NCBI GenBank assembly: GCA_000091205.1
Contig: AP006501.2
DNA length: 64,000 nt
From: Cyanidioschyzon merolae
Taxonomy: Eukaryota
Reading direction: 5' to 3' (one strand)
This document shows, piece after piece, positions 1-64,000 of the stretch. Positions within the stretch are counted from its first letter, which is position 1. Every line of letters starts with the position of its first letter. The notes under the pieces are model-generated. The model made no database searches. It was given only the letters and a program-made list of their open reading frames with translations, and was not told the DNA's origin. The position numbers and the translations under genes were made by a program.

Positions 1-1849
1 TCCATCACCTTCCCAGGGATGAAGCATTCGTCGAGAGCCAATGGTGAACTTGGATGGACCGTTTCGATACAGGGTGCCGACGAGGTCATGAGGAAGGTCG
101 GGTAAGTCCAGTACGTAGGAGTCCTCCTCGTTCATATCGCCGTGCGCTAGCTCCCAGGATCGACGATCGAAAGCACTCAGCGACTGTGTTTTACCTGGTG
201 CCGAGGTTAGCTGGCCCTGTTCACGAACCGTGTTGGTCGCTCCGCTTTCCTGGGAACTCAGATGTGTCGCACCGCCGCTGCGAGCAGGCCGAAGGCTTCT
301 TCTCTTCAGTCTGCCACATTGGAAAGTAGCGGTGGCGTTCACACTAGCGCCCTTCCAGTGCCTGAGTGCACCGTTGCCGACCACGAAGGCAGTCTTATCT
401 CCAGGATGCAAATTCATACTGCAATGATATTATACGAGTTTAATCACTGGACCAACGAGTCCTCAAACGTCGTATAGTGGCCTGCGCACGAGTCCCTTCG
501 ATGCTGTAGCGGGAACATGCGCGTGATAGAATGGACTACGAGTCAGAGGTATGCATTTGCTCGAAGGATCGATCACAGGATGCAGGGGCGATTTGTACAA
601 ACCCTTCCAGACCTAACATTTCTGTATATCATAGAACAAGCGTCACGCACGGGCATCCCGCATATGCGAAACGCGCAGCGGCGGCCTATAACCTCATTGC
701 GGGCGATGCTTGATGACCCACGATGTGCGTGTCTCGAATGGGATTTTCCCAGGAGATGCCGTCCATATCGGTTCTTGGAGGCGAGATACCTCCTCTTCAG
801 CAGACAATTCTGCATTCTACTGCCGCAGAACCGGTCTTCTCGTAGGGGATAGTTGTTCGGTGCATCCAAAGGTCCACCTAGCGCCCAGGCATGCGTAGGC
901 GATTGCTGTACCACCGTCGCGGTCGCTGACTTCAGCCAGTGCGGCTTCGCGGTGCCTTGAGAGCCCGCACTGCGTTCTATTCTCGGGCACGAGCATTGCA
1001 CCGCACTCAATGCCCGTGGACGCGCGAACGCTGCCGATAATTTTCTACTGGATTCGCGTATCGCTTAGAATACACGCTCTGATTTTTTCCATATCGCAAA
1101 CGATCGCCTCCATGAAGCAACTTTGTCGCTCACGAAGCATCCGAAAGTGACCGTTCCTAACATGCCTTCGATAATCCTGCTCAAGATCAAGTACGGCTTG
1201 AGGAAGCGAGCGGCGCGAACGCCTTTCGATGCCTCGCGCGTACGCACATGATCCCTTCCTATCTGCGCAAGATCGATGAATCTGGACAAAACTCCTCACG
1301 GACACGACGATCGAAAAAGACGTGCACACAGTCTCAAGTTTCTCGATACGCGCACGCATCTGCAGGCCATGATCACGTAATCGGAACGCTTGCACTTTCT
1401 TCACTGTGTTTCCCCTGCCCTCATGTATTCCATGCCCTGAGATCGCGTGCTTCGTCATCGCATGCCGCGCATCCCCATGAGGTATCCGGATGCTGCGCTG
1501 CTGCATTCCCCCGAGGGGGCTTTTCCTCTCCATTCGCTGCCTGATGCAGAACTAGCGTGCGTCATTGAGACTGCACCAGAACCTTGCCTTCCCCGCACGG
1601 AAACAAGTCGTCGACATATGTTATCGGTATGCAACGCGAGATGGTCTATATCGTCTTGAGCAAGAAACACCGTACATAAAGCGAGCAAATTCGAACACGA
1701 TTTCCATGATACCCAGCGACGATCGTTGAGCGAGCGCGCGGGGCGCCACACCTGTGGATCTGGTAGTAGTGTCGGTACCCGCGCTGCAGGTAACGTTTCG
1801 TGTACCCAAACTGCAGACTGAGGACCTTGTTTCCAAAGCTTTTCTCATA

Positions 1850-3607
1850 ATGTGGGTTGTACCTGGCAGTTTTAGGGCACGACGATGCGACGGTTTTGGT
1901 GTAGAATGGACCTGGTCTGTTGATCGGGCCTGTGCAACAGTTCCGTGCTCGAGCCTGAGGCGACCGCGACCACGACAGGGCGCTACGGTGCGGCGAGAGC
2001 GAAACTGGAGTCAAAAGCCGTGTGGCGTCCCGGGCAACACAGTGGTGAGAGTCTCTTGCCATATAGGGCAAAGTTCGAGTAATGACGAGGGTGGCACTGG
2101 AGAGCCTCTGGTGCACAGCAGTGGCGAACAGGCGTGGCAGCGTCGTGCGCTCTCCAGCACCGGTACAAAGGACGCGGAGCTCGACGCTAATGAGCTGGAT
2201 GACGGCCTCTGGGGTATTGTTTCTCAGCTGCCAGTCAAGCGCATTCTCATCTGGGCTGCGTTCTGCTGGCTCGTGTACCTTTGTCGCCCGTTCATGGGTG
2301 TGTTATTCGGTACGTTCGTCGTCTCGTACGTCGGGGTCTCTTTTTGCCAATGGGGCACACGTTTTCTCCAGCGGTTCGGTATCCAGGCTGCCCGCCGTGT
2401 CATTGTTGGCGTCTACTACAGCGGCATCGCTTTGTTCATCACGACGATGAGCCTGTTGACGATCCCGCGGATCATCAAAGAGGGCCAGTACTTTGTGGGC
2501 ATCATACGGAGTAGCAATCCATACGTATGGATCGCGGATACCATGCGACGAGCCCTGGGTGATGAACTCTCTGCCAAGGTGGAGGCCTTGGTGCTCTCAG
2601 AGGGTTATGCTGAGCTTGCAGACCAAGACACCGGGTCGAGTGCTGGCCAGAGCCCGTCCACAAACGGAGCCGAGACTTCCGAAAGCACAAACGAGGCTTC
2701 TCCGGGGCCGGTGCAAGTCCGCATACCGCATCGCGGCAGCGCAGCAGATGCCAAGGCGGAACGAGCCCCTGGCATCGCTGCCGGTCCGCTAGCGACCATG
2801 AATGCACCGGCAGAGTGGACAGAGGAGCGATCGAGACGACTCGGTTTGATCATCCAAAAGTCACTTTCGCGTTATGTGAATCGTTTCGCCTCCATCGTCA
2901 GCAGGATTTTGAGCAACAGCACAAAAATCATTGTGAAAGTACTGCTTTCCCTGGTGTTCTCATTCCTGATCGTCTGGGATCTGCCATCTGTGGCTGCTGG
3001 CCTGCGTTCTCTTCGCCGCTCCCGACTGCGGGCAGCGTACTTGGAACTGGCGCCGGCCATTGGTGAGTTCTGCGCCCTCCTCGGCCGTTCATTCGAAGCA
3101 CAGTCGATTATTGCGCTTGTGAACACGACGTTGACAACGATTGGCATGGGGATTCTCGGGTTACCGGGTATTGGCTTTCTCTCTCTTCTCTGCTTGATAT
3201 GCTCTTTTATTCCGCTTTTCGGGATTCTGCTCAGCACACTGCCGATGTGTGTCGTCGCGCTGACGGAATACGGGCCAATGCGTGCATTCGCCGTCGTGGT
3301 TATGGTTGCAATTGTTCACCTGATTGAGGCCTATTTCCTGAATCCACAAATCTACAGCGCTCATCTCAAGCTGCCGCCCTTGGTTGTTCTTATGGTTCTG
3401 TACATTGGCGAGCATGCAGGTGGCGTCATGGGTCTTATTCTTGCAGTGCCGCTGACGGTTTATTTGTTGCGATGGATCTATGATATTCCAGAAACGAAGG
3501 AACGTTCTGCGTACGTGAGCTCTATGCGAGCGACCAGCTCGAATGGCAGAGAAGAGCCAAGCGAAGACGTGACGATCACGCGCCAGCAGCAGCAGCAGCA
3601 GCAATAG
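1850..3607 (+). CDS. AI-2E family transporter (PerM/UPF0118-like) membrane protein with an N-terminal extension, a long hydrophilic insert and a C-terminal Q6
   Basis: The ORF track entry 1754..3607 starts with GTG. The first in-frame ATG is at 1850. The C-terminal two thirds match the AI-2E pattern of conserved Gly/Pro-rich transmembrane helices (...GLPGIGFLSLLCLICSFIPLFGILLSTLPMCVVAL...LIEAYFLNPQIYSAHLKLPPLVVLMVLYIGEHAGGVMGLILAVPL...). The roughly 120-aa N-terminal extension is compatible with an organelle transit peptide. Confidence 0.6.
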   Translation: MWVVPGSFRARRCDGFGVEWTWSVDRACATVPCSSLRRPRPRQGATVRRERNWSQKPCGVPGNTVVRVSCHIGQSSSNDEGGTGEPLVHSSGEQAWQRRALSSTGTKDAELDANELDDGLWGIVSQLPVKRILIWAAFCWLVYLCRPFMGVLFGTFVVSYVGVSFCQWGTRFLQRFGIQAARRVIVGVYYSGIALFITTMSLLTIPRIIKEGQYFVGIIRSSNPYVWIADTMRRALGDELSAKVEALVLSEGYAELADQDTGSSAGQSPSTNGAETSESTNEASPGPVQVRIPHRGSAADAKAERAPGIAAGPLATMNAPAEWTEERSRRLGLIIQKSLSRYVNRFASIVSRILSNSTKIIVKVLLSLVFSFLIVWDLPSVAAGLRSLRRSRLRAAYLELAPAIGEFCALLGRSFEAQSIIALVNTTLTTIGMGILGLPGIGFLSLLCLICSFIPLFGILLSTLPMCVVALTEYGPMRAFAVVVMVAIVHLIEAYFLNPQIYSAHLKLPPLVVLMVLYIGEHAGGVMGLILAVPLTVYLLRWIYDIPETKERSAYVSSMRATSSNGREEPSEDVTITRQQQQQQQ

Positions 3608-3786
3608 CATCAGCAATGACGACAGTAGCAATAGCTACGGTAACAATAGCTGGGGCAAGGGCGTCAGGCAGCACCTGCTGGAAATATCCAGGAGACCTCT
3701 CTCGAATCACTTCGCAACAGCAGCAGCAGTAGTAGCATTGATAACGACAGTACCAGTAGTAGTAGCAGCAGCAGCAGCAGCTATGA
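3584..3786. repeat. Imperfect CAG/CAA/TAG-type trinucleotide microsatellite tract immediately 3' of the AI-2E stop codon
   Basis: Runs of cagcagcagcagcagca, cagcagcagcagtagtagca and agcagcagcagcagcagc are seen directly. The minus-strand poly-Cys/Tyr ORF 3576..4058 is an artefact of this tract. Confidence 0.6.
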
Positions 3787-5223
3787 CTGGGGCGCGGACG
3801 TCGAAGCGCTCCTGCTCGGAGTATCCGGATATCGATCCCGCCAGTGATGCGCTTCTTTGCACCATGAGCGCGCGTGGCAACCAGCTGTGCACAAGAGAGG
3901 AAAGTGCACCCATAACGAGCGCTTGCGTGCTCAGAGGCGTGCGCTTTTCGGTGGTGAGCACAGCGTGGTCCCAAACCTGCACCGAAGCTGGGGTGCTCTC
4001 TGTGATCTGGTTTCTGCAATTTTGGGTCGGGGCAAAGCCCAGATACCCTAAAGCCCACTGGGATTAGAATGGAACACTGAGTTGCTTGCTCTGTTTTAGT
4101 CTTTCGATTTCTTTCCGGGGTCTTTTCAGATGTGGAGCTTATTTATTCGAAGCTTGGCAGTAGGAGCTTACGGATGCGCACGTCGGCATCGGATTCTTGG
4201 TCGTCTTCTCCAAATGACTAATTCGACCATTTGCTGCTTGAATTCCTTACGGCACAGGGGTAAAGATGCTCTGTGACGCCCTCGAGCAAAGCTTCGAATC
4301 ATAATCGATATTATCGCCCTTTGCGTATGTTCATGTCTGTACGCTTCTCCTTTCTTAGCGTATGGCATGCGAAAGTCGTGCATTCCTCAATTCCTCAACC
4401 TTTCTGTTTGAAGCCGACCTGTGCACACTGCAATTCGCACGCTTCCATGAACGTGGAAATTACTCGACGTCGAGCCTTGACGACCGGTTCACAAGCACAT
4501 GCCCAACGCTCACTGAACTCGACGTACGATTCTAGAATCGATTCAATTTTGGGTGGCAAATCAGCCGCGCGCTGTGGCTATCGACGAACCGACATGGAGC
4601 AACTGGTCGACACCTCTCACGGTACGTGCTGCAAGAGGCTTCCGTCTCTTCTGTTTGCACGAAAACTGGTCTCGGACATCCACTTCAGTTATCACAGCGA
4701 TCGCTTCCAGCGCAGCGTGCAGCAACGCTTGACAAGAAGCGAGCCTAGCCGGATCGAATTTTCTCGATTTGTTCTCCAAACTGGATATAACTTTCCATGC
4801 TTGCTGCATCAACGACAGCACCCGATGCCGCATATCACCCATCGAATGGAACAGAGTGCACTTGTGTGCGCACTGGAAAGAGCTCTCTCCTGGCGAATCG
4901 CCCAGCGGATGCCCGTATTCGTGGGGTACGTACGGCACTGGGTGCTACGCATCCAGACTTGGCTTGTGCTCGAGTCCGGCGTTCGAGCAGGACACAGCAG
5001 GTATCCGCTGCTGGTTACCGAGGGTACTCCAGCGCACATGCCACGCTTTTTCTGCGACAGTGAAGCTGCGAGCGCAGCCCGTGGAGCTCCCGGTACGTCG
5101 AAACGTTCGCAAAGTTTGCGAACGAGTCAGCGGTACTCACGTCTGGTGAGCGTTTCGCGAGAAACCTGCTTCGGCTCTGCGTGTCGTACCGCTTGATTCT
5201 GACGAGATCTAGTGCAGCGTACG

Positions 5224-7194
5224 ATGGAGAGTCGACCGTATCACCGTTCATTTCTTGAACAGCTTAACGCAGAACTGTTGCTTTGGATCGCAGCGTACCT
5301 GGAGCCGTCGGAGGTGGAAGCTCTCTGGAGCGCCTCCCAATCGACTGCCTCAACTCTTCAATGGAATGATCTTGAGCACTTTTGCTTTGAGACGCTCCGC
5401 CGTCGCTATGGTTCTCTCTTCGCCCGACACCTTCAGCAAGCGTACCGCCAGGAGCGGGAAAGACGGGGTCCCGGTGGCGTCCGCGGGCCCTGGAGCTGGC
5501 GGCGGGCCTTCCACTGCGTCTACCACGCTCACCGGTGGCTGTTTGGCGTGAGCTTTCGCGCCAGCGCTCCGCATACGGAGACTTCGTCCATGACGTGGTC
5601 AGCAGTTTTTCGGGAGCGACGCAGCGCTCCGTCTGAGTCATCCCCGAGTCCACCGTGGGGCCGTCTCCTGGTCCAACGCTTCGACCAACGGGCCGTCGAG
5701 GGTATCGGGAATGGTGCGCTGCTCGCTGCCGTACTACGCATGCGACCTGACAGCGCTAGCCGAGACCCAGTGTATGCGGAATGTGCGCTGATTGTGACCC
5801 CGTATCGCATTGTCTGGTTCGAAGCGACACCCCTGTCCGGCTCTGATCTGTGCCTGGACACCGAGCGGAGTCACTTGCTCACCACGCCGCTCGTGCTGAC
5901 GGCAGCGCTGAGCGACGATGAGCGACTACTGGTGCTAGGTCGTCGAGGCTGCACCCTCGAAGTGCGTGATGTCATGACCTGCAACGTTGTTGCTGAGGCC
6001 CGCCTCCCGGTGCGCATTTCGAAACGGGACGAGTACTCGTGCCTCGACGCTGCGGGCGATATGATCGCAGCAGGCACCATGGCTGGTAGGCTTTTGATTT
6101 TCGATTGCACGCAAGCTCTCCAGAAGGGTGTCCAGCGAACGGGTACCGTGCGCCTGAAACCTGTGCGAATGGAAATAAGTACAAGCGGTGAGCCGCTCTC
6201 GCAGGTGCGCCTCTGCCGAAGCGCCGAAAGCAGTCATCGTCCCGATCTCGTTGTGGTGTGCACTCAAAAGCAGTTGCGCATCTACTATATCCAACTGGGA
6301 CTTTTTATCTTCCAGCGGGATTTCGAGCGCCCCATCCGTAGCGTACACAGCGCGCGCTCTCGTACCTGCATTTACATTGCTTCGGGGAGTACGGTGGACA
6401 TTATCGAACTACCGGCCTTGGAGTATGCGGCGACACTGGGGCGTCCATCGATCATGAGCGAAGACGATCAATTGACCTGTATTGCCGTTGACGAGCACGG
6501 CAATGTTGCTGGCGGCTGGAGCAGCGGACACGTAACCTTTTGGCCGGCACGAGGACGCCTCGTTGGCATCGCGCTAACCTACCACGATCGTCACTTGGAC
6601 CTGCACGAATGGAAGCAGTCTGGGCGTGTCTGTCGGACGGATCTCTCACAGGACGTCGATGAGCTTGAAAGGAATGCCCAGTCGGCATGGTGCGGATCCC
6701 GAAGCCCCATCCGAAGCATCTACGTCGATCGTGATCGAGTGATCAGCGCCTCGAGTGGCGGCGTTATAGAGGTTTTTGCTCACCAGCAGGTAATCGAGGC
6801 ACCAGCAGTTCATTCCTTACGACACGAATCATATGCTCATGCCTGGCAGCATTGCCGCACCGCTCGTATTTCGATACCGAACCTGCACGGAGACATCACG
6901 CATCTTAGTGCCGGGGAAGGGACACTGCTAGGCGGTCTCTGTGGCGACGCAGCGAGTGCGCAGCGGTTGCCGCTCGTCTTGCTTCAGTTCTCTGCGCTGC
7001 GAGACCAGAGTAATGGTGGCGCTGCAGAGGCCGACGAGTCGGCTGACACACTCGGCTGTGCTGGAGTTGCTGGCGGAGCACCCGTGCGGTATCGCGAAAA
7101 CGGTTGGCTCCCGCCCGCAGACATCATCCAGGCGTTCTGGGTGCTGGAGTCATCTGGTCCCGACAAGCTCGCGCCCGTCATCACCCGAGACTGA
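5224..7194 (+). CDS. Hypothetical 656-aa protein with no recognisable family
   Basis: Long uninterrupted ORF. The track start at 5212 is GTG and the first ATG is at 5224 (MESRPYH...). I could not align any diagnostic catalytic motif by eye. Confidence 0.35.
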   Translation: MESRPYHRSFLEQLNAELLLWIAAYLEPSEVEALWSASQSTASTLQWNDLEHFCFETLRRRYGSLFARHLQQAYRQERERRGPGGVRGPWSWRRAFHCVYHAHRWLFGVSFRASAPHTETSSMTWSAVFRERRSAPSESSPSPPWGRLLVQRFDQRAVEGIGNGALLAAVLRMRPDSASRDPVYAECALIVTPYRIVWFEATPLSGSDLCLDTERSHLLTTPLVLTAALSDDERLLVLGRRGCTLEVRDVMTCNVVAEARLPVRISKRDEYSCLDAAGDMIAAGTMAGRLLIFDCTQALQKGVQRTGTVRLKPVRMEISTSGEPLSQVRLCRSAESSHRPDLVVVCTQKQLRIYYIQLGLFIFQRDFERPIRSVHSARSRTCIYIASGSTVDIIELPALEYAATLGRPSIMSEDDQLTCIAVDEHGNVAGGWSSGHVTFWPARGRLVGIALTYHDRHLDLHEWKQSGRVCRTDLSQDVDELERNAQSAWCGSRSPIRSIYVDRDRVISASSGGVIEVFAHQQVIEAPAVHSLRHESYAHAWQHCRTARISIPNLHGDITHLSAGEGTLLGGLCGDAASAQRLPLVLLQFSALRDQSNGGAAEADESADTLGCAGVAGGAPVRYRENGWLPPADIIQAFWVLESSGPDKLAPVITRD

Positions 7195-7199
7195 TTAGG

Positions 7200-7900
7200 A
7201 AGGCGACTAGATACCACCATGCAACGGTGAGATGCATCTGGTACAAGGCACCGCGGAACGAACGCACGAGACGTTCGACTGCGTTCGTATAGTCAGCACA
7301 ACGGAAAACGTTCTGCAACCCTCGAGGGTATACGTCTATATATGTACTCACGTGCAGACGCCTATCAGCCGTTTTTTGACCTGCCACCTGCTATCGGTTT
7401 TAGTTTATCCAGGCACACTTTGAGTCTGAGAAGCTGAATAACAAAGTTGGATGGTGTCCGCTTCTCGGGTCTGGTCTTCAGCACCGCATATCCTCTAGTA
7501 TTGGTGGTGGCGTTCAAGTCTCCGTTCAAGGACGCCAAGCATTTGTATAGCCTCTGCTGGTTGCACGGACGAGTGCAAGAATAGCTAGCGTTTGCGCCCT
7601 CTGTGCTAATAAAGTCTCGTCGGCAAACATCTTTTCTCGCGTAGCTCCGCTCTTCTCCTTCTTTTTGCCCTACATCATTCGATAGTCGACAAGAAGAGTT
7701 TTTTTGTCGAACCTGGCGATGACAGGCCTCCGGGATCCCCGACTTGCATGTCCATATCTTTCCCTTGGATTTTCATTTCATCAAATGAACGTACGTTGAA
7801 CGCGTCTGCTATAAACCTCGAAAAAGCGTTTAGTCACACGCACTTAAGGCTGGAACACATTCGAGGCGAAAGACGATAACAACCGAGCCACCAGCTTGTC
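7200..7900 (+). repeat. Dispersed non-coding repeat, family A, copy 1 (about 700 bp)
   Basis: Shares collinear similarity of about 70-80% with 22380..23080. Shared strings include cagtttatccaggcaca, gagtctgaga.gctg, and tcgacaagaagagtttttttgtcgaa versus tcgaggagaagagttttttgtcgaa. It has no conserved ORF. Boundaries are approximate. Confidence 0.5.
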
Positions 7901-8175
7901 CATAGTTGTCATTATATCAGCCGTTTCGCAGTCGGCAGCCTTGCGTACCGTTGTGCTCACCTCGGTACGCGAGTCGACCAGGACGTTCGTCGCCACGAGA
8001 GACAGTGTGGCGCGGCAGTCTCCCTCACAGCCAGTTTCTCACTCGTCAAGCAGCAGCAGCAGCAACAGCAACCTTCTCCAGTGTTCGCAACACGTGTTGC
8101 TCGCGAGCAGAAACACGCCCCGCGAAGCGACGCAGGTGACTTGAAAAGAACAAACAGCAAGCCACGAACACTTGT

Positions 8176-8691
8176 ATGGCTCGTGCTGCAGAGAAACAAC
8201 GGTTGAAAACGAACCGTAAGCGACTGCGGTTGCTATTATACTGGGGACTCGCTGGTGCTCTGCTGTACAGCGTGGCGAACGCCAGACGCTATCGACTTGT
8301 GCACTGGAGCTGGTTCCTGTTCGCGGCAGAGAACGTGTGCGTTTGGAGTCTGTACGGTGTGCTCGTTCGGGCTGCAGCACCCGAGTTCGACAAGGCAACT
8401 GGAGCCTTGGTTGATGCCGGCCTGGACCTGGGCGCGCCAGGCGTACTCGAGTACCTGAACGACACTCTGTACGTCCTTCTTCTAGCGGAGAGTCTAGCGG
8501 CGCTGTCGAACTGGTGCTGGCTTCTATTAGTCACGATACCTGGGTTCCTTATCTACCAGTTACTGGGGCACCTCGGTCGTGGACACGCGAGCGCTGTCGA
8601 GCGTGCGTCGCTGGAACCGCGTCCCGGACGCAGCAGGGAACGGCCGCTCCCGCGCGACCGAGCACCGCCCGAGTCCAGGCGCCTGCGCTGA
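8176..8691 (+). CDS. TMEM208-like small membrane protein (tentative)
   Basis: ATG at 8176. The 171-aa product has a basic N-terminus, two or three hydrophobic helices and a central ALVDAGLDLGAPGVLEYLNDTLYVLLLAESLAALSNWCWLLL-PGFLIYQL pattern. This resembles the GALMDGGMDLN...LKDVILL...W..LAPGRALYLL layout of TMEM208. The assignment rests on pattern memory only. Confidence 0.4.
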   Translation: MARAAEKQRLKTNRKRLRLLLYWGLAGALLYSVANARRYRLVHWSWFLFAAENVCVWSLYGVLVRAAAPEFDKATGALVDAGLDLGAPGVLEYLNDTLYVLLLAESLAALSNWCWLLLVTIPGFLIYQLLGHLGRGHASAVERASLEPRPGRSRERPLPRDRAPPESRRLR

Positions 8692-9548
8692 GAGCTCTCC
8701 GCTTTACGAGAGAACACAAACATGGGTCGCAGTGTTCTGCAAAGAGGAGTAAGAGTTGGCGGCGACAACGCGGAGCGTTTCCAGAAGAAACAGCGTCCAA
8801 GATCGTCTCAGAGAAAAATTTGCGAAACAGCGTCGCTTCCTCCTCCAATGAAGCGTTCCACATTCAGATGGCAGTAGACCGGTATAAAGCCGGTCATAGG
8901 GACAGTGCTTGTTTCCAGCACGCGTTCTCAGACTGGACATGTTCGATGGTGGGATTGGCGCACTGAACGCAATCGCACTGGTGCGCGTCTTCGCGGACTA
9001 TGATGTTTTTCCGCATGCAGCCTGCGTTTCGGCTAGATGTCGCATCTGAAGCGTCGAGCTTCGCGGAACGTGTATTTCATAGAGGAATGAGGAGATTTTC
9101 GCGTAGTGCGTGCATGGCGACACGTTTTTCAGCAGCATCGAGCATTCGATGCGGTATCGCTGGTGAACGGAACACACTCAATGGTGCTGGTTTCGCGATC
9201 AGCGACGCTTCCGTCTCGGTACGAGCGTCTTAAGAATAGAAACGAGTTGGATGCATGGCGTTGATCCGAAACGCTTGCGTGCAGTACCTAGTCCTCGAAG
9301 CGGAGTGCTGCTTTCGTGCCGGGCACATGCGGCGCTCACCCGGAATTGACGCACGCCAAGCTCGCGGAATCGCGGAATGCAAGTCTAAGGCAGTAACTTG
9401 CACCAAACGAAGCGAGTTGCAAGCACAGGACGCTTGCTTTTAAGTGTGTGAAAGGAGCAGCGGGTTATCCTTGCAGCTTGCAAGATTTTTGAACGCGGTG
9501 CTGCGGAGCCGCACGCGCTGGTACCCGTTGTGCACTGTTCGCGGAAGC

Positions 9549-10505
9549 TCAGGACTCGTCATCAAGTTCGAACTGTTGCAAAAGTGAATCTAGTTCAGCG
9601 CGAGTGACCGAATTCCAAATCATACCACTATTACCTTTGGTTGGTGTCGAGGCTTTCAGGGCAGCAGATGCCCGCGTCAAGCAACCCGGAGAACGTCCGA
9701 TGATTTCAGCAGAAACGACGCCGCCGTTTCGGGCATCGCGCTCGCCGGCATTCGACTCCAGCCGCGACGTCTTGTTGGCCTTGTTGGCTATGGCCTTGTC
9801 GCTAGAGGAATTCCCTTGAATGCTGCCGTTTTGCACTGCGTCGGCTTGCTTCGCTTTCTGGTTCTCGCCGCGTGCGTACGCAGGAATCGCAGGAACCTGG
9901 ATGCTGCCTAGAGCGTAGTCGCCGCTTCGAGCACCCGCTAGAGCGGCGTGACCCAGAGCCCCACTCGTGAGCATCGCCAGAAACTCTTTATCATAGAGCA
10001 TTAAACCGAGACGGCGCCCAAAATTCTTTAGCGCCCTCTTCATCGCATCTGTGCAGGCTTCTTTCTTGACTTTCTGCAAGGCGTCACCGCGGGTTCGCAT
10101 CCCATCGCAAACGCCACATCCGATATCTTCATGGAATGCACCAGTTTCCATTAGCGTGACGCGCATGACTGCAGTAGCCATTGCGTTCCAGCGACCGTCG
10201 GGACCCTGCTCACAATAGTCAACGTCGAAGGACTGGAGCGCATTGCTCCAACCACCGTATCCGAAGATCTCGTTTGCAACCTGAATCGCTTGCCACCCTT
10301 GAAGATAGTAAAGCGCCTTGCCCCCAGGTCCGACTCGCTTTGAAACCTCTCGCGCTGGGATAGCTTCATTCAACCGGCTCGTGGTTGTTGCGCTGGAGCG
10401 ATTCGCAAACGACGGGGTAACTGGCGGCGAACGCGTACCCCCGAATAACGCCGACGTCTCCCGTGAACGTTTCAAAGGTGGCGTTCTCCACGGTGACGAC
10501 TTCAT
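9549..10505 (-). CDS. RAD52: RAD52 homologous-recombination protein
   Basis: The Rad52/22 N-terminal domain is clear: ...KALYYLQGWQAIQVANEIFGYGGWSNALQSFDVDYCEQ...GRWNAMATAVMRVTLMETGAFHEDIGCGVCDGMRTRGDALQKVKKEACTDAMKRALKNFGRRLGLMLYDKEFL. The track start at 10547 is GTG. The first ATG is at 10505 (MKSSPW...). Confidence 0.8.
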   Translation of the reverse strand: MKSSPWRTPPLKRSRETSALFGGTRSPPVTPSFANRSSATTTSRLNEAIPAREVSKRVGPGGKALYYLQGWQAIQVANEIFGYGGWSNALQSFDVDYCEQGPDGRWNAMATAVMRVTLMETGAFHEDIGCGVCDGMRTRGDALQKVKKEACTDAMKRALKNFGRRLGLMLYDKEFLAMLTSGALGHAALAGARSGDYALGSIQVPAIPAYARGENQKAKQADAVQNGSIQGNSSSDKAIANKANKTSRLESNAGERDARNGGVVSAEIIGRSPGCLTRASAALKASTPTKGNSGMIWNSVTRAELDSLLQQFELDDES

Positions 10506-10670
10506 AACGTTTGCACTCACGCGTTGAGCATCGGGAAGTGAAGGCACAGCTGGAGCAGTCGCACTGGAAGAGGTCTCACAGTGCGGAGAGACGACGCGGG
10601 AACTGCCTCATACACGCTGAACACACAGGCGGTGGCGATTTGAATATGCGTGTTGACGCGCGTCGACAGC

Positions 10671-10937
10671 GGAGCGTTCATGCGTGCAGGTCGGCAGCAG
10701 CGCGTACTGCGTCCTGCTCGGGGTATGCTGTATTCAGCGTGTGTGAAACGACTGGATGCACCGGGCTCGTGCTTCGTAGTGAACGCTGGAGCTGGACTGG
10801 ACTACCGCGGAGCGTTCATGCGTGCAGGTAGGCAGCAGCGCGTACTGCGTCCTGCTCGGGGTATGCTGTATTCAGCGTGTGTGAAACGACTGGATGCACC
10901 GGGCTCGTGTTTCGTAGTGAACGCTGGAGCTGGACGG
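10671..10937. repeat. Tandem duplication, 2 x about 138 bp with a truncated second unit, in the RAD52/translin divergent intergenic region
   Basis: The unit starts ggagcgttcatgcgtgcagg(t/c)(c/a)ggcagcagcgcgtactgcgtcctgctcggggtatgctgtattcagcgtgtgtgaaacgactggatgcaccgggctcgtg... and is repeated almost exactly at 10671 and 10809. It yields the internally repeated ORF 10650..11012. Confidence 0.8.
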
Positions 10938-12013
10938 ATCCGACGTTCCGAAATATCGACATGTACACTGCTGTGGATATTGTCGTTATTGTCGACGGAC
11001 TGGGCACGATGAGGTGAGATGATTTTTCAAGGATGCTTCCTGGATATGCCCCCTTCCAGAGAAGGCGAAGACGCCATCGCTGTTCTGCTGCCTCTAAGCA
11101 CTTCGATGCAGCTCGGAGGTATGTGAATTTTTTGCAGGGCGCCGTACGCGACCCCTGAGGGAGGAGTTGTCGCCCGGAACACGATGGTGGACGACGACGC
11201 ACCGTAAGCGTCGCTCGTGATAGCAAGATTTGGCGTCATGCTCGGAAGGTCGCATCGCCGTGGCGAAGCGATCGTGTCGAGCCCCTCGTTTCATGCTGTA
11301 CGATCGATGAGACTCAACAGAACATCTCGGATGTGCGAATGGATTTGGCAATCCCAGGAAAACGACCAGTGCGTCTCACCGGGCGCTCCTGTGTTTGACT
11401 AGACTCAGTCGCGCCCTCAAGGTACGTATGGACGAGGCTTTGATCCGAGGATGCGCTGGCAGCCGCTGAGCGCCCTGGATCCAAGGCGCTTGCTCTGCCG
11501 ATTGCGCATCATGCTCCGCAATCTTGATGCTATCGATGCCATAAAGCAGAATGCTTGGCATTTTTCAGCCAACGCAACAAATGCTCGCCGAGAAAACCTT
11601 CGAACTGGTCCGTGGGCCTGAACGCTCCCTCGTTTGCGCTACTGAAATACCTGTCTCTGAGCGTTAGCAAAAATATGGGCGCGACCTGATGACCTGAAAC
11701 GTTGAGATGCAGCGGCGTTATCGCCACCGAGCAGGACGCGCCCGTTGTCTGTATGGTGCCCTTTAAGTTCATCGATTGTGATGCCAAATCATGCGCATCA
11801 TCAACGATGTCTATGCCACCGAAAAAAATCGCACACCAGGCTGTGCTCCGAGGGCGCATCACGTCCCGAATGTGTCGAAGACAATCGCGTCGAGGAGCGC
11901 ATGCCTGGGTGTTTCGCACGCTAAGTTCGCCGAGCGCTCTGGTTTTCGAATATGGGGACTGTGGACTAGCACCTGGCACAAAGCCCGTCTTTTTCCTCGA
12001 AACAGTAGGCAGC

Positions 12014-12871
12014 ATGTCTTTGAAGCGTCCGTTGCCCGACCCGACGGACTCGGAGCTGGTTTCGGTAAATAGCGCGGACGTGAGAGAGCCCGAAGCGAGT
12101 CACACCATCACGAAACTGTTTACTGCGCTCGGAGCTGCTTTGGACGAGCGTCTGGAGCGACGTGAGCGTTTCGTGCGCGCCTCGCGAGACCTCACCATGG
12201 CAGCGAAGAAGGCCATCTTTGAACTTCAGAGACTGAAAAGCTCGTTACGCCGCCTGCGAGACACACAAACACAAGAAGCCTGGGCAAAGACGGAGCAAAC
12301 GTTTGATCGGTTGCAAGGCCTGCTACGAGGTGGAATTCTCAAGGAACTCGAGGCGACGCCCGCGTTCAGCGATACCTACTGGCAGTACCACCAGGTGTTT
12401 TCGCCTGGCGTCCAGGAGTACGTGGAGGCTCTTGCGTTTCGCCACTGGTTCAAAGACGCACGGATTCTACAGTTTCAAGCTACCTGCGAAAAATTGGCAC
12501 CGTTTCCGCTCGAAGTATCCGACTATTTACTTGGACTCTGTGATGCGTCCGGCGAAGTGATGCGACTAGCAGTCCAGAGCAGTGCTCTTGGAGAGCAGGG
12601 CGTTGCCTTTGAGGCGAGCAGTTTTCTCGATACACTCCGACGGGAGTGCACGAGAATCAGCGCTCGCACCCGCCGGGCGTGGCCGCCTTCCATGCAGCAG
12701 GATCTGGACCGCAAACTCGTTACCATGGGTGAGAGTTTGCAAAAAGTGCAGGATGTTTGTTATCGGTTATGTTTGAGACGCGCCGAGCGTGCCGTGTTAG
12801 GTCTTGATGACCGTGATGAAGCTGACGACGGCGCCGATGCTGGTATTCAGGCGGAAGAGATCATCGGATGA
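12014..12871 (+). CDS. Translin-family protein (translin or TRAX)
   Basis: The first ATG with downstream conservation is at 12014 (MSLKRP...). It has the translin-family helical pattern RERFVRASRDLTMAAKKAIFELQR ... GVQEYVEALAFRHWF ... DYLLGLCDASGEVMRLAV. The upstream 104 codons of the track ORF have no conservation. Confidence 0.55.
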   Translation: MSLKRPLPDPTDSELVSVNSADVREPEASHTITKLFTALGAALDERLERRERFVRASRDLTMAAKKAIFELQRLKSSLRRLRDTQTQEAWAKTEQTFDRLQGLLRGGILKELEATPAFSDTYWQYHQVFSPGVQEYVEALAFRHWFKDARILQFQATCEKLAPFPLEVSDYLLGLCDASGEVMRLAVQSSALGEQGVAFEASSFLDTLRRECTRISARTRRAWPPSMQQDLDRKLVTMGESLQKVQDVCYRLCLRRAERAVLGLDDRDEADDGADAGIQAEEIIG

Positions 12872-13642
12872 GCTCCGGCAAGAGACTCTTTTCTCGTGGC
12901 GAGGCATTAGCGCTGATTTACGCAGAGCCGTTTGCACGCATTTGACCGAGAGCGCTTCGTTTCTGTATCGTTTACAGGAAAGCGCTGATCTTCAGCGTGA
13001 GGAAATCCGCGCACCCTCTGACGGAACTGGCCCATCTAGAAGGGATCGAATCCAACAATGGAGGCCTAGTGACAAGAGCAGTAGCAGCAGCAGCAGCAGC
13101 AGCCGGCAAGGCCGCGATTTGCGGTTCGGAATGATGCTCAGGATCCGGGCTCCTCCGATGAAACCTGGGATCAGCGTGTCGTTTGCGTTGCAAAAACTGG
13201 TTCTTCCTGGTGCAATCGAGCATACGTCTGCTCGATCGAGTCAGAAGCGATGCGCCTTTTGCGCGTATATAGAAGATCCCCCCCCTGACACATCAACCAA
13301 TATTCTCGAAGCACCTATCCATTCGACATCGCAACGCAGGACCACTGAGTGGCAGTTTTTGGACACGCGCTTCCGAACAGACCAAAGGACACTGGTTAGG
13401 CAACGTCGAAGCCGCGCACGACGCACGCTGTACCCGAGACATGTCGGATAAGGCAACGTCTCCTGCGCTGCGGAGACATTTTTGCCCGACGCAGCGCTAT
13501 ATCAACGGCTGTATGGACGCCCCCGGTGCCAGCATGGTACCTGTTGCTGAGGCTCCAAGGACGCGCCCATTGCTAGCATGACTAAGGCACTTGGCGTCTA
13601 GAACATACGTAACTCCGAGGGATCCGTGCCTGATTAAAGGCA

Positions 13643-14563
13643 CTAGTGCTTGTCGCTTGTCGTCTCGTATGGTGTGCTCGGACGAGATGCGACTTGGTGA
13701 AGTGCAACGACCAGTGAGGGTGCCTGTCGCCGGTTGAGCCAGCGATGCGCAACCGCCGTCCACTGAGACGCGTCCAGCGCTTGCGCCCAGTCCATCACGG
13801 CGGCTCCTTCGGCGGCCCCGCCGTCGTGTCCGGTGTAACAACTAACAGAAATGAGACCCTCACGGGGAGCAATCAACCCTTCAAGGAGTTTCAAGCTTTT
13901 TATGGTCGTGTCGGCGCGCGTGCGGATGCTTCTATCCGAGTCTAGGCCGGGCAGGTAGCCTAAATTGTATGCAGCGACCTTGAACCATGTTGGCCGAGCT
14001 TTGACGTCAGCAAGCCAACTATCCAGCATGTCTCGCTGAAACTGCTCGTGGGGAAACTGCCTGAGTTCACAAATGAAGCCGTTTTCAGTCCAAAGACGGC
14101 AACGGAGGCGTCCTTGCGTGTATTCGGAGTGGATGTGCAGCTCTGTTGATCGGAATCTGCTTTGAAACATGTCAACCAGGCGATTCCTCGTTCGCATCAC
14201 AGCTTTATCTTGGATATCCAGGGCGATCAGGGTGCCCGTAACCGGCGCACCGATATATTCGGCGAGCGCCAGTGTATCATGACCGTTACCACAGGTGGCA
14301 TCTAGGACCATATCACCGGGTTCGAGGACGCTGCGCCAGTACGTGTGCGCAAGTTGTGTGTTCTTCTCCAGGTGGTGCGCCGAGCAGAGCGGTGGTGGCT
14401 CTGTGCACCGCGGCCTGCGCTGGACCACCCGCGGAACGCGTGAACACCCCGGGCGGCTATAGCGACGTGTTGAGAGCCAGTTACAGAAAGCGAAACAACA
14501 CGTTCTCTCCCAGTAAACGAGAGAGGGCTTTCTTTCGCCGGTCAGCGCTCTCGAAAAGTTCAT
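13643..14563 (-). CDS. Bacterial-type class I SAM-dependent methyltransferase (YtqB, putative rRNA methylase family) with an N-terminal extension
   Basis: Shows MVLDATCGNGHDTLALAEYIG...LIALDIQDKAV...IHSEYTQ...AAYNLGYLPGLDSDRSIRTRADTTIKSLKLLEGLIAPREGLISVSCYTGHDGGAAEGAAV. This matches the vvDaTcGNGhDT / FNLGYLPggd / Y.GH.gG motif series. ATG confirmed at 14563. Confidence 0.7.
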   Translation of the reverse strand: MNFSRALTGERKPSLVYWERTCCFAFCNWLSTRRYSRPGCSRVPRVVQRRPRCTEPPPLCSAHHLEKNTQLAHTYWRSVLEPGDMVLDATCGNGHDTLALAEYIGAPVTGTLIALDIQDKAVMRTRNRLVDMFQSRFRSTELHIHSEYTQGRLRCRLWTENGFICELRQFPHEQFQRDMLDSWLADVKARPTWFKVAAYNLGYLPGLDSDRSIRTRADTTIKSLKLLEGLIAPREGLISVSCYTGHDGGAAEGAAVMDWAQALDASQWTAVAHRWLNRRQAPSLVVALHQVASRPSTPYETTSDKH

Positions 14564-16013
14564 TTCGGAGGCAGTCTGTCCCCGTCAAACTGCAGCTTTT
14601 TGCGCCGAAAACAAGTTCGCGCGTCCCAAGGATTGAGCCACTTGGCTCAGCAGAAAGTTCGATCGCAACAACTTTACACCAGAAACGTATCGACCGAATA
14701 CACTTATTCGGCTGAGCGTCTGGTCGCAGAATAGCAACCGGCTTCGCGCGGAAGCTTGGCGACTGCGTTGGCGTCAAGACGCTGCAGCTGCCCCGTACTG
14801 ACCGCTGAGGAACGATGGTCAAGTTTGAAGCGTTCGGGTCGCATCAGCGGCAGCGTGGACGTAAATGATCCAAATCTTGTACTGCTCTTGTCGACAGCTT
14901 TCATAGCTTACATACTCACCCGCAAAGCCTGCTTACGTCCGCTTCCGTCAAGACCCAGACACCAGATCATGCGCATTCGGGGTCATTGTTGGATGTCGGT
15001 AGACGGTTGTGCGCTGCATCTTGACGATGTTGACGCCTCAGTTGCTGCGTGCAGAAGACTTGGAACGAACAGCGAAGCGCGATTCGCTTTCAGACTTTCG
15101 CGAGGTCTGTGTTTCCAGCGCTGGGTCGTCCACTTGACACAGATCTTTGGGGCGGTGCTCGTAGGGATCACGCGGCACGCGGGAGATGCTTTCCAGAAAC
15201 GTTCTCTGTATCCGTTGGACACGACTGCAGGTTCCGTGGGATGATGACGTGATGCGGGTGCGCGTCCTCACTGAGACTGCTCCATACTGATCACCTACAG
15301 CGCGGGGATCGAGAACGGTATAGCCCAACTGAGCCCGAGGACGTGTCGGTATCGTACAGAAGCTCGATGAGATCGTGTCCGATGACGATGACGACGACGC
15401 GATGGACACAGCGACGTTGAGAAACCTCGTCCGTCGCAGACACCCCCTAGCATGCTGCAGCTACGTGAGGCTATGCTTTGCTGGGTGGAACGCTCCGTTG
15501 CCGATCGTTTCCTGTTCCGTTGCACGCGGAATCAAAGACTGCAACAGAGCGGCTGCTGAACGAAGAAAACTTGTCTTGTGGCGTCTCCCAGCTTTTTTTT
15601 TCGCTGTTTGGCCCATCCCGAGCATGTTTACGTCGCGTACGTCCATGTTCACGACGCACAACTCCCATACTACAATACGTGATGCACGTAGGTCAGGATT
15701 GGCGTCACAGATGCATATGAAGAGGTTTTCGAAGCAGCACCCGGACGAACGGTCTCTGCAGCTGATTCGACACCGTAGCCGCACACTCAGTCATTTGCTC
15801 ATGTACTGATTTCCTTCGGTAAGCACTCTTGCTCCGCTGCGGTATCCAAGCGCGTCCACGCCTTCCCAGCTATGTGTACCTGATCGCGTGTTGTACAAAA
15901 TCGATCCGCGCATCGCTCGCTCGCGGGATTCGCCTGCCCACACGCGAAACGCCTGGAGATTCGCGGCGATGCGCCGGCCGAGCGCATGGGCCCTGTGTGT
16001 GCGTATACGTGCC

Positions 16014-16072
16014 CTGCAGCAGCAGCAGCAGCAGCAGCAGGAGCAGCAGCAGCGGCGGCGGCGGCAGCGGCG
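16014..16072. repeat. (CAG)n-(CGG)n trinucleotide microsatellite
   Basis: cagcagcagcagcagcagcagcaggagcagcagcagcggcggcggcggcagcggcg is seen directly. It generates the artefactual poly-Q/poly-R and poly-C ORFs on both strands at 15791..16361. Confidence 0.7.
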
Positions 16073-16443
16073 ACTCGCGCATCGCGCGAGCAGCGATCCG
16101 CGTATGAACGGTGGCGTACCGAGTCGATCTGCGGTCCTGTCGCCGCCGCCTGTTGATTGTGGAACCCGCCGCCGTGTGCCCCCATTTTCACGCATGCGTT
16201 CCGTTGAGCGCACGCGTGCGATTCGTGCGATGATCGCAAAGCCGGTCACTCGATGCAGCAGATCGATCCGAGATTGCACGCACCGACGTGACCAATCGCT
16301 GCGCTGTGCGATTCGCGTCCACGCCACCGTGTACGGGGACGACGTACGCACGTGCCAATAGGGTTTAGGGGTCCGCCTAGAGAGCCTCTTTTCGGCGTTC
16401 TATAGTGGTCCGCTGGGCGACTAGTATTCGGTTTCCTAAGACA

Positions 16444-18195
16444 ATGGGGTCCGAAAAGCATGAGCGCCTGCCGTCGGAAACACCTGTTGGGGTCGCGAGG
16501 CCCTCGACTGGGCTTTCTGGGGCGCATCTGGGGCTCACGCTCGGCACGCTGAAAACAGGGACACCGACGACAAGCACATCTGCCAAAGGCGCAGCAGCGC
16601 AGGCTTCGGAGACTAGGGAAGGATCCTCGGACCAAGAGCAAGCCGGAGCGCTGCCAGGTAACGGAGAAACATTGAACGTGGACGCGGCAGCAGAGGGAGT
16701 ATATGAACGGCCTACGGACCGCCTACAGGTTCGCACTGGCACGGAGTTGCCGGCAAAGAGCCCACCAAAGGGACAGAAGCAGCGGAGGCCATATTTTCTG
16801 CGGAAACAGCGCGAGTCGTGGTCTCCAGAGGAACACCAGCGTTTTCTGCAGGCACTCGCACAGTATGGGCGCCTGTGGACGCAGGTCCAGCGCGTTGTCA
16901 AGACTAAGACAGCAGAGCAGATTCGATCACATGCTCAAAAGTACTTTATTCAGCTGGAAAAAAAGCGTATGAAGGAGAAATCGTCCACAAATTCTTCAGA
17001 CTCGAAACCGAGCGAGGCTCTTCGGGAGCCAGCTGCTAGTGGTGGCGCTCCAAGACACGCGGAGAACGCCGCTCTGCAGCCCGGAGCCGTTGGCACTAGA
17101 ATGCCGCATGAAGCATCACAGCAGCAGACAGTGTTTCAGTCGACAGAGATGAGACATTTGGGTAGATTGCAACCTCTGCCTCTAGCCGTGCCGGAGAACA
17201 CTTGCACAGAACACGAGCATAATGTGGCCAGGGTACCACGGGTGGAGAATCGTTTGCCACATGGAATCGTGGGGAGCCCTTCTGCTTCTACGCATCATTA
17301 CCGCTGGGGTCGCACTGTAAGCGGGACAAGTCAGGTCGTCGCCGCATGCGGCTATCACCCGAAGGACATGACTGCACGCATTCGAGAAGGAGCCGCTGTA
17401 GCGCCTCATACGGATATACCATTGAACTTGCCTGCAATGCGTGCCGCAGACCGTCTGGAGGCGAATCAGCACGCCGTCCACGAACGCTGTATCGGTAATT
17501 CGTTACTGGTAGGCACGTCGGCTGGTGGTTCCCACGTACGCCGCGATGCGTATGCCACGCTTGGGTTTTGCGATCCGAGTATCGCGCAAGCCCAGCGAGC
17601 ACAGTTCACCTCAATGCCAGTTTTGAGCAGCACTGCCCAGACACACCTATCAGATTCACATTCAGGCGTCACCTGGTGTCAACGAGCGAGCACAGATACG
17701 GACTACCGGACCGGAGCATCGCTTCCGCGGCCAATAGAACCATGGGGCGGGACGCGGCCTTTGTCACCGTTGTCACTATCGGTGACGCAGTCATCATCTG
17801 ATTGGTGCCCGTCCAGTTGCGCATCCTCGGTGCCATCGATCGCGTCGCCGATGCAGGACTCACCGGCGGTATCGCACGATCGGCTGAGGCAGGCGCTCGA
17901 CTCTCTCGTCAATGGAAGGAAATCGATTGAGCGCTTGGGAACCGGACCGATCTTGAAGCATTTTGATCAGCATCTCTTACAGTATGGCGTCTTTCAAACA
18001 ATTCCGCAGACTACACCCAGTCCCTCGCTGCCTGTTTCCGCGACCGAGGCCGCCATTCCCCATTCACCGCCGTCTGCCAGGAACCCTGTGACTGCAGGCG
18101 CCAAGGTACAGTTACCCTCCGTTTCTTCATTGATTTCTAATCGATTTGCCGTGTCGCATAGCACATCGCAGAAAGAGAGCATGCCCTATTCGTGA
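16444..18195 (+). CDS. SHAQKYF-class single MYB/SANT transcription factor (CCA1/LHY/RVE-like) with a long low-complexity C-terminus
   Basis: Shows W.PEEHQRFLQALAQYGRLWTQVQRVVKTKTAEQIRSHAQKYFIQLEKK. The track start at 16405 is GTG and the first ATG is at 16444. Confidence 0.75.
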   Translation: MGSEKHERLPSETPVGVARPSTGLSGAHLGLTLGTLKTGTPTTSTSAKGAAAQASETREGSSDQEQAGALPGNGETLNVDAAAEGVYERPTDRLQVRTGTELPAKSPPKGQKQRRPYFLRKQRESWSPEEHQRFLQALAQYGRLWTQVQRVVKTKTAEQIRSHAQKYFIQLEKKRMKEKSSTNSSDSKPSEALREPAASGGAPRHAENAALQPGAVGTRMPHEASQQQTVFQSTEMRHLGRLQPLPLAVPENTCTEHEHNVARVPRVENRLPHGIVGSPSASTHHYRWGRTVSGTSQVVAACGYHPKDMTARIREGAAVAPHTDIPLNLPAMRAADRLEANQHAVHERCIGNSLLVGTSAGGSHVRRDAYATLGFCDPSIAQAQRAQFTSMPVLSSTAQTHLSDSHSGVTWCQRASTDTDYRTGASLPRPIEPWGGTRPLSPLSLSVTQSSSDWCPSSCASSVPSIASPMQDSPAVSHDRLRQALDSLVNGRKSIERLGTGPILKHFDQHLLQYGVFQTIPQTTPSPSLPVSATEAAIPHSPPSARNPVTAGAKVQLPSVSSLISNRFAVSHSTSQKESMPYS

Positions 18196-18684
18196 TTCTA
18201 ACTTTGATGACCGCGAGTGCGCGCTGCATTGCATGGAGTACGTCTGCTGACTACTAAAGAGTTCTAAAAATAGCTCTCACTCAATACACGCTAACGAATG
18301 GAATTTGTCGTCCGCTTACCAAGCGCTGTGTCGGAATTGCGTCCTGCTGCACTGCCCGCTCGCCCCGCGCCCCCGAACGGCTCCGCGGTCCAGGAGTACC
18401 TCCCAGTGGACGAGGCACTGGGTCTGCGCGACCTGACCGGCTCCTTTTCGAATACAAACCTGGCCTGGATTCCATATTATTCCAAAAAAGAGACTTCGAT
18501 TAAGCATAATGAAAACGATTGCAAAGAACCGGAAAGCCTTTATGGTTGCGCGCTACGTGGTTTCGGTGGAACGTGGCGCTGGCGCCGAGTTCCACCTGCA
18601 AGTGCAAAACCGCAATCGTTTCAGCAGTCGACTCAGTTTGCGAGCGATGATTCACCACAGGCAGTTTCCGGACCTCGGTTTTTC

Positions 18685-19074
18685 TCACTTGGCGTGCGCG
18701 TTGTTGGTGACGTACTCAACGGCGTCAGCGACACTGAGAATCTTCTCCGCGGCCGCATCGGGAATTTCAATCGCAAACTCATCCTCGAATGCCATAACGA
18801 GCTCCACAGTATCCAGCGAGTCTAGAGCCAGATCTTTCACGAAGTGTGCATCTGGTGTAACTTTAGAAGCGTCTACTTTCTCAAAGTTCCGTACAACGTT
18901 CAGCACTCGTTCGAGAACGTCTTTCCGGTCGAGAAAGACGCTACCTCCGCTCCCCGCCTCACTGGACCAGCTACGCGTCGAAGTCAGAGCACCTCTGTAC
19001 CAGCCTCCGATCGATCCCTGTCTCGCGAAACCTAGCGCCCGCGCAAGACTGCGCGCTACTGTAACGAGCGTCAT
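18685..19074 (-). CDS. Acyl carrier protein with an N-terminal presequence (mitochondrial-type ACP)
   Basis: The C-terminus reads ...HFVKDLALDSLDTVELVMAFEDEFAIEIPDAAAEKI..., including the DSL phosphopantetheine attachment motif. The track start at 19170 is GTG. The ATG at 19074 begins MTLVTVARSLARALGF..., which is presequence-like. Confidence 0.8.
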   Translation of the reverse strand: MTLVTVARSLARALGFARQGSIGGWYRGALTSTRSWSSEAGSGGSVFLDRKDVLERVLNVVRNFEKVDASKVTPDAHFVKDLALDSLDTVELVMAFEDEFAIEIPDAAAEKILSVADAVEYVTNNAHAK

Positions 19075-21482
19075 CAGGAGCACACAACAGCAGCGGACAC
19101 GTTCCCAACGAGACGTCCGTGTTCTGTGCGCGACAGGATGTGCGAGCCCATCGTCGTGCAGAGCGATCACGGCTTGTGTACCAGGATATCAATGTTCTTT
19201 CCTATATGTATAGTATTGTTCTCGAACGTCACTGGCGACGGCGTGCGCGCCTGCTGCTGCGATGTGCAGGGCGGACTGCACAGGCGCTCGCACGCCACGC
19301 ACAGGCCCCGATGCCGCTGATCGGGCGACGGTGCGCATGCGGAGGATACAGTCGCTCAAAGAGGATTTTTAGGGACGATTATAGAAGTAACGGACAAAGC
19401 CATTCGTGCAACGCAGACGCTGTCCGATCCGGAGATCTACCCGTAGAATGCGCGCTCTATGGACGATACGCAGTTGTGGCTGCTGGCGTCGAGCGCGCTT
19501 GGTTGCCGTCCAGAGGGGTGCGTTTTGGTGACGACGCGCCGTACACAGGCCTTGTGTGGCGAGATCATGCAGCTGTGAAGCGAGTGTATTTTGTCCAGAC
19601 TTGCAATCAGTCTGAGGCAGCTCGTGACGTCTGCGTTGCAGGGCACGACGCCTTAACCTCATTTTGATTGCTGCTGAGCCGTTACCCGCTTTACCGAGGC
19701 GCACGTCCAGGTTCAGGTATCGCGCTGCGCTGTGGTCACGGCGGGCGGCAAACTCGCATTGTTGGACGGCGGATCGTTATGCATCGTGATCGTAGCAGCG
19801 ACGCGTCAGCAGAGGACTCTGCCAACCGCCGGAAGCACTTTCGCGAACCGCTCAAGGTGCGCGCGCTGAACGGGGCATTTACGATCTATGCCGAGTACCC
19901 GCTGCCTAATGGAGAGAGTATACGACCGCGAAATGCCGCGAGCTTGCGTATGCTCGTTACGGAACTAACCGGTGAGCACGTCGTTGCGCTCTACAGGTCC
20001 ATCCCGGAGAGCGCAGCAGAGCGGGCGTCTCTCCTCATTGAGGACACTGAGGAAAACATGCCCACAATCGTGTATGCTGAGACCGCTTCGTCTGCTGGTG
20101 CGGATGACCCCAGGTCGACGGTTACCGCGCATGAAGCAACTTCGCGATGACTGAACGCCTATACGCGCATCGAATGCAGAACGATCGACGCAAGTGTGCC
20201 CAGCAGCTGTGTGAACCCGCTGGCGCCTTCCCCTGCATGCGTCTACATATCTGTGGCACCAAACCGAATGGGCGTCCTCTAGCGTGGTTGCTACATGATG
20301 CCGCAAGAGTACAGACCGATCCCTGTTAACAAGTCCATCATCGGTGGTGGCCACGAGATCGGTGCCTTGGTCGCGGACACGTGTGCATGCTGCCGGACCC
20401 GAAACGAATCCAGCGAGCGTCGGCGTGTCATCTGCGTTCATGGAACGGATCTGGTAATGGGAGCGCCAGGGGTCGGTAGTCCTTCTTGGTGCATCGGCGC
20501 TGACGAATGCTCTTGAAGAGCATCAGCGCCCCGTGCGACGCGCAGGACGGACGGATCATGAGGTATTCGGCCCCGTCGATGGGCCTCTCGGGGATACGCC
20601 GTTCGCAGTGATTCCGCTGCACCGCTCCCAAATGTGGCTACGAATACTCACAGGTCCAGCTTGCTTGAATCTGCCTAGACCCCATCGAAGAGACACGATC
20701 TCGTATACTTTGGTCGAGGTTGATGCATCGCTGCCGATACCTCATCAAATGCGGTAATGTTCGGCAATGAGCAAATGCATTCCGACCTGCTAAACTAGTG
20801 GAGAGTGGGTGCACATCCGTGCGGCACAGGAACGCCGCAGAAATCACATGTCCAATGAGGAAATGATGGCTCGAGCGCTGCCGTCTAGGGTCGGCTGAGA
20901 ATGCACGTACCCTAGTCTTGTCGGAGCTTGTGTTTCGTTTCGGGTGGTCTTGGATCAACGCTGCCCTCCCTCAAAAACCGCTCGCGAATGATGTAGCGCT
21001 CCGAATCTGAATGCAACGCAACACCCTTGCATCCGGATGCCGCTTGCGTTATCCCCAACGAACCACATATAAGGAGCGGGACATGATCGGGATGCGTGAC
21101 GTCTCGTGCATTCGACCGCCATGCACACTTGAGTCAAAAAGGAGCGTATCGCACAATGCAGAGAAACGCTGTTAATCCTTGATGGTTGCGGTGCCGTTCA
21201 CCTGCGTCCGGCCTCATACGCAGGCACCCGGGAGCGAGCATTTCCCCAGGATGAGCGCGGGCGCGCGTCCGACCCGGCTCTGCACCCCGATGAGAGCGCC
21301 GAATCATTGCAAAGGCGCGTGCCTTTCTCCGCCTTTGATGCTGTCGAGTGTATCATAATCCGAGTCGTTTTCTCGAATCGCTGGTGCCGGCCACTGCTGC
21401 CGCTGTTCAGAGCTCGTCTGTCGTAGTGTGTTCTCATCTGCAGAAGTATTCGCTTTCCCAGAATCCCTTTGTGCTGCTCGAG

Positions 21483-21956
21483 TTACTCGCACACAACCTG
21501 AATGGGGCGGTCAGCGAACAGCCCAGGCTCCTTTTCACCAAAAAGACGTGCGAAATGTTCATATCCACCTTCCATGACTGCGATGCTGGGCAAGTCCAGC
21601 TGCGCCAGATCTGAACCCTCTCTTTTCCATTGGACATGCATCCGCGGTAGCGTCGAAGCGAGCCCGATAGCGATCTCCGGTCCGCGGCACTTGGAAAGCA
21701 TACAGTGGCATATGACCAAGTGCCGATCTCCTGCGGATGTCGACTGCATTTTCAGCGCAAAGCGCATGAGTTTCACGGCCAAGGCACCCAGATTCCCTAT
21801 AGCTTCGTCGTACGGAGCATGCCATGCGCCTCGTATGCATCCACCGTGAAAGTCAACGTCGCGTACATCGAGGATCGTTACTGGCCACGGAATGGCGCCC
21901 TTTCGCACCAAGTCAGCGACTCGCTCACAACTGATGGTCTGAACCCGCGAGCTCAT
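21483..21956 (-). CDS. Rhodanese-fold Cdc25/Acr2-like phosphatase or arsenate reductase
   Basis: Has a rhodanese layout with the active-site loop ICHCMLSKCRGPE (Cys-X5-Arg). The track start at 22034 is TTG and the first ATG is at 21956 (MSSRVQTISCERVADLV...). Confidence 0.55.
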   Translation of the reverse strand: MSSRVQTISCERVADLVRKGAIPWPVTILDVRDVDFHGGCIRGAWHAPYDEAIGNLGALAVKLMRFALKMQSTSAGDRHLVICHCMLSKCRGPEIAIGLASTLPRMHVQWKREGSDLAQLDLPSIAVMEGGYEHFARLFGEKEPGLFADRPIQVVCE

Positions 21957-22379
21957 TCTCGTACGAGTTGGAGAACGTTTCTTCGGTGTAAAGAAGTTTT
22001 CGCGAGGATGAACTCTGGAAAGCGTTTTTACCAAACCAGGTTGCGTGTTTCAAAGCCGATAGCTCTTGTGACTGGAGACCGTTCCGCGGACGCTCTGCAA
22101 AGGTTGGTACACCTATTTGCGCTTGAAACAACCACACAACAACGGTTGACGCCCGCAATGGCCGGCAGCGCTTATGGCTCTCTGATTCGTGGAAAACCTC
22201 TGCAAATAAAGTGGACAGCAGAGACAGATCCAGGCTATACACGTAAGCCCGCCGCCAACGAGACAAAAAAGCAAGCGTTGTGAAACGCGCAAAGCAAACG
22301 CTCCTCAACTTTTCCCCAGACCAACTGCCGGCGGTAGCAACTGGGCCGGAACGATTTTTACGACAAGAAGAGGAAACCC

Positions 22380-23080
22380 TGCGAATACGCACTCTGGATA
22401 GACGTACGGCTTCGAGTGGATGCAAAGCGAGGCGTCTCAGGTCTGTGGGGCAATGCGCATTGCCAATACGATCGGGAAAACGAACAATGTCCAGCGACGA
22501 TGCAGGGTACATGAATAGACTCCCGTGGACGGCTTCCAGTCATTTTTGAACGGCCCGATGCCATCGGGTTCAGTTTATCCAGGCACAGTGCGAGTCTGAG
22601 AGGCTGCTTCACAAAGTCGGCTCGCGTCAGCTCCTCAGATCTCGTCTTCAGGACCGCAGCTTGTCTGGTCAAGAGTACGGCGTCAAGGCTCGGGTCACGA
22701 ACGCCATATGTTTCTTGCCTCGCGTTGAACTCAGCCATGGAGGGAGTCCTAGAAAACGTGCCCGCTGTACGACTAGAGTCTCGTCATCGTCTCGTCGGGC
22801 AAACACCTTTTCTAGCCTATCTCCGCTCTTCATCCGCATCACTTGCACTTCTTCGCTCGATCGTCGAGGAGAAGAGTTTTTTGTCGAAACTGACGATGAC
22901 GGTCCTTCAGGATCCCGGATTTCCATCTCCGTACCTTTCTCTTGGGTTTTTTGTTTCCTCAAATGGACACACTTTGAACACATCTGTTATAGACCGCGAA
23001 TATACACTTCATGACACGCACCCGGAAACGGAACACCATTACGGTAAAAGACACCAGCGTACACCGCTGCAGCTACCTTG
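22380..23080 (+). repeat. Dispersed non-coding repeat, family A, copy 2
   Basis: Collinear with 7200..7900 (see that feature). Same orientation, about 15 kb away. Confidence 0.5.
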
Positions 23081-24555
23081 GCTAGCTATGGAGCCCCAGA
23101 CCGCATCCCGGTATAACCACGTCGCTCTATCCCTGTGCAGCGACATGTGTGATATGAGGTCTCGTTCGAGGGCGTCGCGAATGATCCCGATGACGATGCC
23201 GTAAAGAATTCCACTGGTCGAGAGTCGAGCGAGCCTGCCCGAACAAATGTACTGCGAATCTAAGAACTGGATGAGTCCTTGGGCACTTGTTGCTCTACTT
23301 TGAACATCGAGGTTGTACATAGAAAAAAAGAGGTCGAAAAGAAATCCAAATGCTGGGGCAGAGCGAGCAGCTCGTTATCCCGTTCTAATCTGACACGAAC
23401 GCAGATACATCACAGGTGTCGGTGATCCGGTCGAGGACGTCAGCGCTTCCGGAGCCTCGACACAGCGCCACGTTCAGCGACCCCGTGTTCCTTTACAATG
23501 GAGACGTTTTTCATGTATCCGCTGAATCCCTAGATTCCAAATCCATCAAAGTCGGATAGAACCAGATGATTTGCAGTACTCGGGATGGCGTCGGCTCAGG
23601 CTTGCCAACACCGCACCTCGTATGGAATGGATGCGCCTCGGCCATGCGACAACCGCGGGCACGCAAGCATACCGCACGACATTCACGTCGACGGACATAA
23701 TACTCGTGAACCAGCCTTTCTCCATGAAGCTGCACCCAATTACGATCGTGTGTATCACGCAAGCATCGATTCGTGCCCGTCTAATGCACCGGTGCAGGGC
23801 AGTGCTGTGTCGTGCGAAGTTCGTGGAAAACGCACCGGCCTCTGGGGTGCTGGTAGCATCCTGCTCTTCGACTGTAGCTTTTGAGAGATGTGCACGTGAT
23901 CGCGCTGGGTCAAGTCGATCCATACCGAGCGCCCGCCCAGGTTTTTCGCGTAGACAGGATCGGGGACCACAGCCATGGATCGATCGATGCGAAGTCGACG
24001 AGATCGCTCCCGAGCTACAGGGACGTGCATCGGGCTTCCTCGACGAGACTTGGCCAGTGCTCGCTGACACATGCTGGAAAACGAAATCCGGGGATCGAAC
24101 CAGCCACTGAGACATACATCGAAAGAGAATGGAAAAACTGCGAATCCACGAGCGGCCCTATGTCGGAATGCTCCCGTCAGAAGCGGCAAGGACAGCGCTG
24201 TGACGCATCCGTCACGATCCAGATCTCGACACGCTGACCGCGGCTCCAGCGCATCTGACACAAGATACCCTAATTCATGCCGAGCTTCCAAACGCTGATG
24301 TACTTTCTTCGAACGAGTCCTCCGTGAATTCATCGTTGTCATGCCGCTCCGATCGAAGCAGACGCAGGTTTGCATGCAGATCTTGTTCGGTAGGAGCGCG
24401 AGTCCCATTGGCGTGCCGACGGCCGATCAAGCATCGATGGTGCCTCCCAAACCCCGTGCAACGTGAATCACGCCTCTAATAAACACCCTCAAGGATAGAA
24501 ACAAGCTGTTCTGCCTCCGTGCTGCGTCCGCAATGGCGCGATAAGCGTCGCAGAG

Positions 24556-24590
24556 AGCGCGCGCGCACACACACACACTCCACACACCAG
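24556..24590. repeat. (GC)n(CA)n dinucleotide microsatellite
   Basis: gcgcgcgcacacacacacactccacacacc is seen directly. Confidence 0.7.
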
Positions 24591-25183
24591 ACTCGGCATC
24601 CGGATGATTGTATCAATCATCCAGGATTCCCAATCGAATCTACGGGTGCTGTTGACCGATGGAATGGAACGTTACAGTGCGACATGATGGACGCTTCCCC
24701 GGATGCGCTGGACCATTCGTAGCACTGGGTATTCCCTGGTCCTTGGAGACGATCCGTCGATCAGCTGTTGGAAACGAACGTCTACCTAGCGGGTATCGCG
24801 ATGCCGGACGTTATCGTCAGCGATCCGCAGCGGTGGCGGCAGGCGCCAGGGCGCCCCGCGCGCTGGCATGTCCGCATTGTCGCAGGTTACGTAGCCGTAG
24901 CCTGTTTTTTACCGAAGAACGGACGACCTGTGCGAACATCCTCAAGTTGCTAACGCTGAAACGTTTGTTCGTGAACGCTTGGCAACTCCTTGTGTCCGGG
25001 GACAAGTATTTCGGTTAGGGGAGCAGGATACCGGGGGTTAGCGAGCGTTCTGAATACGACGACACACAGCCCGGAGAGTCATAGAGGTTGCTCTTCGTGC
25101 TTCGCTTGGGAGGGTGGCTAGCGCTGCCTCCGGACAGGACGAGTACTCCGGTCCAACTTCAGCAAACCGGAAACCGAACAGCG

Positions 25184-28100
25184 ATGGACCCACAGCGACG
25201 TACGAAGGGTCTTTCCCGACGTTCTGCCGCAGAGCGCATCCTCCGCCTAGGGACGCAGTCGCTTGGGGAGAACGGGAGCTCGGAACGCATCCACGAAACG
25301 GGGGCAATGACTGAAACGACCGGTGCGCTGTCAGGTGCTCGTTCCAGGCGAGCGCCGGGGACTGCCACTTCTTGGCAAGGCCCACGCGCCGGGCGGTATC
25401 TGCCACCTGGCGTGGACGTGGACGGTCTGGGTGCGCTTCCGCACGAGAGCCTCTCGCCGCTCACTGTGGAGAAAACAGCACTTGAGACACCGACGCCCGC
25501 TGACCTGAAGCAAAACGGCGCACTCGCGTTCGCTAACGACGAGCAGGTTTCCATCAACTTGCCGGAAAAGAACGAACCATCTGGTGATCCAGGCCCGGAG
25601 GCGTACTCCAAAGCGTCTACCCTACAGACCTTGCGGCAGCGCTGGTTCGTGAAAGCACCGCCCCGGCCACGCACCATATACCTGGAGAGTGGTACCACTA
25701 ATCCCAGCAAGCGTCGTTTTCCTGACAATGCAGTGCGGAACTCCAAATACAATGCGCTAACATTCTTTCCGCGGGCATTGTACGAGGAGTTTCGAATGTT
25801 TTACAATATATTCTTCCTGCTTATCGCGATTTCGCAGCTCATCCCCGCGTTGCGCGTCGGCTACCTGGTTACCTACATTGGACCGCTTGCCTTTGTGCTG
25901 GCGGTGTCCATGAGTAAATCCGCCGTGGACGACATCCTCCGCCGCCGCCGGGATCACGAAGTCAATCGTCAGGTCTACGAGAAGCTCGTAGCTGGCGGCA
26001 ATGGTGCTGTGGAGCGACGCACAACCCGCGCCTGCGATCTACGCGTCGGTGACCTCATCGTGCTGTCGAAGGACCAGCGCGTCCCAGCGGACTGTATCCT
26101 CATGAGGGCATCTCCGGATCCGAACGGAACTGTTTTTCTCCGCACAGACCATTTGGACGGGGAAACAGATTGGAAGCTGCGCCGCGCCGCCCATTCGACG
26201 CAGTTGCTTCCCAGTGACGAGAGCCTCGTCGGGTTACAAGCCTCGGTTTGGGCAGAGGCACCGCGCAAGGAGATCTACGAGTTTCACGGTAACTTGTACC
26301 TGCAGAATGGAACGATCGAACCCCTTGGTCTGGAAAATACGCTCTGGGCAAGCACGGTGCTCGCTAGCGGGAATGCGATCGCGCTGGTGATCTACACCGG
26401 CGCGGAGACGCGTTCGATGATGAACATGACGGAGCCGCCATCCAAAGTGGGTCTGCTCGATGAAGAAATCAATTTTCTGAGCAAACTGCTTTTCTTATTG
26501 CTCTTCTCAATGGCGTTTATTCTGCTCTGTTTCAAGGGCTTTGGTCGTCACTGGTTTCTCTACCTGCTGCGCTACCTACTGCTGCTGGCGTCGATCATTC
26601 CGATTTCGATGCGCATCAATTTGGATTTAGCGAAATATGTGTACAAATTTGTAATTGAACGAGATCATGCCATGCCCGGTGCCGTGGTGCGCAACTCGGA
26701 TATCCCCGAGGAGCTCGGTCGCCTGGACTTCATCCTCACAGATAAGACCGGAACACTCACGAAGAATGAGATGGTTTTCAAGAAAATTCATTTTGGGTCC
26801 ATGTTATTCGGGCGAGAGGCCATGGACGACCTGAAAACGTATGTGGAACGCGCGTTCGACGGCGGCAAAGAGTCGCTCGATCGCGAGATCCGCGAGTCTA
26901 TGCTCGCGATCGCCCTGGCTCACAACGTGACCCCAGTTGATAACGATTTTCAGGCTGCATCACCGGATGAGGTTGCCTTGGTTCAGTTCGCAAACGCGAC
27001 TGGGGTGCAGCTCATCGAGCATACACCGACCCGGATTCGCTTGCGCGTTCCTGGTGGTGGCATTGCAACATTCGAGATTCTGGTTGAGTTTCCGTTCACC
27101 TCGGTGGCCAAACGCATGGGTATTGTGGTGCATGGACCGCAGGAGCCTAATGTGCCGATTCCGCGGCGCATTATGTTCTTTGTGAAAGGTGCCGATTCTA
27201 TCATCGGTCGAATGGTGCGAGCGAATGACTGGCTCGATGAAGAGTGCGGGAACATGGCTCGGGAGGGTCTACGCACACTCGTCTACGCCATGCGGTATCT
27301 GACAGAACCCGAATATCGGGAGTTCGCTGAGCTGTATGGAGCGGCGCGTGCGCGCACCCAGGGGCGTACCGAGGCCATGGCCGCCGCCCAGGCGCGTCTG
27401 GAACGCGATCTGAAGCTGCTCTGTATCACCGGTGTCGAGGACACGCTGCAGGATGGTGTGAAGGCGACCCTGGAACAACTGCGCCAAGCAGAATTCCATA
27501 TTTGGATGCTCACCGGTGACAAGGTCGAGACCGCCAAATGCATCGGTACCAGCAGTCGCCTAGTCGGTCGGAATCAGCGCACGTTCACGATAAGCGGCGT
27601 CGAGAGCCGTACCGTTGCCTCCCGACAACTCGCACAGTTCAAGCGTCGCCAGAATGAGGTGCTCGTGATCGACGGCACCACACTGGATGTCATGTTGCAC
27701 CATTTCCCCGAGGATTTCATTCAGGTGGCGGGCAAAGCGCCGGCCGTTATCGCATGTCGCTGTTCGCCGACGCAGAAAGGCGAGCTAGCGCGCCTCATCC
27801 GTCGACATCTGGGCAAGCGGGTGCTCGCCATTGGCGACGGCGGCAATGACGTAGCCATGATTCGACGGGCGAACGTGGGTGTCGGGATACCCGGCAAGGA
27901 GGGTCGCCAAGCCAGCATGGCCGCCGACTTTAGCGTTGCACAGTTCTCGCATCTGCCGCGGTTGCTCGTGTGGCACGGCCGCAACTGCTACAAACGCTCG
28001 GCGTGCTTGGCGCAATTCGTCATTCATCGAGGCCTGATGATCGCGGTGATTCAGATGTGTTTCTCGGCGTTTTTCTATTTCGCGGCAGTTTCCGTTTTCA

Positions 28101-28657
28101 ATGGGCTCCTCATGGTCGGCTATGCCACCATCTTCACCATGTTGCCGATATTCTCGCTCATCCTCGACCGAGACGTTCGAGATACGATCGCCATGGCGTA
28201 CCCGGAACTCTACAGCGAGCTCCGGCGCGGGCGTTCTTTGAACGTGCGCACGTTTCTGACCTGGGTTTTGAAAGGGTTTTACAGCGGCACGGCGATTATG
28301 ACATTTGCTGTCTTGGTGCTATGGAACGACGATTTTTTCACCACCGCGAATATTCAAGCGGTGGCATTCACTGCGCTCATAATCTTGGAGCTGCTCATGG
28401 TTGCGAGCGAAATTCACACCTGGCATTATTTGATGCTGCTCAGCGAAGCCTTGAGTCTGCTGTTCTATGCGCTCGCGATCTTTATCCTTACACAGGAGTT
28501 CAATCGCCGGCTCGTGTTCTCGGTCGGGTTCATCTGGAAGACGGCGGTTATCGTGATCGTTGCTTGGTTGCCCATTGAGCTCGCCAAGCGCATCGATCGC
28601 TGCCTTCGGCCGCCGCGGTACCTCAAAGTCGGCGAAGCGCCCGCGAGTACTGCGTAA
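25184..28657 (+). CDS. P4-type phospholipid-transporting ATPase (flippase), Neo1/ATP9-like
   Basis: P4 N-terminal signature RRFPDNAVRNSKYNALTFFPRALYEEFRMFYNIFFLLIAISQLIP. Also LDGETDWKLR, the phosphorylation site ILTDKTGTLTKNEM, TGDKVETA and GDGGNDVAMI, with 10 predicted transmembrane segments. The track start at 25088 is TTG and the first ATG is at 25184. Confidence 0.85.
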   Translation: MDPQRRTKGLSRRSAAERILRLGTQSLGENGSSERIHETGAMTETTGALSGARSRRAPGTATSWQGPRAGRYLPPGVDVDGLGALPHESLSPLTVEKTALETPTPADLKQNGALAFANDEQVSINLPEKNEPSGDPGPEAYSKASTLQTLRQRWFVKAPPRPRTIYLESGTTNPSKRRFPDNAVRNSKYNALTFFPRALYEEFRMFYNIFFLLIAISQLIPALRVGYLVTYIGPLAFVLAVSMSKSAVDDILRRRRDHEVNRQVYEKLVAGGNGAVERRTTRACDLRVGDLIVLSKDQRVPADCILMRASPDPNGTVFLRTDHLDGETDWKLRRAAHSTQLLPSDESLVGLQASVWAEAPRKEIYEFHGNLYLQNGTIEPLGLENTLWASTVLASGNAIALVIYTGAETRSMMNMTEPPSKVGLLDEEINFLSKLLFLLLFSMAFILLCFKGFGRHWFLYLLRYLLLLASIIPISMRINLDLAKYVYKFVIERDHAMPGAVVRNSDIPEELGRLDFILTDKTGTLTKNEMVFKKIHFGSMLFGREAMDDLKTYVERAFDGGKESLDREIRESMLAIALAHNVTPVDNDFQAASPDEVALVQFANATGVQLIEHTPTRIRLRVPGGGIATFEILVEFPFTSVAKRMGIVVHGPQEPNVPIPRRIMFFVKGADSIIGRMVRANDWLDEECGNMAREGLRTLVYAMRYLTEPEYREFAELYGAARARTQGRTEAMAAAQARLERDLKLLCITGVEDTLQDGVKATLEQLRQAEFHIWMLTGDKVETAKCIGTSSRLVGRNQRTFTISGVESRTVASRQLAQFKRRQNEVLVIDGTTLDVMLHHFPEDFIQVAGKAPAVIACRCSPTQKGELARLIRRHLGKRVLAIGDGGNDVAMIRRANVGVGIPGKEGRQASMAADFSVAQFSHLPRLLVWHGRNCYKRSACLAQFVIHRGLMIAVIQMCFSAFFYFAAVSVFNGLLMVGYATIFTMLPIFSLILDRDVRDTIAMAYPELYSELRRGRSLNVRTFLTWVLKGFYSGTAIMTFAVLVLWNDDFFTTANIQAVAFTALIILELLMVASEIHTWHYLMLLSEALSLLFYALAIFILTQEFNRRLVFSVGFIWKTAVIVIVAWLPIELAKRIDRCLRPPRYLKVGEAPASTA

Positions 28658-28737
28658 CGCCAGCAGTTTGCAGCGACAGCGATAACTGCGACCAGGAGCG
28701 TCGCCCGACGACTCAGACGCTTGGTCGCAAGCACCTG

Positions 28738-29919
28738 CTACCGCGGCGACGGCGCTGGTGGCGGCTCCGAATACGGCAGTGGTGCCGCTGTCGTCGGAGG
28801 CGCCGGTCGCCCGTATGCTGTGTCCGGTCGCGTCAGGTATCGGACCGGAACGGCAATATCCTCGGGGGTATCGAGCTCGAGCTCCTGCTTGCCAGCGTAG
28901 TTTTCTCCGACATCGGCCCGATTCGCGCCGCAACTCCCGGTATCGTCGGCGGGCATCGCCGCCACCCCGGATTCCATCGTAGCGCCTGTCGGTGCTTCCA
29001 GTGCTGCCTTTCGCATGAGGGTCCAGTCGAACGCATTGTCGTCCTGATAGCCTTTGCGCCGATAAAGGTCCCGGAATAGCCTTCGCAGATAATTGTAGTC
29101 GGGCTTGTCCTCAAAGCGCAGTGAGCGGCAGTAGTTCAGATACGTGGCGAACTCGGACGGAAAGCCGCGACACAAGATATCCACAGGGGTGCATATTTTG
29201 CGTTCACTGATTTTTTCGTACTTTTGTTTCTTGGTGGCTGCTTTCAGACCTTGCCACGGCAAGCTGCCTCGATTAAAATACATGAGTACGTAGCCAAGTG
29301 ACTCGAGGTCGTCGCGTCGGCACTGTTCAATGCCAAGGTGCGTGTTGATACTCGCATACCGCGCGGTCCCAGTCAGGTTCTTGTTCTCTCGATACGGAAT
29401 ATGCACAAGCGTACGCGGGTCACGATACTTTTTCGCCAAGCCAAAGTCGATGAGAAATACCACGCTCGAGTCCCGTCGCAGACCCATGAGAAAGTTGTCC
29501 GGTTTGATATCGCGGTGAATGAAGGAGCGACTGTGCACGTACTCGATACGCTGGATCATTTGGTCCGCCAGCATCAACACGGTTTTCAGGGAAAACCGCC
29601 GGTGACAAAAGTTGAAAAGATCTTCCAGCGACGGACCGAGTAACTGCATCGCTAGGATGTTAAAGTCGCCCTCGGTGCCGTACCAGTGAACCTGCGGGAT
29701 CCCGACCGCAGGCTGACCCGTCGCAGGGTTCGTTCCCAGGTAACGGTAGATTTTGCTCTCATAGCTCAGCTGGGGATGCCTTGTTTTCGTCGACTCGAGC
29801 TTTATCGCAACCTCCTCACCAGTGTACACGTTTGTACCGAGGTAGATGTCCCCGAAGGAGCCGGAACCGATTTTGCGGCCGAGCCGCCACTTCCCACCAA
29901 CCCGCAGTTCAACCGACAT
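28738..29919 (-). CDS. Casein kinase I
   Basis: Reads [43 protein letters not shown]...[12 protein letters not shown]...[10 protein letters not shown]...[52 protein letters not shown]. The ATG is at 29917..29919 on the minus strand. The track ORF started upstream with TTG. It converges on the flippase with only about 80 bp between the two stop codons. Confidence 0.9.
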
Positions 29920-30043
29920 GATTGCGCCCTTTCCCAGACACCACCAGGTGTTCAGCGAGCACGTGTAGCTTTCCGAGACGTCCTCTCGAACAGGGACGTT
30001 TCTCGCGCTGGACTCGACGCTCGAGCGCTCGCCTCGTATACAG

Positions 30044-30092
30044 GTGCGTGTGCGTATGCGTGTGCGTGCACGTGACTGCGTGTGCGTGTGTG
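30044..30092. repeat. Alternating purine-pyrimidine (GTGCGT-type) tract about 125 bp upstream of the casein kinase I start codon
   Basis: gtgcgtgtgcgtatgcgtgtgcgtgcacgtgactgcgtgtgcgtgtgtgac is seen directly. It has Z-DNA-prone composition. Confidence 0.6.
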
Positions 30093-33000
30093 ACAACGGG
30101 CGAGCGCGCGATGCGTGCAGGTACGACGTATGCGCCCGCTGGGCATGCAGCAGCAGCGCCGTCGACGTCGACGCCGCTGATGCCGTCGACGGCGACGACG
30201 ACGGCAATGCGGCACGCCTGGCAGCAACGGTCTTGAGACCAAGGCGGTGTACCGCCTGACCCCATGTCCGCGGACTTGTACACGAAGCGGGCTGGGATTA
30301 GAGGCCGGTAACGCCGGCAACCTCAAAAGGCGCCGAAACGCCCTGCAAGTGCCGGCACTGGTGACCGCGGAGCGCCAACTGCCGCTTGGTGTGCTCAATG
30401 ATCCTAACGCTGATGATCCTGCTATTGCAGTTTTCATAGCAGCTCGGCAACCGCGCTTTGGTAAGGAGCAAAATCGTCAAAAGCCGGCAGTGATCGCTGT
30501 CGCTGCGGTTGCCGCATCACCTCTTGGTATCGCGAATGGCGTCCTTGATGCCATTGTCGATGCACTCGTGGACGTCGTTCGACGTCTGGATCCCTCGTTG
30601 CCGTCGACATCGGTCCATGAGCGAGCGATTCGAAGGTCGATGGTTGCAGCGATAGGGCCGAACCCTGCGACTGCAGATTACGGGTTCGTCACGGTTCGTT
30701 CGGATGTGCTGAAAGCGATTTTCTTGCCGTGGGCGGAACGCCCGCATGTCGGCCTGTCACGCCGCTGCTATTTTGTTCAGGATATTCAAAACGATGTGCA
30801 TTCAGTGATTTGTCGGAGCCGACGTACGCGTCTATCCTTTACGGTTTTGGCGCAGCGTCTGACGGGGCGTCACCGGAGCCTGGCGAACCCGTTACCAGCG
30901 ACACGTGAGTCGCACGGTATCCAGTTCCCGTTGCAAGAGTGGCATCTTCGACTCGCGCCTCCTGTTTACGAACGATTGCGCTGCATTGGCGTTGGACAAG
31001 TTGAGTTGACGCGCGTGCTTTTGCCGCGCGTGCCGATCACATCTCGCGAGGATATGCGTCATTTTTCCTACATCGTTTTTGGAGTGATTGAGAGTGTGGG
31101 CGTTGTCTGATGCAATGCAGACCGGGGGTTTCCCCAGCCCTAGTGTGCAACGCGTTCCAAAAGACGTGTTCTGCTTGATGGACACTAAGCGTTTTGATCA
31201 GCGGCCGACTTGTTGCATCGTACGCGAGTCCCGGTGCCAGAGCGGAGGCAGCCTTTTCCGCCAGCCTGTGTCAATGGAGATGTGCTTTAGCGGGCTCGCG
31301 TCTGCTGACCTTGATTCCAGTTTAGTGCGCTTTCGGCATGAGTCTGTGAGCAATTCATCACCGGACGAGATCAAGTGTTTCCCCTGCCTATCCAGCGCTG
31401 CGAGTGATTGCATGCGCAAGTTGCCTCGCGATAGAACAATAGGAGACTTGAAGAACGTCTGCTTCGAGCTTGCGACATGGAAGGAAAACGCAAGAATCGG
31501 GGCCTGTACATATAAATGGGTTTTCATATCGATTACTGTACGAAGCCTTGCACGAGGGCATCGCTCATCATCATCATGATACCAATCACGTAACGTTTCC
31601 CAGCGACAGAGCGTCGAAGGAGCCACTCCGAAAAAATCGGTCTATCATCGTGGAACTAGGCGTGAATCCGTAAATCCTAATTGCTGAACTTGGATTATCA
31701 AGGCTGTCCGAGTATAAAATCAAGTTCCGAAAATCAACGAAAAGCAGGAGTAGAACGAGCAGTCCAGTTATCTCGTTTTATCGGAGCCGCGCGCATGGTG
31801 GATGCGCTTCTGCAGCGTGTTTGCGTTCGGTCCGTTAGCGCGCGTTGCGAGGCTTGCGTTCTGATTTTATGAAAGCTGGTGTTTCTCAGGTTATTGTAGA
31901 TACGTTTGTGGTGGCTTGTCTCGGTCTTGCCGGAGCCATTATTGGTCTGGAGTACGCTTTGGACGGTGACGAAGCCGCCTGCAGCGAACTCACCAACGGC
32001 AAGGACGAGGTTGCCGACGATGCCGTTCGGGCACACGTGAGTGCAACGTGGCGCAGCGCTGCACTTTCGCGGGGTAGCGCAAGTGCCTGGCGGGACCTGA
32101 AACTGTTTTTAGACGAGCACGTCGCACCGGAGCTACCCAAGATGTTCCGTTTGATCGGACAGCATTGGCTGACCCCGAAAACTGCCTGGTTGTGGTCCGT
32201 GGTAAGCAGCTGGCGGGCAATCGCCTGAAAAGATGCGAGTTTCGAGCTGCGAGGCAAAAGCTGCGGCAAATTAGACTCGAAGTCACGACCTTAGGATGGC
32301 TTTCTTGGGCTCGTGTTATGAGACGTACGCGCTGTGGCACTGAGACTGAACTGGACAAAGTAGAACCAACTGCGCTACTACATCCAATGATTTCAGTTCG
32401 CCGTGGTCTACGTCTGCACCCCATAGCGTCGGGGGTTCGTTGCACCTGCGGCGCGTGCGTTTGTTTGTGCTCGCTTGCGTACGCTCTTTTTCACTAACCG
32501 TTTCAGCATGGTGTCACTTGTATTGTGCAACTTGATTGGATTTGCACCTTTTTGGACAGGTACGGCCTCGGTGCGCACCTTGTTGCGCAGATGGGATGCT
32601 TGCTTCATGACGTCAGTGCTATGATCCCTTGTCGTGAGGTACAGATGCGCATGAAGCGATAGCGCCCTTTGGCGGGTGCACGGTTGGTGTGCCGGAATGT
32701 GCACTCATCTGGTCAGCGTAAATTTATCATGCGGCATGCTTGCACCCAAGTCGACGTATACACGGACGAGCACGACCTTGCCTCAGTTATTTTTGGGGTA
32801 CGGAGTAGGGCGCTGCATGATCGTGTAGACGAACCGGGGGATTCCCGATTGCGCCATGGTTATCGGTATCCGCGAAAGCGTTCATCATTCTGCACGGGAC
32901 CGCCGCGTTTCAGGAGCCAATGCCGATAACTTCTTTTCGGAATTAGGGTTTGTTCGTCCAATTTTCCTGGTGCCGAGCGCCTGCCGTGTGCGCCCACTAT

Positions 33001-34331
33001 GTTGCCACTAGCGTCGATATGGTTATCGCATGGCAACGGAGCGGCTTTTCCATACCATGATTGAAGAAAGCTCGAGGCATGAGCCTGCTTGTACACGCCC
33101 GCGGGCTCGCGGAACGCGTCCCTCACGGACGACTCGGATATGCACTGGCACCGGAGCTGGTGTATTTGCAGCTGCATACCCAATCGATGCTCTTTCGCCT
33201 ACGAGCTGGTGCGTCACATAAAAAGCAAACGAAATTACTAGGTACCGTCATATCTTCGGGACGGCACAGCGTTGCAGGTTGGTCGAGCAGTCGCCCAAAC
33301 TTTGGTGTGAGGCGACGCGGGTCGACGGACAACATAATGGTAACGTCCGACATGCTGCGGTTCCTGGAGGGTTTCGCCGTTTTCCTGGACGGCGTAACAG
33401 GGAGCACTCGTGATTCAAGCTGACACCGAGACAGCGGCCCCACGCGGTCACTTTTAGACGTCCATGGTAAGTGCCATAAAACAGTGCGAGGCTCTCACGC
33501 AGATCCGTGTCGATGATGCTACCAGATACGTTTGCTCATCAGCTTGGCCGCTCTTTCCGACGTTTCCGTGGCCGTATCCACCTATTCGATGTCCATTGGC
33601 AAGCACATTTGGTCATAGAGCACTCGCTAGCAAACAGCATAGCACAGCACTGCAGATCCTCGGCAGTTCTTGGAGCACCGCTCACACCGGTGACGCATCG
33701 CGAGTGCGCACCGCATCCTGTGCCTCGTGCTGAACTAGGTCCGTTTGATCGCATGGCATTCGCGAAAGACGCATGCAGATGGTGTGTATCGCGTTTGGCA
33801 GAGGGCTATGTTATTCAAACCAGTGAACCTGAAACAGTCTGTCATTGAGATGTTTATCGACAAACGCGTGGATGCGGCATCCTATCGTTCGCGGAGCGTC
33901 CTGTCATAGTGCCAGCGAAGAGTCGGAACTCTTACGCGAGCAGAGCTGCATTCGTTTTATTTTGCAAGCAGCCCCGGTCCGTGCAGCTGCTTGCATTCTT
34001 CCGCAGATTTACATCCATCAAGGAGCGTCAAATCGTTCCTGCTAAAGCGCACAGAAACGTCGCGCGAAAGCATGTATCCGAGGATGTCGGGTGACTCCAA
34101 CGGCGAACAAGATCCCAGCCATTGCCGCCTACGATACGATTTGGGTAAGGCGCTTATGGAAACAGGTCGGGCCGATGCAGCCCATTTATGCACAGGCACT
34201 TGCTCTTCGTTGTGTTGACCTATAGTGCAGTCCACTGCTATTGCAATGTTCATGCACACATGCTCCAGATTATCTACCGAAATCATGGGGGTAGGCCGCA
34301 GCGTAGTCTCCAGAAAGCTCATGGAACAGTT

Positions 34332-35456
34332 TCATGGATGAATAGTATCTTTGAATTCAAAGAACGAGTCATGCATGCGAATGAAAGAGTACTCCTCGCA
34401 TGACCCACAACACCCGTATAAATTAGGTTCTTTGTGAAAGATAGCGAACCCGGCGTGCATAAAACCTTGGAAAAACTCATCCACTTCTGGGATAGAGGCG
34501 ATACCCGCGTGCACTTCGATAAGGACTTGATTCACGTGCCGCAGCGCGTGCCAGGTTCTCAAGGCATATTGCTCTTCAGAGCTGAGTTCACGTTGGCTCC
34601 GTCCTTGGCGAAGGAGCTTGTCGGCTGCCCGGAACGCTCCCAAGAAAGAGGTGAACTCACCACCCTCGATATCGATCTTGAGCACCTCGACGACGTTTGG
34701 CAGCTCCAGGTGACCCAATCCAGACATGATCTCCGCCAGCGAATTGTTGCTCTCAGCCGGGCCAAGCGGCCGGCGAAAAAAACGAACGCGTTCCAGAAAG
34801 CTCTCGGAGTGCATCGCAGATGGTGGCGATGATGTTGGGTCAAAGACGAAAAAATCGCAGTCCGGCAAGCGTTCATGAAGCTTCGTTTCGAAACTGAAAT
34901 CGTTGTTGCTACCAAAACTGTACACAATGCAGCGATACGGGAGCCTGAGCTGCTCACGAAACAGCCGTCCCCGGTTCAGGATAGCAGGTGGGTCGCACAC
35001 CCATTTGCCACCGTCTCCGTTGTTACCGATCCGTTCCTCTAAGGCACAGCCGATATCCGGTTCCCAGTTATTGTAGAAAAAAACCGACGGGTTCGGTTCG
35101 AGGGTAACGGTCTGGCGCTTTCGCTGACGTCGTAACCGAATCCTCCGTTGGGCCCAGAGCGCGTCCGACTCGCACCAGAAGCCGAGCGACTCTTTCAGTG
35201 CTCGCGTGTCCTTCGAAGTCACTGGTAGGGTCCGGTCCCAAATCTCCGTCAGGGTTTTCGCGTTGCGCAAAGAGCTCCCACGACGAAGAGCCCTCGACAC
35301 GGAGCGAACGCAGCTGTCATCCACGGCGGGAAGATCCGCGCGCTGGACACCACTAGAGCGTCCGTTGAGAACACTAGTAGCGCGGTATATTACGATAAGA
35401 GCATAAATAAGAAAAGTCAAAGCCCCTGAAGCGATGCACGGTTTTCGCCACGTCAT
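34332..35456 (-). CDS. FkbM-family (Methyltransf_21-like) methyltransferase domain protein with an N-terminal hydrophobic anchor
   Basis: Shows ...CIVYSFGSNNDFSFETKLHERLPDCDFFVFDP...LKIDIEGGEFTSFL.... The first 80 codons of the track ORF 34332..35696 are a frame-shifted read of the element copy-1 3' tail (GRPLKVELYEKK echoes [12 protein letters not shown] of copy 2). I therefore place the start at the first ATG outside the element, 35456 (MTWRKPCIASGALTFLIYALIVIY). Confidence 0.5.
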   Translation of the reverse strand: MTWRKPCIASGALTFLIYALIVIYRATSVLNGRSSGVQRADLPAVDDSCVRSVSRALRRGSSLRNAKTLTEIWDRTLPVTSKDTRALKESLGFWCESDALWAQRRIRLRRQRKRQTVTLEPNPSVFFYNNWEPDIGCALEERIGNNGDGGKWVCDPPAILNRGRLFREQLRLPYRCIVYSFGSNNDFSFETKLHERLPDCDFFVFDPTSSPPSAMHSESFLERVRFFRRPLGPAESNNSLAEIMSGLGHLELPNVVEVLKIDIEGGEFTSFLGAFRAADKLLRQGRSQRELSSEEQYALRTWHALRHVNQVLIEVHAGIASIPEVDEFFQGFMHAGFAIFHKEPNLYGCCGSCEEYSFIRMHDSFFEFKDTIHP

Positions 35457-35489
35457 GCCGGCCACTGAAAACAAACGTCTTTCAAAAGA

Positions 35490-38400
35490 AAAACGCTGCC
35501 GCCAACGGTGTACAGTAGTTACGGGAAACGCGCCGTAAGCAAATCGTCTCCAGCTGAGGTGCAGACGCATCCCCGTCTTTTTCGACCGTCCACCTACTAC
35601 GTCTTTCATTTTCTTCTCATATAATTCCACTTTGAGAGGTCGCCCCACAGGTTCTCTCGTGTCGAATCTGGAGGTCTTTTCTCCAGCACCGCACATCTCC
35701 TGATATTGATAGCGACATTAAAGTCTCGGTTCACAAACTCCATGCGTTTCTTGCCATCTTTGGTTGTGCTTACTAATGCAAGTAGCCCACGAACTTTCGC
35801 CCTCCTTTCCATTTGCTCCTCCGTCAGCGGTCCGTACTTTGCTATTTCGTCAGGGCTCCTCTGGCACTTTTCCATCTCGATCCTTTGAAGTGTACAACAC
35901 AGTTCATGGTGTGTATACGATGTTCGGAACTCATCTACAGGTATTGTAACTAACCTGTCTGCACACCCCTTGTACGTTCTTGTCGTTGGAGCTCGTGTAC
36001 ACTCTTTTTCAGACGCCTAGCGCCCTGCTCCGTATGCTACTACCAGCCTTTGACTTTCATCCTCTTTGAAGGCACTCAGCTGACTGAAAAAGTTCGCGAA
36101 CGCACACTGCTTGCCACCGTATAGATTCATACGCAATCGAGGCCACCGGGGCTTTGTATACTCTTTCCACAGTGCCTCCTAATGAGCAATACGAACTTTC
36201 ATGAACTCCCGAAAAGCTTGAAAATCTGCTCCGCGGCTCGTCACCTCGCTCAAAGCTTCCAGGTGCTCTTTCATTCCTGCATTGCATGTCTCGTTTTTCT
36301 TCCTCGTATTCATCACACCGGATTCTCGATAGTATCTCGCTCTCGGGAACCTCAAAAGACGCATGTCTTTCTGAATGAAGTTGCCGTCTGGACCATATTC
36401 CGCACGCCTGGGTACAGCGATGGCTGTGACATTCGTATTCCCAGGGTCCGCGCCAACGACAAAGTCGTTATACTTCCTTTTCTGTGTGGCACAATCCGCC
36501 TCCTTCTCATCTTCATACCTCGTCACGTCAACGACAACGTCGTCATCCTCTACCTCTTGCGTAGCAGGATCCGCGTCTTTGTTTTCCTCATCCTTCGTGA
36601 CGGGCGCAGCCGAGGACGGAACTGGCCGAGCTGCCTTCAACCGCCGATAGTCTACACACTAGGCTACTCCATCGGTTTCGATCATCCCCGTGAATACCTT
36701 TTGCTTGCTCGTTTTGAGACGTTTGAAATCGAAGATGTTCTTCCAGTACGTCTCCCTGGTTTCACGGGTGAACTCTCTTTTCCTAAAGTTGAACTCCGGA
36801 CTGATTTCCCTCATGATGCCGTAAAGGACGCCGGAGTCGATAGTCACATAATGTGACTTGATGTTGCACAACGGAACGACGTTGAAGCGCTTCCCCATTA
36901 GGAAAGCCTTCTGTCTCTCCCACTCTTCATTCTTGTCCTCACTCGGCTTCATCTCCGCCTTGCGTTCGAGTTCACGGTCCAGAAACACGAAATAGCGCAG
37001 GATGAGGCGATAATGTCTTTCCTTATCTTTTTTCAACTCTGATACCTTTGCTGCTTGATTCGCCAGCCCCAGTACCGCACGGTGCTCTTGTATAGGCGCA
37101 CGGATTACAGAAGCTTCATTCGTGCTCCTGTGTGACGTCTTCTCATCAACGAATTCGATCTCATCTTCATGCTTGCGATCGTTCGTGATGCCATCGATAA
37201 TCGCCCATATTCCTTTGCGAGAGATGCCCGGATAGAGTGCAAACACCGCGCGTATGATGAAACGTTGGAGCTTCATGGTCATATGGTTCCTCAAGTTCGT
37301 GACGTACGTTTTCATCGCCCCGTAGGTGTAAACACTCGAGTCACCCCTGTATCGAGCACCGCCGAAGCGGGATTCGGTGTGGTTTTCGTGGAGGGCATGC
37401 ACTAGCTCATTTTGCTTCCGCGTTTCCGCTGTACCAAGCATCAGATGGCGAATAAAAGTCTTGTCGAATAATTCTTTCCGAACTTCGACTGTTTAGATGT
37501 CCGTCACGTCGCGATACATCCTCTTCACCAAATGCATGAGTCCTGAAGAGGCCTTTACAATACTCAAGGAGTACGACTCGTCATGGGTTCTGATAGCCTC
37601 CCGCACTTTTTCCCTGTACGGATCCTTGATATGTCCAAGAATACAGACTTTCACTACTGTCTCGTCGTACTGTCGTCTTTCTTGCAGCCATTGGCGTCGG
37701 GCTTCCATCTTTTGCTTCTTGGCCCTCTCCAGTTCCTGTGGACTCGGCACTGTTTTTCGGTTTTTTTTCTGGAAACCGGCGACACACTGGGCCTCCGGCA
37801 TCCTCCACTTCCACTTACGTACATTTCCTTTTTATTTTTTTGAAAAAGGAACCCCCTTTGACTGCTTCTTCTATGAACCGCGAACAATGACTTGAATACA
37901 CTCTCTTGAGAGTTGAAACACAACGGAATCGAAAAAATATACTTTGCTACGGCTTCAGAGCGAATACTACTCGTACATTAGAGCAGAATGCTAACGATCA
38001 GGATCGCGTTTCACTTCAACGGCGAGAAGCACGTCATGTATCATGCCCGCCAGATATGGAGATACGCGCATCGACCATGCTACACAAAAAAGGAAGAGAA
38101 ACTAGCAGTTCAATTGCAACGAGATAACGATTTCTTCTCCCTCTATGATACATATTAAAAGGGAGGCAAGATTTCCATGTAGTCGAAACTTTACTTTCCG
38201 GGCGGAAGGCCCTGCGAGCCGGACGAGTCTGCTAGACCAGTCCTTCATGATCTTCCCAGTGCTCAGTGCTGTGGTGATATTCGAGCAACTCGACCGAAAC
38301 GCAGTTTATTCTCGGGCCGGGGACGGGTATGCTGCGTCTGGGCATCGCGCTGGTCGCAGTGGACTCCTACAAAGTCGTTTCGCGCCACACTACACTGTAC

Positions 38401-38575
38401 CTCTGTCTGCGCAGAGTGCATGCTCCCAGGATGATATTGAATCCCGACCACGTTTCAGGTGAAGCTTTCCTCGATCCGAATCCCTCAGTGGTATGGCAAA
38501 GCCGCTCTGCCTCTATGATGCATCGGCATCAGCCGTATAAGCGCTTTTGCTGGAGGTCAAAGCGGGCACTCGGCG
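35490..38575 (-). mobile_element. TnpB/Fanzor-like RuvC-nuclease element, copy 1 (more decayed), inserted between the divergently transcribed FkbM-like and O-methyltransferase genes
   Basis: An about 3.08-kb block collinear with 58620..61636. The 5' 1.7 kb is about 99% identical between copies and the 3' 1.2 kb about 80-85%. Similarity stops at ...gggcactcggcgc (38575) and fades out near 35490. Confidence 0.6.
35606..37801 (-). pseudogene. Disrupted Fanzor/TnpB-like ORF of copy 1
   Basis: ORF0 37493..37801 (basic N-terminus, KKNRK / RAKKQK). In-frame TAA. ORF A 36659..37441, ending at a TAG where copy 2 has CTG. Fragment 36179..36640 carries RuvC-I ([11 protein letters not shown]). A gap at 35875..36179 lacks an ORF. 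Fragment 35606..35875 carries RuvC-III (NRDFNVAINI). Confidence 0.6.
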
Positions 38576-38794
38576 CACTTTAGTACTCACAAAACGATCC
38601 GTATATCCGAGAGGAAGTAAGCGTCATGGAACTTGAGGATAGGGTGCATCATGATGGACACTTTTTCGATTATTAATCCACATCCCGCAATTTGCGATCC
38701 AAGTACAATCTGAGCGTTTTGTCAAACCGAAAAGAAATCACCATGGCTGCAGACGCCCCCGGCGTGCTCACGAGTTGTTCAGCTCAGCGCCTCT

Positions 38795-39931
38795 ATGGTT
38801 CCAGAAGGTGCTTGCTCTGCCAAGGAGCTCACTGAAAACGACCAACTCCGCCAAATATATGCAATTTACTATGGCAACCGCAAAGCAGCAGTCCTTGCCG
38901 TTGCCCAGCGTTACCGAGTTTTTGACTTTTTAGAAGCCCGCGAACCGGCCGGAGCAACCCTCGATGATATCGTGCAAGCATACGGCTTTTCAGTTCGCGG
39001 AACGAAGGCGCTACTGCTTGCACTCGAGTACCTGAATCTGGTAAAGATTGCAAATGATCGCTACTTCCTAGCACCGTCCAGTCGACAGTTCTTGGTTTCC
39101 ACTGCACCAGAGTCTGTCGCTGGCTTGATCGACCTGGAGTTCTCGGAGTTTATCACACCGAGCGCCCTTGACCAAGCTTTACGTTCCGGACGACCACAAG
39201 TCTACGACGCTGTACCAGACGTATGGCAACAACACCAACAGGATACAGAGCGCTGCGTCCGCTTCACAGCTGCGATGCACGCTATCAGCAGTGGACCCGC
39301 TCGTGCTATGGTCCAGAGGCTCGCCCTCGAGCCGCACTGGGGCCTGCACGCGTCACTGGCAACGCGACCGCATCGTCTGCTTGATGTCGGTGGTGGCAGT
39401 GGCTGCTATGCCATCGAATGGATGCGGCATGCACCTGTACCTAACAGCGAAGCCGACGTGCTCGAGACGCCAGCCTGCAGCCGCGTGACCCAGCACTACA
39501 TCGACGAGGCCGCTTCGAGCATCCAACCGAATCGTATTCGCGTCCTGCCCGGTGATATGTTCACAGAAGAAGCGTACGGTGATGCGAATAGGTATACGCA
39601 CGTCCTGCTCTCGCAGATCCTTCACGACTGGCCAGTGCGTAGCGAGGCGTCGTCCGCACCGCGGCGAGATGGCGAACGCCTGGTAGAACTTGCGTGGCGG
39701 GCGCTATCTCCTGGAGGTGTCCTTGTTGTTCACGAGAAACTCGTGCACGATGAAGACTCCGCCATGGTGACTATAGATATGTTGCATTGGACCCAGGGTC
39801 AACAGTACACAGAGGCGATGATGCGGGAGCTGTTACGCGATGCGCATTTTATCGAGGTGCGCTTTCGGAAGACGCCTCACACCTACTGGTGGCTAGCCCT
39901 GGCGCAGCGACCATTCACCCCGAGTACGTAG
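38795..39931 (+). CDS. Family-2 (plant/bacterial-type) O-methyltransferase
   Basis: Has an N-terminal dimerisation/winged-helix region and a SAM-binding block RLLDVGGGSGCYAIEW...IRVLPGDMF...HVLLSQILHDW...GGVLVVHEKL. ATG confirmed at 38795. Confidence 0.6.
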   Translation: MVPEGACSAKELTENDQLRQIYAIYYGNRKAAVLAVAQRYRVFDFLEAREPAGATLDDIVQAYGFSVRGTKALLLALEYLNLVKIANDRYFLAPSSRQFLVSTAPESVAGLIDLEFSEFITPSALDQALRSGRPQVYDAVPDVWQQHQQDTERCVRFTAAMHAISSGPARAMVQRLALEPHWGLHASLATRPHRLLDVGGGSGCYAIEWMRHAPVPNSEADVLETPACSRVTQHYIDEAASSIQPNRIRVLPGDMFTEEAYGDANRYTHVLLSQILHDWPVRSEASSAPRRDGERLVELAWRALSPGGVLVVHEKLVHDEDSAMVTIDMLHWTQGQQYTEAMMRELLRDAHFIEVRFRKTPHTYWWLALAQRPFTPST

Positions 39932-40374
39932 TCCTGCTGCAGAGAAGCAGGCGATGACGAATCGGTATCACTGGGAGGTTAACAGCAGTATCCACCGAAA
40001 TCTTGCGTATATTCAGAGGCGCACACACCCCATACCTAGCATTATGACGCAGAGGTACTGCATACATTCCCGTTGTGTTGCAGCTTGTCGCTTTACACGC
40101 ACCAATTAAGGCAGCTCAGATACCCGGTGCCCCGGCCTGCCCGAAAACGCCGAAGCGTGTGCACCGTGCGGCATTAGATGCATTGTCGTGCGGTTGTCGC
40201 AACAGCGGATACAGCGGACGCGCACACCCCTGTCTTGTATCCGTGGTCAGCGCCGCGTATCGACTCTACGCCAGCTTAGGTGCCTTGATCCGCCTAGGTA
40301 CATTGCACCAGCCCAGGAGCCTGCTGCTCCGCAGCGGCCTCCGTACCGTTCGTATTGCCTCTGCGGACTGCACA

Positions 40375-43300
40375 CTAGGCCTCTGGTGCGGATGCAGTGA
40401 CATCGCTGGCGCTGCCTACCTGTAGCGCTCTGGGTGACGTCTCCCGCAGCGCCGTATCGATCGTGTAACCAAAACGCTCTAGGATGGACTTCACTTCCGG
40501 CTGTAGAAGTACGCTACGTTCCGCCACTGCCAATTGTTGGAGAACAGCGAGCACTTCGGGATCTGCGCTCTGCATCAGCGCAGATAGCGTCAAGAGCGCT
40601 TGGCGTCGAACGTCGGCTTTCTGTGCGCCCAGAGCGAGTCGCGCAAGACGCCGACAAAAGATGCCTCCCTGGTACGCACTGAGCGCGTCTCGGAATCGCG
40701 CACTTGCTTCGATCATTTCTCGGTAGGGGCCGAGAATGTATTCCGCATGACACGCGGAAGAGCTCTGGTGTTGCAGCGGCAACCACTGGGAGCCACTGGC
40801 TTCGCAGTTCGAGTCTGCGATCTTTGCGGCAGCTGTCACTGGAGCACGCGGCGATCTCGTTTCAGCGTTGCAGAAAGGTAGCTCTGCGAGCACCTGCAAG
40901 AACGTTGAAACGGAGCCGGCGTCAGCAGATAGCGGTTCGTGAGGCAGCAGCAGCAGCACATCTTCGATCTGTCGAAGACTGGTTTTGCTGGCGTGCATCC
41001 AAGTCACCAGCGATTCCAGGATCGCCTTCTGGTGCGACGTCAACAGGTGCGACACCCGCATGTCATCGTCTCTGGGCGACGCTTCGGGTGCGGTGATGCT
41101 CGCTCCGCGCTCCGACAGCGTGTTTGCTGCGCTTGGGGGTCGCGTGGCGGCTGCTGCAGGCGCTAGCGATACCGCCTCGGCCTCCTTGGAAGCACGTAGA
41201 CGCTGTTGTCGAACGACAGTGCCCAGTAATTCCCCGATCAGGAAGCCGGTGACACCATTCTGCCACAAAACTTGACGAATACGCTCTGAGCTGCAGTCCA
41301 AGGCACACAGAATCTCGATAGCGAAACCTCGCAACGGATGTTCGCCGCTTTGACCAGGAGCGTCCTCCGAGCATGCAGTGCCTGGGTGGTTCCGGTTAGA
41401 ACCGGCACCCGTGCCCGATGGCGTCTGTGATACAGGTCCAGTGCCCGCGATAGCTCCACCGCCAGCGCGGGCCAGCTGCAGCAGATAGCGTACCAGCTTG
41501 CCATTGTGTGCACAAACTGCTTCTTCCTGTCGTTCTCTGGTCTCCAGGGGACCTCGCAAACGACACAAATTGAAAAGGGTTATGATGATGCGCCCATCGA
41601 GCAGCATGCTGTGCTCCAGCATGCCCACCAAGACGGTGATCGCACCCGAAGTTTGCAGCGCCCGATGGGACTCCTGATGACCACTCAGATCGCGGAGCGA
41701 ATTCAGGACACTCAGCTGATCGCGCTGATCTCTCAACGCCGGCAGGATATGCACAATGGGTTGAAGGACACTGCGGCGGGCCATGTGTTTCTCAATGACC
41801 GAGTCTGCTGGCGGAAAGAGCAGCCATAGCTCCACGAGGCGGCTAACCAGGTGCTCGACGTGCTCCTCGTGCAGCGCGTGCGTCTGACGCGCTTTGGTCG
41901 GCGATTCGTGATCCAGCTTCTGCTGCTCAACACTGGGAGCCGGTTTGTGCGCCAGCCATTCAATACACCATTCGAGCGCCTCGGACAGGCGATCCAGAAA
42001 CCCGTCCCGAGCTAGCAAACGGCAGATATCATGGCGACGACGCTGACTTTCCGTCTGCATCACGAGCGCCACCCCGCGCAGCGCAATGAGCGTCATTTCC
42101 CAGTAACGGCTAAAGTCGGGTTCGAGCAGGTGCACAAACACGCGCAGCCCTCGACTTGCAATGAAAGTTTCGATGAAACGAACATCGCTCTCATCAAGCA
42201 CCGCCGCGGTGTCCAGCCTTTTCTGGTTGTACGCGAAAGCGAACGTTCTCCGATCGGATGCGGTCTCGGAGCCCGCGTCCTGGGCACTGGGCGCACACGC
42301 AACCTTGCCCTCGTGAACGCCTACATCTTCAACATCAATGTGCAGCATTTTGGCAAGCAAGTGCGCACTCTGCATTCGAACACGATCATTATAAGTTCGA
42401 GCGGAGAATTCTACCAGAATTGGGACTATTCCTGCAATACAGAGGTGCTCGCGGAATGCGCGCCCTTCGGCCGTCGAGTCTGGCACACCCGGCATCGTGG
42501 CCGCTGCCTCGTTCAGAAACGCTAGAATCCGCTCAACGAGCACCTGCTCTTCAATGCCAGATGCATCTAATACTTCCATCAGTGGAATGAGCAGGTGGTG
42601 TGTCACCAAGTAGAATCGCTGGGGTTGAACTTCTCGGAAAAGCTCCAGGATAGAGTTGGCTGCCTCTACAGCGCGCTGCTTGGAGTCGCCGAGCGTGAGG
42701 TCAGCCCGCACCAATGCGGAAATCTTGCGACTGATTTCCTCCCATACCAGACGTTCGTAGCGATCTCGAGGCAACGAATCGGAGTGTCGTAGCTTGCGTT
42801 CGCTTCTTCGTCGCTGCCGGGGAATAGCATTTGCATCGGTATCGGCATCGGCAGGCTCGGTGGGTTGCAGTCGAGCCGCTTGCGAAACGTCGCCAACTTG
42901 GACGAGTGTTGAGGCTGTTGGTGGATTCAAGGAATCTCCTTCGCTCTCAGCAGATGAGATTGAAGGTGACGAGAACAAAGACAAGGATTGGCTCTGGTAT
43001 CCAACATGTGGAAACGAATGTCTCAGAGACAAGGAGCGCTCCCGCGATTGCCGCAACCTGGATCTTGAGACCGGAGATGACGTTCGATTCCGGGAGCGAT
43101 CCCCAGCGACTTCAGAGTCCGGTGTAAGGTCCGGCGTATCCGTTTCCGAGTCGGTCTCATCCGAACTCGGCATGTCTACGGATACAGAGAATCTCGTTGT
43201 GTGGAGCGACTGCCGCCATCGCTGCAGCTCCTCCAGAAGCAGGTCCTCGTTCTCGATACCTAAATCATCGTAGGTCTCTTCCTTTTCAGCAAACATCTCA

Positions 43301-44994
43301 AGGGTCTCCACAGAGATGCGAACTGGGGGCGTGCTTCCTGCTATGGATCCACGTTGCTTGTCGTGATGCGCACTCGTCTGGGGATGATCGGTGCCCACGG
43401 AGGATTGCTTCATCGATGCCGGGGCCGCATGCGGCGCCATAGAGGCCAGCAGCGCTGCTCTGCGCTGGCTGGGGACTCCATTCGGATCCGCGGTGCCTCC
43501 AGAGACTCCGTCTTGGTGTTCCTCAGCTGGGCGCGATAACCGCTCCGTCGTCGGCGCTTTGTTTCCGAACGCAGCCAAATCCTCGGCAGAGCGCAGCGTC
43601 ATGCTGTCGAAATCCTCCGCAATGTCTGGTTCCTCTTCGTCGAGATCCTCGGCAGCCGGTGCATCATCGAGTTCCTCGTCCATGAGCGAATCCTCCGATG
43701 GAACTTGCACATTCACTGATTTCGGAGGCGGCACCGGTAGGTGTGGAACTGGCTCGTTCTCGTGGTGCGATGCAATCGCGCTGTGCTTCGAGGAACCTCT
43801 TCTATGTTTCTGCTGCCGCCTTGGTTGGTTGCCAGGATACGTATCGACCGAATCTGACTCGTCCGAATCGCTCGACGCTTCCATGAGTCGGGATTCAGCT
43901 CTCTTGAGCTCGCTGGTTCGCTTTACCAGCCACGGATGCCGAAGCAGCATCTCCGCTGAAGGTCTCCGTTCTGCATCCTTCTGGAAGCATTGGAGCAGAA
44001 AATCCGCCATACCCTCGCTGACGTTCGGGGGCAATGGAGGATGCTCATCACTTACGATACGAAACAGTGCAGACATGGGTGCCAGTTCATAATAAGGCGG
44101 ATACCCCGTAAACAATTCGATCACCGTACAGCCGATGCTCCAGATATCGCTAGCAGTCCCGTAGCCGCTCATTTCGATGATTTCCGGCGCCATCCAGTAC
44201 GGTGATCCCGCGATCGAGGGCGCCGCTGCAGGTCCCCCGGCAGACGCACTGCCACTGCTCCAAAGAGTCTCCGTGTCACTGCGCATGAGCTTGGTTGCGA
44301 CGCCAAAGTCGGCGAGCTTCACGAACGCGCGCTTGTTGAGCAGGATATTCGCGCCTTTAATATCGCGGTGAATGACACCCTGCTCGTGCAGGTACGTAAG
44401 ACCTTTCAGCGCCTGGGATACGTACCACGCAATCAAGGTCTCTGGAAGCGGACCGAAACGGCGAACAATACCAGCCAGAGACCCAGACTCCATGAACTCC
44501 GTAACAATCGAAATATGCCTCTCATCGTGAAGCACTGTAGAGTACTTGACGATATTGAAATGATTGAGCTTGGAGAGGAGCTCAATCTCGTTTCGCACCG
44601 CCTCGCGGTCTGCAGGCCCCATATGCTCGATTGGGATTTGTTTCACCGCCACAAAGTAACCCGTGCTGATCTCAATAGCCTTATAGACGACACCATACGC
44701 GCCACGACCGAGCTGCTCGCCCAGATAGTACAGAACCTCGCCCGTACTGGAGCAGAGGGTTTTCACTTCGGTGTTTGCGCGAGTTCGAAGAAGACTCCGC
44801 GGCACGGATGAAGGCCGACGAGCAGTCGATAACGTCTGAGCGATGTTGCTTGTTTGTTTCGCTCTTGAGGGGCTTTTCGCGCGACCAGCGTTTCGTTCGC
44901 CTGACCCAGGGCTACCACTTGTCTCCTTCTCTTGGTTGCCTGCCCTGTATTTGCGGTCGCTCAGCTTTTTCGAGAAAGAGTTACCATACTCCAT
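40375..44994 (-). CDS. MAP3K-epsilon / Cdc7(Sp) / Cdc15(Sc)-type STE-group Ser/Thr kinase with a long C-terminal ARM/HEAT-like region and acidic/Ser-rich inserts (1,539 aa)
   Basis: Kinase domain YYLGEQLGRGAYGVVYKAIEISTGYFVAVKQI...HRDIKGANILLNKRAFVKLADFGVATKL...GSPYWMAPEIIEMSGYGTASDIWSIGCTVIELFTGYPPYYELAPMSALFRIV. This is near-identical in pattern to plant MAP3Ke and fungal Cdc15. ATG confirmed at 44994. Confidence 0.85.
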   Translation of the reverse strand: MEYGNSFSKKLSDRKYRAGNQEKETSGSPGSGERNAGRAKSPSRAKQTSNIAQTLSTARRPSSVPRSLLRTRANTEVKTLCSSTGEVLYYLGEQLGRGAYGVVYKAIEISTGYFVAVKQIPIEHMGPADREAVRNEIELLSKLNHFNIVKYSTVLHDERHISIVTEFMESGSLAGIVRRFGPLPETLIAWYVSQALKGLTYLHEQGVIHRDIKGANILLNKRAFVKLADFGVATKLMRSDTETLWSSGSASAGGPAAAPSIAGSPYWMAPEIIEMSGYGTASDIWSIGCTVIELFTGYPPYYELAPMSALFRIVSDEHPPLPPNVSEGMADFLLQCFQKDAERRPSAEMLLRHPWLVKRTSELKRAESRLMEASSDSDESDSVDTYPGNQPRRQQKHRRGSSKHSAIASHHENEPVPHLPVPPPKSVNVQVPSEDSLMDEELDDAPAAEDLDEEEPDIAEDFDSMTLRSAEDLAAFGNKAPTTERLSRPAEEHQDGVSGGTADPNGVPSQRRAALLASMAPHAAPASMKQSSVGTDHPQTSAHHDKQRGSIAGSTPPVRISVETLEMFAEKEETYDDLGIENEDLLLEELQRWRQSLHTTRFSVSVDMPSSDETDSETDTPDLTPDSEVAGDRSRNRTSSPVSRSRLRQSRERSLSLRHSFPHVGYQSQSLSLFSSPSISSAESEGDSLNPPTASTLVQVGDVSQAARLQPTEPADADTDANAIPRQRRRSERKLRHSDSLPRDRYERLVWEEISRKISALVRADLTLGDSKQRAVEAANSILELFREVQPQRFYLVTHHLLIPLMEVLDASGIEEQVLVERILAFLNEAAATMPGVPDSTAEGRAFREHLCIAGIVPILVEFSARTYNDRVRMQSAHLLAKMLHIDVEDVGVHEGKVACAPSAQDAGSETASDRRTFAFAYNQKRLDTAAVLDESDVRFIETFIASRGLRVFVHLLEPDFSRYWEMTLIALRGVALVMQTESQRRRHDICRLLARDGFLDRLSEALEWCIEWLAHKPAPSVEQQKLDHESPTKARQTHALHEEHVEHLVSRLVELWLLFPPADSVIEKHMARRSVLQPIVHILPALRDQRDQLSVLNSLRDLSGHQESHRALQTSGAITVLVGMLEHSMLLDGRIIITLFNLCRLRGPLETRERQEEAVCAHNGKLVRYLLQLARAGGGAIAGTGPVSQTPSGTGAGSNRNHPGTACSEDAPGQSGEHPLRGFAIEILCALDCSSERIRQVLWQNGVTGFLIGELLGTVVRQQRLRASKEAEAVSLAPAAAATRPPSAANTLSERGASITAPEASPRDDDMRVSHLLTSHQKAILESLVTWMHASKTSLRQIEDVLLLLPHEPLSADAGSVSTFLQVLAELPFCNAETRSPRAPVTAAAKIADSNCEASGSQWLPLQHQSSSACHAEYILGPYREMIEASARFRDALSAYQGGIFCRRLARLALGAQKADVRRQALLTLSALMQSADPEVLAVLQQLAVAERSVLLQPEVKSILERFGYTIDTALRETSPRALQVGSASDVTASAPEA

Positions 44995-46541
44995 AGAGGC
45001 CTTTTACAAGTAAGAAATCTATCCAAGCACTCGGAACGAGCACTCTAACAGAATCACCAGAGGCCTCTCTCTTTCTCTCGGGGTTCGCGTGCGCAAGAGC
45101 AGGGATCCGGGTGTACGTTCTGCAGTTCCCGGGGACTCGTGCACGCGCACACGCCATACGCGCCAGTTCACCGACTGCGCGATGGATCGGCGGCACGCCG
45201 CGGCGCTCAAGGCATCGCACAGGCGCGACGCTGTCAGCGTGTGCGCGCCCCGACCGATGGCCTACGCGCGGACACGCGCAGCGCCTCCTGCCTTGGACAT
45301 GTCGCCCCTGTGCAGGATCGTGTGCTCCTCGGGCACATACACGCGCCCTCATTCGATCTGTATCGTAGAACGCTCTTGATCCAGTCCGCGTATGCCTAGA
45401 ATCGTGAACGCTGTACCATATGAAATACCTTCTCCTCTAATGGGTCATGATGCAGTGCACGCATTACAGTGAAGAATCTGTCGAGTGAGCTGGAGTACCC
45501 TGGTTGCGCGAACGCGACTACGAGTCAGCGGCAGGGACACGAGACCCAGTGCACCACAACGAGCATGCGCACGCGTACAGCGTCCAGGCGCAGGTATGCC
45601 ATGAACGTGCTGCGACTGGTGCTGCGACCCCCATGCTGTCGCGCCTCCAGCGTATATACGCTTCTACGGAATACACCTGTCGAGAGCCTGCTCTTTGAAT
45701 GCGCAACTTTTATGAATCATGCATACGATACGCTCTGTTTGTAGAATCATTATCTGGGAATCTGCCTTTACCAATGACCTCGTCTTGTGCCGCCGCTGTT
45801 TCCATCGAGGGAATCGCGATCGCGTGCATATCGCGACGGCGTCGATTCCGTGTTGACTTGTCAAGAGCAGCGAGGTTGGTGAGCCGGCTTTTTTTACCGA
45901 GAACAATTGCTCATTGGGGAATGGAAATCGGCGTCTTCTACGATGAGGGTGCACCACGAGAACTGTGGTTTGCTGTCGTGCAGCCATCGGCATCGATGCG
46001 GGGGCTTTGCTGGCGGCCCCGACACACCTCCAATAACCTGACTGTTCATGGGTGTTGAGGCAGCCGCCGCAGCCATTCGTGCATGCAGACGAGCATAGGT
46101 TCATCGAGAAAACTGACGCTGGGCTGCGTCACAAACAGCATGGATCCTCCGTCATGTATGCATTCGGGACGCACCCGCTGCGGGTTTAATTAGCAATAGC
46201 TCGAGTTTTGACTTTACGAGAAAGCGTCCACATCTTGGTGTCAGGACAACGAGCGTGCATCTGCGCAAGCCGATATCCCCAGACTCGTGCACGAGCGCAC
46301 CGATCGATGCACGGGTAGGAATCGGTGTCGAACCCCATGTGTCTGTGTAGATGTATGCGTGTGTTTCTCTCTCTCGCATCGAAGGCGTGCCGGGTATCCC
46401 GGATGCTGCTCAAAGCCCAAGCTCGAGTGAATGAGTCCTACCTCGTGCCCCTCATGGGATAATGCGTTGCCTTCGAGTGTTCTATGAACTCGCCGAGGAC
46501 TCGTCCTGATGTTATCGCGAGGTTCTCGGACTGGTCCGTTT

Positions 46542-47573
46542 TCAAAGGGTCTGTCTGGCAAGCGTACGGTACCGATTTGTGGCCTCCACCAAATGTTTCT
46601 GCGTTCCCGGTTCCATTGCAGAATGTCCTGCGTCCTCAACAACAACAAATGCTGCGTTCGGGAGCTGCTTCTTCAAGAGCCACGCGGTCTCGAATGGGCA
46701 AACAATATCGTAGCGGCCCTGGATGATAGTGCAGGGAATATTTTGCAGACGAGCGCACTGGCTTGGCTCCAGAAGCCAACCATCACGTTCAAAGAAACCA
46801 CCATGCATAAAATAATGGCATTCGATCCGCGCGAAGGCCTCAGCGAATTCCGGCGTCTCGAATTTGCGCGCAACGTCGGCAGCTGCGCGGAGGTGCGAGG
46901 TTCGGCCCTCCCAGATGCTCCAAGCACGCGCGGCTCGCAGTCGCTCTTCCATATTTGCGGAGGTTAGTCTCCTGTAGTACGCCTCAGTCAAAGCAAGTCG
47001 GGCCTTTTGATCCACGCCAAGCGTTTGCTCTCCTGGCGGCGCCTGAAATGCTCGCTCCTCTGGTGGAATGACCTCGACAAACTCCTGCCAGGCCTCTGGG
47101 AAAATGCGATCGGCGCCCTCGCCCTCATAGAACCAGGCGAGCTCCCGGTGTCGCAGGGTGAACACACCGCGCAGTACCAGCGCAAGGACCATCTCAGGAT
47201 GGGTCACAGCAAAGGTTAGTGCAAGGGTCGAGCCCCAAGATCCCCCGAAAACCAACATTTTCTCCCTAATGTCGAGATGCAGGCGTAGCCTCAGGATATC
47301 CTCGACCAAGTGCCACGTCGTATTCTCCCGCAACTCTGCGTGAGGCGATGATTTACCACTGCCCCTCTGATCGAACAGAATGATCCTATAGTGTTGTGGA
47401 TCGAAGAACTGACGGTTCACGGGTTCGATCCCGCCGCCAGGACCGCCGTGGAGGAATAATGCCGGCGTGCCCGTTGGATTTCCAGCCTGTTCGTAATAAA
47501 TCGTGTGCAGCGACGAAACCTGCAGAAACCCAGAGTCAAATGGCTCAATTGGCGGATAAAGGAAGGTTTTCAT
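46542..47573 (-). CDS. Proline iminopeptidase (S33 alpha/beta-hydrolase)
   Basis: Reads MKTFLYPPIEPFDSGFLQVSSLHTIYYEQAGNPTGTPALFLHGGPGGG...FDQRGSGKS...VFGGSWGSTLALTFAVTHPE.... The ATG is at 47571..47573 on the minus strand. The upstream 133 codons of the track ORF are unconserved. Confidence 0.8.
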   Translation of the reverse strand: MKTFLYPPIEPFDSGFLQVSSLHTIYYEQAGNPTGTPALFLHGGPGGGIEPVNRQFFDPQHYRIILFDQRGSGKSSPHAELRENTTWHLVEDILRLRLHLDIREKMLVFGGSWGSTLALTFAVTHPEMVLALVLRGVFTLRHRELAWFYEGEGADRIFPEAWQEFVEVIPPEERAFQAPPGEQTLGVDQKARLALTEAYYRRLTSANMEERLRAARAWSIWEGRTSHLRAAADVARKFETPEFAEAFARIECHYFMHGGFFERDGWLLEPSQCARLQNIPCTIIQGRYDIVCPFETAWLLKKQLPNAAFVVVEDAGHSAMEPGTQKHLVEATNRYRTLARQTL

Positions 47574-49352
47574 CGACAGGTGCCTTGTCCGTTTAGCTGC
47601 GTTCGCGTTGCCCCTCAAGACGCAGAAACGATTGCGTCGCGACAACCAAAGTCGTCCCTGTACAGATAGCAGGGTGCGTACGCGTGACACCTGCCGCCCA
47701 CCTCGAGTCGAAGCGAAACGAATCGCTAAGTTTGCAACCCGAAATTCACTCTGTATCGAGCGCTGTCCGGTAAACCAGCCGACTCCTGCGTTCCGGCAGT
47801 GAGCAACGAAACATGCGTGCTGCATAGAGCGCCGATCCGTGCACACAGGCGTTCTGGGCATCAGCGCGCGCTGATCTTCATCCATGCGGCGCTGTCGCCC
47901 GCCAAGTGATGGTGATACCGCATCGCTGCACGTAAGCAGGATTCCGTCGAATGCTTGATTGCTATCGATCACTAGGGAGCAGCGTAGCGTTTCGCGCTAG
48001 CCAATGCCAGGTTCCAAGAAACTCGCGCAAGACTCGTCGTTGGGATGGTGGATAGATCGATGTATCCGGGGAAACGCCGGGTTGCTACGCGGTATGTGGA
48101 CGCTGAATGCGCCGCCGCTTCGGACGCCATTCAGGGACAAAACAGCGTAAAGTCGCTTTTCGACAGGCTTCAGCTTGAGGCAGTCAGAATCTTTTCGCTT
48201 CGTCGAGCGCGTGCTCGAGTCGACGCCCACACAAGGGTATGACAAAGCCGTTCTGGCTGCGTACGGTATCCGCGACGGCGTTAGAGGCACCGCAGAAGGT
48301 GCGCGCCGGAGGCTTGGCACGCAGCGCCTCCCCGGAGCTTACCGTGATGCCTGCGAACGCGTGTGCGCGCGATCGCGTTGCTGCCGATGCCGCATGTGAT
48401 GATTCCCTTTATGCGAATACGCCGCAGCTACGGGATACACGGGACAGCGCAGCCAGGAATGAGCACGGGTTGAGAGCCAGATATTTACCGCTGGTCATCG
48501 AAGCGCTCAAGCTCTCCGATGCGCGGCACCATGGTGACCGCGTATCATGGAATGCGCGACCCGACCAGAGAAAAGAGAGCATCAGCGTCGTCCGATTTGG
48601 GTCCAACGCGATCCCCGATAATCCTGCCAGTCGGTGAGATACTCCCAAACATGCGCATTGATCCGGGGGCACTGGTCATGAAAAAAAAAAGCGAATTTCG
48701 AGACAAAATCATCCCTGACGATCACGCTTCACCATGAACGCACTTCTCTGCGCAGTTGCCAGACGTTCGCACGAACGCAGCGCACCAGTTCGAGCGCTTC
48801 ATAACAGGGGCTTGAACTCGTGGCGCCCGCCAGCGAGGCAAACTCCTCACATCAGAGCTCATTCTCGATGCTTTGCTGTACTCTACAAAGTCTGTTTTGG
48901 AACTTTGGACGCGGGTTACCCATCGGCAGCAGATGCGCTTTTGGGAGATTCCGGGGAAACGCACCAATCATAGGTCGGAAAAACGTGCCGCGCTTCGAAC
49001 TGCGACGCAATGCAGTGCGCCCCGTCACGCGGGCATCTCGTGGAACCTGGCAGCTTCGGGAAGGAGTGGTTGTTGCGTTCTGAGACGCCCACAGGCCTTG
49101 GGGCTATCAGGGTCGACTGGTGCGTTCTTTGAAATTGGACCATATAAAATAACTCTGGCAAACCCGTACAGAGAGCGCTGAGGCACTCGCGACGTTTGTT
49201 TTTCGAGGTCGCTGGGGAGGTGCGGCTGTGGCTTGCGCTTGCGCATCAACGTCTAAGAACAGTCTGTTTGCGGCACTTCGAAAGAAAACTTTGCAGCCGA
49301 TCGGCACAGAGCGTTTCACAAATCGATCCCAATCTCGGAAGCACTGAACTGG

Positions 49353-49610
49353 ATGCGCTGTCGCATTACGCGGGCCCGACTAGTTGCGGCGTGGACCTGG
49401 AACGCGAACGACGACTTGTGTGGCATATGCCGTCTTCCTTTCGACGGGACCTGTAACGCATGCAAGACGCCAGGAGACGACTGTCCTTTGGCACTGGGTG
49501 AATGCAGGCACGCTTTCCACCTGCATTGTATTCTCAAGTGGCTTTCCTCGGAGACGTCGCGGAACCATTGCCCTCTATGTCGACAGGAGTGGCAGTTTCA
49601 GCAACGGTAA
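49353..49610 (+). CDS. APC11: Anaphase-promoting complex subunit APC11 (RING-H2)
   Basis: Shows WTWNANDDLCGICRLPFDGTCNACKTPGDDCPLALGECRHAFHLHCILKWL...HCPLCRQEWQF. ATG at 49353. Confidence 0.8.
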   Translation: MRCRITRARLVAAWTWNANDDLCGICRLPFDGTCNACKTPGDDCPLALGECRHAFHLHCILKWLSSETSRNHCPLCRQEWQFQQR

Positions 49611-50353
49611 CAGCAAGCGAGCAAGAGCAGAGTACAGCAAGAGACGCTCGCGTACGGCGGCGGGGCACAGAGCGGCACGTGACCAGAAGGGTAAAGCGAC
49701 GCACCATCGACCGCTATGTCGCAAGAAAACACATTTTGTGGAGTCGCTTTGATGAAGGCATTCAGATGACCTGGAATTCTTTCTACGAAGTGACGCCAGA
49801 GCCGATCGCCTTGCATATTGCTACGCGATTTCAGACCAGAATAGCGGACTCTCTACTCGTAGCCGACCTCTTTGCAGGCGTCGGGAGTAATGCGATCGCG
49901 ATGGCAAGACTCTTGACCAAAGACGCACCTCAGCGTTTGCCATACGTTGTTGCCGTGGACCATAACGCGGTCAAGTGCGAGATGCTACAACAGAATGCGC
50001 GTATCTATGGCGTTGCACAGCGGATCGACGTCGTTATTGGCGATGCATTCGCGTTCGTCCGGCGCTGGCGGAGAATGTTCGACGGGGGTTTTGCGAGCCC
50101 GCCCTGGGGTGGACCCGCCTATCGACGCCGTCCAGTTTATAATTTGGATGCCATGCGGCCATACTGTGCTTCAGAAATTTTTCGCTTGGGGTGGCAAGTT
50201 TCGCCGAATTTCGCAGTCTTGCTGCCGCGCAATAGCGACGTATCGCAACTGGCCGAGATTGCACGGAGGCGCCCCCTCGAGGTTGAAGAGAACTGGTTGG
50301 AAGGTCGACTGATCACGCTTACTGTTTACTCGGGTGCACTTGTTCAGCCCTGA
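49577..50353 (+). CDS. Trimethylguanosine synthase (TGS1)-like RNA cap methyltransferase
   Basis: Shows ...ILWSRFDEGIQMTWNSFYEVTPEPIALHIA...VADLFAGVGSNAIAMA...VVAVDHNAVKCEMLQQNARIYGV...DAFAFVRR...DGGFASPPWGGPAY (the SPPWGGP motif). The start is uncertain. In-frame ATGs at 49502 and 49577 both overlap the APC11 ORF in another frame. Confidence 0.6.
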   Translation: MSTGVAVSATVTASEQEQSTARDARVRRRGTERHVTRRVKRRTIDRYVARKHILWSRFDEGIQMTWNSFYEVTPEPIALHIATRFQTRIADSLLVADLFAGVGSNAIAMARLLTKDAPQRLPYVVAVDHNAVKCEMLQQNARIYGVAQRIDVVIGDAFAFVRRWRRMFDGGFASPPWGGPAYRRRPVYNLDAMRPYCASEIFRLGWQVSPNFAVLLPRNSDVSQLAEIARRRPLEVEENWLEGRLITLTVYSGALVQP

Positions 50354-51726
50354 GTTGGGTATGTATTCGATGGAAGCGAAAGTTTTCAGCATGATTGCTC
50401 ATCTGGGAAAGCGGACATGACACCCATTCGATGGAGGCGAAAGTTTCAGCGTGATGGCCCTTGCCGGAACGGTGTGTATCTGCCAGGGTCTGAACCGCCT
50501 TCCAGAACCCGGGTTACAGCGGTTACCCTGCACACGTGACGCGCGGTTCACGCTTGACCTTAGTGCTACGCAGCAGAAATGCGCTGCCGGCTGTGGGCAT
50601 ACTTGAAGGCTCCGTTCTCGGGTATGCGTGTAACCTGCCTGTCCATTGGTAATCAGTGAGTCTGGAGCCAGATCTTCTACATAAATTGAACAGACCACCT
50701 CTGTGATAATTGCGTTTTTTACGGTGATTAGTTTTGGAAGAATTTGCCACTGGCTGCCGCCTCATCATCTGTGTAGGTCGTATACTGCGTAACGCCGAAT
50801 ACTGGAGCATTACTATCGTTTCTCAATTTGTCTGGAGAATCGTTCCTGGTATATACATAAAACGCTGCAGGCTTTCTGGATTCCTGAACCAAACTATACC
50901 AAAGCTTTGCTCCAGGCGAGAATCCAATGTCCTCTCTCTTGACCACTGGTTTTCTTTTATTGAAAAGGCTAAGTATTTCAGCGCAACGCTCACTCCAGGG
51001 ACCAAATAATTCCTTCGAGCGTTCGCTGGGTGGGAAACCGCGGAACGCGCCGGAACCACGAGACACTGCAACCGTTGCTCGAGTCGTTCAAGTTTCGATG
51101 GAGCAACTGCTTGCGACGAGGTGCTCCATCACGAGAGAGGCTGAGCGAGCCATCGTGGAGTCAAAAGCTATGCTATGCCTGAGACGGCGTCCTGCGAATT
51201 ACTGTTTAGAAGATCCTCTCGGTCGATATGTTTCAGCAGGGAGGCTACGACAACGGTTTCAGACTAGTTTTTTTGGCTCCGACAATTGTGCCGCCTGGCC
51301 CTCATTTGGGAGGGTCTTTCTCTTCTTTTGTGTAGTGGTTTCTTCTTCTCCCTCTTCATGTCGCCTCATCACCATACATATCTACGATACAGTAACTGTA
51401 CATCCTTTCAGTTCTTCGACAGAATTTCTTAGAAAAAATATGGAGTTCAATGGACTGATAATGACAGAGTCAGGTAGATAGCGTTTCATAAGTTCTATTT
51501 CGGATACATGGCGCTCAGAACAAGGACAAGCCGAAGGGCGGTTCATCCGCTCGCTAAAACAGATTGACTGGCTTGTGCAAGCACGGTCGTTTTTCCATGC
51601 TAGCAGTCACTGCATAACGCCTTCCTCGACATTTCTTCAATCTACAGGGCACATGCCTTCAGTTGAATACCTCCGGGAAAAGCAAACAATACCAAAAATG
51701 GTGCGCTGGCACTCGTGCTCCATAAA

Positions 51727-52596
51727 TTACCGCTCAAGATGTAACCTGCCGATGCGGAGTTGTTGCGCAACATGATCATAGAGCACTCGAGCCTGTTCAG
51801 CGCCGATTCGCGGAATATTCCGCTGAAGCGCTGCAATGAACGCCTCCTGGTCCTTGTTCAACCATGCCTCGTCGTACCGAATCGCTGCTCCGAAGAACAT
51901 GTGCTCGCATTCGCGCATCTGCTTGCTCGCCTCAACTAGACCGAGCCCCAGGTCCTTTGCCAGTCGTTGACGAAGATGCGGCCAAAAATTCTCGTAGAGC
52001 GCTTGAGAAACCTGACGCCCAAACTCTCCCTCGGCACGTAGACGGTAGATGGTCACCCACAAGTGCAAAGAGGTCAGCTGCACCCACGCTGCCAGTGGCA
52101 CGTCGACCGGTTTGTCCCCGCTGATCTCGCCATACAAACGCCGCTGCCACGCTTCGACCTCTCGCAAAGTGTCGCGATACAGAGTTTTACCGAGGCGCAA
52201 CGCCTGTGACTCTTCGGAGTAATAGCCGAGCACGCGCAGTAGGAAGTTTGGTTCGTGTCTCTGCGCTGCGAGGCCTATTCGTTGGAACCAGGACGTCCAC
52301 CAGGATTGCGTTCGCCCTGGTTTTGTCGACAATGTCAAATCTTCGCCTTGATCAGATGTTGTGGCTGCATTGCTCTTGTTTACAGAGCCAGACGTCCAGC
52401 GTTGCTGCACTCGAAGCGCGTCAGCAGCGCCGCAGCGTGACTTGAACCCACGGACGCACCGTTCAGCGGTACGCGTCCCGGAAAACTTCGAGGTCTGCAG
52501 CTGAACTAATAGCGGCGCGCTTTCATAAATACGTCGCAACGTCCGAGCGCAACCTGCGGAGACGCTCCACGAGGAAAGTCCTACCCTGCTGGACAT
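51727..52596 (-). CDS. Ubiquinol-cytochrome c reductase assembly chaperone CBP3/UQCC1-like protein (tentative)
   Basis: The C-terminal pattern TSLHLWVTIYRLRAEGEFGRQVSQALYENFWPHLRQRLAKDLGLGLVEASKQMRECEHMFFGAAIRYDEAW fits the Ubiq_cyt_C_chap domain layout. ATG confirmed at 52596. Confidence 0.5.
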   Translation of the reverse strand: MSSRVGLSSWSVSAGCARTLRRIYESAPLLVQLQTSKFSGTRTAERCVRGFKSRCGAADALRVQQRWTSGSVNKSNAATTSDQGEDLTLSTKPGRTQSWWTSWFQRIGLAAQRHEPNFLLRVLGYYSEESQALRLGKTLYRDTLREVEAWQRRLYGEISGDKPVDVPLAAWVQLTSLHLWVTIYRLRAEGEFGRQVSQALYENFWPHLRQRLAKDLGLGLVEASKQMRECEHMFFGAAIRYDEAWLNKDQEAFIAALQRNIPRIGAEQARVLYDHVAQQLRIGRLHLER

Positions 52597-54873
52597 GCAC
52601 TAGCTACATGCCGAACGAACTAGATGATTTGGTGCAGAAACATAGATGCGGGGTTGACCGTCGAACAGAACAAAACGGACAGCTATTCACGTTAAGCACT
52701 GCGGGCTGCGCGCGTGCCTCCCCAGCGCAGACGCTGTGCCGGCTGAGAGAAGTCCTCCAAACAATTCCGCTTATTGACACATTGTCCCTGTTTGAAGAGA
52801 CTCCAGAACAACCAGCTGCGTAGGGAAGCTCAAGTGCTTGCCAGTATTGCATACCCTCATATCACAATCAGATTGTAATGGAGTATTGAACTGCTCGCTC
52901 TGTTCCTACATTACTCATTTTCCCTGAAATTGGTTGACATATACGGAATCGACGTTCAAAGTGCAGTAATAAGGGCGTATGGATTCATACGTGGTTTTAA
53001 AGGCTCCTGGTATTCTGCTTGGATTTGCTCCTTCGACTCTATGCCAGCACCAAAATTCGTTGGATAACCGGCATCAAGATAATTCGCGACGCATTCGAAT
53101 ACAGGTTCTTCACATGACAGATATGATTCTCCAGTTCGTAAGTGCAAGCCGCAGATCTTCCCGTTTCCTTTCGTGGAGCAAGCTCAAATCACACATGCTT
53201 TAACGATCCGATCGCTGGGTTTCAGGGTAACTCTTGGGAGCGGGAATCCGCGGCGATGGATTGCTGGCGAAAAAACTCTTCGTCGTTCCGTGATGCGTTC
53301 TTCAAAAGCCCATAATGCAAGTTCGCTCAGCTTGCCACATCGAGTCATTGATATCGTTCGAATGACAAATTCTCCTGTCTTTGTGGCCATCTGGAAAACT
53401 GGATCCCACGGCAATATGACACATGTCGTGCTACATGCTCGCAGGATCTCCCGTCTCTTGTGTTTGCATGAAAAACGGTCTAAGGCTTGGACATTCATCA
53501 CCGCAACGTTCGCCTCCAGGGGAGAAAGCTTCAACGCTCTATACAAAGTGAACGTGCACGGGCCGAAAGTTCTCGACTTGTTCTACTTCCAGTACGCTCC
53601 GTCCGAGAGATGCCTCAGTATGAGCGTCACCTCGTTCCACAAATCCTCTATCGAATGGTTAACGCTGCGCATGCGTGTGCAGCGGTCAACGTACTCACCG
53701 GGGAGCTCGCCCGGAACAAGCCCGTGATCCAAGGGTACTGCACCGGGCGCAGAAGCGGGTGAGAGCATCGAAAGGATCGCTCTGTAAGCGTCAAGCGCAT
53801 GTACCAAGCGATGAAGCAAGCATAAGTGGCGCCACAGGGCGGCGATAGGCATTGGAGCTCGAGGTATGGTGTCCATTTGAGCGCACATCACCAGAGCCAA
53901 GCGTTACTGTTGCGAAGGGCGCACTGAGGCTGTCTAAAAAAGATGAAAAGTGCAAGCGGAGCGTCGATCGCAACTTCCGCCTGTGCATGAAATGCGTCGC
54001 CAACAGCCGGAAGCAGAAAAATCGGGACTTGAACACCGATATCGACACCCTTCGACCGCTAGCAGCGGAACTAGAGAGAGATCCGATTATTTACATTCTG
54101 AGATTAACGAGGGGAAAAAGAAGCACTCGCAGAAAAAGCCTGCAAAGGCTACTTTTCATCACATCGGGAAGCAGCCCAGCTTGTAGCGCGTATGCCCGAA
54201 TGAACCAGGTCTACCCGTACCATCAAAGTCTGACATGGACGAGATCATAGAACACAAAGCCGCTCTTCAGCAAAACACCATGTAACAATTGTAGAGCACT
54301 CCATTGCTCCAGCTTTACAGAGAAAAGCGTCCTCAATATACTCGATAGCGAAAGCACACAGGGCGTAGGGGCGCTTTTCTGGGGTGCGCGGCGCGTGCCG
54401 AGCCGCCCGGCATCCTGGACGCGGTCGCTGCTCTCGATAGGACACCGTGCGCGCTCGGCGCTGTTTCGTTCAGGAATGAGCGTCTGCAACTTGCCCTGAA
54501 CGCAAACACGCCTTAGTGCTATCTTTCCCTGTGATTCAATCGTGTCCGACACGCCCATGCGTCGAGCGCTCGAAGTGTTCTCCAAGTATCCTGCAGTGAA
54601 GTCGGTTTCCCACCGCCCCAGTGCGTCCCGAATCTTTTACGCGACCTCAGATTTGAAGTGCATACCACTAGACTTGTGGTTATCACCCAGGCACTTGTTC
54701 TCCTGATCCGCTTCTGTGCACGGTTCCGCTGGGAGGGATTATCGCTTCATGCGCCGAGGCGTCTGCTTCGCCGCAAGCCGCTCCTGAACATGCCGCCAAT
54801 CGGTGGCTACTCCTCCAGCGTCCACCAGCCTCGTGCACAAGGACCGGCCCCCGAGCATGACCCCCATCTCTGC

Positions 54874-55545
54874 TTATGACACCTCTGACCGCTTCTTAAA
54901 CAACTTCGCCACGAAGGGCACTGCTGCAACCGTAAGCGGGAAACGCAGCGGTGAAGTGGCCTTGTGTGCAATATATGCAAGGGCCACCGTGCCCACCTGC
55001 GGTGAAAGTTGATCCAGTACCGCCGGCCGACCGAGAGGTGTTTTCGCCAACAGGTCTCCAATGCTTTCCACAAATTGCCTTACATCAACGCCAGTGCTGA
55101 CCAAGACGTAGAAAAAGGTGAATGATACTGCCGCGAACGAAATTGAAGTCCCCAAATACACCGGTCCGTAGAGTGTGAGGAGCTCCTTCGCAATTTCCTT
55201 GCTCGTTCGTTTTTCACGAACTTTCTTCTGCTGTTTCACTTTTTCCTTTTCGTCAACGTTCATCCGGTAACTTTGGAACGTTGCAGGTCGCACCGCGAAC
55301 CGTGCACGCTGCCTCCAGGTTACAGGTGCCGAGCGGTACCCGTTCACGCTCCGCCTTGTGCCTTCAAGCGCTTGGGCAGTCGCCTGGCTACGTGAGACGG
55401 GCACTGGTGCCACCAAAAATCCACATAACATACGCTCTCCCTGCATTATGTTTTGATACGAAGCACAGACTGTCATGAACGCACACGCACACAATACCCG
55501 CAACTTCGTTGAACGCTCTTCGTTCACGATGGAATCACGACTCAT
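54874..55545 (-). CDS. DUF1279/FAM210-like mitochondrial membrane protein (tentative)
   Basis: ...KEIAKELLTLYGPVYLGTSISFAAVSFTFFYVLVSTGVDV...GTVALAYIAHKATSPLRFPLTVAAVPFVAKLF matches the DUF1279 pattern. ATG confirmed at 55545. Confidence 0.45.
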   Translation of the reverse strand: MSRDSIVNEERSTKLRVLCACAFMTVCASYQNIMQGERMLCGFLVAPVPVSRSQATAQALEGTRRSVNGYRSAPVTWRQRARFAVRPATFQSYRMNVDEKEKVKQQKKVREKRTSKEIAKELLTLYGPVYLGTSISFAAVSFTFFYVLVSTGVDVRQFVESIGDLLAKTPLGRPAVLDQLSPQVGTVALAYIAHKATSPLRFPLTVAAVPFVAKLFKKRSEVS

Positions 55546-55886
55546 CGCAGAGCATCATTCGTCGTGATGATGCGCTGGGGAGCGCGCGCCGCTGCACTGG
55601 CGCCGTGCCGGGACCCATGGCGTCGACGGCGACGATGCGCAGCGTCGATACGCGCGACGTCACCTGCTCCCAACTGGCCAGAGCGCATTCGGTTAGGCGT
55701 ACGACCTGGACGCGTCGAGAAGAGGCGCAGGCCTTTAGTGTATACCGTTTTGGAGTCTTGCTCTTGAGCTGCGATTGGAGCGTCGGTTAGTGGATTCGAG
55801 GACGAGACCCTTGGACGTGGTTCTTTGAGCAGGGCATTGACGATAAGTGGGCGTCGGCGGCGCGTGTTCTGCATAGAGGCCTCAAC

Positions 55887-56792
55887 ATGAAACGAGTGCT
55901 CGTTATGTCGACTCGCGGCATCGGGAACAGAGGCAGACACTTGATGCTTGATCTCCGTACAATAATGCCTCACTCAAAGAAAGAACAGAAACTGGACACG
56001 AAAGATCGGCTGGATACAGCGAACGAGGTCGCTGAACTACACTCGTGCGAGGGCTGCCTCCTCTTCGAGGCACGGAAGCGAAAAGACCTCTATCTTTGGG
56101 CGGCGAGGACCCCACGGGGCCCCACAGTACGCTTCGAAGTGCAGAATGTGCATACCATGGGCGAGTTGAGCCTCGTAGGGAATGCGTTGCGGGGGTCGCG
56201 TCCGATCCTCGTTTTTGATCAAAGCTTTAACGAGAACGCTGCAATCCATGTGCAGCTCATCAAAGCGTTGTTATCGCAGATATTCAGCGTTCCGTGCGGT
56301 CACAAGAAATCACAACCATTCGTCGATCGAGTTTTAGCGTTTATGCATACGCCAGACGGGCGCCTTTGGGTGCGTCATTATCAGATCCAGCTGGAGGCGC
56401 TACGTCAGCAGAGCAAACGAATGCCCGCAGTACGCGCGCTTTCACAGCTTGTCTCGGGGGAACAGGCATTCGATACAAACACCACACATTTATCTGCAGA
56501 GGATATGCAGGCGTTGGCGGAAACCTTGGTCGAAATCGGGCCGCGGTTCGTGCTGCTGCCGATCCGAATATTCGCGGGTAGTTTCGGCGGAAGAACACTG
56601 TGGGAGAATCCGGACTACATTTCTCCTAATATGCTGCGGCGAGCGGCAAGGATACGTGGTACCGTTGCTGTGCGAGCCAAGCGCCATACCAAACGGGCAC
56701 GTCGGGAAGCCCAACTCGAGAAGGCGCTCGCAAACCTGCCTGTTGACGAACTCGCAGATGTTTTCGAGAGCGGTGAAATCGAGCCCTCTTGA
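55887..56792 (+). CDS. BRX1: Brix-domain ribosome biogenesis protein BRX1
   Basis: Reads KRVLVMSTRGIGNRGRHLMLDLRTIMPHSKKEQKLDTKDRLDTANEVAELHSCEGCLLFEARKRKDLYLWAARTPRGPTVRFEVQNVHTMGELSLVGNALRGSRPILVFD. ATG at 55887. Confidence 0.8.
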   Translation: MKRVLVMSTRGIGNRGRHLMLDLRTIMPHSKKEQKLDTKDRLDTANEVAELHSCEGCLLFEARKRKDLYLWAARTPRGPTVRFEVQNVHTMGELSLVGNALRGSRPILVFDQSFNENAAIHVQLIKALLSQIFSVPCGHKKSQPFVDRVLAFMHTPDGRLWVRHYQIQLEALRQQSKRMPAVRALSQLVSGEQAFDTNTTHLSAEDMQALAETLVEIGPRFVLLPIRIFAGSFGGRTLWENPDYISPNMLRRAARIRGTVAVRAKRHTKRARREAQLEKALANLPVDELADVFESGEIEPS

Positions 56793-57659
56793 TGGATATG
56801 AGTATAATGGCCAACTCGAGTGGCGAGCTGTGCATCCATGTGGCGGTGAACGAGTCCCGAAACGGTCGCTTGCTGAATACAGTCTACCTGTGGTCGACTT
56901 GTGCGCTGTTTCGGGCGCTTCGCAGAGTAGTCTCTGCTTATGCGTGCTCTGTCGGTCCGCCAATGCGGCTCGCGTCGAAGAGGGTATACAGCTGCTGAAA
57001 ATGTTCACCACGGTCGGTGTTCAGAAGTCTCTGCTTGTGCGTGCTCTGTCGGTCCGCCAATGCGGCTCGCGTCGAAGAGGGTGTACAGCTATTGGAAATG
57101 CTCGCCTCGGTCGGTGTTCAAAGCATCTGCGAGGAGGCCCTGCTGCCGTCCCAAGCGCAACAAATGCCCCAGTTCCGATCGTAGGAGCCATCCCGTCGCA
57201 GGTGCGCTGGTTTCACGCTCATTGACTGTTTTGACGGCGACGCGCTGGCGTGCAGCACTTGGTGACCCATGGGACGCTTCCAGACATCCGCGGTTCCGTT
57301 CAGCGCTTGCCTTTACGCCGTCCTGGTTCAACGGGAACGTCAGTCATCTCGAAACGGCAGCGTGTACCTACTCTGGTTTTAGGCTTCACGAGCGTGGATG
57401 AGCGGCTCACTAGTCGCTGCCTTGTCCCTAATGCGTCAGCATTCCACTTCCACGTGTCGAGCGTAGCACGTTAGGGTCTCCCTATCGCTAACTCGAAGCT
57501 GGTCCCCGGAAGCAGCTCTCTCCAACAGAGCCGCATCCCAGCTGAGGAATCAGCGCAACAGTTACAGCGACCAGGCGTTCACAACTCACTGTGCTCTGGG
57601 GGACTGCAGAACACGCAAGTCCATGGAATACTCTGGTTAATGGCGTGCAATCAAGATCA

Positions 57660-58538
57660 TCAACTAGCTGTGGCCGATAATCGTTTGTTCTGAACCTGGC
57701 GGCGACGCTGGTCAAAGTCCGTGAACCCCACCATTTCTGAGAGCGCTGCGGTTGGCGCTTCAGCCAGGTGCCCTCGATTACCCTCCAGTTCCAATCGTTG
57801 TAAAGCACCGAGTTCGATAAAGAGATCGACGGGCAGCGATTCTAAACGATTATGGTCCAAACACAGCTGCCGCAAGTTTTGCAAACCCCGCAACGACTCG
57901 ATATTTAAGGTTTGCAATTCATTTCGGGATAGGATCAACACTTCAAGCGCTGGAAAGGATTTGCTCAGCCATTTCGGGAGAGAGCTGATGTGATTTCCCG
58001 CGAGGTTGAGATACCGCAAGCAGGGAAAAACGATGTTCCTGCATGCATCAGGGACGCACGGCAGACGATTATCGCTTAACGATAGCCACTGCAGTGGCGA
58101 CGTCGGCTTGACACCGGACACCGGGTCTGGCTCGTGCTGCGCTTGTACACTCAAGTTGGCGCGGTGTTCGGTTGTGTGCAGGTCACCAATAGCATTTCGC
58201 GCCAGGTTAAGCGACCAAAGACGCGGCAGGGCGTATAGCAGTGCAGCTGGTACCGTGACTAGCTCGTTTTCGGACAGATCCAGTCGCTCCAGGCTCCGCA
58301 AGTGTTCCAGAAGCGAAGATGGAAACGTTTTCACCCCGCCATAGCGAGCGTAGAGCACTCGAACCCGCTCGCCGTGCTTCAACAGCTGAGGCACAGCGCG
58401 GTCCCAGTGGATGCTTTGAACCGATGCCACACCAGTTTGCAACCAGCGCTGTGCGCTTTCATCTTCGTTTCTGGAGTGCAGCGGATGTGAAGCTTCCCTA
58501 CTGCGTGCTCCAAAGCAGTCTGCGAGTACGTTCCCCAT
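57660..58538 (-). CDS. Leucine-rich repeat protein
   Basis: Has at least 8 LxxLxLxxNxL repeats (LERLDLSENELVTVP, LWSLNLARNAIGDL, LQWLSLSDNRLPCVP, LRYLNLAGNHISSLP, LEVLILSRNELQTL, LRQLCLDHNRLESLP...). The track start at 58559 is GTG and the first ATG is at 58538. Confidence 0.55.
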   Translation of the reverse strand: MGNVLADCFGARSREASHPLHSRNEDESAQRWLQTGVASVQSIHWDRAVPQLLKHGERVRVLYARYGGVKTFPSSLLEHLRSLERLDLSENELVTVPAALLYALPRLWSLNLARNAIGDLHTTEHRANLSVQAQHEPDPVSGVKPTSPLQWLSLSDNRLPCVPDACRNIVFPCLRYLNLAGNHISSLPKWLSKSFPALEVLILSRNELQTLNIESLRGLQNLRQLCLDHNRLESLPVDLFIELGALQRLELEGNRGHLAEAPTAALSEMVGFTDFDQRRRQVQNKRLSATAS

Positions 58539-58619
58539 GAGCGGTAGCTGCAGCAGCACTTGAAGCCATGAGCCCTTTTCGACCTTTCGTTGGTCTGTTC
58601 GGTAGTGGCAGCCGCCAAA

Positions 58620-58740
58620 CTACGCTCTGATGTCGGGCGTCGCCACCAGCGGTGTAGAATAGTGGCGAGAAAGTCGACCCAGAAAAATCGTTTCTAGCTG
58701 TCGTGCAGACGCCTCCCCGTCCTTCTCGACCGGCCACGTA
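58620..58740 (-). ncRNA. Candidate omega-RNA (guide RNA scaffold) region immediately 3' of the RuvC ORF stop codon
   Basis: The non-coding sequence 3' of the stop is conserved between copies for about 110-120 bp (for example gtgcagacgc.tccccgtc, aaatcgt.tc.agctg). It ends where the unrelated host flanks begin. This is by analogy with TnpB/Fanzor loci only. Confidence 0.25.
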
Positions 58741-59856
58741 CTACTGGTTCCATTTTTTTTCATATAGTTCCGCTTTGAGAGGTTGTCCAAGAAAAAGCTC
58801 TCGTGTCCACTCTGAAGGTCTTCTTTCCATCACCGCACATGTCCTTATATTGATAGCGGCATTAAAATCTCGGTTCACAAACTCCATACGTTTCTTGCCA
58901 TTGACTGTACTTAATAATGCGAGTAGTCCTCGAACATTCGCCCACCTTTCCATATGCTCCTCCGTCAGCGGTCCGTACTTTGCTATTTCGTCAGGGCTCC
59001 TCTGGCACTTTTCCATCTCGATCCTTTGAAGTGTACAACACAGTACATGGTGTGTATACGATGTTCGGAACTCATCTACAGGTACTATGACAAAACGTCG
59101 TGCGTACTCCTTATACGTTCTCGTCGTTGGAGCTGGTGTACACCCTTTTTGGGTCTTCGAGCGCGCTGCTCCGTACGCCACTACGAGCCTCTGACATTGA
59201 TCCTCTTTGAGGGCACTCAACCCATTGAAAAAATTCGCGAACGCCCGTTGCCTCCCACAATATAGATTCATACACAGACGAGCCCACCGAGGCTTTGTAT
59301 ATTCATTCCGCAGCGCATCCCAATGAGCAACACGAACATTCATGAATTTCAGAAAAGCTGTAAAGTCCGCTCCGCGGCTCGTCACCTCGCTCAAAGCTTC
59401 TACGTGATCCTTCATTCCTGCATTCCATGTCTCAATTTTCTTCGTTGCATTCATGATTCCCGATTCTCGATAGAATCTTGCTCTCGAGAACCTCAAAAGT
59501 CGCATGTCTTTCTGAAGCAAGTTACCGTCCTTACCATCTTCGGCACGCTTGGGTACAGCGATGGTTATGATATTTGTGTTTCCGGGGTCCGCGCCAACGA
59601 CAAAGTCTATCTCATGCACTTTCAGTGCCGCAGGATCCGCGTCTCTGTTTTCCTCATGCTTCGTCATGGGCGAAGCCGAAGGCACGATAGGAAGAAACGC
59701 CTCCAAGCGCTTGCAGTCTACACACAGGGCTACTCCATCGGTTTCGATCATCCCCGTGAATACCTTTTGCCTGCTAACTTTTGAGACGTCTGAAATCGAA
59801 GAGACTCTTCCAGTACGTGTCAGGGGCTTCGCCGGTGAACTCTGTCCGCCTTCCAT
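58741..59856 (-). CDS. Element ORF B: TnpB/Fanzor-type RuvC nuclease domain with a degenerate zinc-finger insert
   Basis: Ruv[20 protein letters not shown]. Ruv[29 protein letters not shown]/Zn-finger remnant H..CC....C. Ruv[23 protein letters not shown]. The order and spacing are as in TnpB/Fanzor/Cas12. It continues the ORF A reading frame after the +1 shift (shared ...[13 protein letters not shown]). Confidence 0.65.
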
Positions 59857-60508
59857 CGAACTCCGGACAGATCCCCTTCATGATGCCATGAAGGACGCCG
59901 GAGTCGATAGTCACATAATGTGACTTGATGTTGCACAACGGAACGACGTTGAAGCGCTTCACCGCTAGGAAAGCCTTCTGTCTTTCCCACTCTTCACTCT
60001 TGTCCTCACTCGGCTTCATCTCCGCCTTGCGTTCGAGTTCACGGTCCAGAAACACGAAATAGCGCAGGATGAGGCGATAATGTCTTTCCTTATCTTTTTT
60101 CAACTCTGATACCTTTGCTGCTTGATTCGCCAGCCCCAGTACCGCACGGTGCTCTTGTATAGGCGCACGGATTACAGAAGCTTCATTCGTGCTCCTGTGT
60201 GACTTCTTCTCATCAACGAATTCGACCTCATCTTCATGCTTGCGATCGTTCGTGATGCCATCGATAATCGCCCATATTCCTTTGCGAGAGATGCCCGGAT
60301 AGAGTGCAAACACCGCGCGTATGATGAAACGTTGGAGCTTCATGGTCATATGGTTCCTCAAGTTCGTGACGTACGTTTTCATCGCCCCGTAGGTGTAAAC
60401 ACTCGAGTCACCCCTGTATCGAGCACCGCCGAAGCGGGATTCGGTGTGATTTTCGTGGAGGGCGTGCACTAGCTCATCTTGCTTCCGCGTTTCCGCTGTA
60501 CCAAGCAT
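59774..60508 (-). CDS. Element ORF A: N-terminal (non-RuvC) half of the Fanzor/TnpB-like protein
   Basis: ATG confirmed at 60506..60508. It is 244 aa and about 95% identical to copy-1 ORF A (36659..37441). It ends at a stop created by a +1 insertion relative to copy 1 (aaaagttagcaggcaaaagg versus aaaacgagcaagcaaaagg). Confidence 0.55.
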
Positions 60509-60559
60509 CAGATGGCGAATAAAAGTCTTGTCGAATAATTCTTTCCGAACTTCGACTGT

Positions 60560-60883
60560 TTAGATGTCCGTCACGTCGCGATACATCCTCTTCACCAAAT
60601 GCATGAGTCCTGAAGAGGCCTTTACAATACTCAAGGAGTACGACTCGTCATGGGTTCTGATAGCCTCCCGCACTTTTTCCCTGTACGGATCCTTGATATG
60701 TCCAAGAATACAGACTTTCACTTCTGTCTCGTCGTACTGTCGTCTTTCTTGCAGCCATTGGCGTCGGGCTTCCATCTTTTGCTTCTTGGCCCTCTCCAGT
60801 TCCTGTGGACTCGGCACTGTTTTTCGGTTTTTTTTTTCTGGAAACCGGCGACACACTGGGCCTCCGGCATCCTCCACTTCCAC
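60560..60883 (-). CDS. Element ORF0: basic (NLS-like) N-terminal segment of the Fanzor-like protein, separated from ORF A by an in-frame TAA present in both copies
   Basis: Reads ...KKNRKTVPSPQELERAKKQKMEARRQWLQERRQYDETEVKVCILGHIKDPYREKVREAIRTHDESYSLSIVKASSGLMHLVKRMYRDVTDI. Copy 2 has an A10 run where copy 1 has A8, which shifts the N-terminal frame. The in-frame start is GTG. Confidence 0.45.
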   Translation of the reverse strand: MEVEDAGGPVCRRFPEKKNRKTVPSPQELERAKKQKMEARRQWLQERRQYDETEVKVCILGHIKDPYREKVREAIRTHDESYSLSIVKASSGLMHLVKRMYRDVTDI

Positions 60884-61710
60884 TTACGTACATTTCCTTT
60901 TTATTTTTTGAAAAAGGAACCCCCTTTGACTGCTTCTTCTATGAACCGCGAACAATGACTTGAATACACTCTCTTGAGAGTTGAAACACAACGGAATCGA
61001 AAAAATATACTTTGCTACGGCTTCAGAGCGAATACTACTCGTACATTAGAGCAGAATGCTAACGATCAGGATCGCGTTTCACTTCAACGGCGAGAAGCAC
61101 GTCATGTATCATGCCCGCCAGATATGGAGGTACGCGCATCGACCATGCTACACAAAAAAGGAAGAGGAACTAGCAGTTCAATTGCAACGAGATAACGATT
61201 TCTTCTCCCTCTATGATACATATTAAAAGGGAGGCAAGATTTCCATGTAGTCGAAACTTTACTTTCCGGGCGGAAGGCCCTGCGAGCCGGACGAGTCTGC
61301 TAGACCAGTCCTTCATGATCTTCCCAGTGCTCAGTGCTGTGGTGATATTCGAGCAACTCGACCGAAACGCAGTTTATTCTCGGGCCGGGGACGGGTATGC
61401 TGCGTCTGGGCATCGCGCTGGTCGCAGTGGACTCCTACAAAGTCGTTTCGCGCCACACTACACTGTACCTCTGTCTGCGCAGAGTGCATGCTCCCAGGAT
61501 GATATGGAATCCCGACCACGTTTCAGGTGAAGCTTTCCTCGATCCGAATCCCTCAGTGGTATGGCAAAGCCGCTCTGCCTCTATGATGCATCGGCATCAG
61601 CCGTATAAGCGCTTTTGCTGGAGGTCAAAGCGGGCACTCGGCGCCCGATAGAATATACAAAAAGACTAGTACGTCCGAAAGGAGGTACCTTTCATGGAAC
61701 AAAAACGTAG

Positions 61711-62859
<1,149 letters not shown>

Positions 62860-63242
62860 ATGCCAAACGGCTGCGGATTCGATGGCACGCAAGGGTACGC
62901 AATTCGCTGGGGACAGGCGGGCGTTCCCAGGGTATCGGCAAACGATCACGTGCCCCAGTGTACGTACTTGTCGGTGCGACGCGAAAAAGAACCACCGTAT
63001 CCGGGCAGGCTTATTCTGTAGGATTTGATTCTCTACATTAGGCTCTAAACGCACGATGCTAATCTCAAGCATGGCGCTCGCAACGGATGCTGCATCCGCG
63101 GGACACATGGGAGTAACGGCATCCGAGTGCGAAGCTCGAAGGCACGCAGCACCAATGCGCTACAGTGCACACATCGTGAACGCTCGAGGCCCCAGCGATC
63201 TGCTGCGGAGTACGGGATGCGCGTGACTGCCGATCCCGCCAT

Positions 63243-63283
63243 ACATGCACGCACGCACGCGTGCACGCATGCACGCATGCATT
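63243..63283. repeat. (GCAC/GCAT)n alternating purine-pyrimidine tract
   Basis: acatgcacgcacgcacgcgtgcacgcatgcacgcatgcat is seen directly. Confidence 0.6.
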
Positions 63284-64000
63284 CAGATTTGCGTGCTTTC
63301 CATGAGCATTCTGCGGACACGTGTGCACCGATCCCGATGCTCGAATGAAGCGGTTTGCTCTACATCTAGGTACCAGATAAGGGTATGCGCACCAGCAAGA
63401 GTCGCTGGTTCCATCCCGATCGACCTGTGTGAGCGCCGAATGCACGACGATTGTTCAGGCGCACTTTTTTCTCGTAAAAGATCGTTGCATCCATTCGGCG
63501 TCCCCGGGATGCGCGAGTGCTATCGGTTATCGGGGTTTTCATTTCAGCGTTTCCACAGAAGTGCGTATGTTCCGCTGATCCCAGTTGAGCATTATCTTCT
63601 AAAACAGAGCCTTGATGGACGGAACGACGTGTCAACCGCCAAAGAGAACACAGAATGTGCTCAAAAAGAACGCGGCGCCGCTGTGGTCGCGCAGCGTGCC
63701 GAACGTCGTCTCGATGCTCGGCCGAAGAAGTCGGGAACGCGCGCTCCTGCATCGGAACTACTGCCCTGGGCTACCGAGCTCGAGCTGAGGCATCGAAAAA
63801 CGCCCCCGATGCCCTGCACGTGACCGAAGCACCGCACTCTACTGTCCGGATCAGGACCGGGTAGAAGAGAATCTCGGTGTTGGCGGTTAGAGGCACGTTC
63901 CAGCTTTTCCAAAGCACATCGAGTACCGTGATCAACGCTCGTACCAGCGATTGATCTTGCGCACACCAAGCCGGACACTTTTGCGCTAAAGATAAGCCAA

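Follow-up and report, generated by a model that had tools for sequence, protein, structure and literature searches.

A candidate omega-RNA scaffold in the right-end tail of decayed CMe-1A-type Fanzor1 copies of Cyanidioschyzon merolae

The stretch of nuclear DNA analyzed here, 64,000 nucleotides long and referred to below as the window, carries four host ORFs that are identical to GenBank proteins of C. merolae 10D: BRX1 (BAM82960.1), the methyltransferases BAM82953.1 and BAM82952.1, and a leucine-rich repeat (LRR) protein (BAM82961.1). A self-comparison of the window revealed an element of approximately 3.2 kb that is present in two minus-strand copies, copy A at ~58603-61819 and copy B at ~35462-38752. 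The coding pieces of the two copies and their stop codons are the following:

58741..59856, minus strand: C-terminal 371-aa piece of the copy A Fanzor1 pseudogene, with the RuvC motifs around D90, E262, and D330 and the stop codon TAG at 58743-58741
59774..60508, minus strand: upstream ORF piece of copy A, in another frame than 58741..59856, with a frameshift near 59770
60560..60883, minus strand: N-terminal ORF piece of copy A, set off by an in-frame stop at 60560-60562
35606..37801, minus strand: Fanzor1 pseudogene of copy B, with several in-frame stops and a C-terminal frameshift
35599-35597, minus strand: homologous stop codon TAG of copy B

With these stops and frameshifts, an intact Fanzor1 ORF is absent from both window copies. 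The terminal hairpin described below is also degenerate in copy A, and both window copies are relics. A tblastn search with the two copies found Fanzor pieces as their only coding content; neither a Y1 nor a Rep transposase was found in them. The two copies are mosaic in their identity to each other. Their 5′ 2.2 kb (59630-61819 versus 36564-38752) are 93.8% identical and their 3′ 1 kb (58642-59666 versus 35498-36525) 82.3% identical, with just ~75% identity in the first 260 nt. Both copies also share an in-frame stop after the sequence ...MYRDVTDI. This common stop and the mosaic identity suggest gene conversion or recombination between copies that were already dead.

We provisionally assigned the element to the Fanzor1 family CMe-1A by its match to the published description of that family, which comprises ~150 copies of ~3 kb that are ~80% identical to their consensus, lacks terminal inverted repeats (TIRs), has target site duplications (TSDs) that could not be determined, and shares its 5′ part with another repeat (Bao & Jurka 2013, PMC3627910). 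The window element comes from the same organism and agrees with CMe-1A in its length of ~3 kb, in copies that are ~80% alike, in its Fanzor1 ORF, in the lack of evident TIRs, and in a 5′ part that is shared at a higher identity than the rest. It goes beyond the description in that the paper is silent on a 3′ tail, a hairpin, a GGTG end, and the position of the copies relative to host genes. In the 5′ flanks that we examined, the 5′ boundary of the element was fuzzy, and TSDs, a target motif, and a TAM-like motif were not resolved. A small subterminal hairpin, ATCCC-N7-GGGAT, lies ~45 nt inside the 5′ end (~61765-61745 and 38705-38685 in the window); one related locus carries the compensatory variant ATGCC/GGCAT (L080) and another a palindromic form, ATGCCGGCAT (L013).

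Searches of Pfam and of PDB sequences with the single 371-aa ORF as the query returned no match, nor did a profile built from its close relatives, and a first AF2 model made from the shallow alignment of close relatives reached a pLDDT of 49 and was useless. Metagenomes contained 254 close relatives of the ORF, and an exhaustive search returned 1415 cluster representatives. A profile of 45 distant relatives matched the solved Fanzor1 chains 9cf0 (PpFz1 of Parasitella; 3.2e-19), 8gkh (SpuFz1 of Spizellomyces; 1.9e-11), and 9cer (GtFz1 of Guillardia; 1.2e-6). The profile search aligned the DPG, DEFRT, and NRD motifs with those of the solved chains, and D90, E262, and D330, which are invariant or nearly so in the family alignment, fell on their catalytic motifs. 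An AF2 model based on the distant-relative alignment had a pLDDT of 81.6, and its best PDB matches were SpuFz (E 8.5e-12; TM 0.62), followed by PpFz and GtFz and then by Cas12/TnpB structures, with 8h1j among them. Cas12f1-like TNB domains were matched below the threshold in 5 of 10 relatives. Judged by its profile match to solved structures and by its predicted fold, the ORF at 58741..59856 is a Fanzor1, and the nuclease called at this place by the first-pass annotation is a genuine one.

Downstream of the stop codon, each copy continues into a non-coding tail, which is followed by the host flank:

58603..58740, minus strand: non-coding tail of copy A, ~138 nt, with a 3′ boundary accurate to ±5 nt; relic of the putative omega-RNA scaffold and of the right end of the element
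35462..35596, minus strand: non-coding tail of copy B, ~135 nt, of the class-1 family type
58583..58602, minus strand: first 20 nt of the host flank of copy A, the site of a putative flank-derived guide if transcription crosses the tail

The first-pass annotation had described 110 to 120 bp past the stop as conserved in both copies, standing out against a 3′ half of only ~80% identity and ending at the junction with host DNA. The similarity of the two tails is real, with an alignable length of ~100 nt that is slightly shorter than described: identity was 82% from +1 to +50 and 68% from +51 to +100, it dropped to the background (~40%) from +101, and the blastn alignment of the two copies ended at 58642/35498. 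It did not stand out, since between the copies the ORF itself has 76% identity in its last 100 nt and 78 to 85% in its 3′ half. Tail conservation is not above that of the adjacent ORF, and the similarity between copies A and B alone therefore shows common descent inside a transposon and not a special constraint. As for the junction, the similarity between the two copies ends before it, because copy A ends in ~38 nt (58640-58603) that are not host DNA but a terminal hairpin of divergent sequence; it is in the family as a whole that conservation stops at a GGTG and gives way to copy-specific flanks.

This family-wide boundary was clear. The same tail was found at 75 to 82% identity beside relatives of the ORF in 80 metagenome loci, which come from six metagenomes representing other Cyanidioschyzon genomes and include some of the same insertions as copies A and B, and a model of the tail matched 74 places. 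The tail spans ~135 to 138 nt from the stop codon in 65 distinct related copies, ends at the conserved GGTG, and is followed by flanks that diverge. Across 70 unique copies, conservation remained at the level of the ORF for ~130 to 138 nt and then collapsed; column conservation, 0.65-0.9 up to the end of the hairpin, was below 0.35 past it, and the flanking DNA was unrelated between copies. Two other accounts of the tail were rejected: chance similarity, as the identity between the copies is far above chance and the tail recurs in the 80 loci, and continuation of the reading frame into the tail, as the double stop CAGTAGTAG is kept in most copies.

Single-sequence folds of 47 non-redundant tails recurrently contained five helices, which we call P1, P2, P3, H3, and P5. 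In the family, P1 is a closing stem between CAGUAGU, the segment with the stop codon, and ACUACUG, located 85 nt downstream; P2 pairs CCGGUC with GACUGG; P3 pairs GAGGCGUCU with AGACGUCUU in 9 bp, two of which are G-U; H3 is a small GGGCG/CGCC hairpin; and P5 is a long terminal hairpin with the foot CACC...GGUG. The counterparts of these helices located in the window, together with a third tail-like segment, are as follows:

58740..58746, minus strand: 5′ strand of P1 in copy A, CAGUAGU, which pairs with ACUAUUC at 58657-58663 in 6 of 7 pairs
58685..58715, minus strand: P3 hairpin of copy A, GAGGCGUCU (58715-58707) with AAACGAUUU (58693-58685), in which 7 of 9 pairs are kept
58603..58649, minus strand: terminal hairpin of copy A in a variant form, CUGGUGGCGACGCCCGAC, an 11-nt loop, and GUUUGGCGGCUGCCACUA, degenerate relative to the family classes
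35462..35508, minus strand: terminal hairpin of copy B, CCGUUGG.CGGCAGCGUUUUUC-UUUU-GAAAGACG.UUUGU.UUCAGUGG
7239..7402, minus strand: third, much more diverged tail-like segment, part of a ~500-bp deletion derivative, ending in GGUGC

The terminal hairpin occurs at the same place in at least four unrelated sequence versions. Class 1 has the form CGUUUUUC-UUUU-GAAAGRCG with an outer stem, class 2 the form CGUCGUUCGA-CUU-UCGAACGGCG, and a third type, named after locus L017, consists of 15 perfect bp; the remaining versions are those of copy A and of the relic at 7239. The motif GACAA(A)ACGTTT is present at the 5′ end of the element and, in some class-1 copies, also in the 3′ arm of the hairpin. 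As an imperfect TIR or direct repeat, this motif was rejected as too weak, since it is missing from class-2 hairpins. At position 58677, within H3, copy A has a T, and its 99%-identical metagenome counterparts (L001 and L003) have a G; the T disrupts one base pair of GGGCG/CGCC and illustrates how the tail continues to decay in strain 10D.

The fold of the whole tail was more stable on the sense strand than on the antisense strand in 46 of the 47 tails, with mean z scores of −1.94 and −0.93, respectively. For the terminal 56 nt, the mean z score was −1.68 in the sense and −0.60 in the antisense direction, compared with +0.16 for the downstream flank, and six well-kept copies reached −3.8 to −5.65. 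The two window tails folded no better than their shuffled versions (z of −0.93 and −0.90). G.U cells far outnumbered A.C cells, both in the helices overall (410 versus 95) and in the terminal hairpin (209 versus 22), and this excess indicates that the structure belongs to the strand of the ORF. When DNA parameters were used, the hairpin folded on the sense strand with z scores of −2.2 to −2.8, and a shorter core of it folded on the antisense strand.

The covariation check suggested by the first-pass annotation gave a divided answer, with a clear signal for the terminal hairpin and, for the proximal helices, none on alignments not fitted to the structure and a weak one on the fitted alignment. 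RNAalifold found no consensus structure in a MAFFT alignment of the tails, in part because MAFFT misaligns the two hairpin classes by 3 nt in their 5′ arms. Among 20 class-1 tails, 84.5% of the cells were paired, compared with 84.1% after shuffling, so that column conservation accounts for the pairing. An R-scape-like G-test with APC on the 47 tails placed none of the 27 proximal pairs within the top 200 of 4656 column pairs, and variants shared by several insertion sites paired no better than private ones (OR of 1.48, p of 0.115). These negative results on unfitted alignments imply that the variation reflects, for the most part, dead copies decaying away from a consensus with an incidental ability to fold.

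For the scores of the hairpin and the proximal helices, we used an alignment fitted with a covariance model. On this alignment, 86.2% of the terminal hairpin was paired, versus 77.0 ± 0.8% after shuffling, and its covariation score was 0.280, versus 0.161 for the shuffled alignments (0 of 500 reaching it) and 0.07 to 0.11 for slid registers; the proximal helices had a small excess, 0.120 versus 0.104. As a control, a decoy model (R2) was made from the structural model (R1) by moving every 3′ partner by two columns. Structure added nothing to detection, with R1 and R2 giving equal bits. The decoy reached 45% pairing, and its pair-level measures were nonsignificant (97 of 500 and 42 of 500), so the hairpin signal was not reproduced in the wrong register. 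The cell-level measures of the decoy were still nominally significant, which indicates that measures of this kind are inflated by the relatedness of the copies and by the fitting. A search of Rfam 15, which may hold no Fanzor RNA family, gave no match better than E = 1.7 for either window tail.

Collectively, we regard the tail as non-coding DNA at the right end of a CMe-1A-type Fanzor1 element, here in two decayed copies; in the active ancestor it probably encoded the scaffold of a guide RNA (omega-RNA), with a probability of about 0.6. The grounds that make this reading plausible are the position, which is that of the RNAs of known Fanzors, the identity of the Fanzor1, the GGTG boundary, the structure of the family consensus on the sense strand, and the maintained terminal hairpin. 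All characterized omega-RNAs of Fanzor and TnpB systems lie at the 3′ end of the ORF and the right end of the element (PMC10432273, PMC10530073), and other Fanzors copurify with RNAs from the 3′ non-coding region that abuts the right end (PMC10530073). [quoted passage not shown] In the active ancestor, this segment of ~135 nt would have been read on the ORF strand in two parts, namely a proximal domain with internal hairpins closed by the stop-codon stem CAGUAGU/ACUACUG and the long, G-U-rich terminal hairpin, whose foot CACC...GGUG would mark the end of the element. By analogy with SpuFz1, transcription 15 to 20 nt into the flank would then have supplied a copy-specific guide, and the RNA would presumably have been processed, bound by the nuclease, and used to guide it. 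The first-pass annotation had proposed such a scaffold for the two copies in the window. The proposal is supported in part: it agrees with the properties of the family just named and poorly with the window copies themselves, whose tails fold like shuffled sequences and whose ORFs are broken; any RNAs made from them would be relics beside dead genes.

[quoted passage not shown] 2023, PMC10432273). The two systems share a conserved scaffold followed by a variable flank, and SpuFz1 is a homologue of the C. merolae protein in both structure and profile. They differ in that the SpuFz1 scaffold spans a terminal inverted repeat, whereas the tail of the window family is ~135 nt long, lacks a TIR, and ends in a hairpin of 16 to 25 bp; moreover, the SpuFz1 RNA was sequenced and shown to guide cleavage, whereas the RNA of the CMe-1A-type tail is a predicted one. 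More generally, the omega-RNAs of Fz1 have several stem-loops before the guide, the first of which is conserved, with a lineage-variable region between it and the guide (Xu et al. 2024, PMC11423790). The variable terminal hairpin of the C. merolae tail matches that variable region. The conserved 7-bp SL1 of Fz1 is bound by the RuvC and TNB domains (PMC11423790), and its candidate counterparts in the C. merolae tail are P2 (6 bp) and P3 (9 bp).

The predicted RNA is what the field would expect for any Fanzor1 element, and the finding mainly adds it to a family known since 2013; our literature search found no paper that links Fanzor and C. merolae to an RNA. If the tail is indeed an omega-RNA, C. 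merolae would offer a Fanzor1 system with ~150 genomic copies, a sharply defined right end (GGTG), and natural scaffold variants to study, in a thermo-acidophilic, genetically tractable, and almost intron-free organism.

The position of the tails relative to host genes was strongly biased. Of 44 distinct insertion sites, 24 have the start of a same-strand ORF of 200 aa or more within 100 nt downstream of the tail, compared with 3.4% for a null in which intergenic-like positions and orientations were random; when the limits were relaxed to 150 aa or more and 150 nt, 29 of the 44 sites qualified, versus a null of 8.7%. The median distance from the end of the tail to the start codon was ~45 nt, and 14 of the 44 sites had no downstream gene. 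Ordinary, unrelated Pfam domains were found in 8 of 10 such downstream ORFs tested. The 5′ side of the element showed no such bias (5 of 19). Both window copies follow the pattern: the hairpin foot of copy B (35462) and the annotated ATG of BAM82952.1 (35456) are 6 nt apart, and the end of copy A lies ~65 nt from the annotated ATG (58538) of the LRR gene BAM82961.1. Copy B (35462-38775) is wedged between two divergently transcribed annotated genes, BAM82952.1 and BAM82953.1; the ATG of the latter (38795), on the upstream side, lies 20 to 55 nt from the fuzzy 5′ end of copy B, and without this copy the start codons of the two genes would be only ~30 to 60 nt apart. This insertion pattern suggests that the element is targeted strand-specifically to the vicinity of transcription starts, that the tail needs to be transcribed through, or both.

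Other explanations of the tail have to be weighed against the scaffold. It may be the right end of the element at the DNA level only, in which case the hairpin, the GGTG, and the left subterminal hairpin would be signals for a trans-acting transposase, possibly on single-stranded DNA, resembling the ends of IS200/IS605, IS91, Helitron, or Replitron elements, and no guide RNA would be involved; we hold this to be unlikely. The family has no TIRs, and its TSDs are not determinable (PMC3627910), end hairpins are general for HUH transposons (PMC10288648), and several features of the element suit such a role: the sense hairpin also folds with DNA parameters and its perfect Watson-Crick core does so on the antisense strand, the L017-type hairpin is a perfect palindrome of 15 bp, the 5′ subterminal hairpin has a compensatory variant, GACAA(A)ACGTTT recurs at the two ends of some class-1 copies, and a tail was retained by a deletion derivative. 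Elements of the TnpB-carrying IS200/IS605 group, e.g., ISDra2, have a homologous nuclease (8h1j) and an RNA that overlaps the end of the ORF and the right end, as the putative C. merolae RNA would. They lack TIRs and TSDs and have subterminal hairpins; the C. merolae element may be comparable in these respects, as it has no evident TIRs, its flanks yielded no TSDs, and it carries a long hairpin at the 3′ end and a small one, with one compensatory variant, near the fuzzy 5′ end. The C. merolae element differs from them in its lack of a Y1 transposase, its eukaryotic host, a much longer hairpin, and the absence of a derived TAM or target motif. Helitrons and Replitrons share a hairpin near the 3′ terminus of an element without TIRs, and some Fanzors ride on Helitrons; however, the C. 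merolae element ends in GGTG and not CTRR, lacks Rep and helicase, and has a hairpin that is G-U-rich on one strand, and Replitrons were not found in red algae (PMC10288648). Against a role at the DNA level alone, G-U pairs, which exist only on the ORF strand, make up about one-third of the consensus hairpin and would destabilize it as DNA and abolish it on the opposite strand; P1 joins the stop-codon region to a site 85 nt downstream with no obvious role in DNA; and the element encodes Fanzor pieces and no transposase. Nor are the two roles exclusive, since TnpB systems combine DNA and RNA functions in one sequence; the terminal hairpin may well act as a transposon end at the DNA level, in addition to a scaffold role or in its place.

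The bias in insertion sites bears on a further account, in which the tail mainly serves the neighboring host gene, either as an outward promoter or 5′ leader or as a 3′ UTR or terminator of the Fanzor gene, thereby enabling a co-oriented gene ~45 nt downstream, and its structure is incidental. The frequency of such genes, their ordinary domains, and the close starts beside both window copies all speak for this account, which we nonetheless consider quite improbable: the tail is common to all copies by descent, including those at the sites without a downstream gene, and targeted insertion near transcription starts with read-through would explain the pattern equally well and would favor flank-bearing transcripts. 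Least of all do we expect the tail to be neutral transposon sequence without function, with a structure that arises from its G+T-rich composition and shared ancestry. The negative covariation results on alignments not fitted to the structure, the shuffle-like folds of the window copies, a conservation no higher than that of the ORF, and the inflation of cell-level shuffle tests revealed by the decoy would all be expected of such a sequence. However, the shuffles preserved dinucleotides and thus controlled for composition, and the well-kept copies still folded far better than them; the same site holds a long hairpin in four or more unrelated sequence versions; and the statistics of the hairpin alone lie far above those of shuffles and slid registers.

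On the scaffold reading, with right ends located just upstream of host starts, the putative guides would be drawn from the 5′ UTRs of host genes. A bolder proposal, which we offer as speculation with the odds clearly against it, is that CMe-1A integrates strand-specifically at or near host transcription start sites and persists because transcription that crosses or exits its structured right end continues into the host gene, so that this end would be both an omega-RNA scaffold and a donor of a 5′ leader or promoter. If this were true, dozens of ordinary genes in a minimal eukaryotic genome would have their expression linked to the relics of an RNA-guided nuclease. Our literature search found no mention of right ends lying upstream of host start codons. 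We consider the insertion pattern a more interesting lead than the predicted RNA itself, as it bears on the target choice of this unclassified transposon and on the transcription of host genes through Fanzor right ends.

Several minor observations concern derivatives and relatives of the element and its surroundings. The window contains two minus-strand deletion derivatives of ~500 bp, at 7346-7843 and 22519-23021, that are 70% alike; each includes a segment similar to 37762-37887 along with part of the ORF end, and a diverged tail is kept in the first. This tail-like segment (7239-7402) has a short terminal hairpin of its own, CGAACG-N11-CGUUC, and was matched by the tail model R1 with 26.6 bits (E of ~1e-6). 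The derivatives resemble the ORF-less "ghost loci" described in S. punctatus. Among the relatives of the Fanzor1, a 40%-identical protein of 699 aa from a brine metagenome (P0121; L081, 435-3600) is encoded directly downstream of a gene for a DDE_3 (Tc1/mariner-type) transposase, which may hint at the transposon class in which this Fanzor1 clade resides. The N-terminal part of this protein has a weak precomputed match to PF26935 (DUF8286), and its contig stops 32 nt past the gene. The Methyltransf_22 protein BAM82952.1 downstream of copy B (34335-35456) falls in a 90%-identity cluster that includes BAM79085.1, a paralogue on another chromosome-sized contig, which hints at a segmental duplication. 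Finally, two tandem duplications unrelated to the tail, at 10666-10935 and 56926-57119, have units of 132 nt at 98% identity and 97 nt at 91% identity, respectively, and the latter sits just downstream of BRX1.

Follow-up and report, generated by a model that had tools for sequence, protein, structure and literature searches.

The in-frame TAA that separates two open reading frames, ORF0 and ORF A, at two places in the window (the whole stretch of 64,000 nucleotides analysed here) is best read as a commonplace nonsense mutation carried by two dead copies of the transposon CMe-1A and shared between them through ectopic gene conversion, with slippage behind the A8/A10 difference that accompanies it. 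We give this reading a probability of about 95%. Judged against the published consensus, the TAA is a G-to-T nonsense change of Glu codon 108 and one among several disabling lesions. The finding is thus a routine nonsense mutation in pseudogenised transposon copies and matters little in itself. Care must be taken, nonetheless, with annotation and dating: ORF0, ORF A and the third ORF downstream are not to be annotated as genes, and shared lesions in repeats cannot be used to date a duplication where gene conversion is possible.

An interrupted reading frame in two CMe-1A copies

Both copies are read on the minus strand, and their features are collected in Table 1. In copy 2, the TAA and the ATG of ORF A (60508..60506) lie in the same frame, 54 nt apart from T to A, and the strand reads ATG TAT CGC GAC GTG ACG GAC ATC TAA ACA GTC GAA GTT CGG ... 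CAT CTG ATG CTT. When translated, the junction is ...MYRDVTDI-TAA-TVEVRKELFDKTFIRHL-ATG(M)LGTAETRK.... The junction sequence of copy 1 is identical, and in both copies the frame between the TAA and the ATG of ORF A is open for 17 codons without a second stop. The original prediction had described an in-frame TAA 54 nt 5' of the ORF A ATG in both copies, as well as a run of eight A in copy 1 against ten in copy 2 that shifts the in-frame ATG of ORF0, and both descriptions were borne out when the two loci were read again (the runs appear as T8 and T10 on the plus strand). In copy 1 the ORF0 frame gains an upstream ATG at 37801 (MPEAQC...), and the ORF0 listed for copy 2 begins with GTG, its first in-frame ATG being internal (MEARRQ...). 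Translation in three frames joins ORF0, the 17 codons past the TAA, ORF A and the third ORF into one continuous protein-like reading, which in copy 2 is interrupted only at the TAA and at a 1-nt insertion at 59778. The open in-frame run from the TAA to the ATG is no chance event, since it is ancestral coding sequence.

The element itself can be named. The BRX1 product encoded next to it is identical at 301/301 residues to that of Cyanidioschyzon merolae 10D (BAM82960.1 / XP_005538996.1), and the CMe-1A Fanzor1 family, described in C. merolae 10D by Bao & Jurka (2013; Mobile DNA 4:12, PMC3627910), has been known for this genome since that year. The paper counts about 150 copies, which match a consensus of ~3 kb at ~80% identity and some of which are still intact; it also describes an element without terminal inverted repeats whose first 635 bp are common to the short element TE-N2_CMe, and it is there that the CMe-1 family is placed in Fanzor1. 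In a supplementary table the CMe-1 protein is given a length of 734 aa and a single exon. The published CMe-1A consensus DNA (3169 bp) and protein were taken from the supplement of PMC3627910, and alignment to them demonstrates directly that both window copies belong to the family, at an identity that fits the published description. Judged by this alignment, ORF0, ORF A and the third ORF are remnants of one intron-less CMe-1A Fanzor1 gene of ~734 codons. The window copies resemble published CMe-1A in genome and family, in the long 5' non-coding region, in the single-exon ORF and in having no terminal inverted repeats. Unlike the published intact copies, they have lost the start and carry stops and frameshifts.

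Table 1. Features of the two CMe-1A copies, with lesions given relative to the consensus ORF
Feature	Position in the window	Strand	Remarks
Copy 2, full-length CMe-1A, now a pseudogene	58642..61797	-	consensus (3169 bp) positions 1-3147 aligned, 84.0% identity
Copy 1, full-length CMe-1A	35476..38724	-	consensus positions 4-3169, 84-87% identity; more decayed than copy 2
ORF0, copy 2	60563..60883	-	consensus codons ~3-107; N-terminal basic region and first helices
TAA, copy 2	60560..60562	-	consensus codon 108 GAA (Glu) to TAA; consensus protein MYRDVTDIETVEVPEEFF
TAA, copy 1	37493..37495	-	codon 108, same change as in copy 2
ORF A, copy 2 (244 aa)	59774..60508	-	middle of Fanzor1 protein; ATG is an internal ancestral Met (FIRHLMLGT)
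Third ORF, copy 2 (371 aa)	58741..59856	-	C-terminal RuvC half
GADPGNTN motif, third ORF of copy 2	59595..59572	-	RuvC half
Further RuvC-half motifs, third ORF of copy 2	59079..59047; 58875..58846	-	11 residues; 10 residues
Lost start, copy 2	60884..60889	-	ancestral ATG GAA now ACG TAA (codons 1-2)
Lost start, copy 1	37815..37820	-	ATG GAA now ACG TAA, as in copy 2
A10 homopolymer, copy 2	60828..60837	-	with +2 insertion at position 938 net +6, ancestral frame kept
A8 homopolymer, copy 1	37761..37768	-	net +4, out of ancestral frame; ATG at 37801 brought in frame
+1 frameshift, private to copy 2	59778	-	splits ORF A from third ORF; copy 1 reads through here
-1 frameshift, private to copy 2	58760	-
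TAG, private to copy 1	36659..36661	-	codon 385 (ATG to TAG)
TAGs, private to copy 1	36179..36181; 36017..36019	-	codon 520; codon 574
-1 frameshift, private to copy 1	near 35651	-
Putative conversion tract, copy 2	59961..61644	-	consensus 152-1880, 99.0% identical to copy 1; 3' boundary approximate
Putative conversion tract, copy 1	~36894..38576	-	14 substitutions and 2 indels in 1683 bp against copy 2
Second near-identity patch (99/100)	copy 2 58977..59076; copy 1 35836..35935	-	DEFRTS motif region

Codon 108 in the family and the decay of the two copies

The consensus DNA reads ATC GAA ACA at the site (Glu108; consensus protein DIETVE), as against ATC TAA ACA in the window, ATC GAA ACG in locus L001 and ATC AAA ACG in L002. 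A scan of JGI metagenome contigs yielded 79 loci, which together with L001 and L002 gave 83 aligned segments at codon 108. The codon is sense in 79/83 (GAA 62, AAA 9, ATA 3, CGA 3, GGA 2) and TAA in 4, and those four, L003-L006, represent the two loci of the window as found in other assemblies: they are 98.9-99.8% identical to the window over 5-7.5 kb, unique flanks included, and one contig carries both L003 and L004, at a distance of 23,066 bp. The TAA is real, fixed in the sampled population and private to this pair of loci. AAA is the codon found at this site in the copies whose local context is most similar, and the codon ancestral to this particular lineage may have been either GAA or AAA.

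Proteins give the same picture. In a collection of 5.8 billion proteins 53 relatives were found, and those that reach the N terminus cross the junction between ORF0 and ORF A unbroken. For example, P0001 reads ...MYRDVTPI-E-TVEIPHVFFDKIFIRQL... and P0025 reads ...DVTDI-K-TVEVPKEFF..., and the distant full-length proteins P0049 and P0050 (37-39% identity) are also continuous here. A sense codon at this position in other copies, with ORF0 and ORF A fused, had been named beforehand as evidence against the original prediction, and it is what the consensus, 79 of the 83 copies, P0001 and P0025 carry. This bears on the four options that had been offered for the TAA: of these only the inactivating mutation fits, and the sense codon and fused ORFs in the consensus and in relatives argue against the two-protein arrangement, readthrough and the intron.

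Sequencing or assembly error as the source of the TAA can be ruled out, since five independent assemblies, four of them metagenomic (L003-L006), are concordant. The nuclear genetic code of C. merolae is the standard one; with this code, and with a stop private to one pair of loci, reassignment of TAA was rejected.

The TAA is far from the only lesion that can be read directly against the consensus ORF. Common to both copies are the change of the start from ATG to ACG, the change of codon 2 from GAA to TAA, a +2 insertion at consensus position 938, out-of-frame changes in the length of the A-run, the codon-108 TAA and an in-frame +3 insertion. With its private lesions added, among them a frameshift towards the C terminus, copy 1 totals five in-frame stops and two net frameshifts. 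The A-run had a length of 8, 9, 9, 9, 8 and 10 over six observations of the two loci, a variation that is attributable to slippage in an unconstrained homopolymer or in part to homopolymer assembly error. The A8/A10 difference carries no functional weight: in both copies ACG has replaced the ancestral ATG and is followed by TAA, and strains vary between 8, 9 and 10 in the length of the run.

The substitution pattern points to neutral decay, as does the varying length of the A-run. In the coding part of the near-identical tract, each of the three codon positions departs from the consensus by 11-12%; in the 3' part, the figures are 7-11% for positions 1 and 2 and ~21% for position 3. Because the differences are even over codon positions, the tract has been drifting, through the greater part of its divergence, free of constraint on the protein. 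Across the whole family, codon positions 1 and 2 are conserved at ~0.90 as against ~0.79 for position 3, which agrees with the statement of Bao & Jurka (PMC3627910) that the protein was under selection in active lineages. Among the copies spanning codon 108, 26/83 lack any stop within the N-terminal segment that was aligned, and 5 keep residues 1-250 open. Neither window copy is expected to yield protein function, and both are presumably not expressed.

Mosaic identity and the competing explanations

The TAA is present in both copies because, on the reading preferred here, a 1.7-kb tract was copied from one to the other. Over this tract the copies are 99.0% identical to each other, while against the consensus each reaches only ~84%. 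Outside it, identity between the copies drops to 60% over the first 150 bp and to 75-77% over the 3' 1.2-1.3 kb. The two elements lie 23 kb apart in the same orientation, and past the element ends the flanks of copy 1 and copy 2 do not align. No third copy among 81 loci is closer than ~84% to the tract. The mosaic is a direct observation, and the same mosaic is found in the metagenome versions of both loci, so the conversion would be older than the divergence of those strains. It is best explained by two old, independently diverged elements that were homogenised by ectopic gene conversion. In the proposed course of events, the TAA would have arisen once, in the donor element, after which ~1.7 kb (the greater part of the 5' non-coding region, then the coding sequence up to codon ~325) would recently have been copied between the elements; given gene conversion, a single origin of the TAA suffices. 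The 100-bp patch may come from the same event or a similar one. Sharply bounded near-identity inside diverged paralogues on one chromosome is also what known ectopic (interlocus) gene conversion produces; in the present case we infer conversion from the identity pattern. The 1.7-kb tract of the two copies was not found mentioned in the passages of PMC3627910 drawn on here.

A plain segmental duplication, with the TAA older than the event, would account for the TAA, the ACG TAA start lesion and the +3 insertion being common to both copies. However, at either end of the tract, still inside the elements, identity falls from 99% to 60-77%, the 3' kilobases differ by ~23%, like independent family members (each ~15-20% from the consensus there), and nothing aligns beyond the element ends. 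Such a duplication is very unlikely, and the earlier argument that a shared TAA must predate the duplication loses its footing, as the copies do not stem from one duplication. A more elaborate possibility is that the tract and the 100-bp patch are the footprint of break-induced, homology-directed repair, perhaps of breaks made by the RNA-guided nuclease of an intact CMe-1. This is an improbable version of events; if it were true, dispersed Fanzor elements in the compact C. merolae genome would be actively homogenised, and dead copies would be kept alike by live ones.

Three further explanations were weighed. Programmed readthrough occurs in some viral and transposon genes, and here it would mean that the TAA is decoded at some frequency to give an ORF0-ORF A fusion. 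The frame does continue open for 17 codons beyond the TAA and runs on into ORF A, and the stop is found in both copies and in all four population samples; the stop is nonetheless not a conserved one, the consensus and 79/83 copies having a sense codon. Moreover, the ancestral ATG is lost and codon 2 is TAA, frameshifts and stops further downstream would still truncate the product before or inside the RuvC domain in both copies, substitutions are even over codon positions, and other long ORFs of the window terminate with TAA, all of which makes readthrough extremely unlikely. In favour of a retained or domesticated set of two or three small proteins are the length of ORF A (244 aa) and of the third ORF (371 aa), their ATG starts and the near-identity of the 1.7-kb tract at two places. 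Such a set is hard to reconcile with an ORF0 that in copy 2 starts at GTG with only an internal ATG in frame, and whose frame hangs on a homopolymer that is polymorphic among strains. The divergence from the consensus has no codon-position bias, the break between ORF A and the third ORF differs in place and kind between the copies, and in no family member is this architecture a conserved state; we therefore hold little expectation of separate proteins and regard them as very improbable. Finally, a short unrecognised intron could hold the TAA and be spliced out. C. merolae has very few introns. Some eukaryotic Fanzor genes have gained introns, and a GT...AG pair (GTGACGGACATCTAAACAG) flanks the TAA, but this sole pair spans 19 nt, which is implausibly short and not a multiple of 3. 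DVTDI-E-TVEV aligns codon for codon with homologues and the consensus through the site, and the CMe-1 protein is listed as one of 734 aa from 1 exon (PMC3627910 supplement). An intron can be regarded as having a negligible chance. An ordinary nonsense mutation spread by gene conversion thus stays the preferred reading.

Fanzor1 homology, the 3' end and neighbouring features

Fanzor1 proteins are eukaryotic TnpB homologues with a RuvC nuclease domain. They cut DNA under the guidance of an omega RNA, for which the right end of the transposon serves as template (PMC10432273). Linking CMe-1 to the solved members required a deep profile. A PDB search with the single protein gave no match, nor did a shallow profile of 9 sequences; a wider-family profile of 30 sequences, chosen after an exhaustive representative search (2504 relatives), matched Parasitella PpFz1 (9cf0, E=4.8e-24), Spizellomyces SpuFz1 (8gkh, 4.4e-18) and Guillardia GtFz1 (9cer, 1.7e-12). 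With this profile the DPG, DEFRT and NRD motifs of CMe-1 line up with the solved Fanzor1 proteins. Other tools were less helpful. For instance, a Pfam scan of the reconstructed protein found no family, and permissive thresholds returned only a sub-threshold Cas12f1-like_TNB hit on one 10-residue motif. The precomputed database label of the family, PF26935 (DUF8286), is uninformative, and an AlphaFold2 model of P0049 built on a 9-sequence alignment had a mean pLDDT of 41.6, too poor for use.

The Fanzor1 pattern D-X(125,275)-[TS]-[TS]-X-X-[zinc finger]-X(5,50)-RD is matched in the consensus and in the third ORF of copy 2 (59595..58846) by 13 residues of motif sequence and by NRDFNAA, all of which align with the solved Fanzor1 motifs. 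The zinc-finger site reads TSYTHHELGCTLQRVEMEKC (HHVLCC...C in copy 2) and is not a canonical CxxC...CxxC. Compared with SpuFz1, PpFz1 and GtFz1 (Saito et al. 2023, PMC10432273), the profile homology spans the REC/WED-like middle and RuvC, sequence identity is low, and the window copies could not encode an active enzyme: an intact nuclease ORF is absent in both, with the start lost, 2 stops in copy 2, 5 stops in copy 1 and frameshifts in each. Those three proteins are experimentally characterised, whereas the CMe-1 nuclease and guide RNA are predictions from sequence. Prokaryotic TnpB (IS200/IS605, IS607; the OMEGA systems) has the same RuvC D...E...D layout, [TS][TS] motif and terminal RD, the pattern being that given in PMC3627910. 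CMe-1 differs in being eukaryotic, in the much greater length of its N-terminal half and in having HH..GC...C at the zinc-finger position instead of a clear C4.

The 3' end is of interest for the guide RNA. A conserved long-range complementarity of AGTAGTGGGTGGC and GCCACTACT spans the stop codon in 24 copies (alignment A5): AGTAGTGGGTGGC, in the last codons, pairs with GCCACTACT just 3' of the stop, and a terminal hairpin, GTTCGACTTTCGAAC, follows. In the window this 3' end region lies at ~58642-58790 in copy 2 and ~35476-35640 in copy 1. Third codon positions are somewhat more conserved over the last ~150 nt of the ORF. The helix region is a candidate omega RNA scaffold of the CMe-1 Fanzor1. 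Among the 24 loci, however, no pair of the helix had changed on both sides and the covariation term was only -0.44 kcal/mol; since the helix is without compensatory changes, a guide RNA is not claimed. CMe-1 is abundant (279 confirmed matches in the metagenome scan), and with 5 fetched copies open over the first 250 codons the family could supply an uncharacterised red-algal Fanzor1 together with its guide RNA.

Further traces of the element were noted in the window. CMe-1-like relics at 7346-7878 and 22587-23017, both on the minus strand, join consensus ~786-963 to ~2851-3092, with ~78% identity between the two. Their appearance is that of a non-autonomous derivative which lost its interior and was then amplified, and they can be compared to the 'ghost loci' of Spizellomyces Fanzor1. 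Among loci L001-L081 the 905-bp region 5' of the ancestral ATG (window 60890-61797) is variable: in ~60 of the copies fetched, sharing is limited to the ~250 bp adjoining the ATG, whereas ~24 share consensus 300-650 and ~39 share 100-250. Such a distribution is compatible with subfamilies differing in their 5' modules and with the published link of the first 635 bp to TE-N2_CMe (PMC3627910). In several copies the acidic linker before RuvC has been expanded by tandem in-frame repeats that vary in number (alignment A1 columns ~480-560, with P0001, P0003 and P0007). Copy 1, for example, has an in-frame insertion of 75 bp there (window 36472-36546), private to it within the pair, and the insertions are longer in P0001 and P0007.

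Each copy faces a host gene in head-to-head orientation. Copy 2 overlaps, with its 5' end (61711-61797), the first 87 nt of a mechanically called FabG ORF, so the true FabG start is probably a downstream ATG, and the 5' end of copy 1 (38724-38795) is 71 bp from the ATG of an O-methyltransferase. A 454-aa ORF on the minus strand (window 34332-35696) begins inside the CMe-1A 3' end of copy 1; its frame runs into the adjacent host gene because copy 1 has lost the element stop (of the 3 frame changes required, only 1 lies upstream), and that host gene probably starts at a later Met (MTWRKPC). Exact-product look-ups in a gene catalogue left FabG, a 289-aa ORF, the third ORF and the 454-aa ORF unmatched, which is uninformative either way. 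Tandem duplications unrelated to the element are also present, at window 10666-10938 (136 bp at 97%) and at 56926-57130, downstream of BRX1 (109 bp at 89%).
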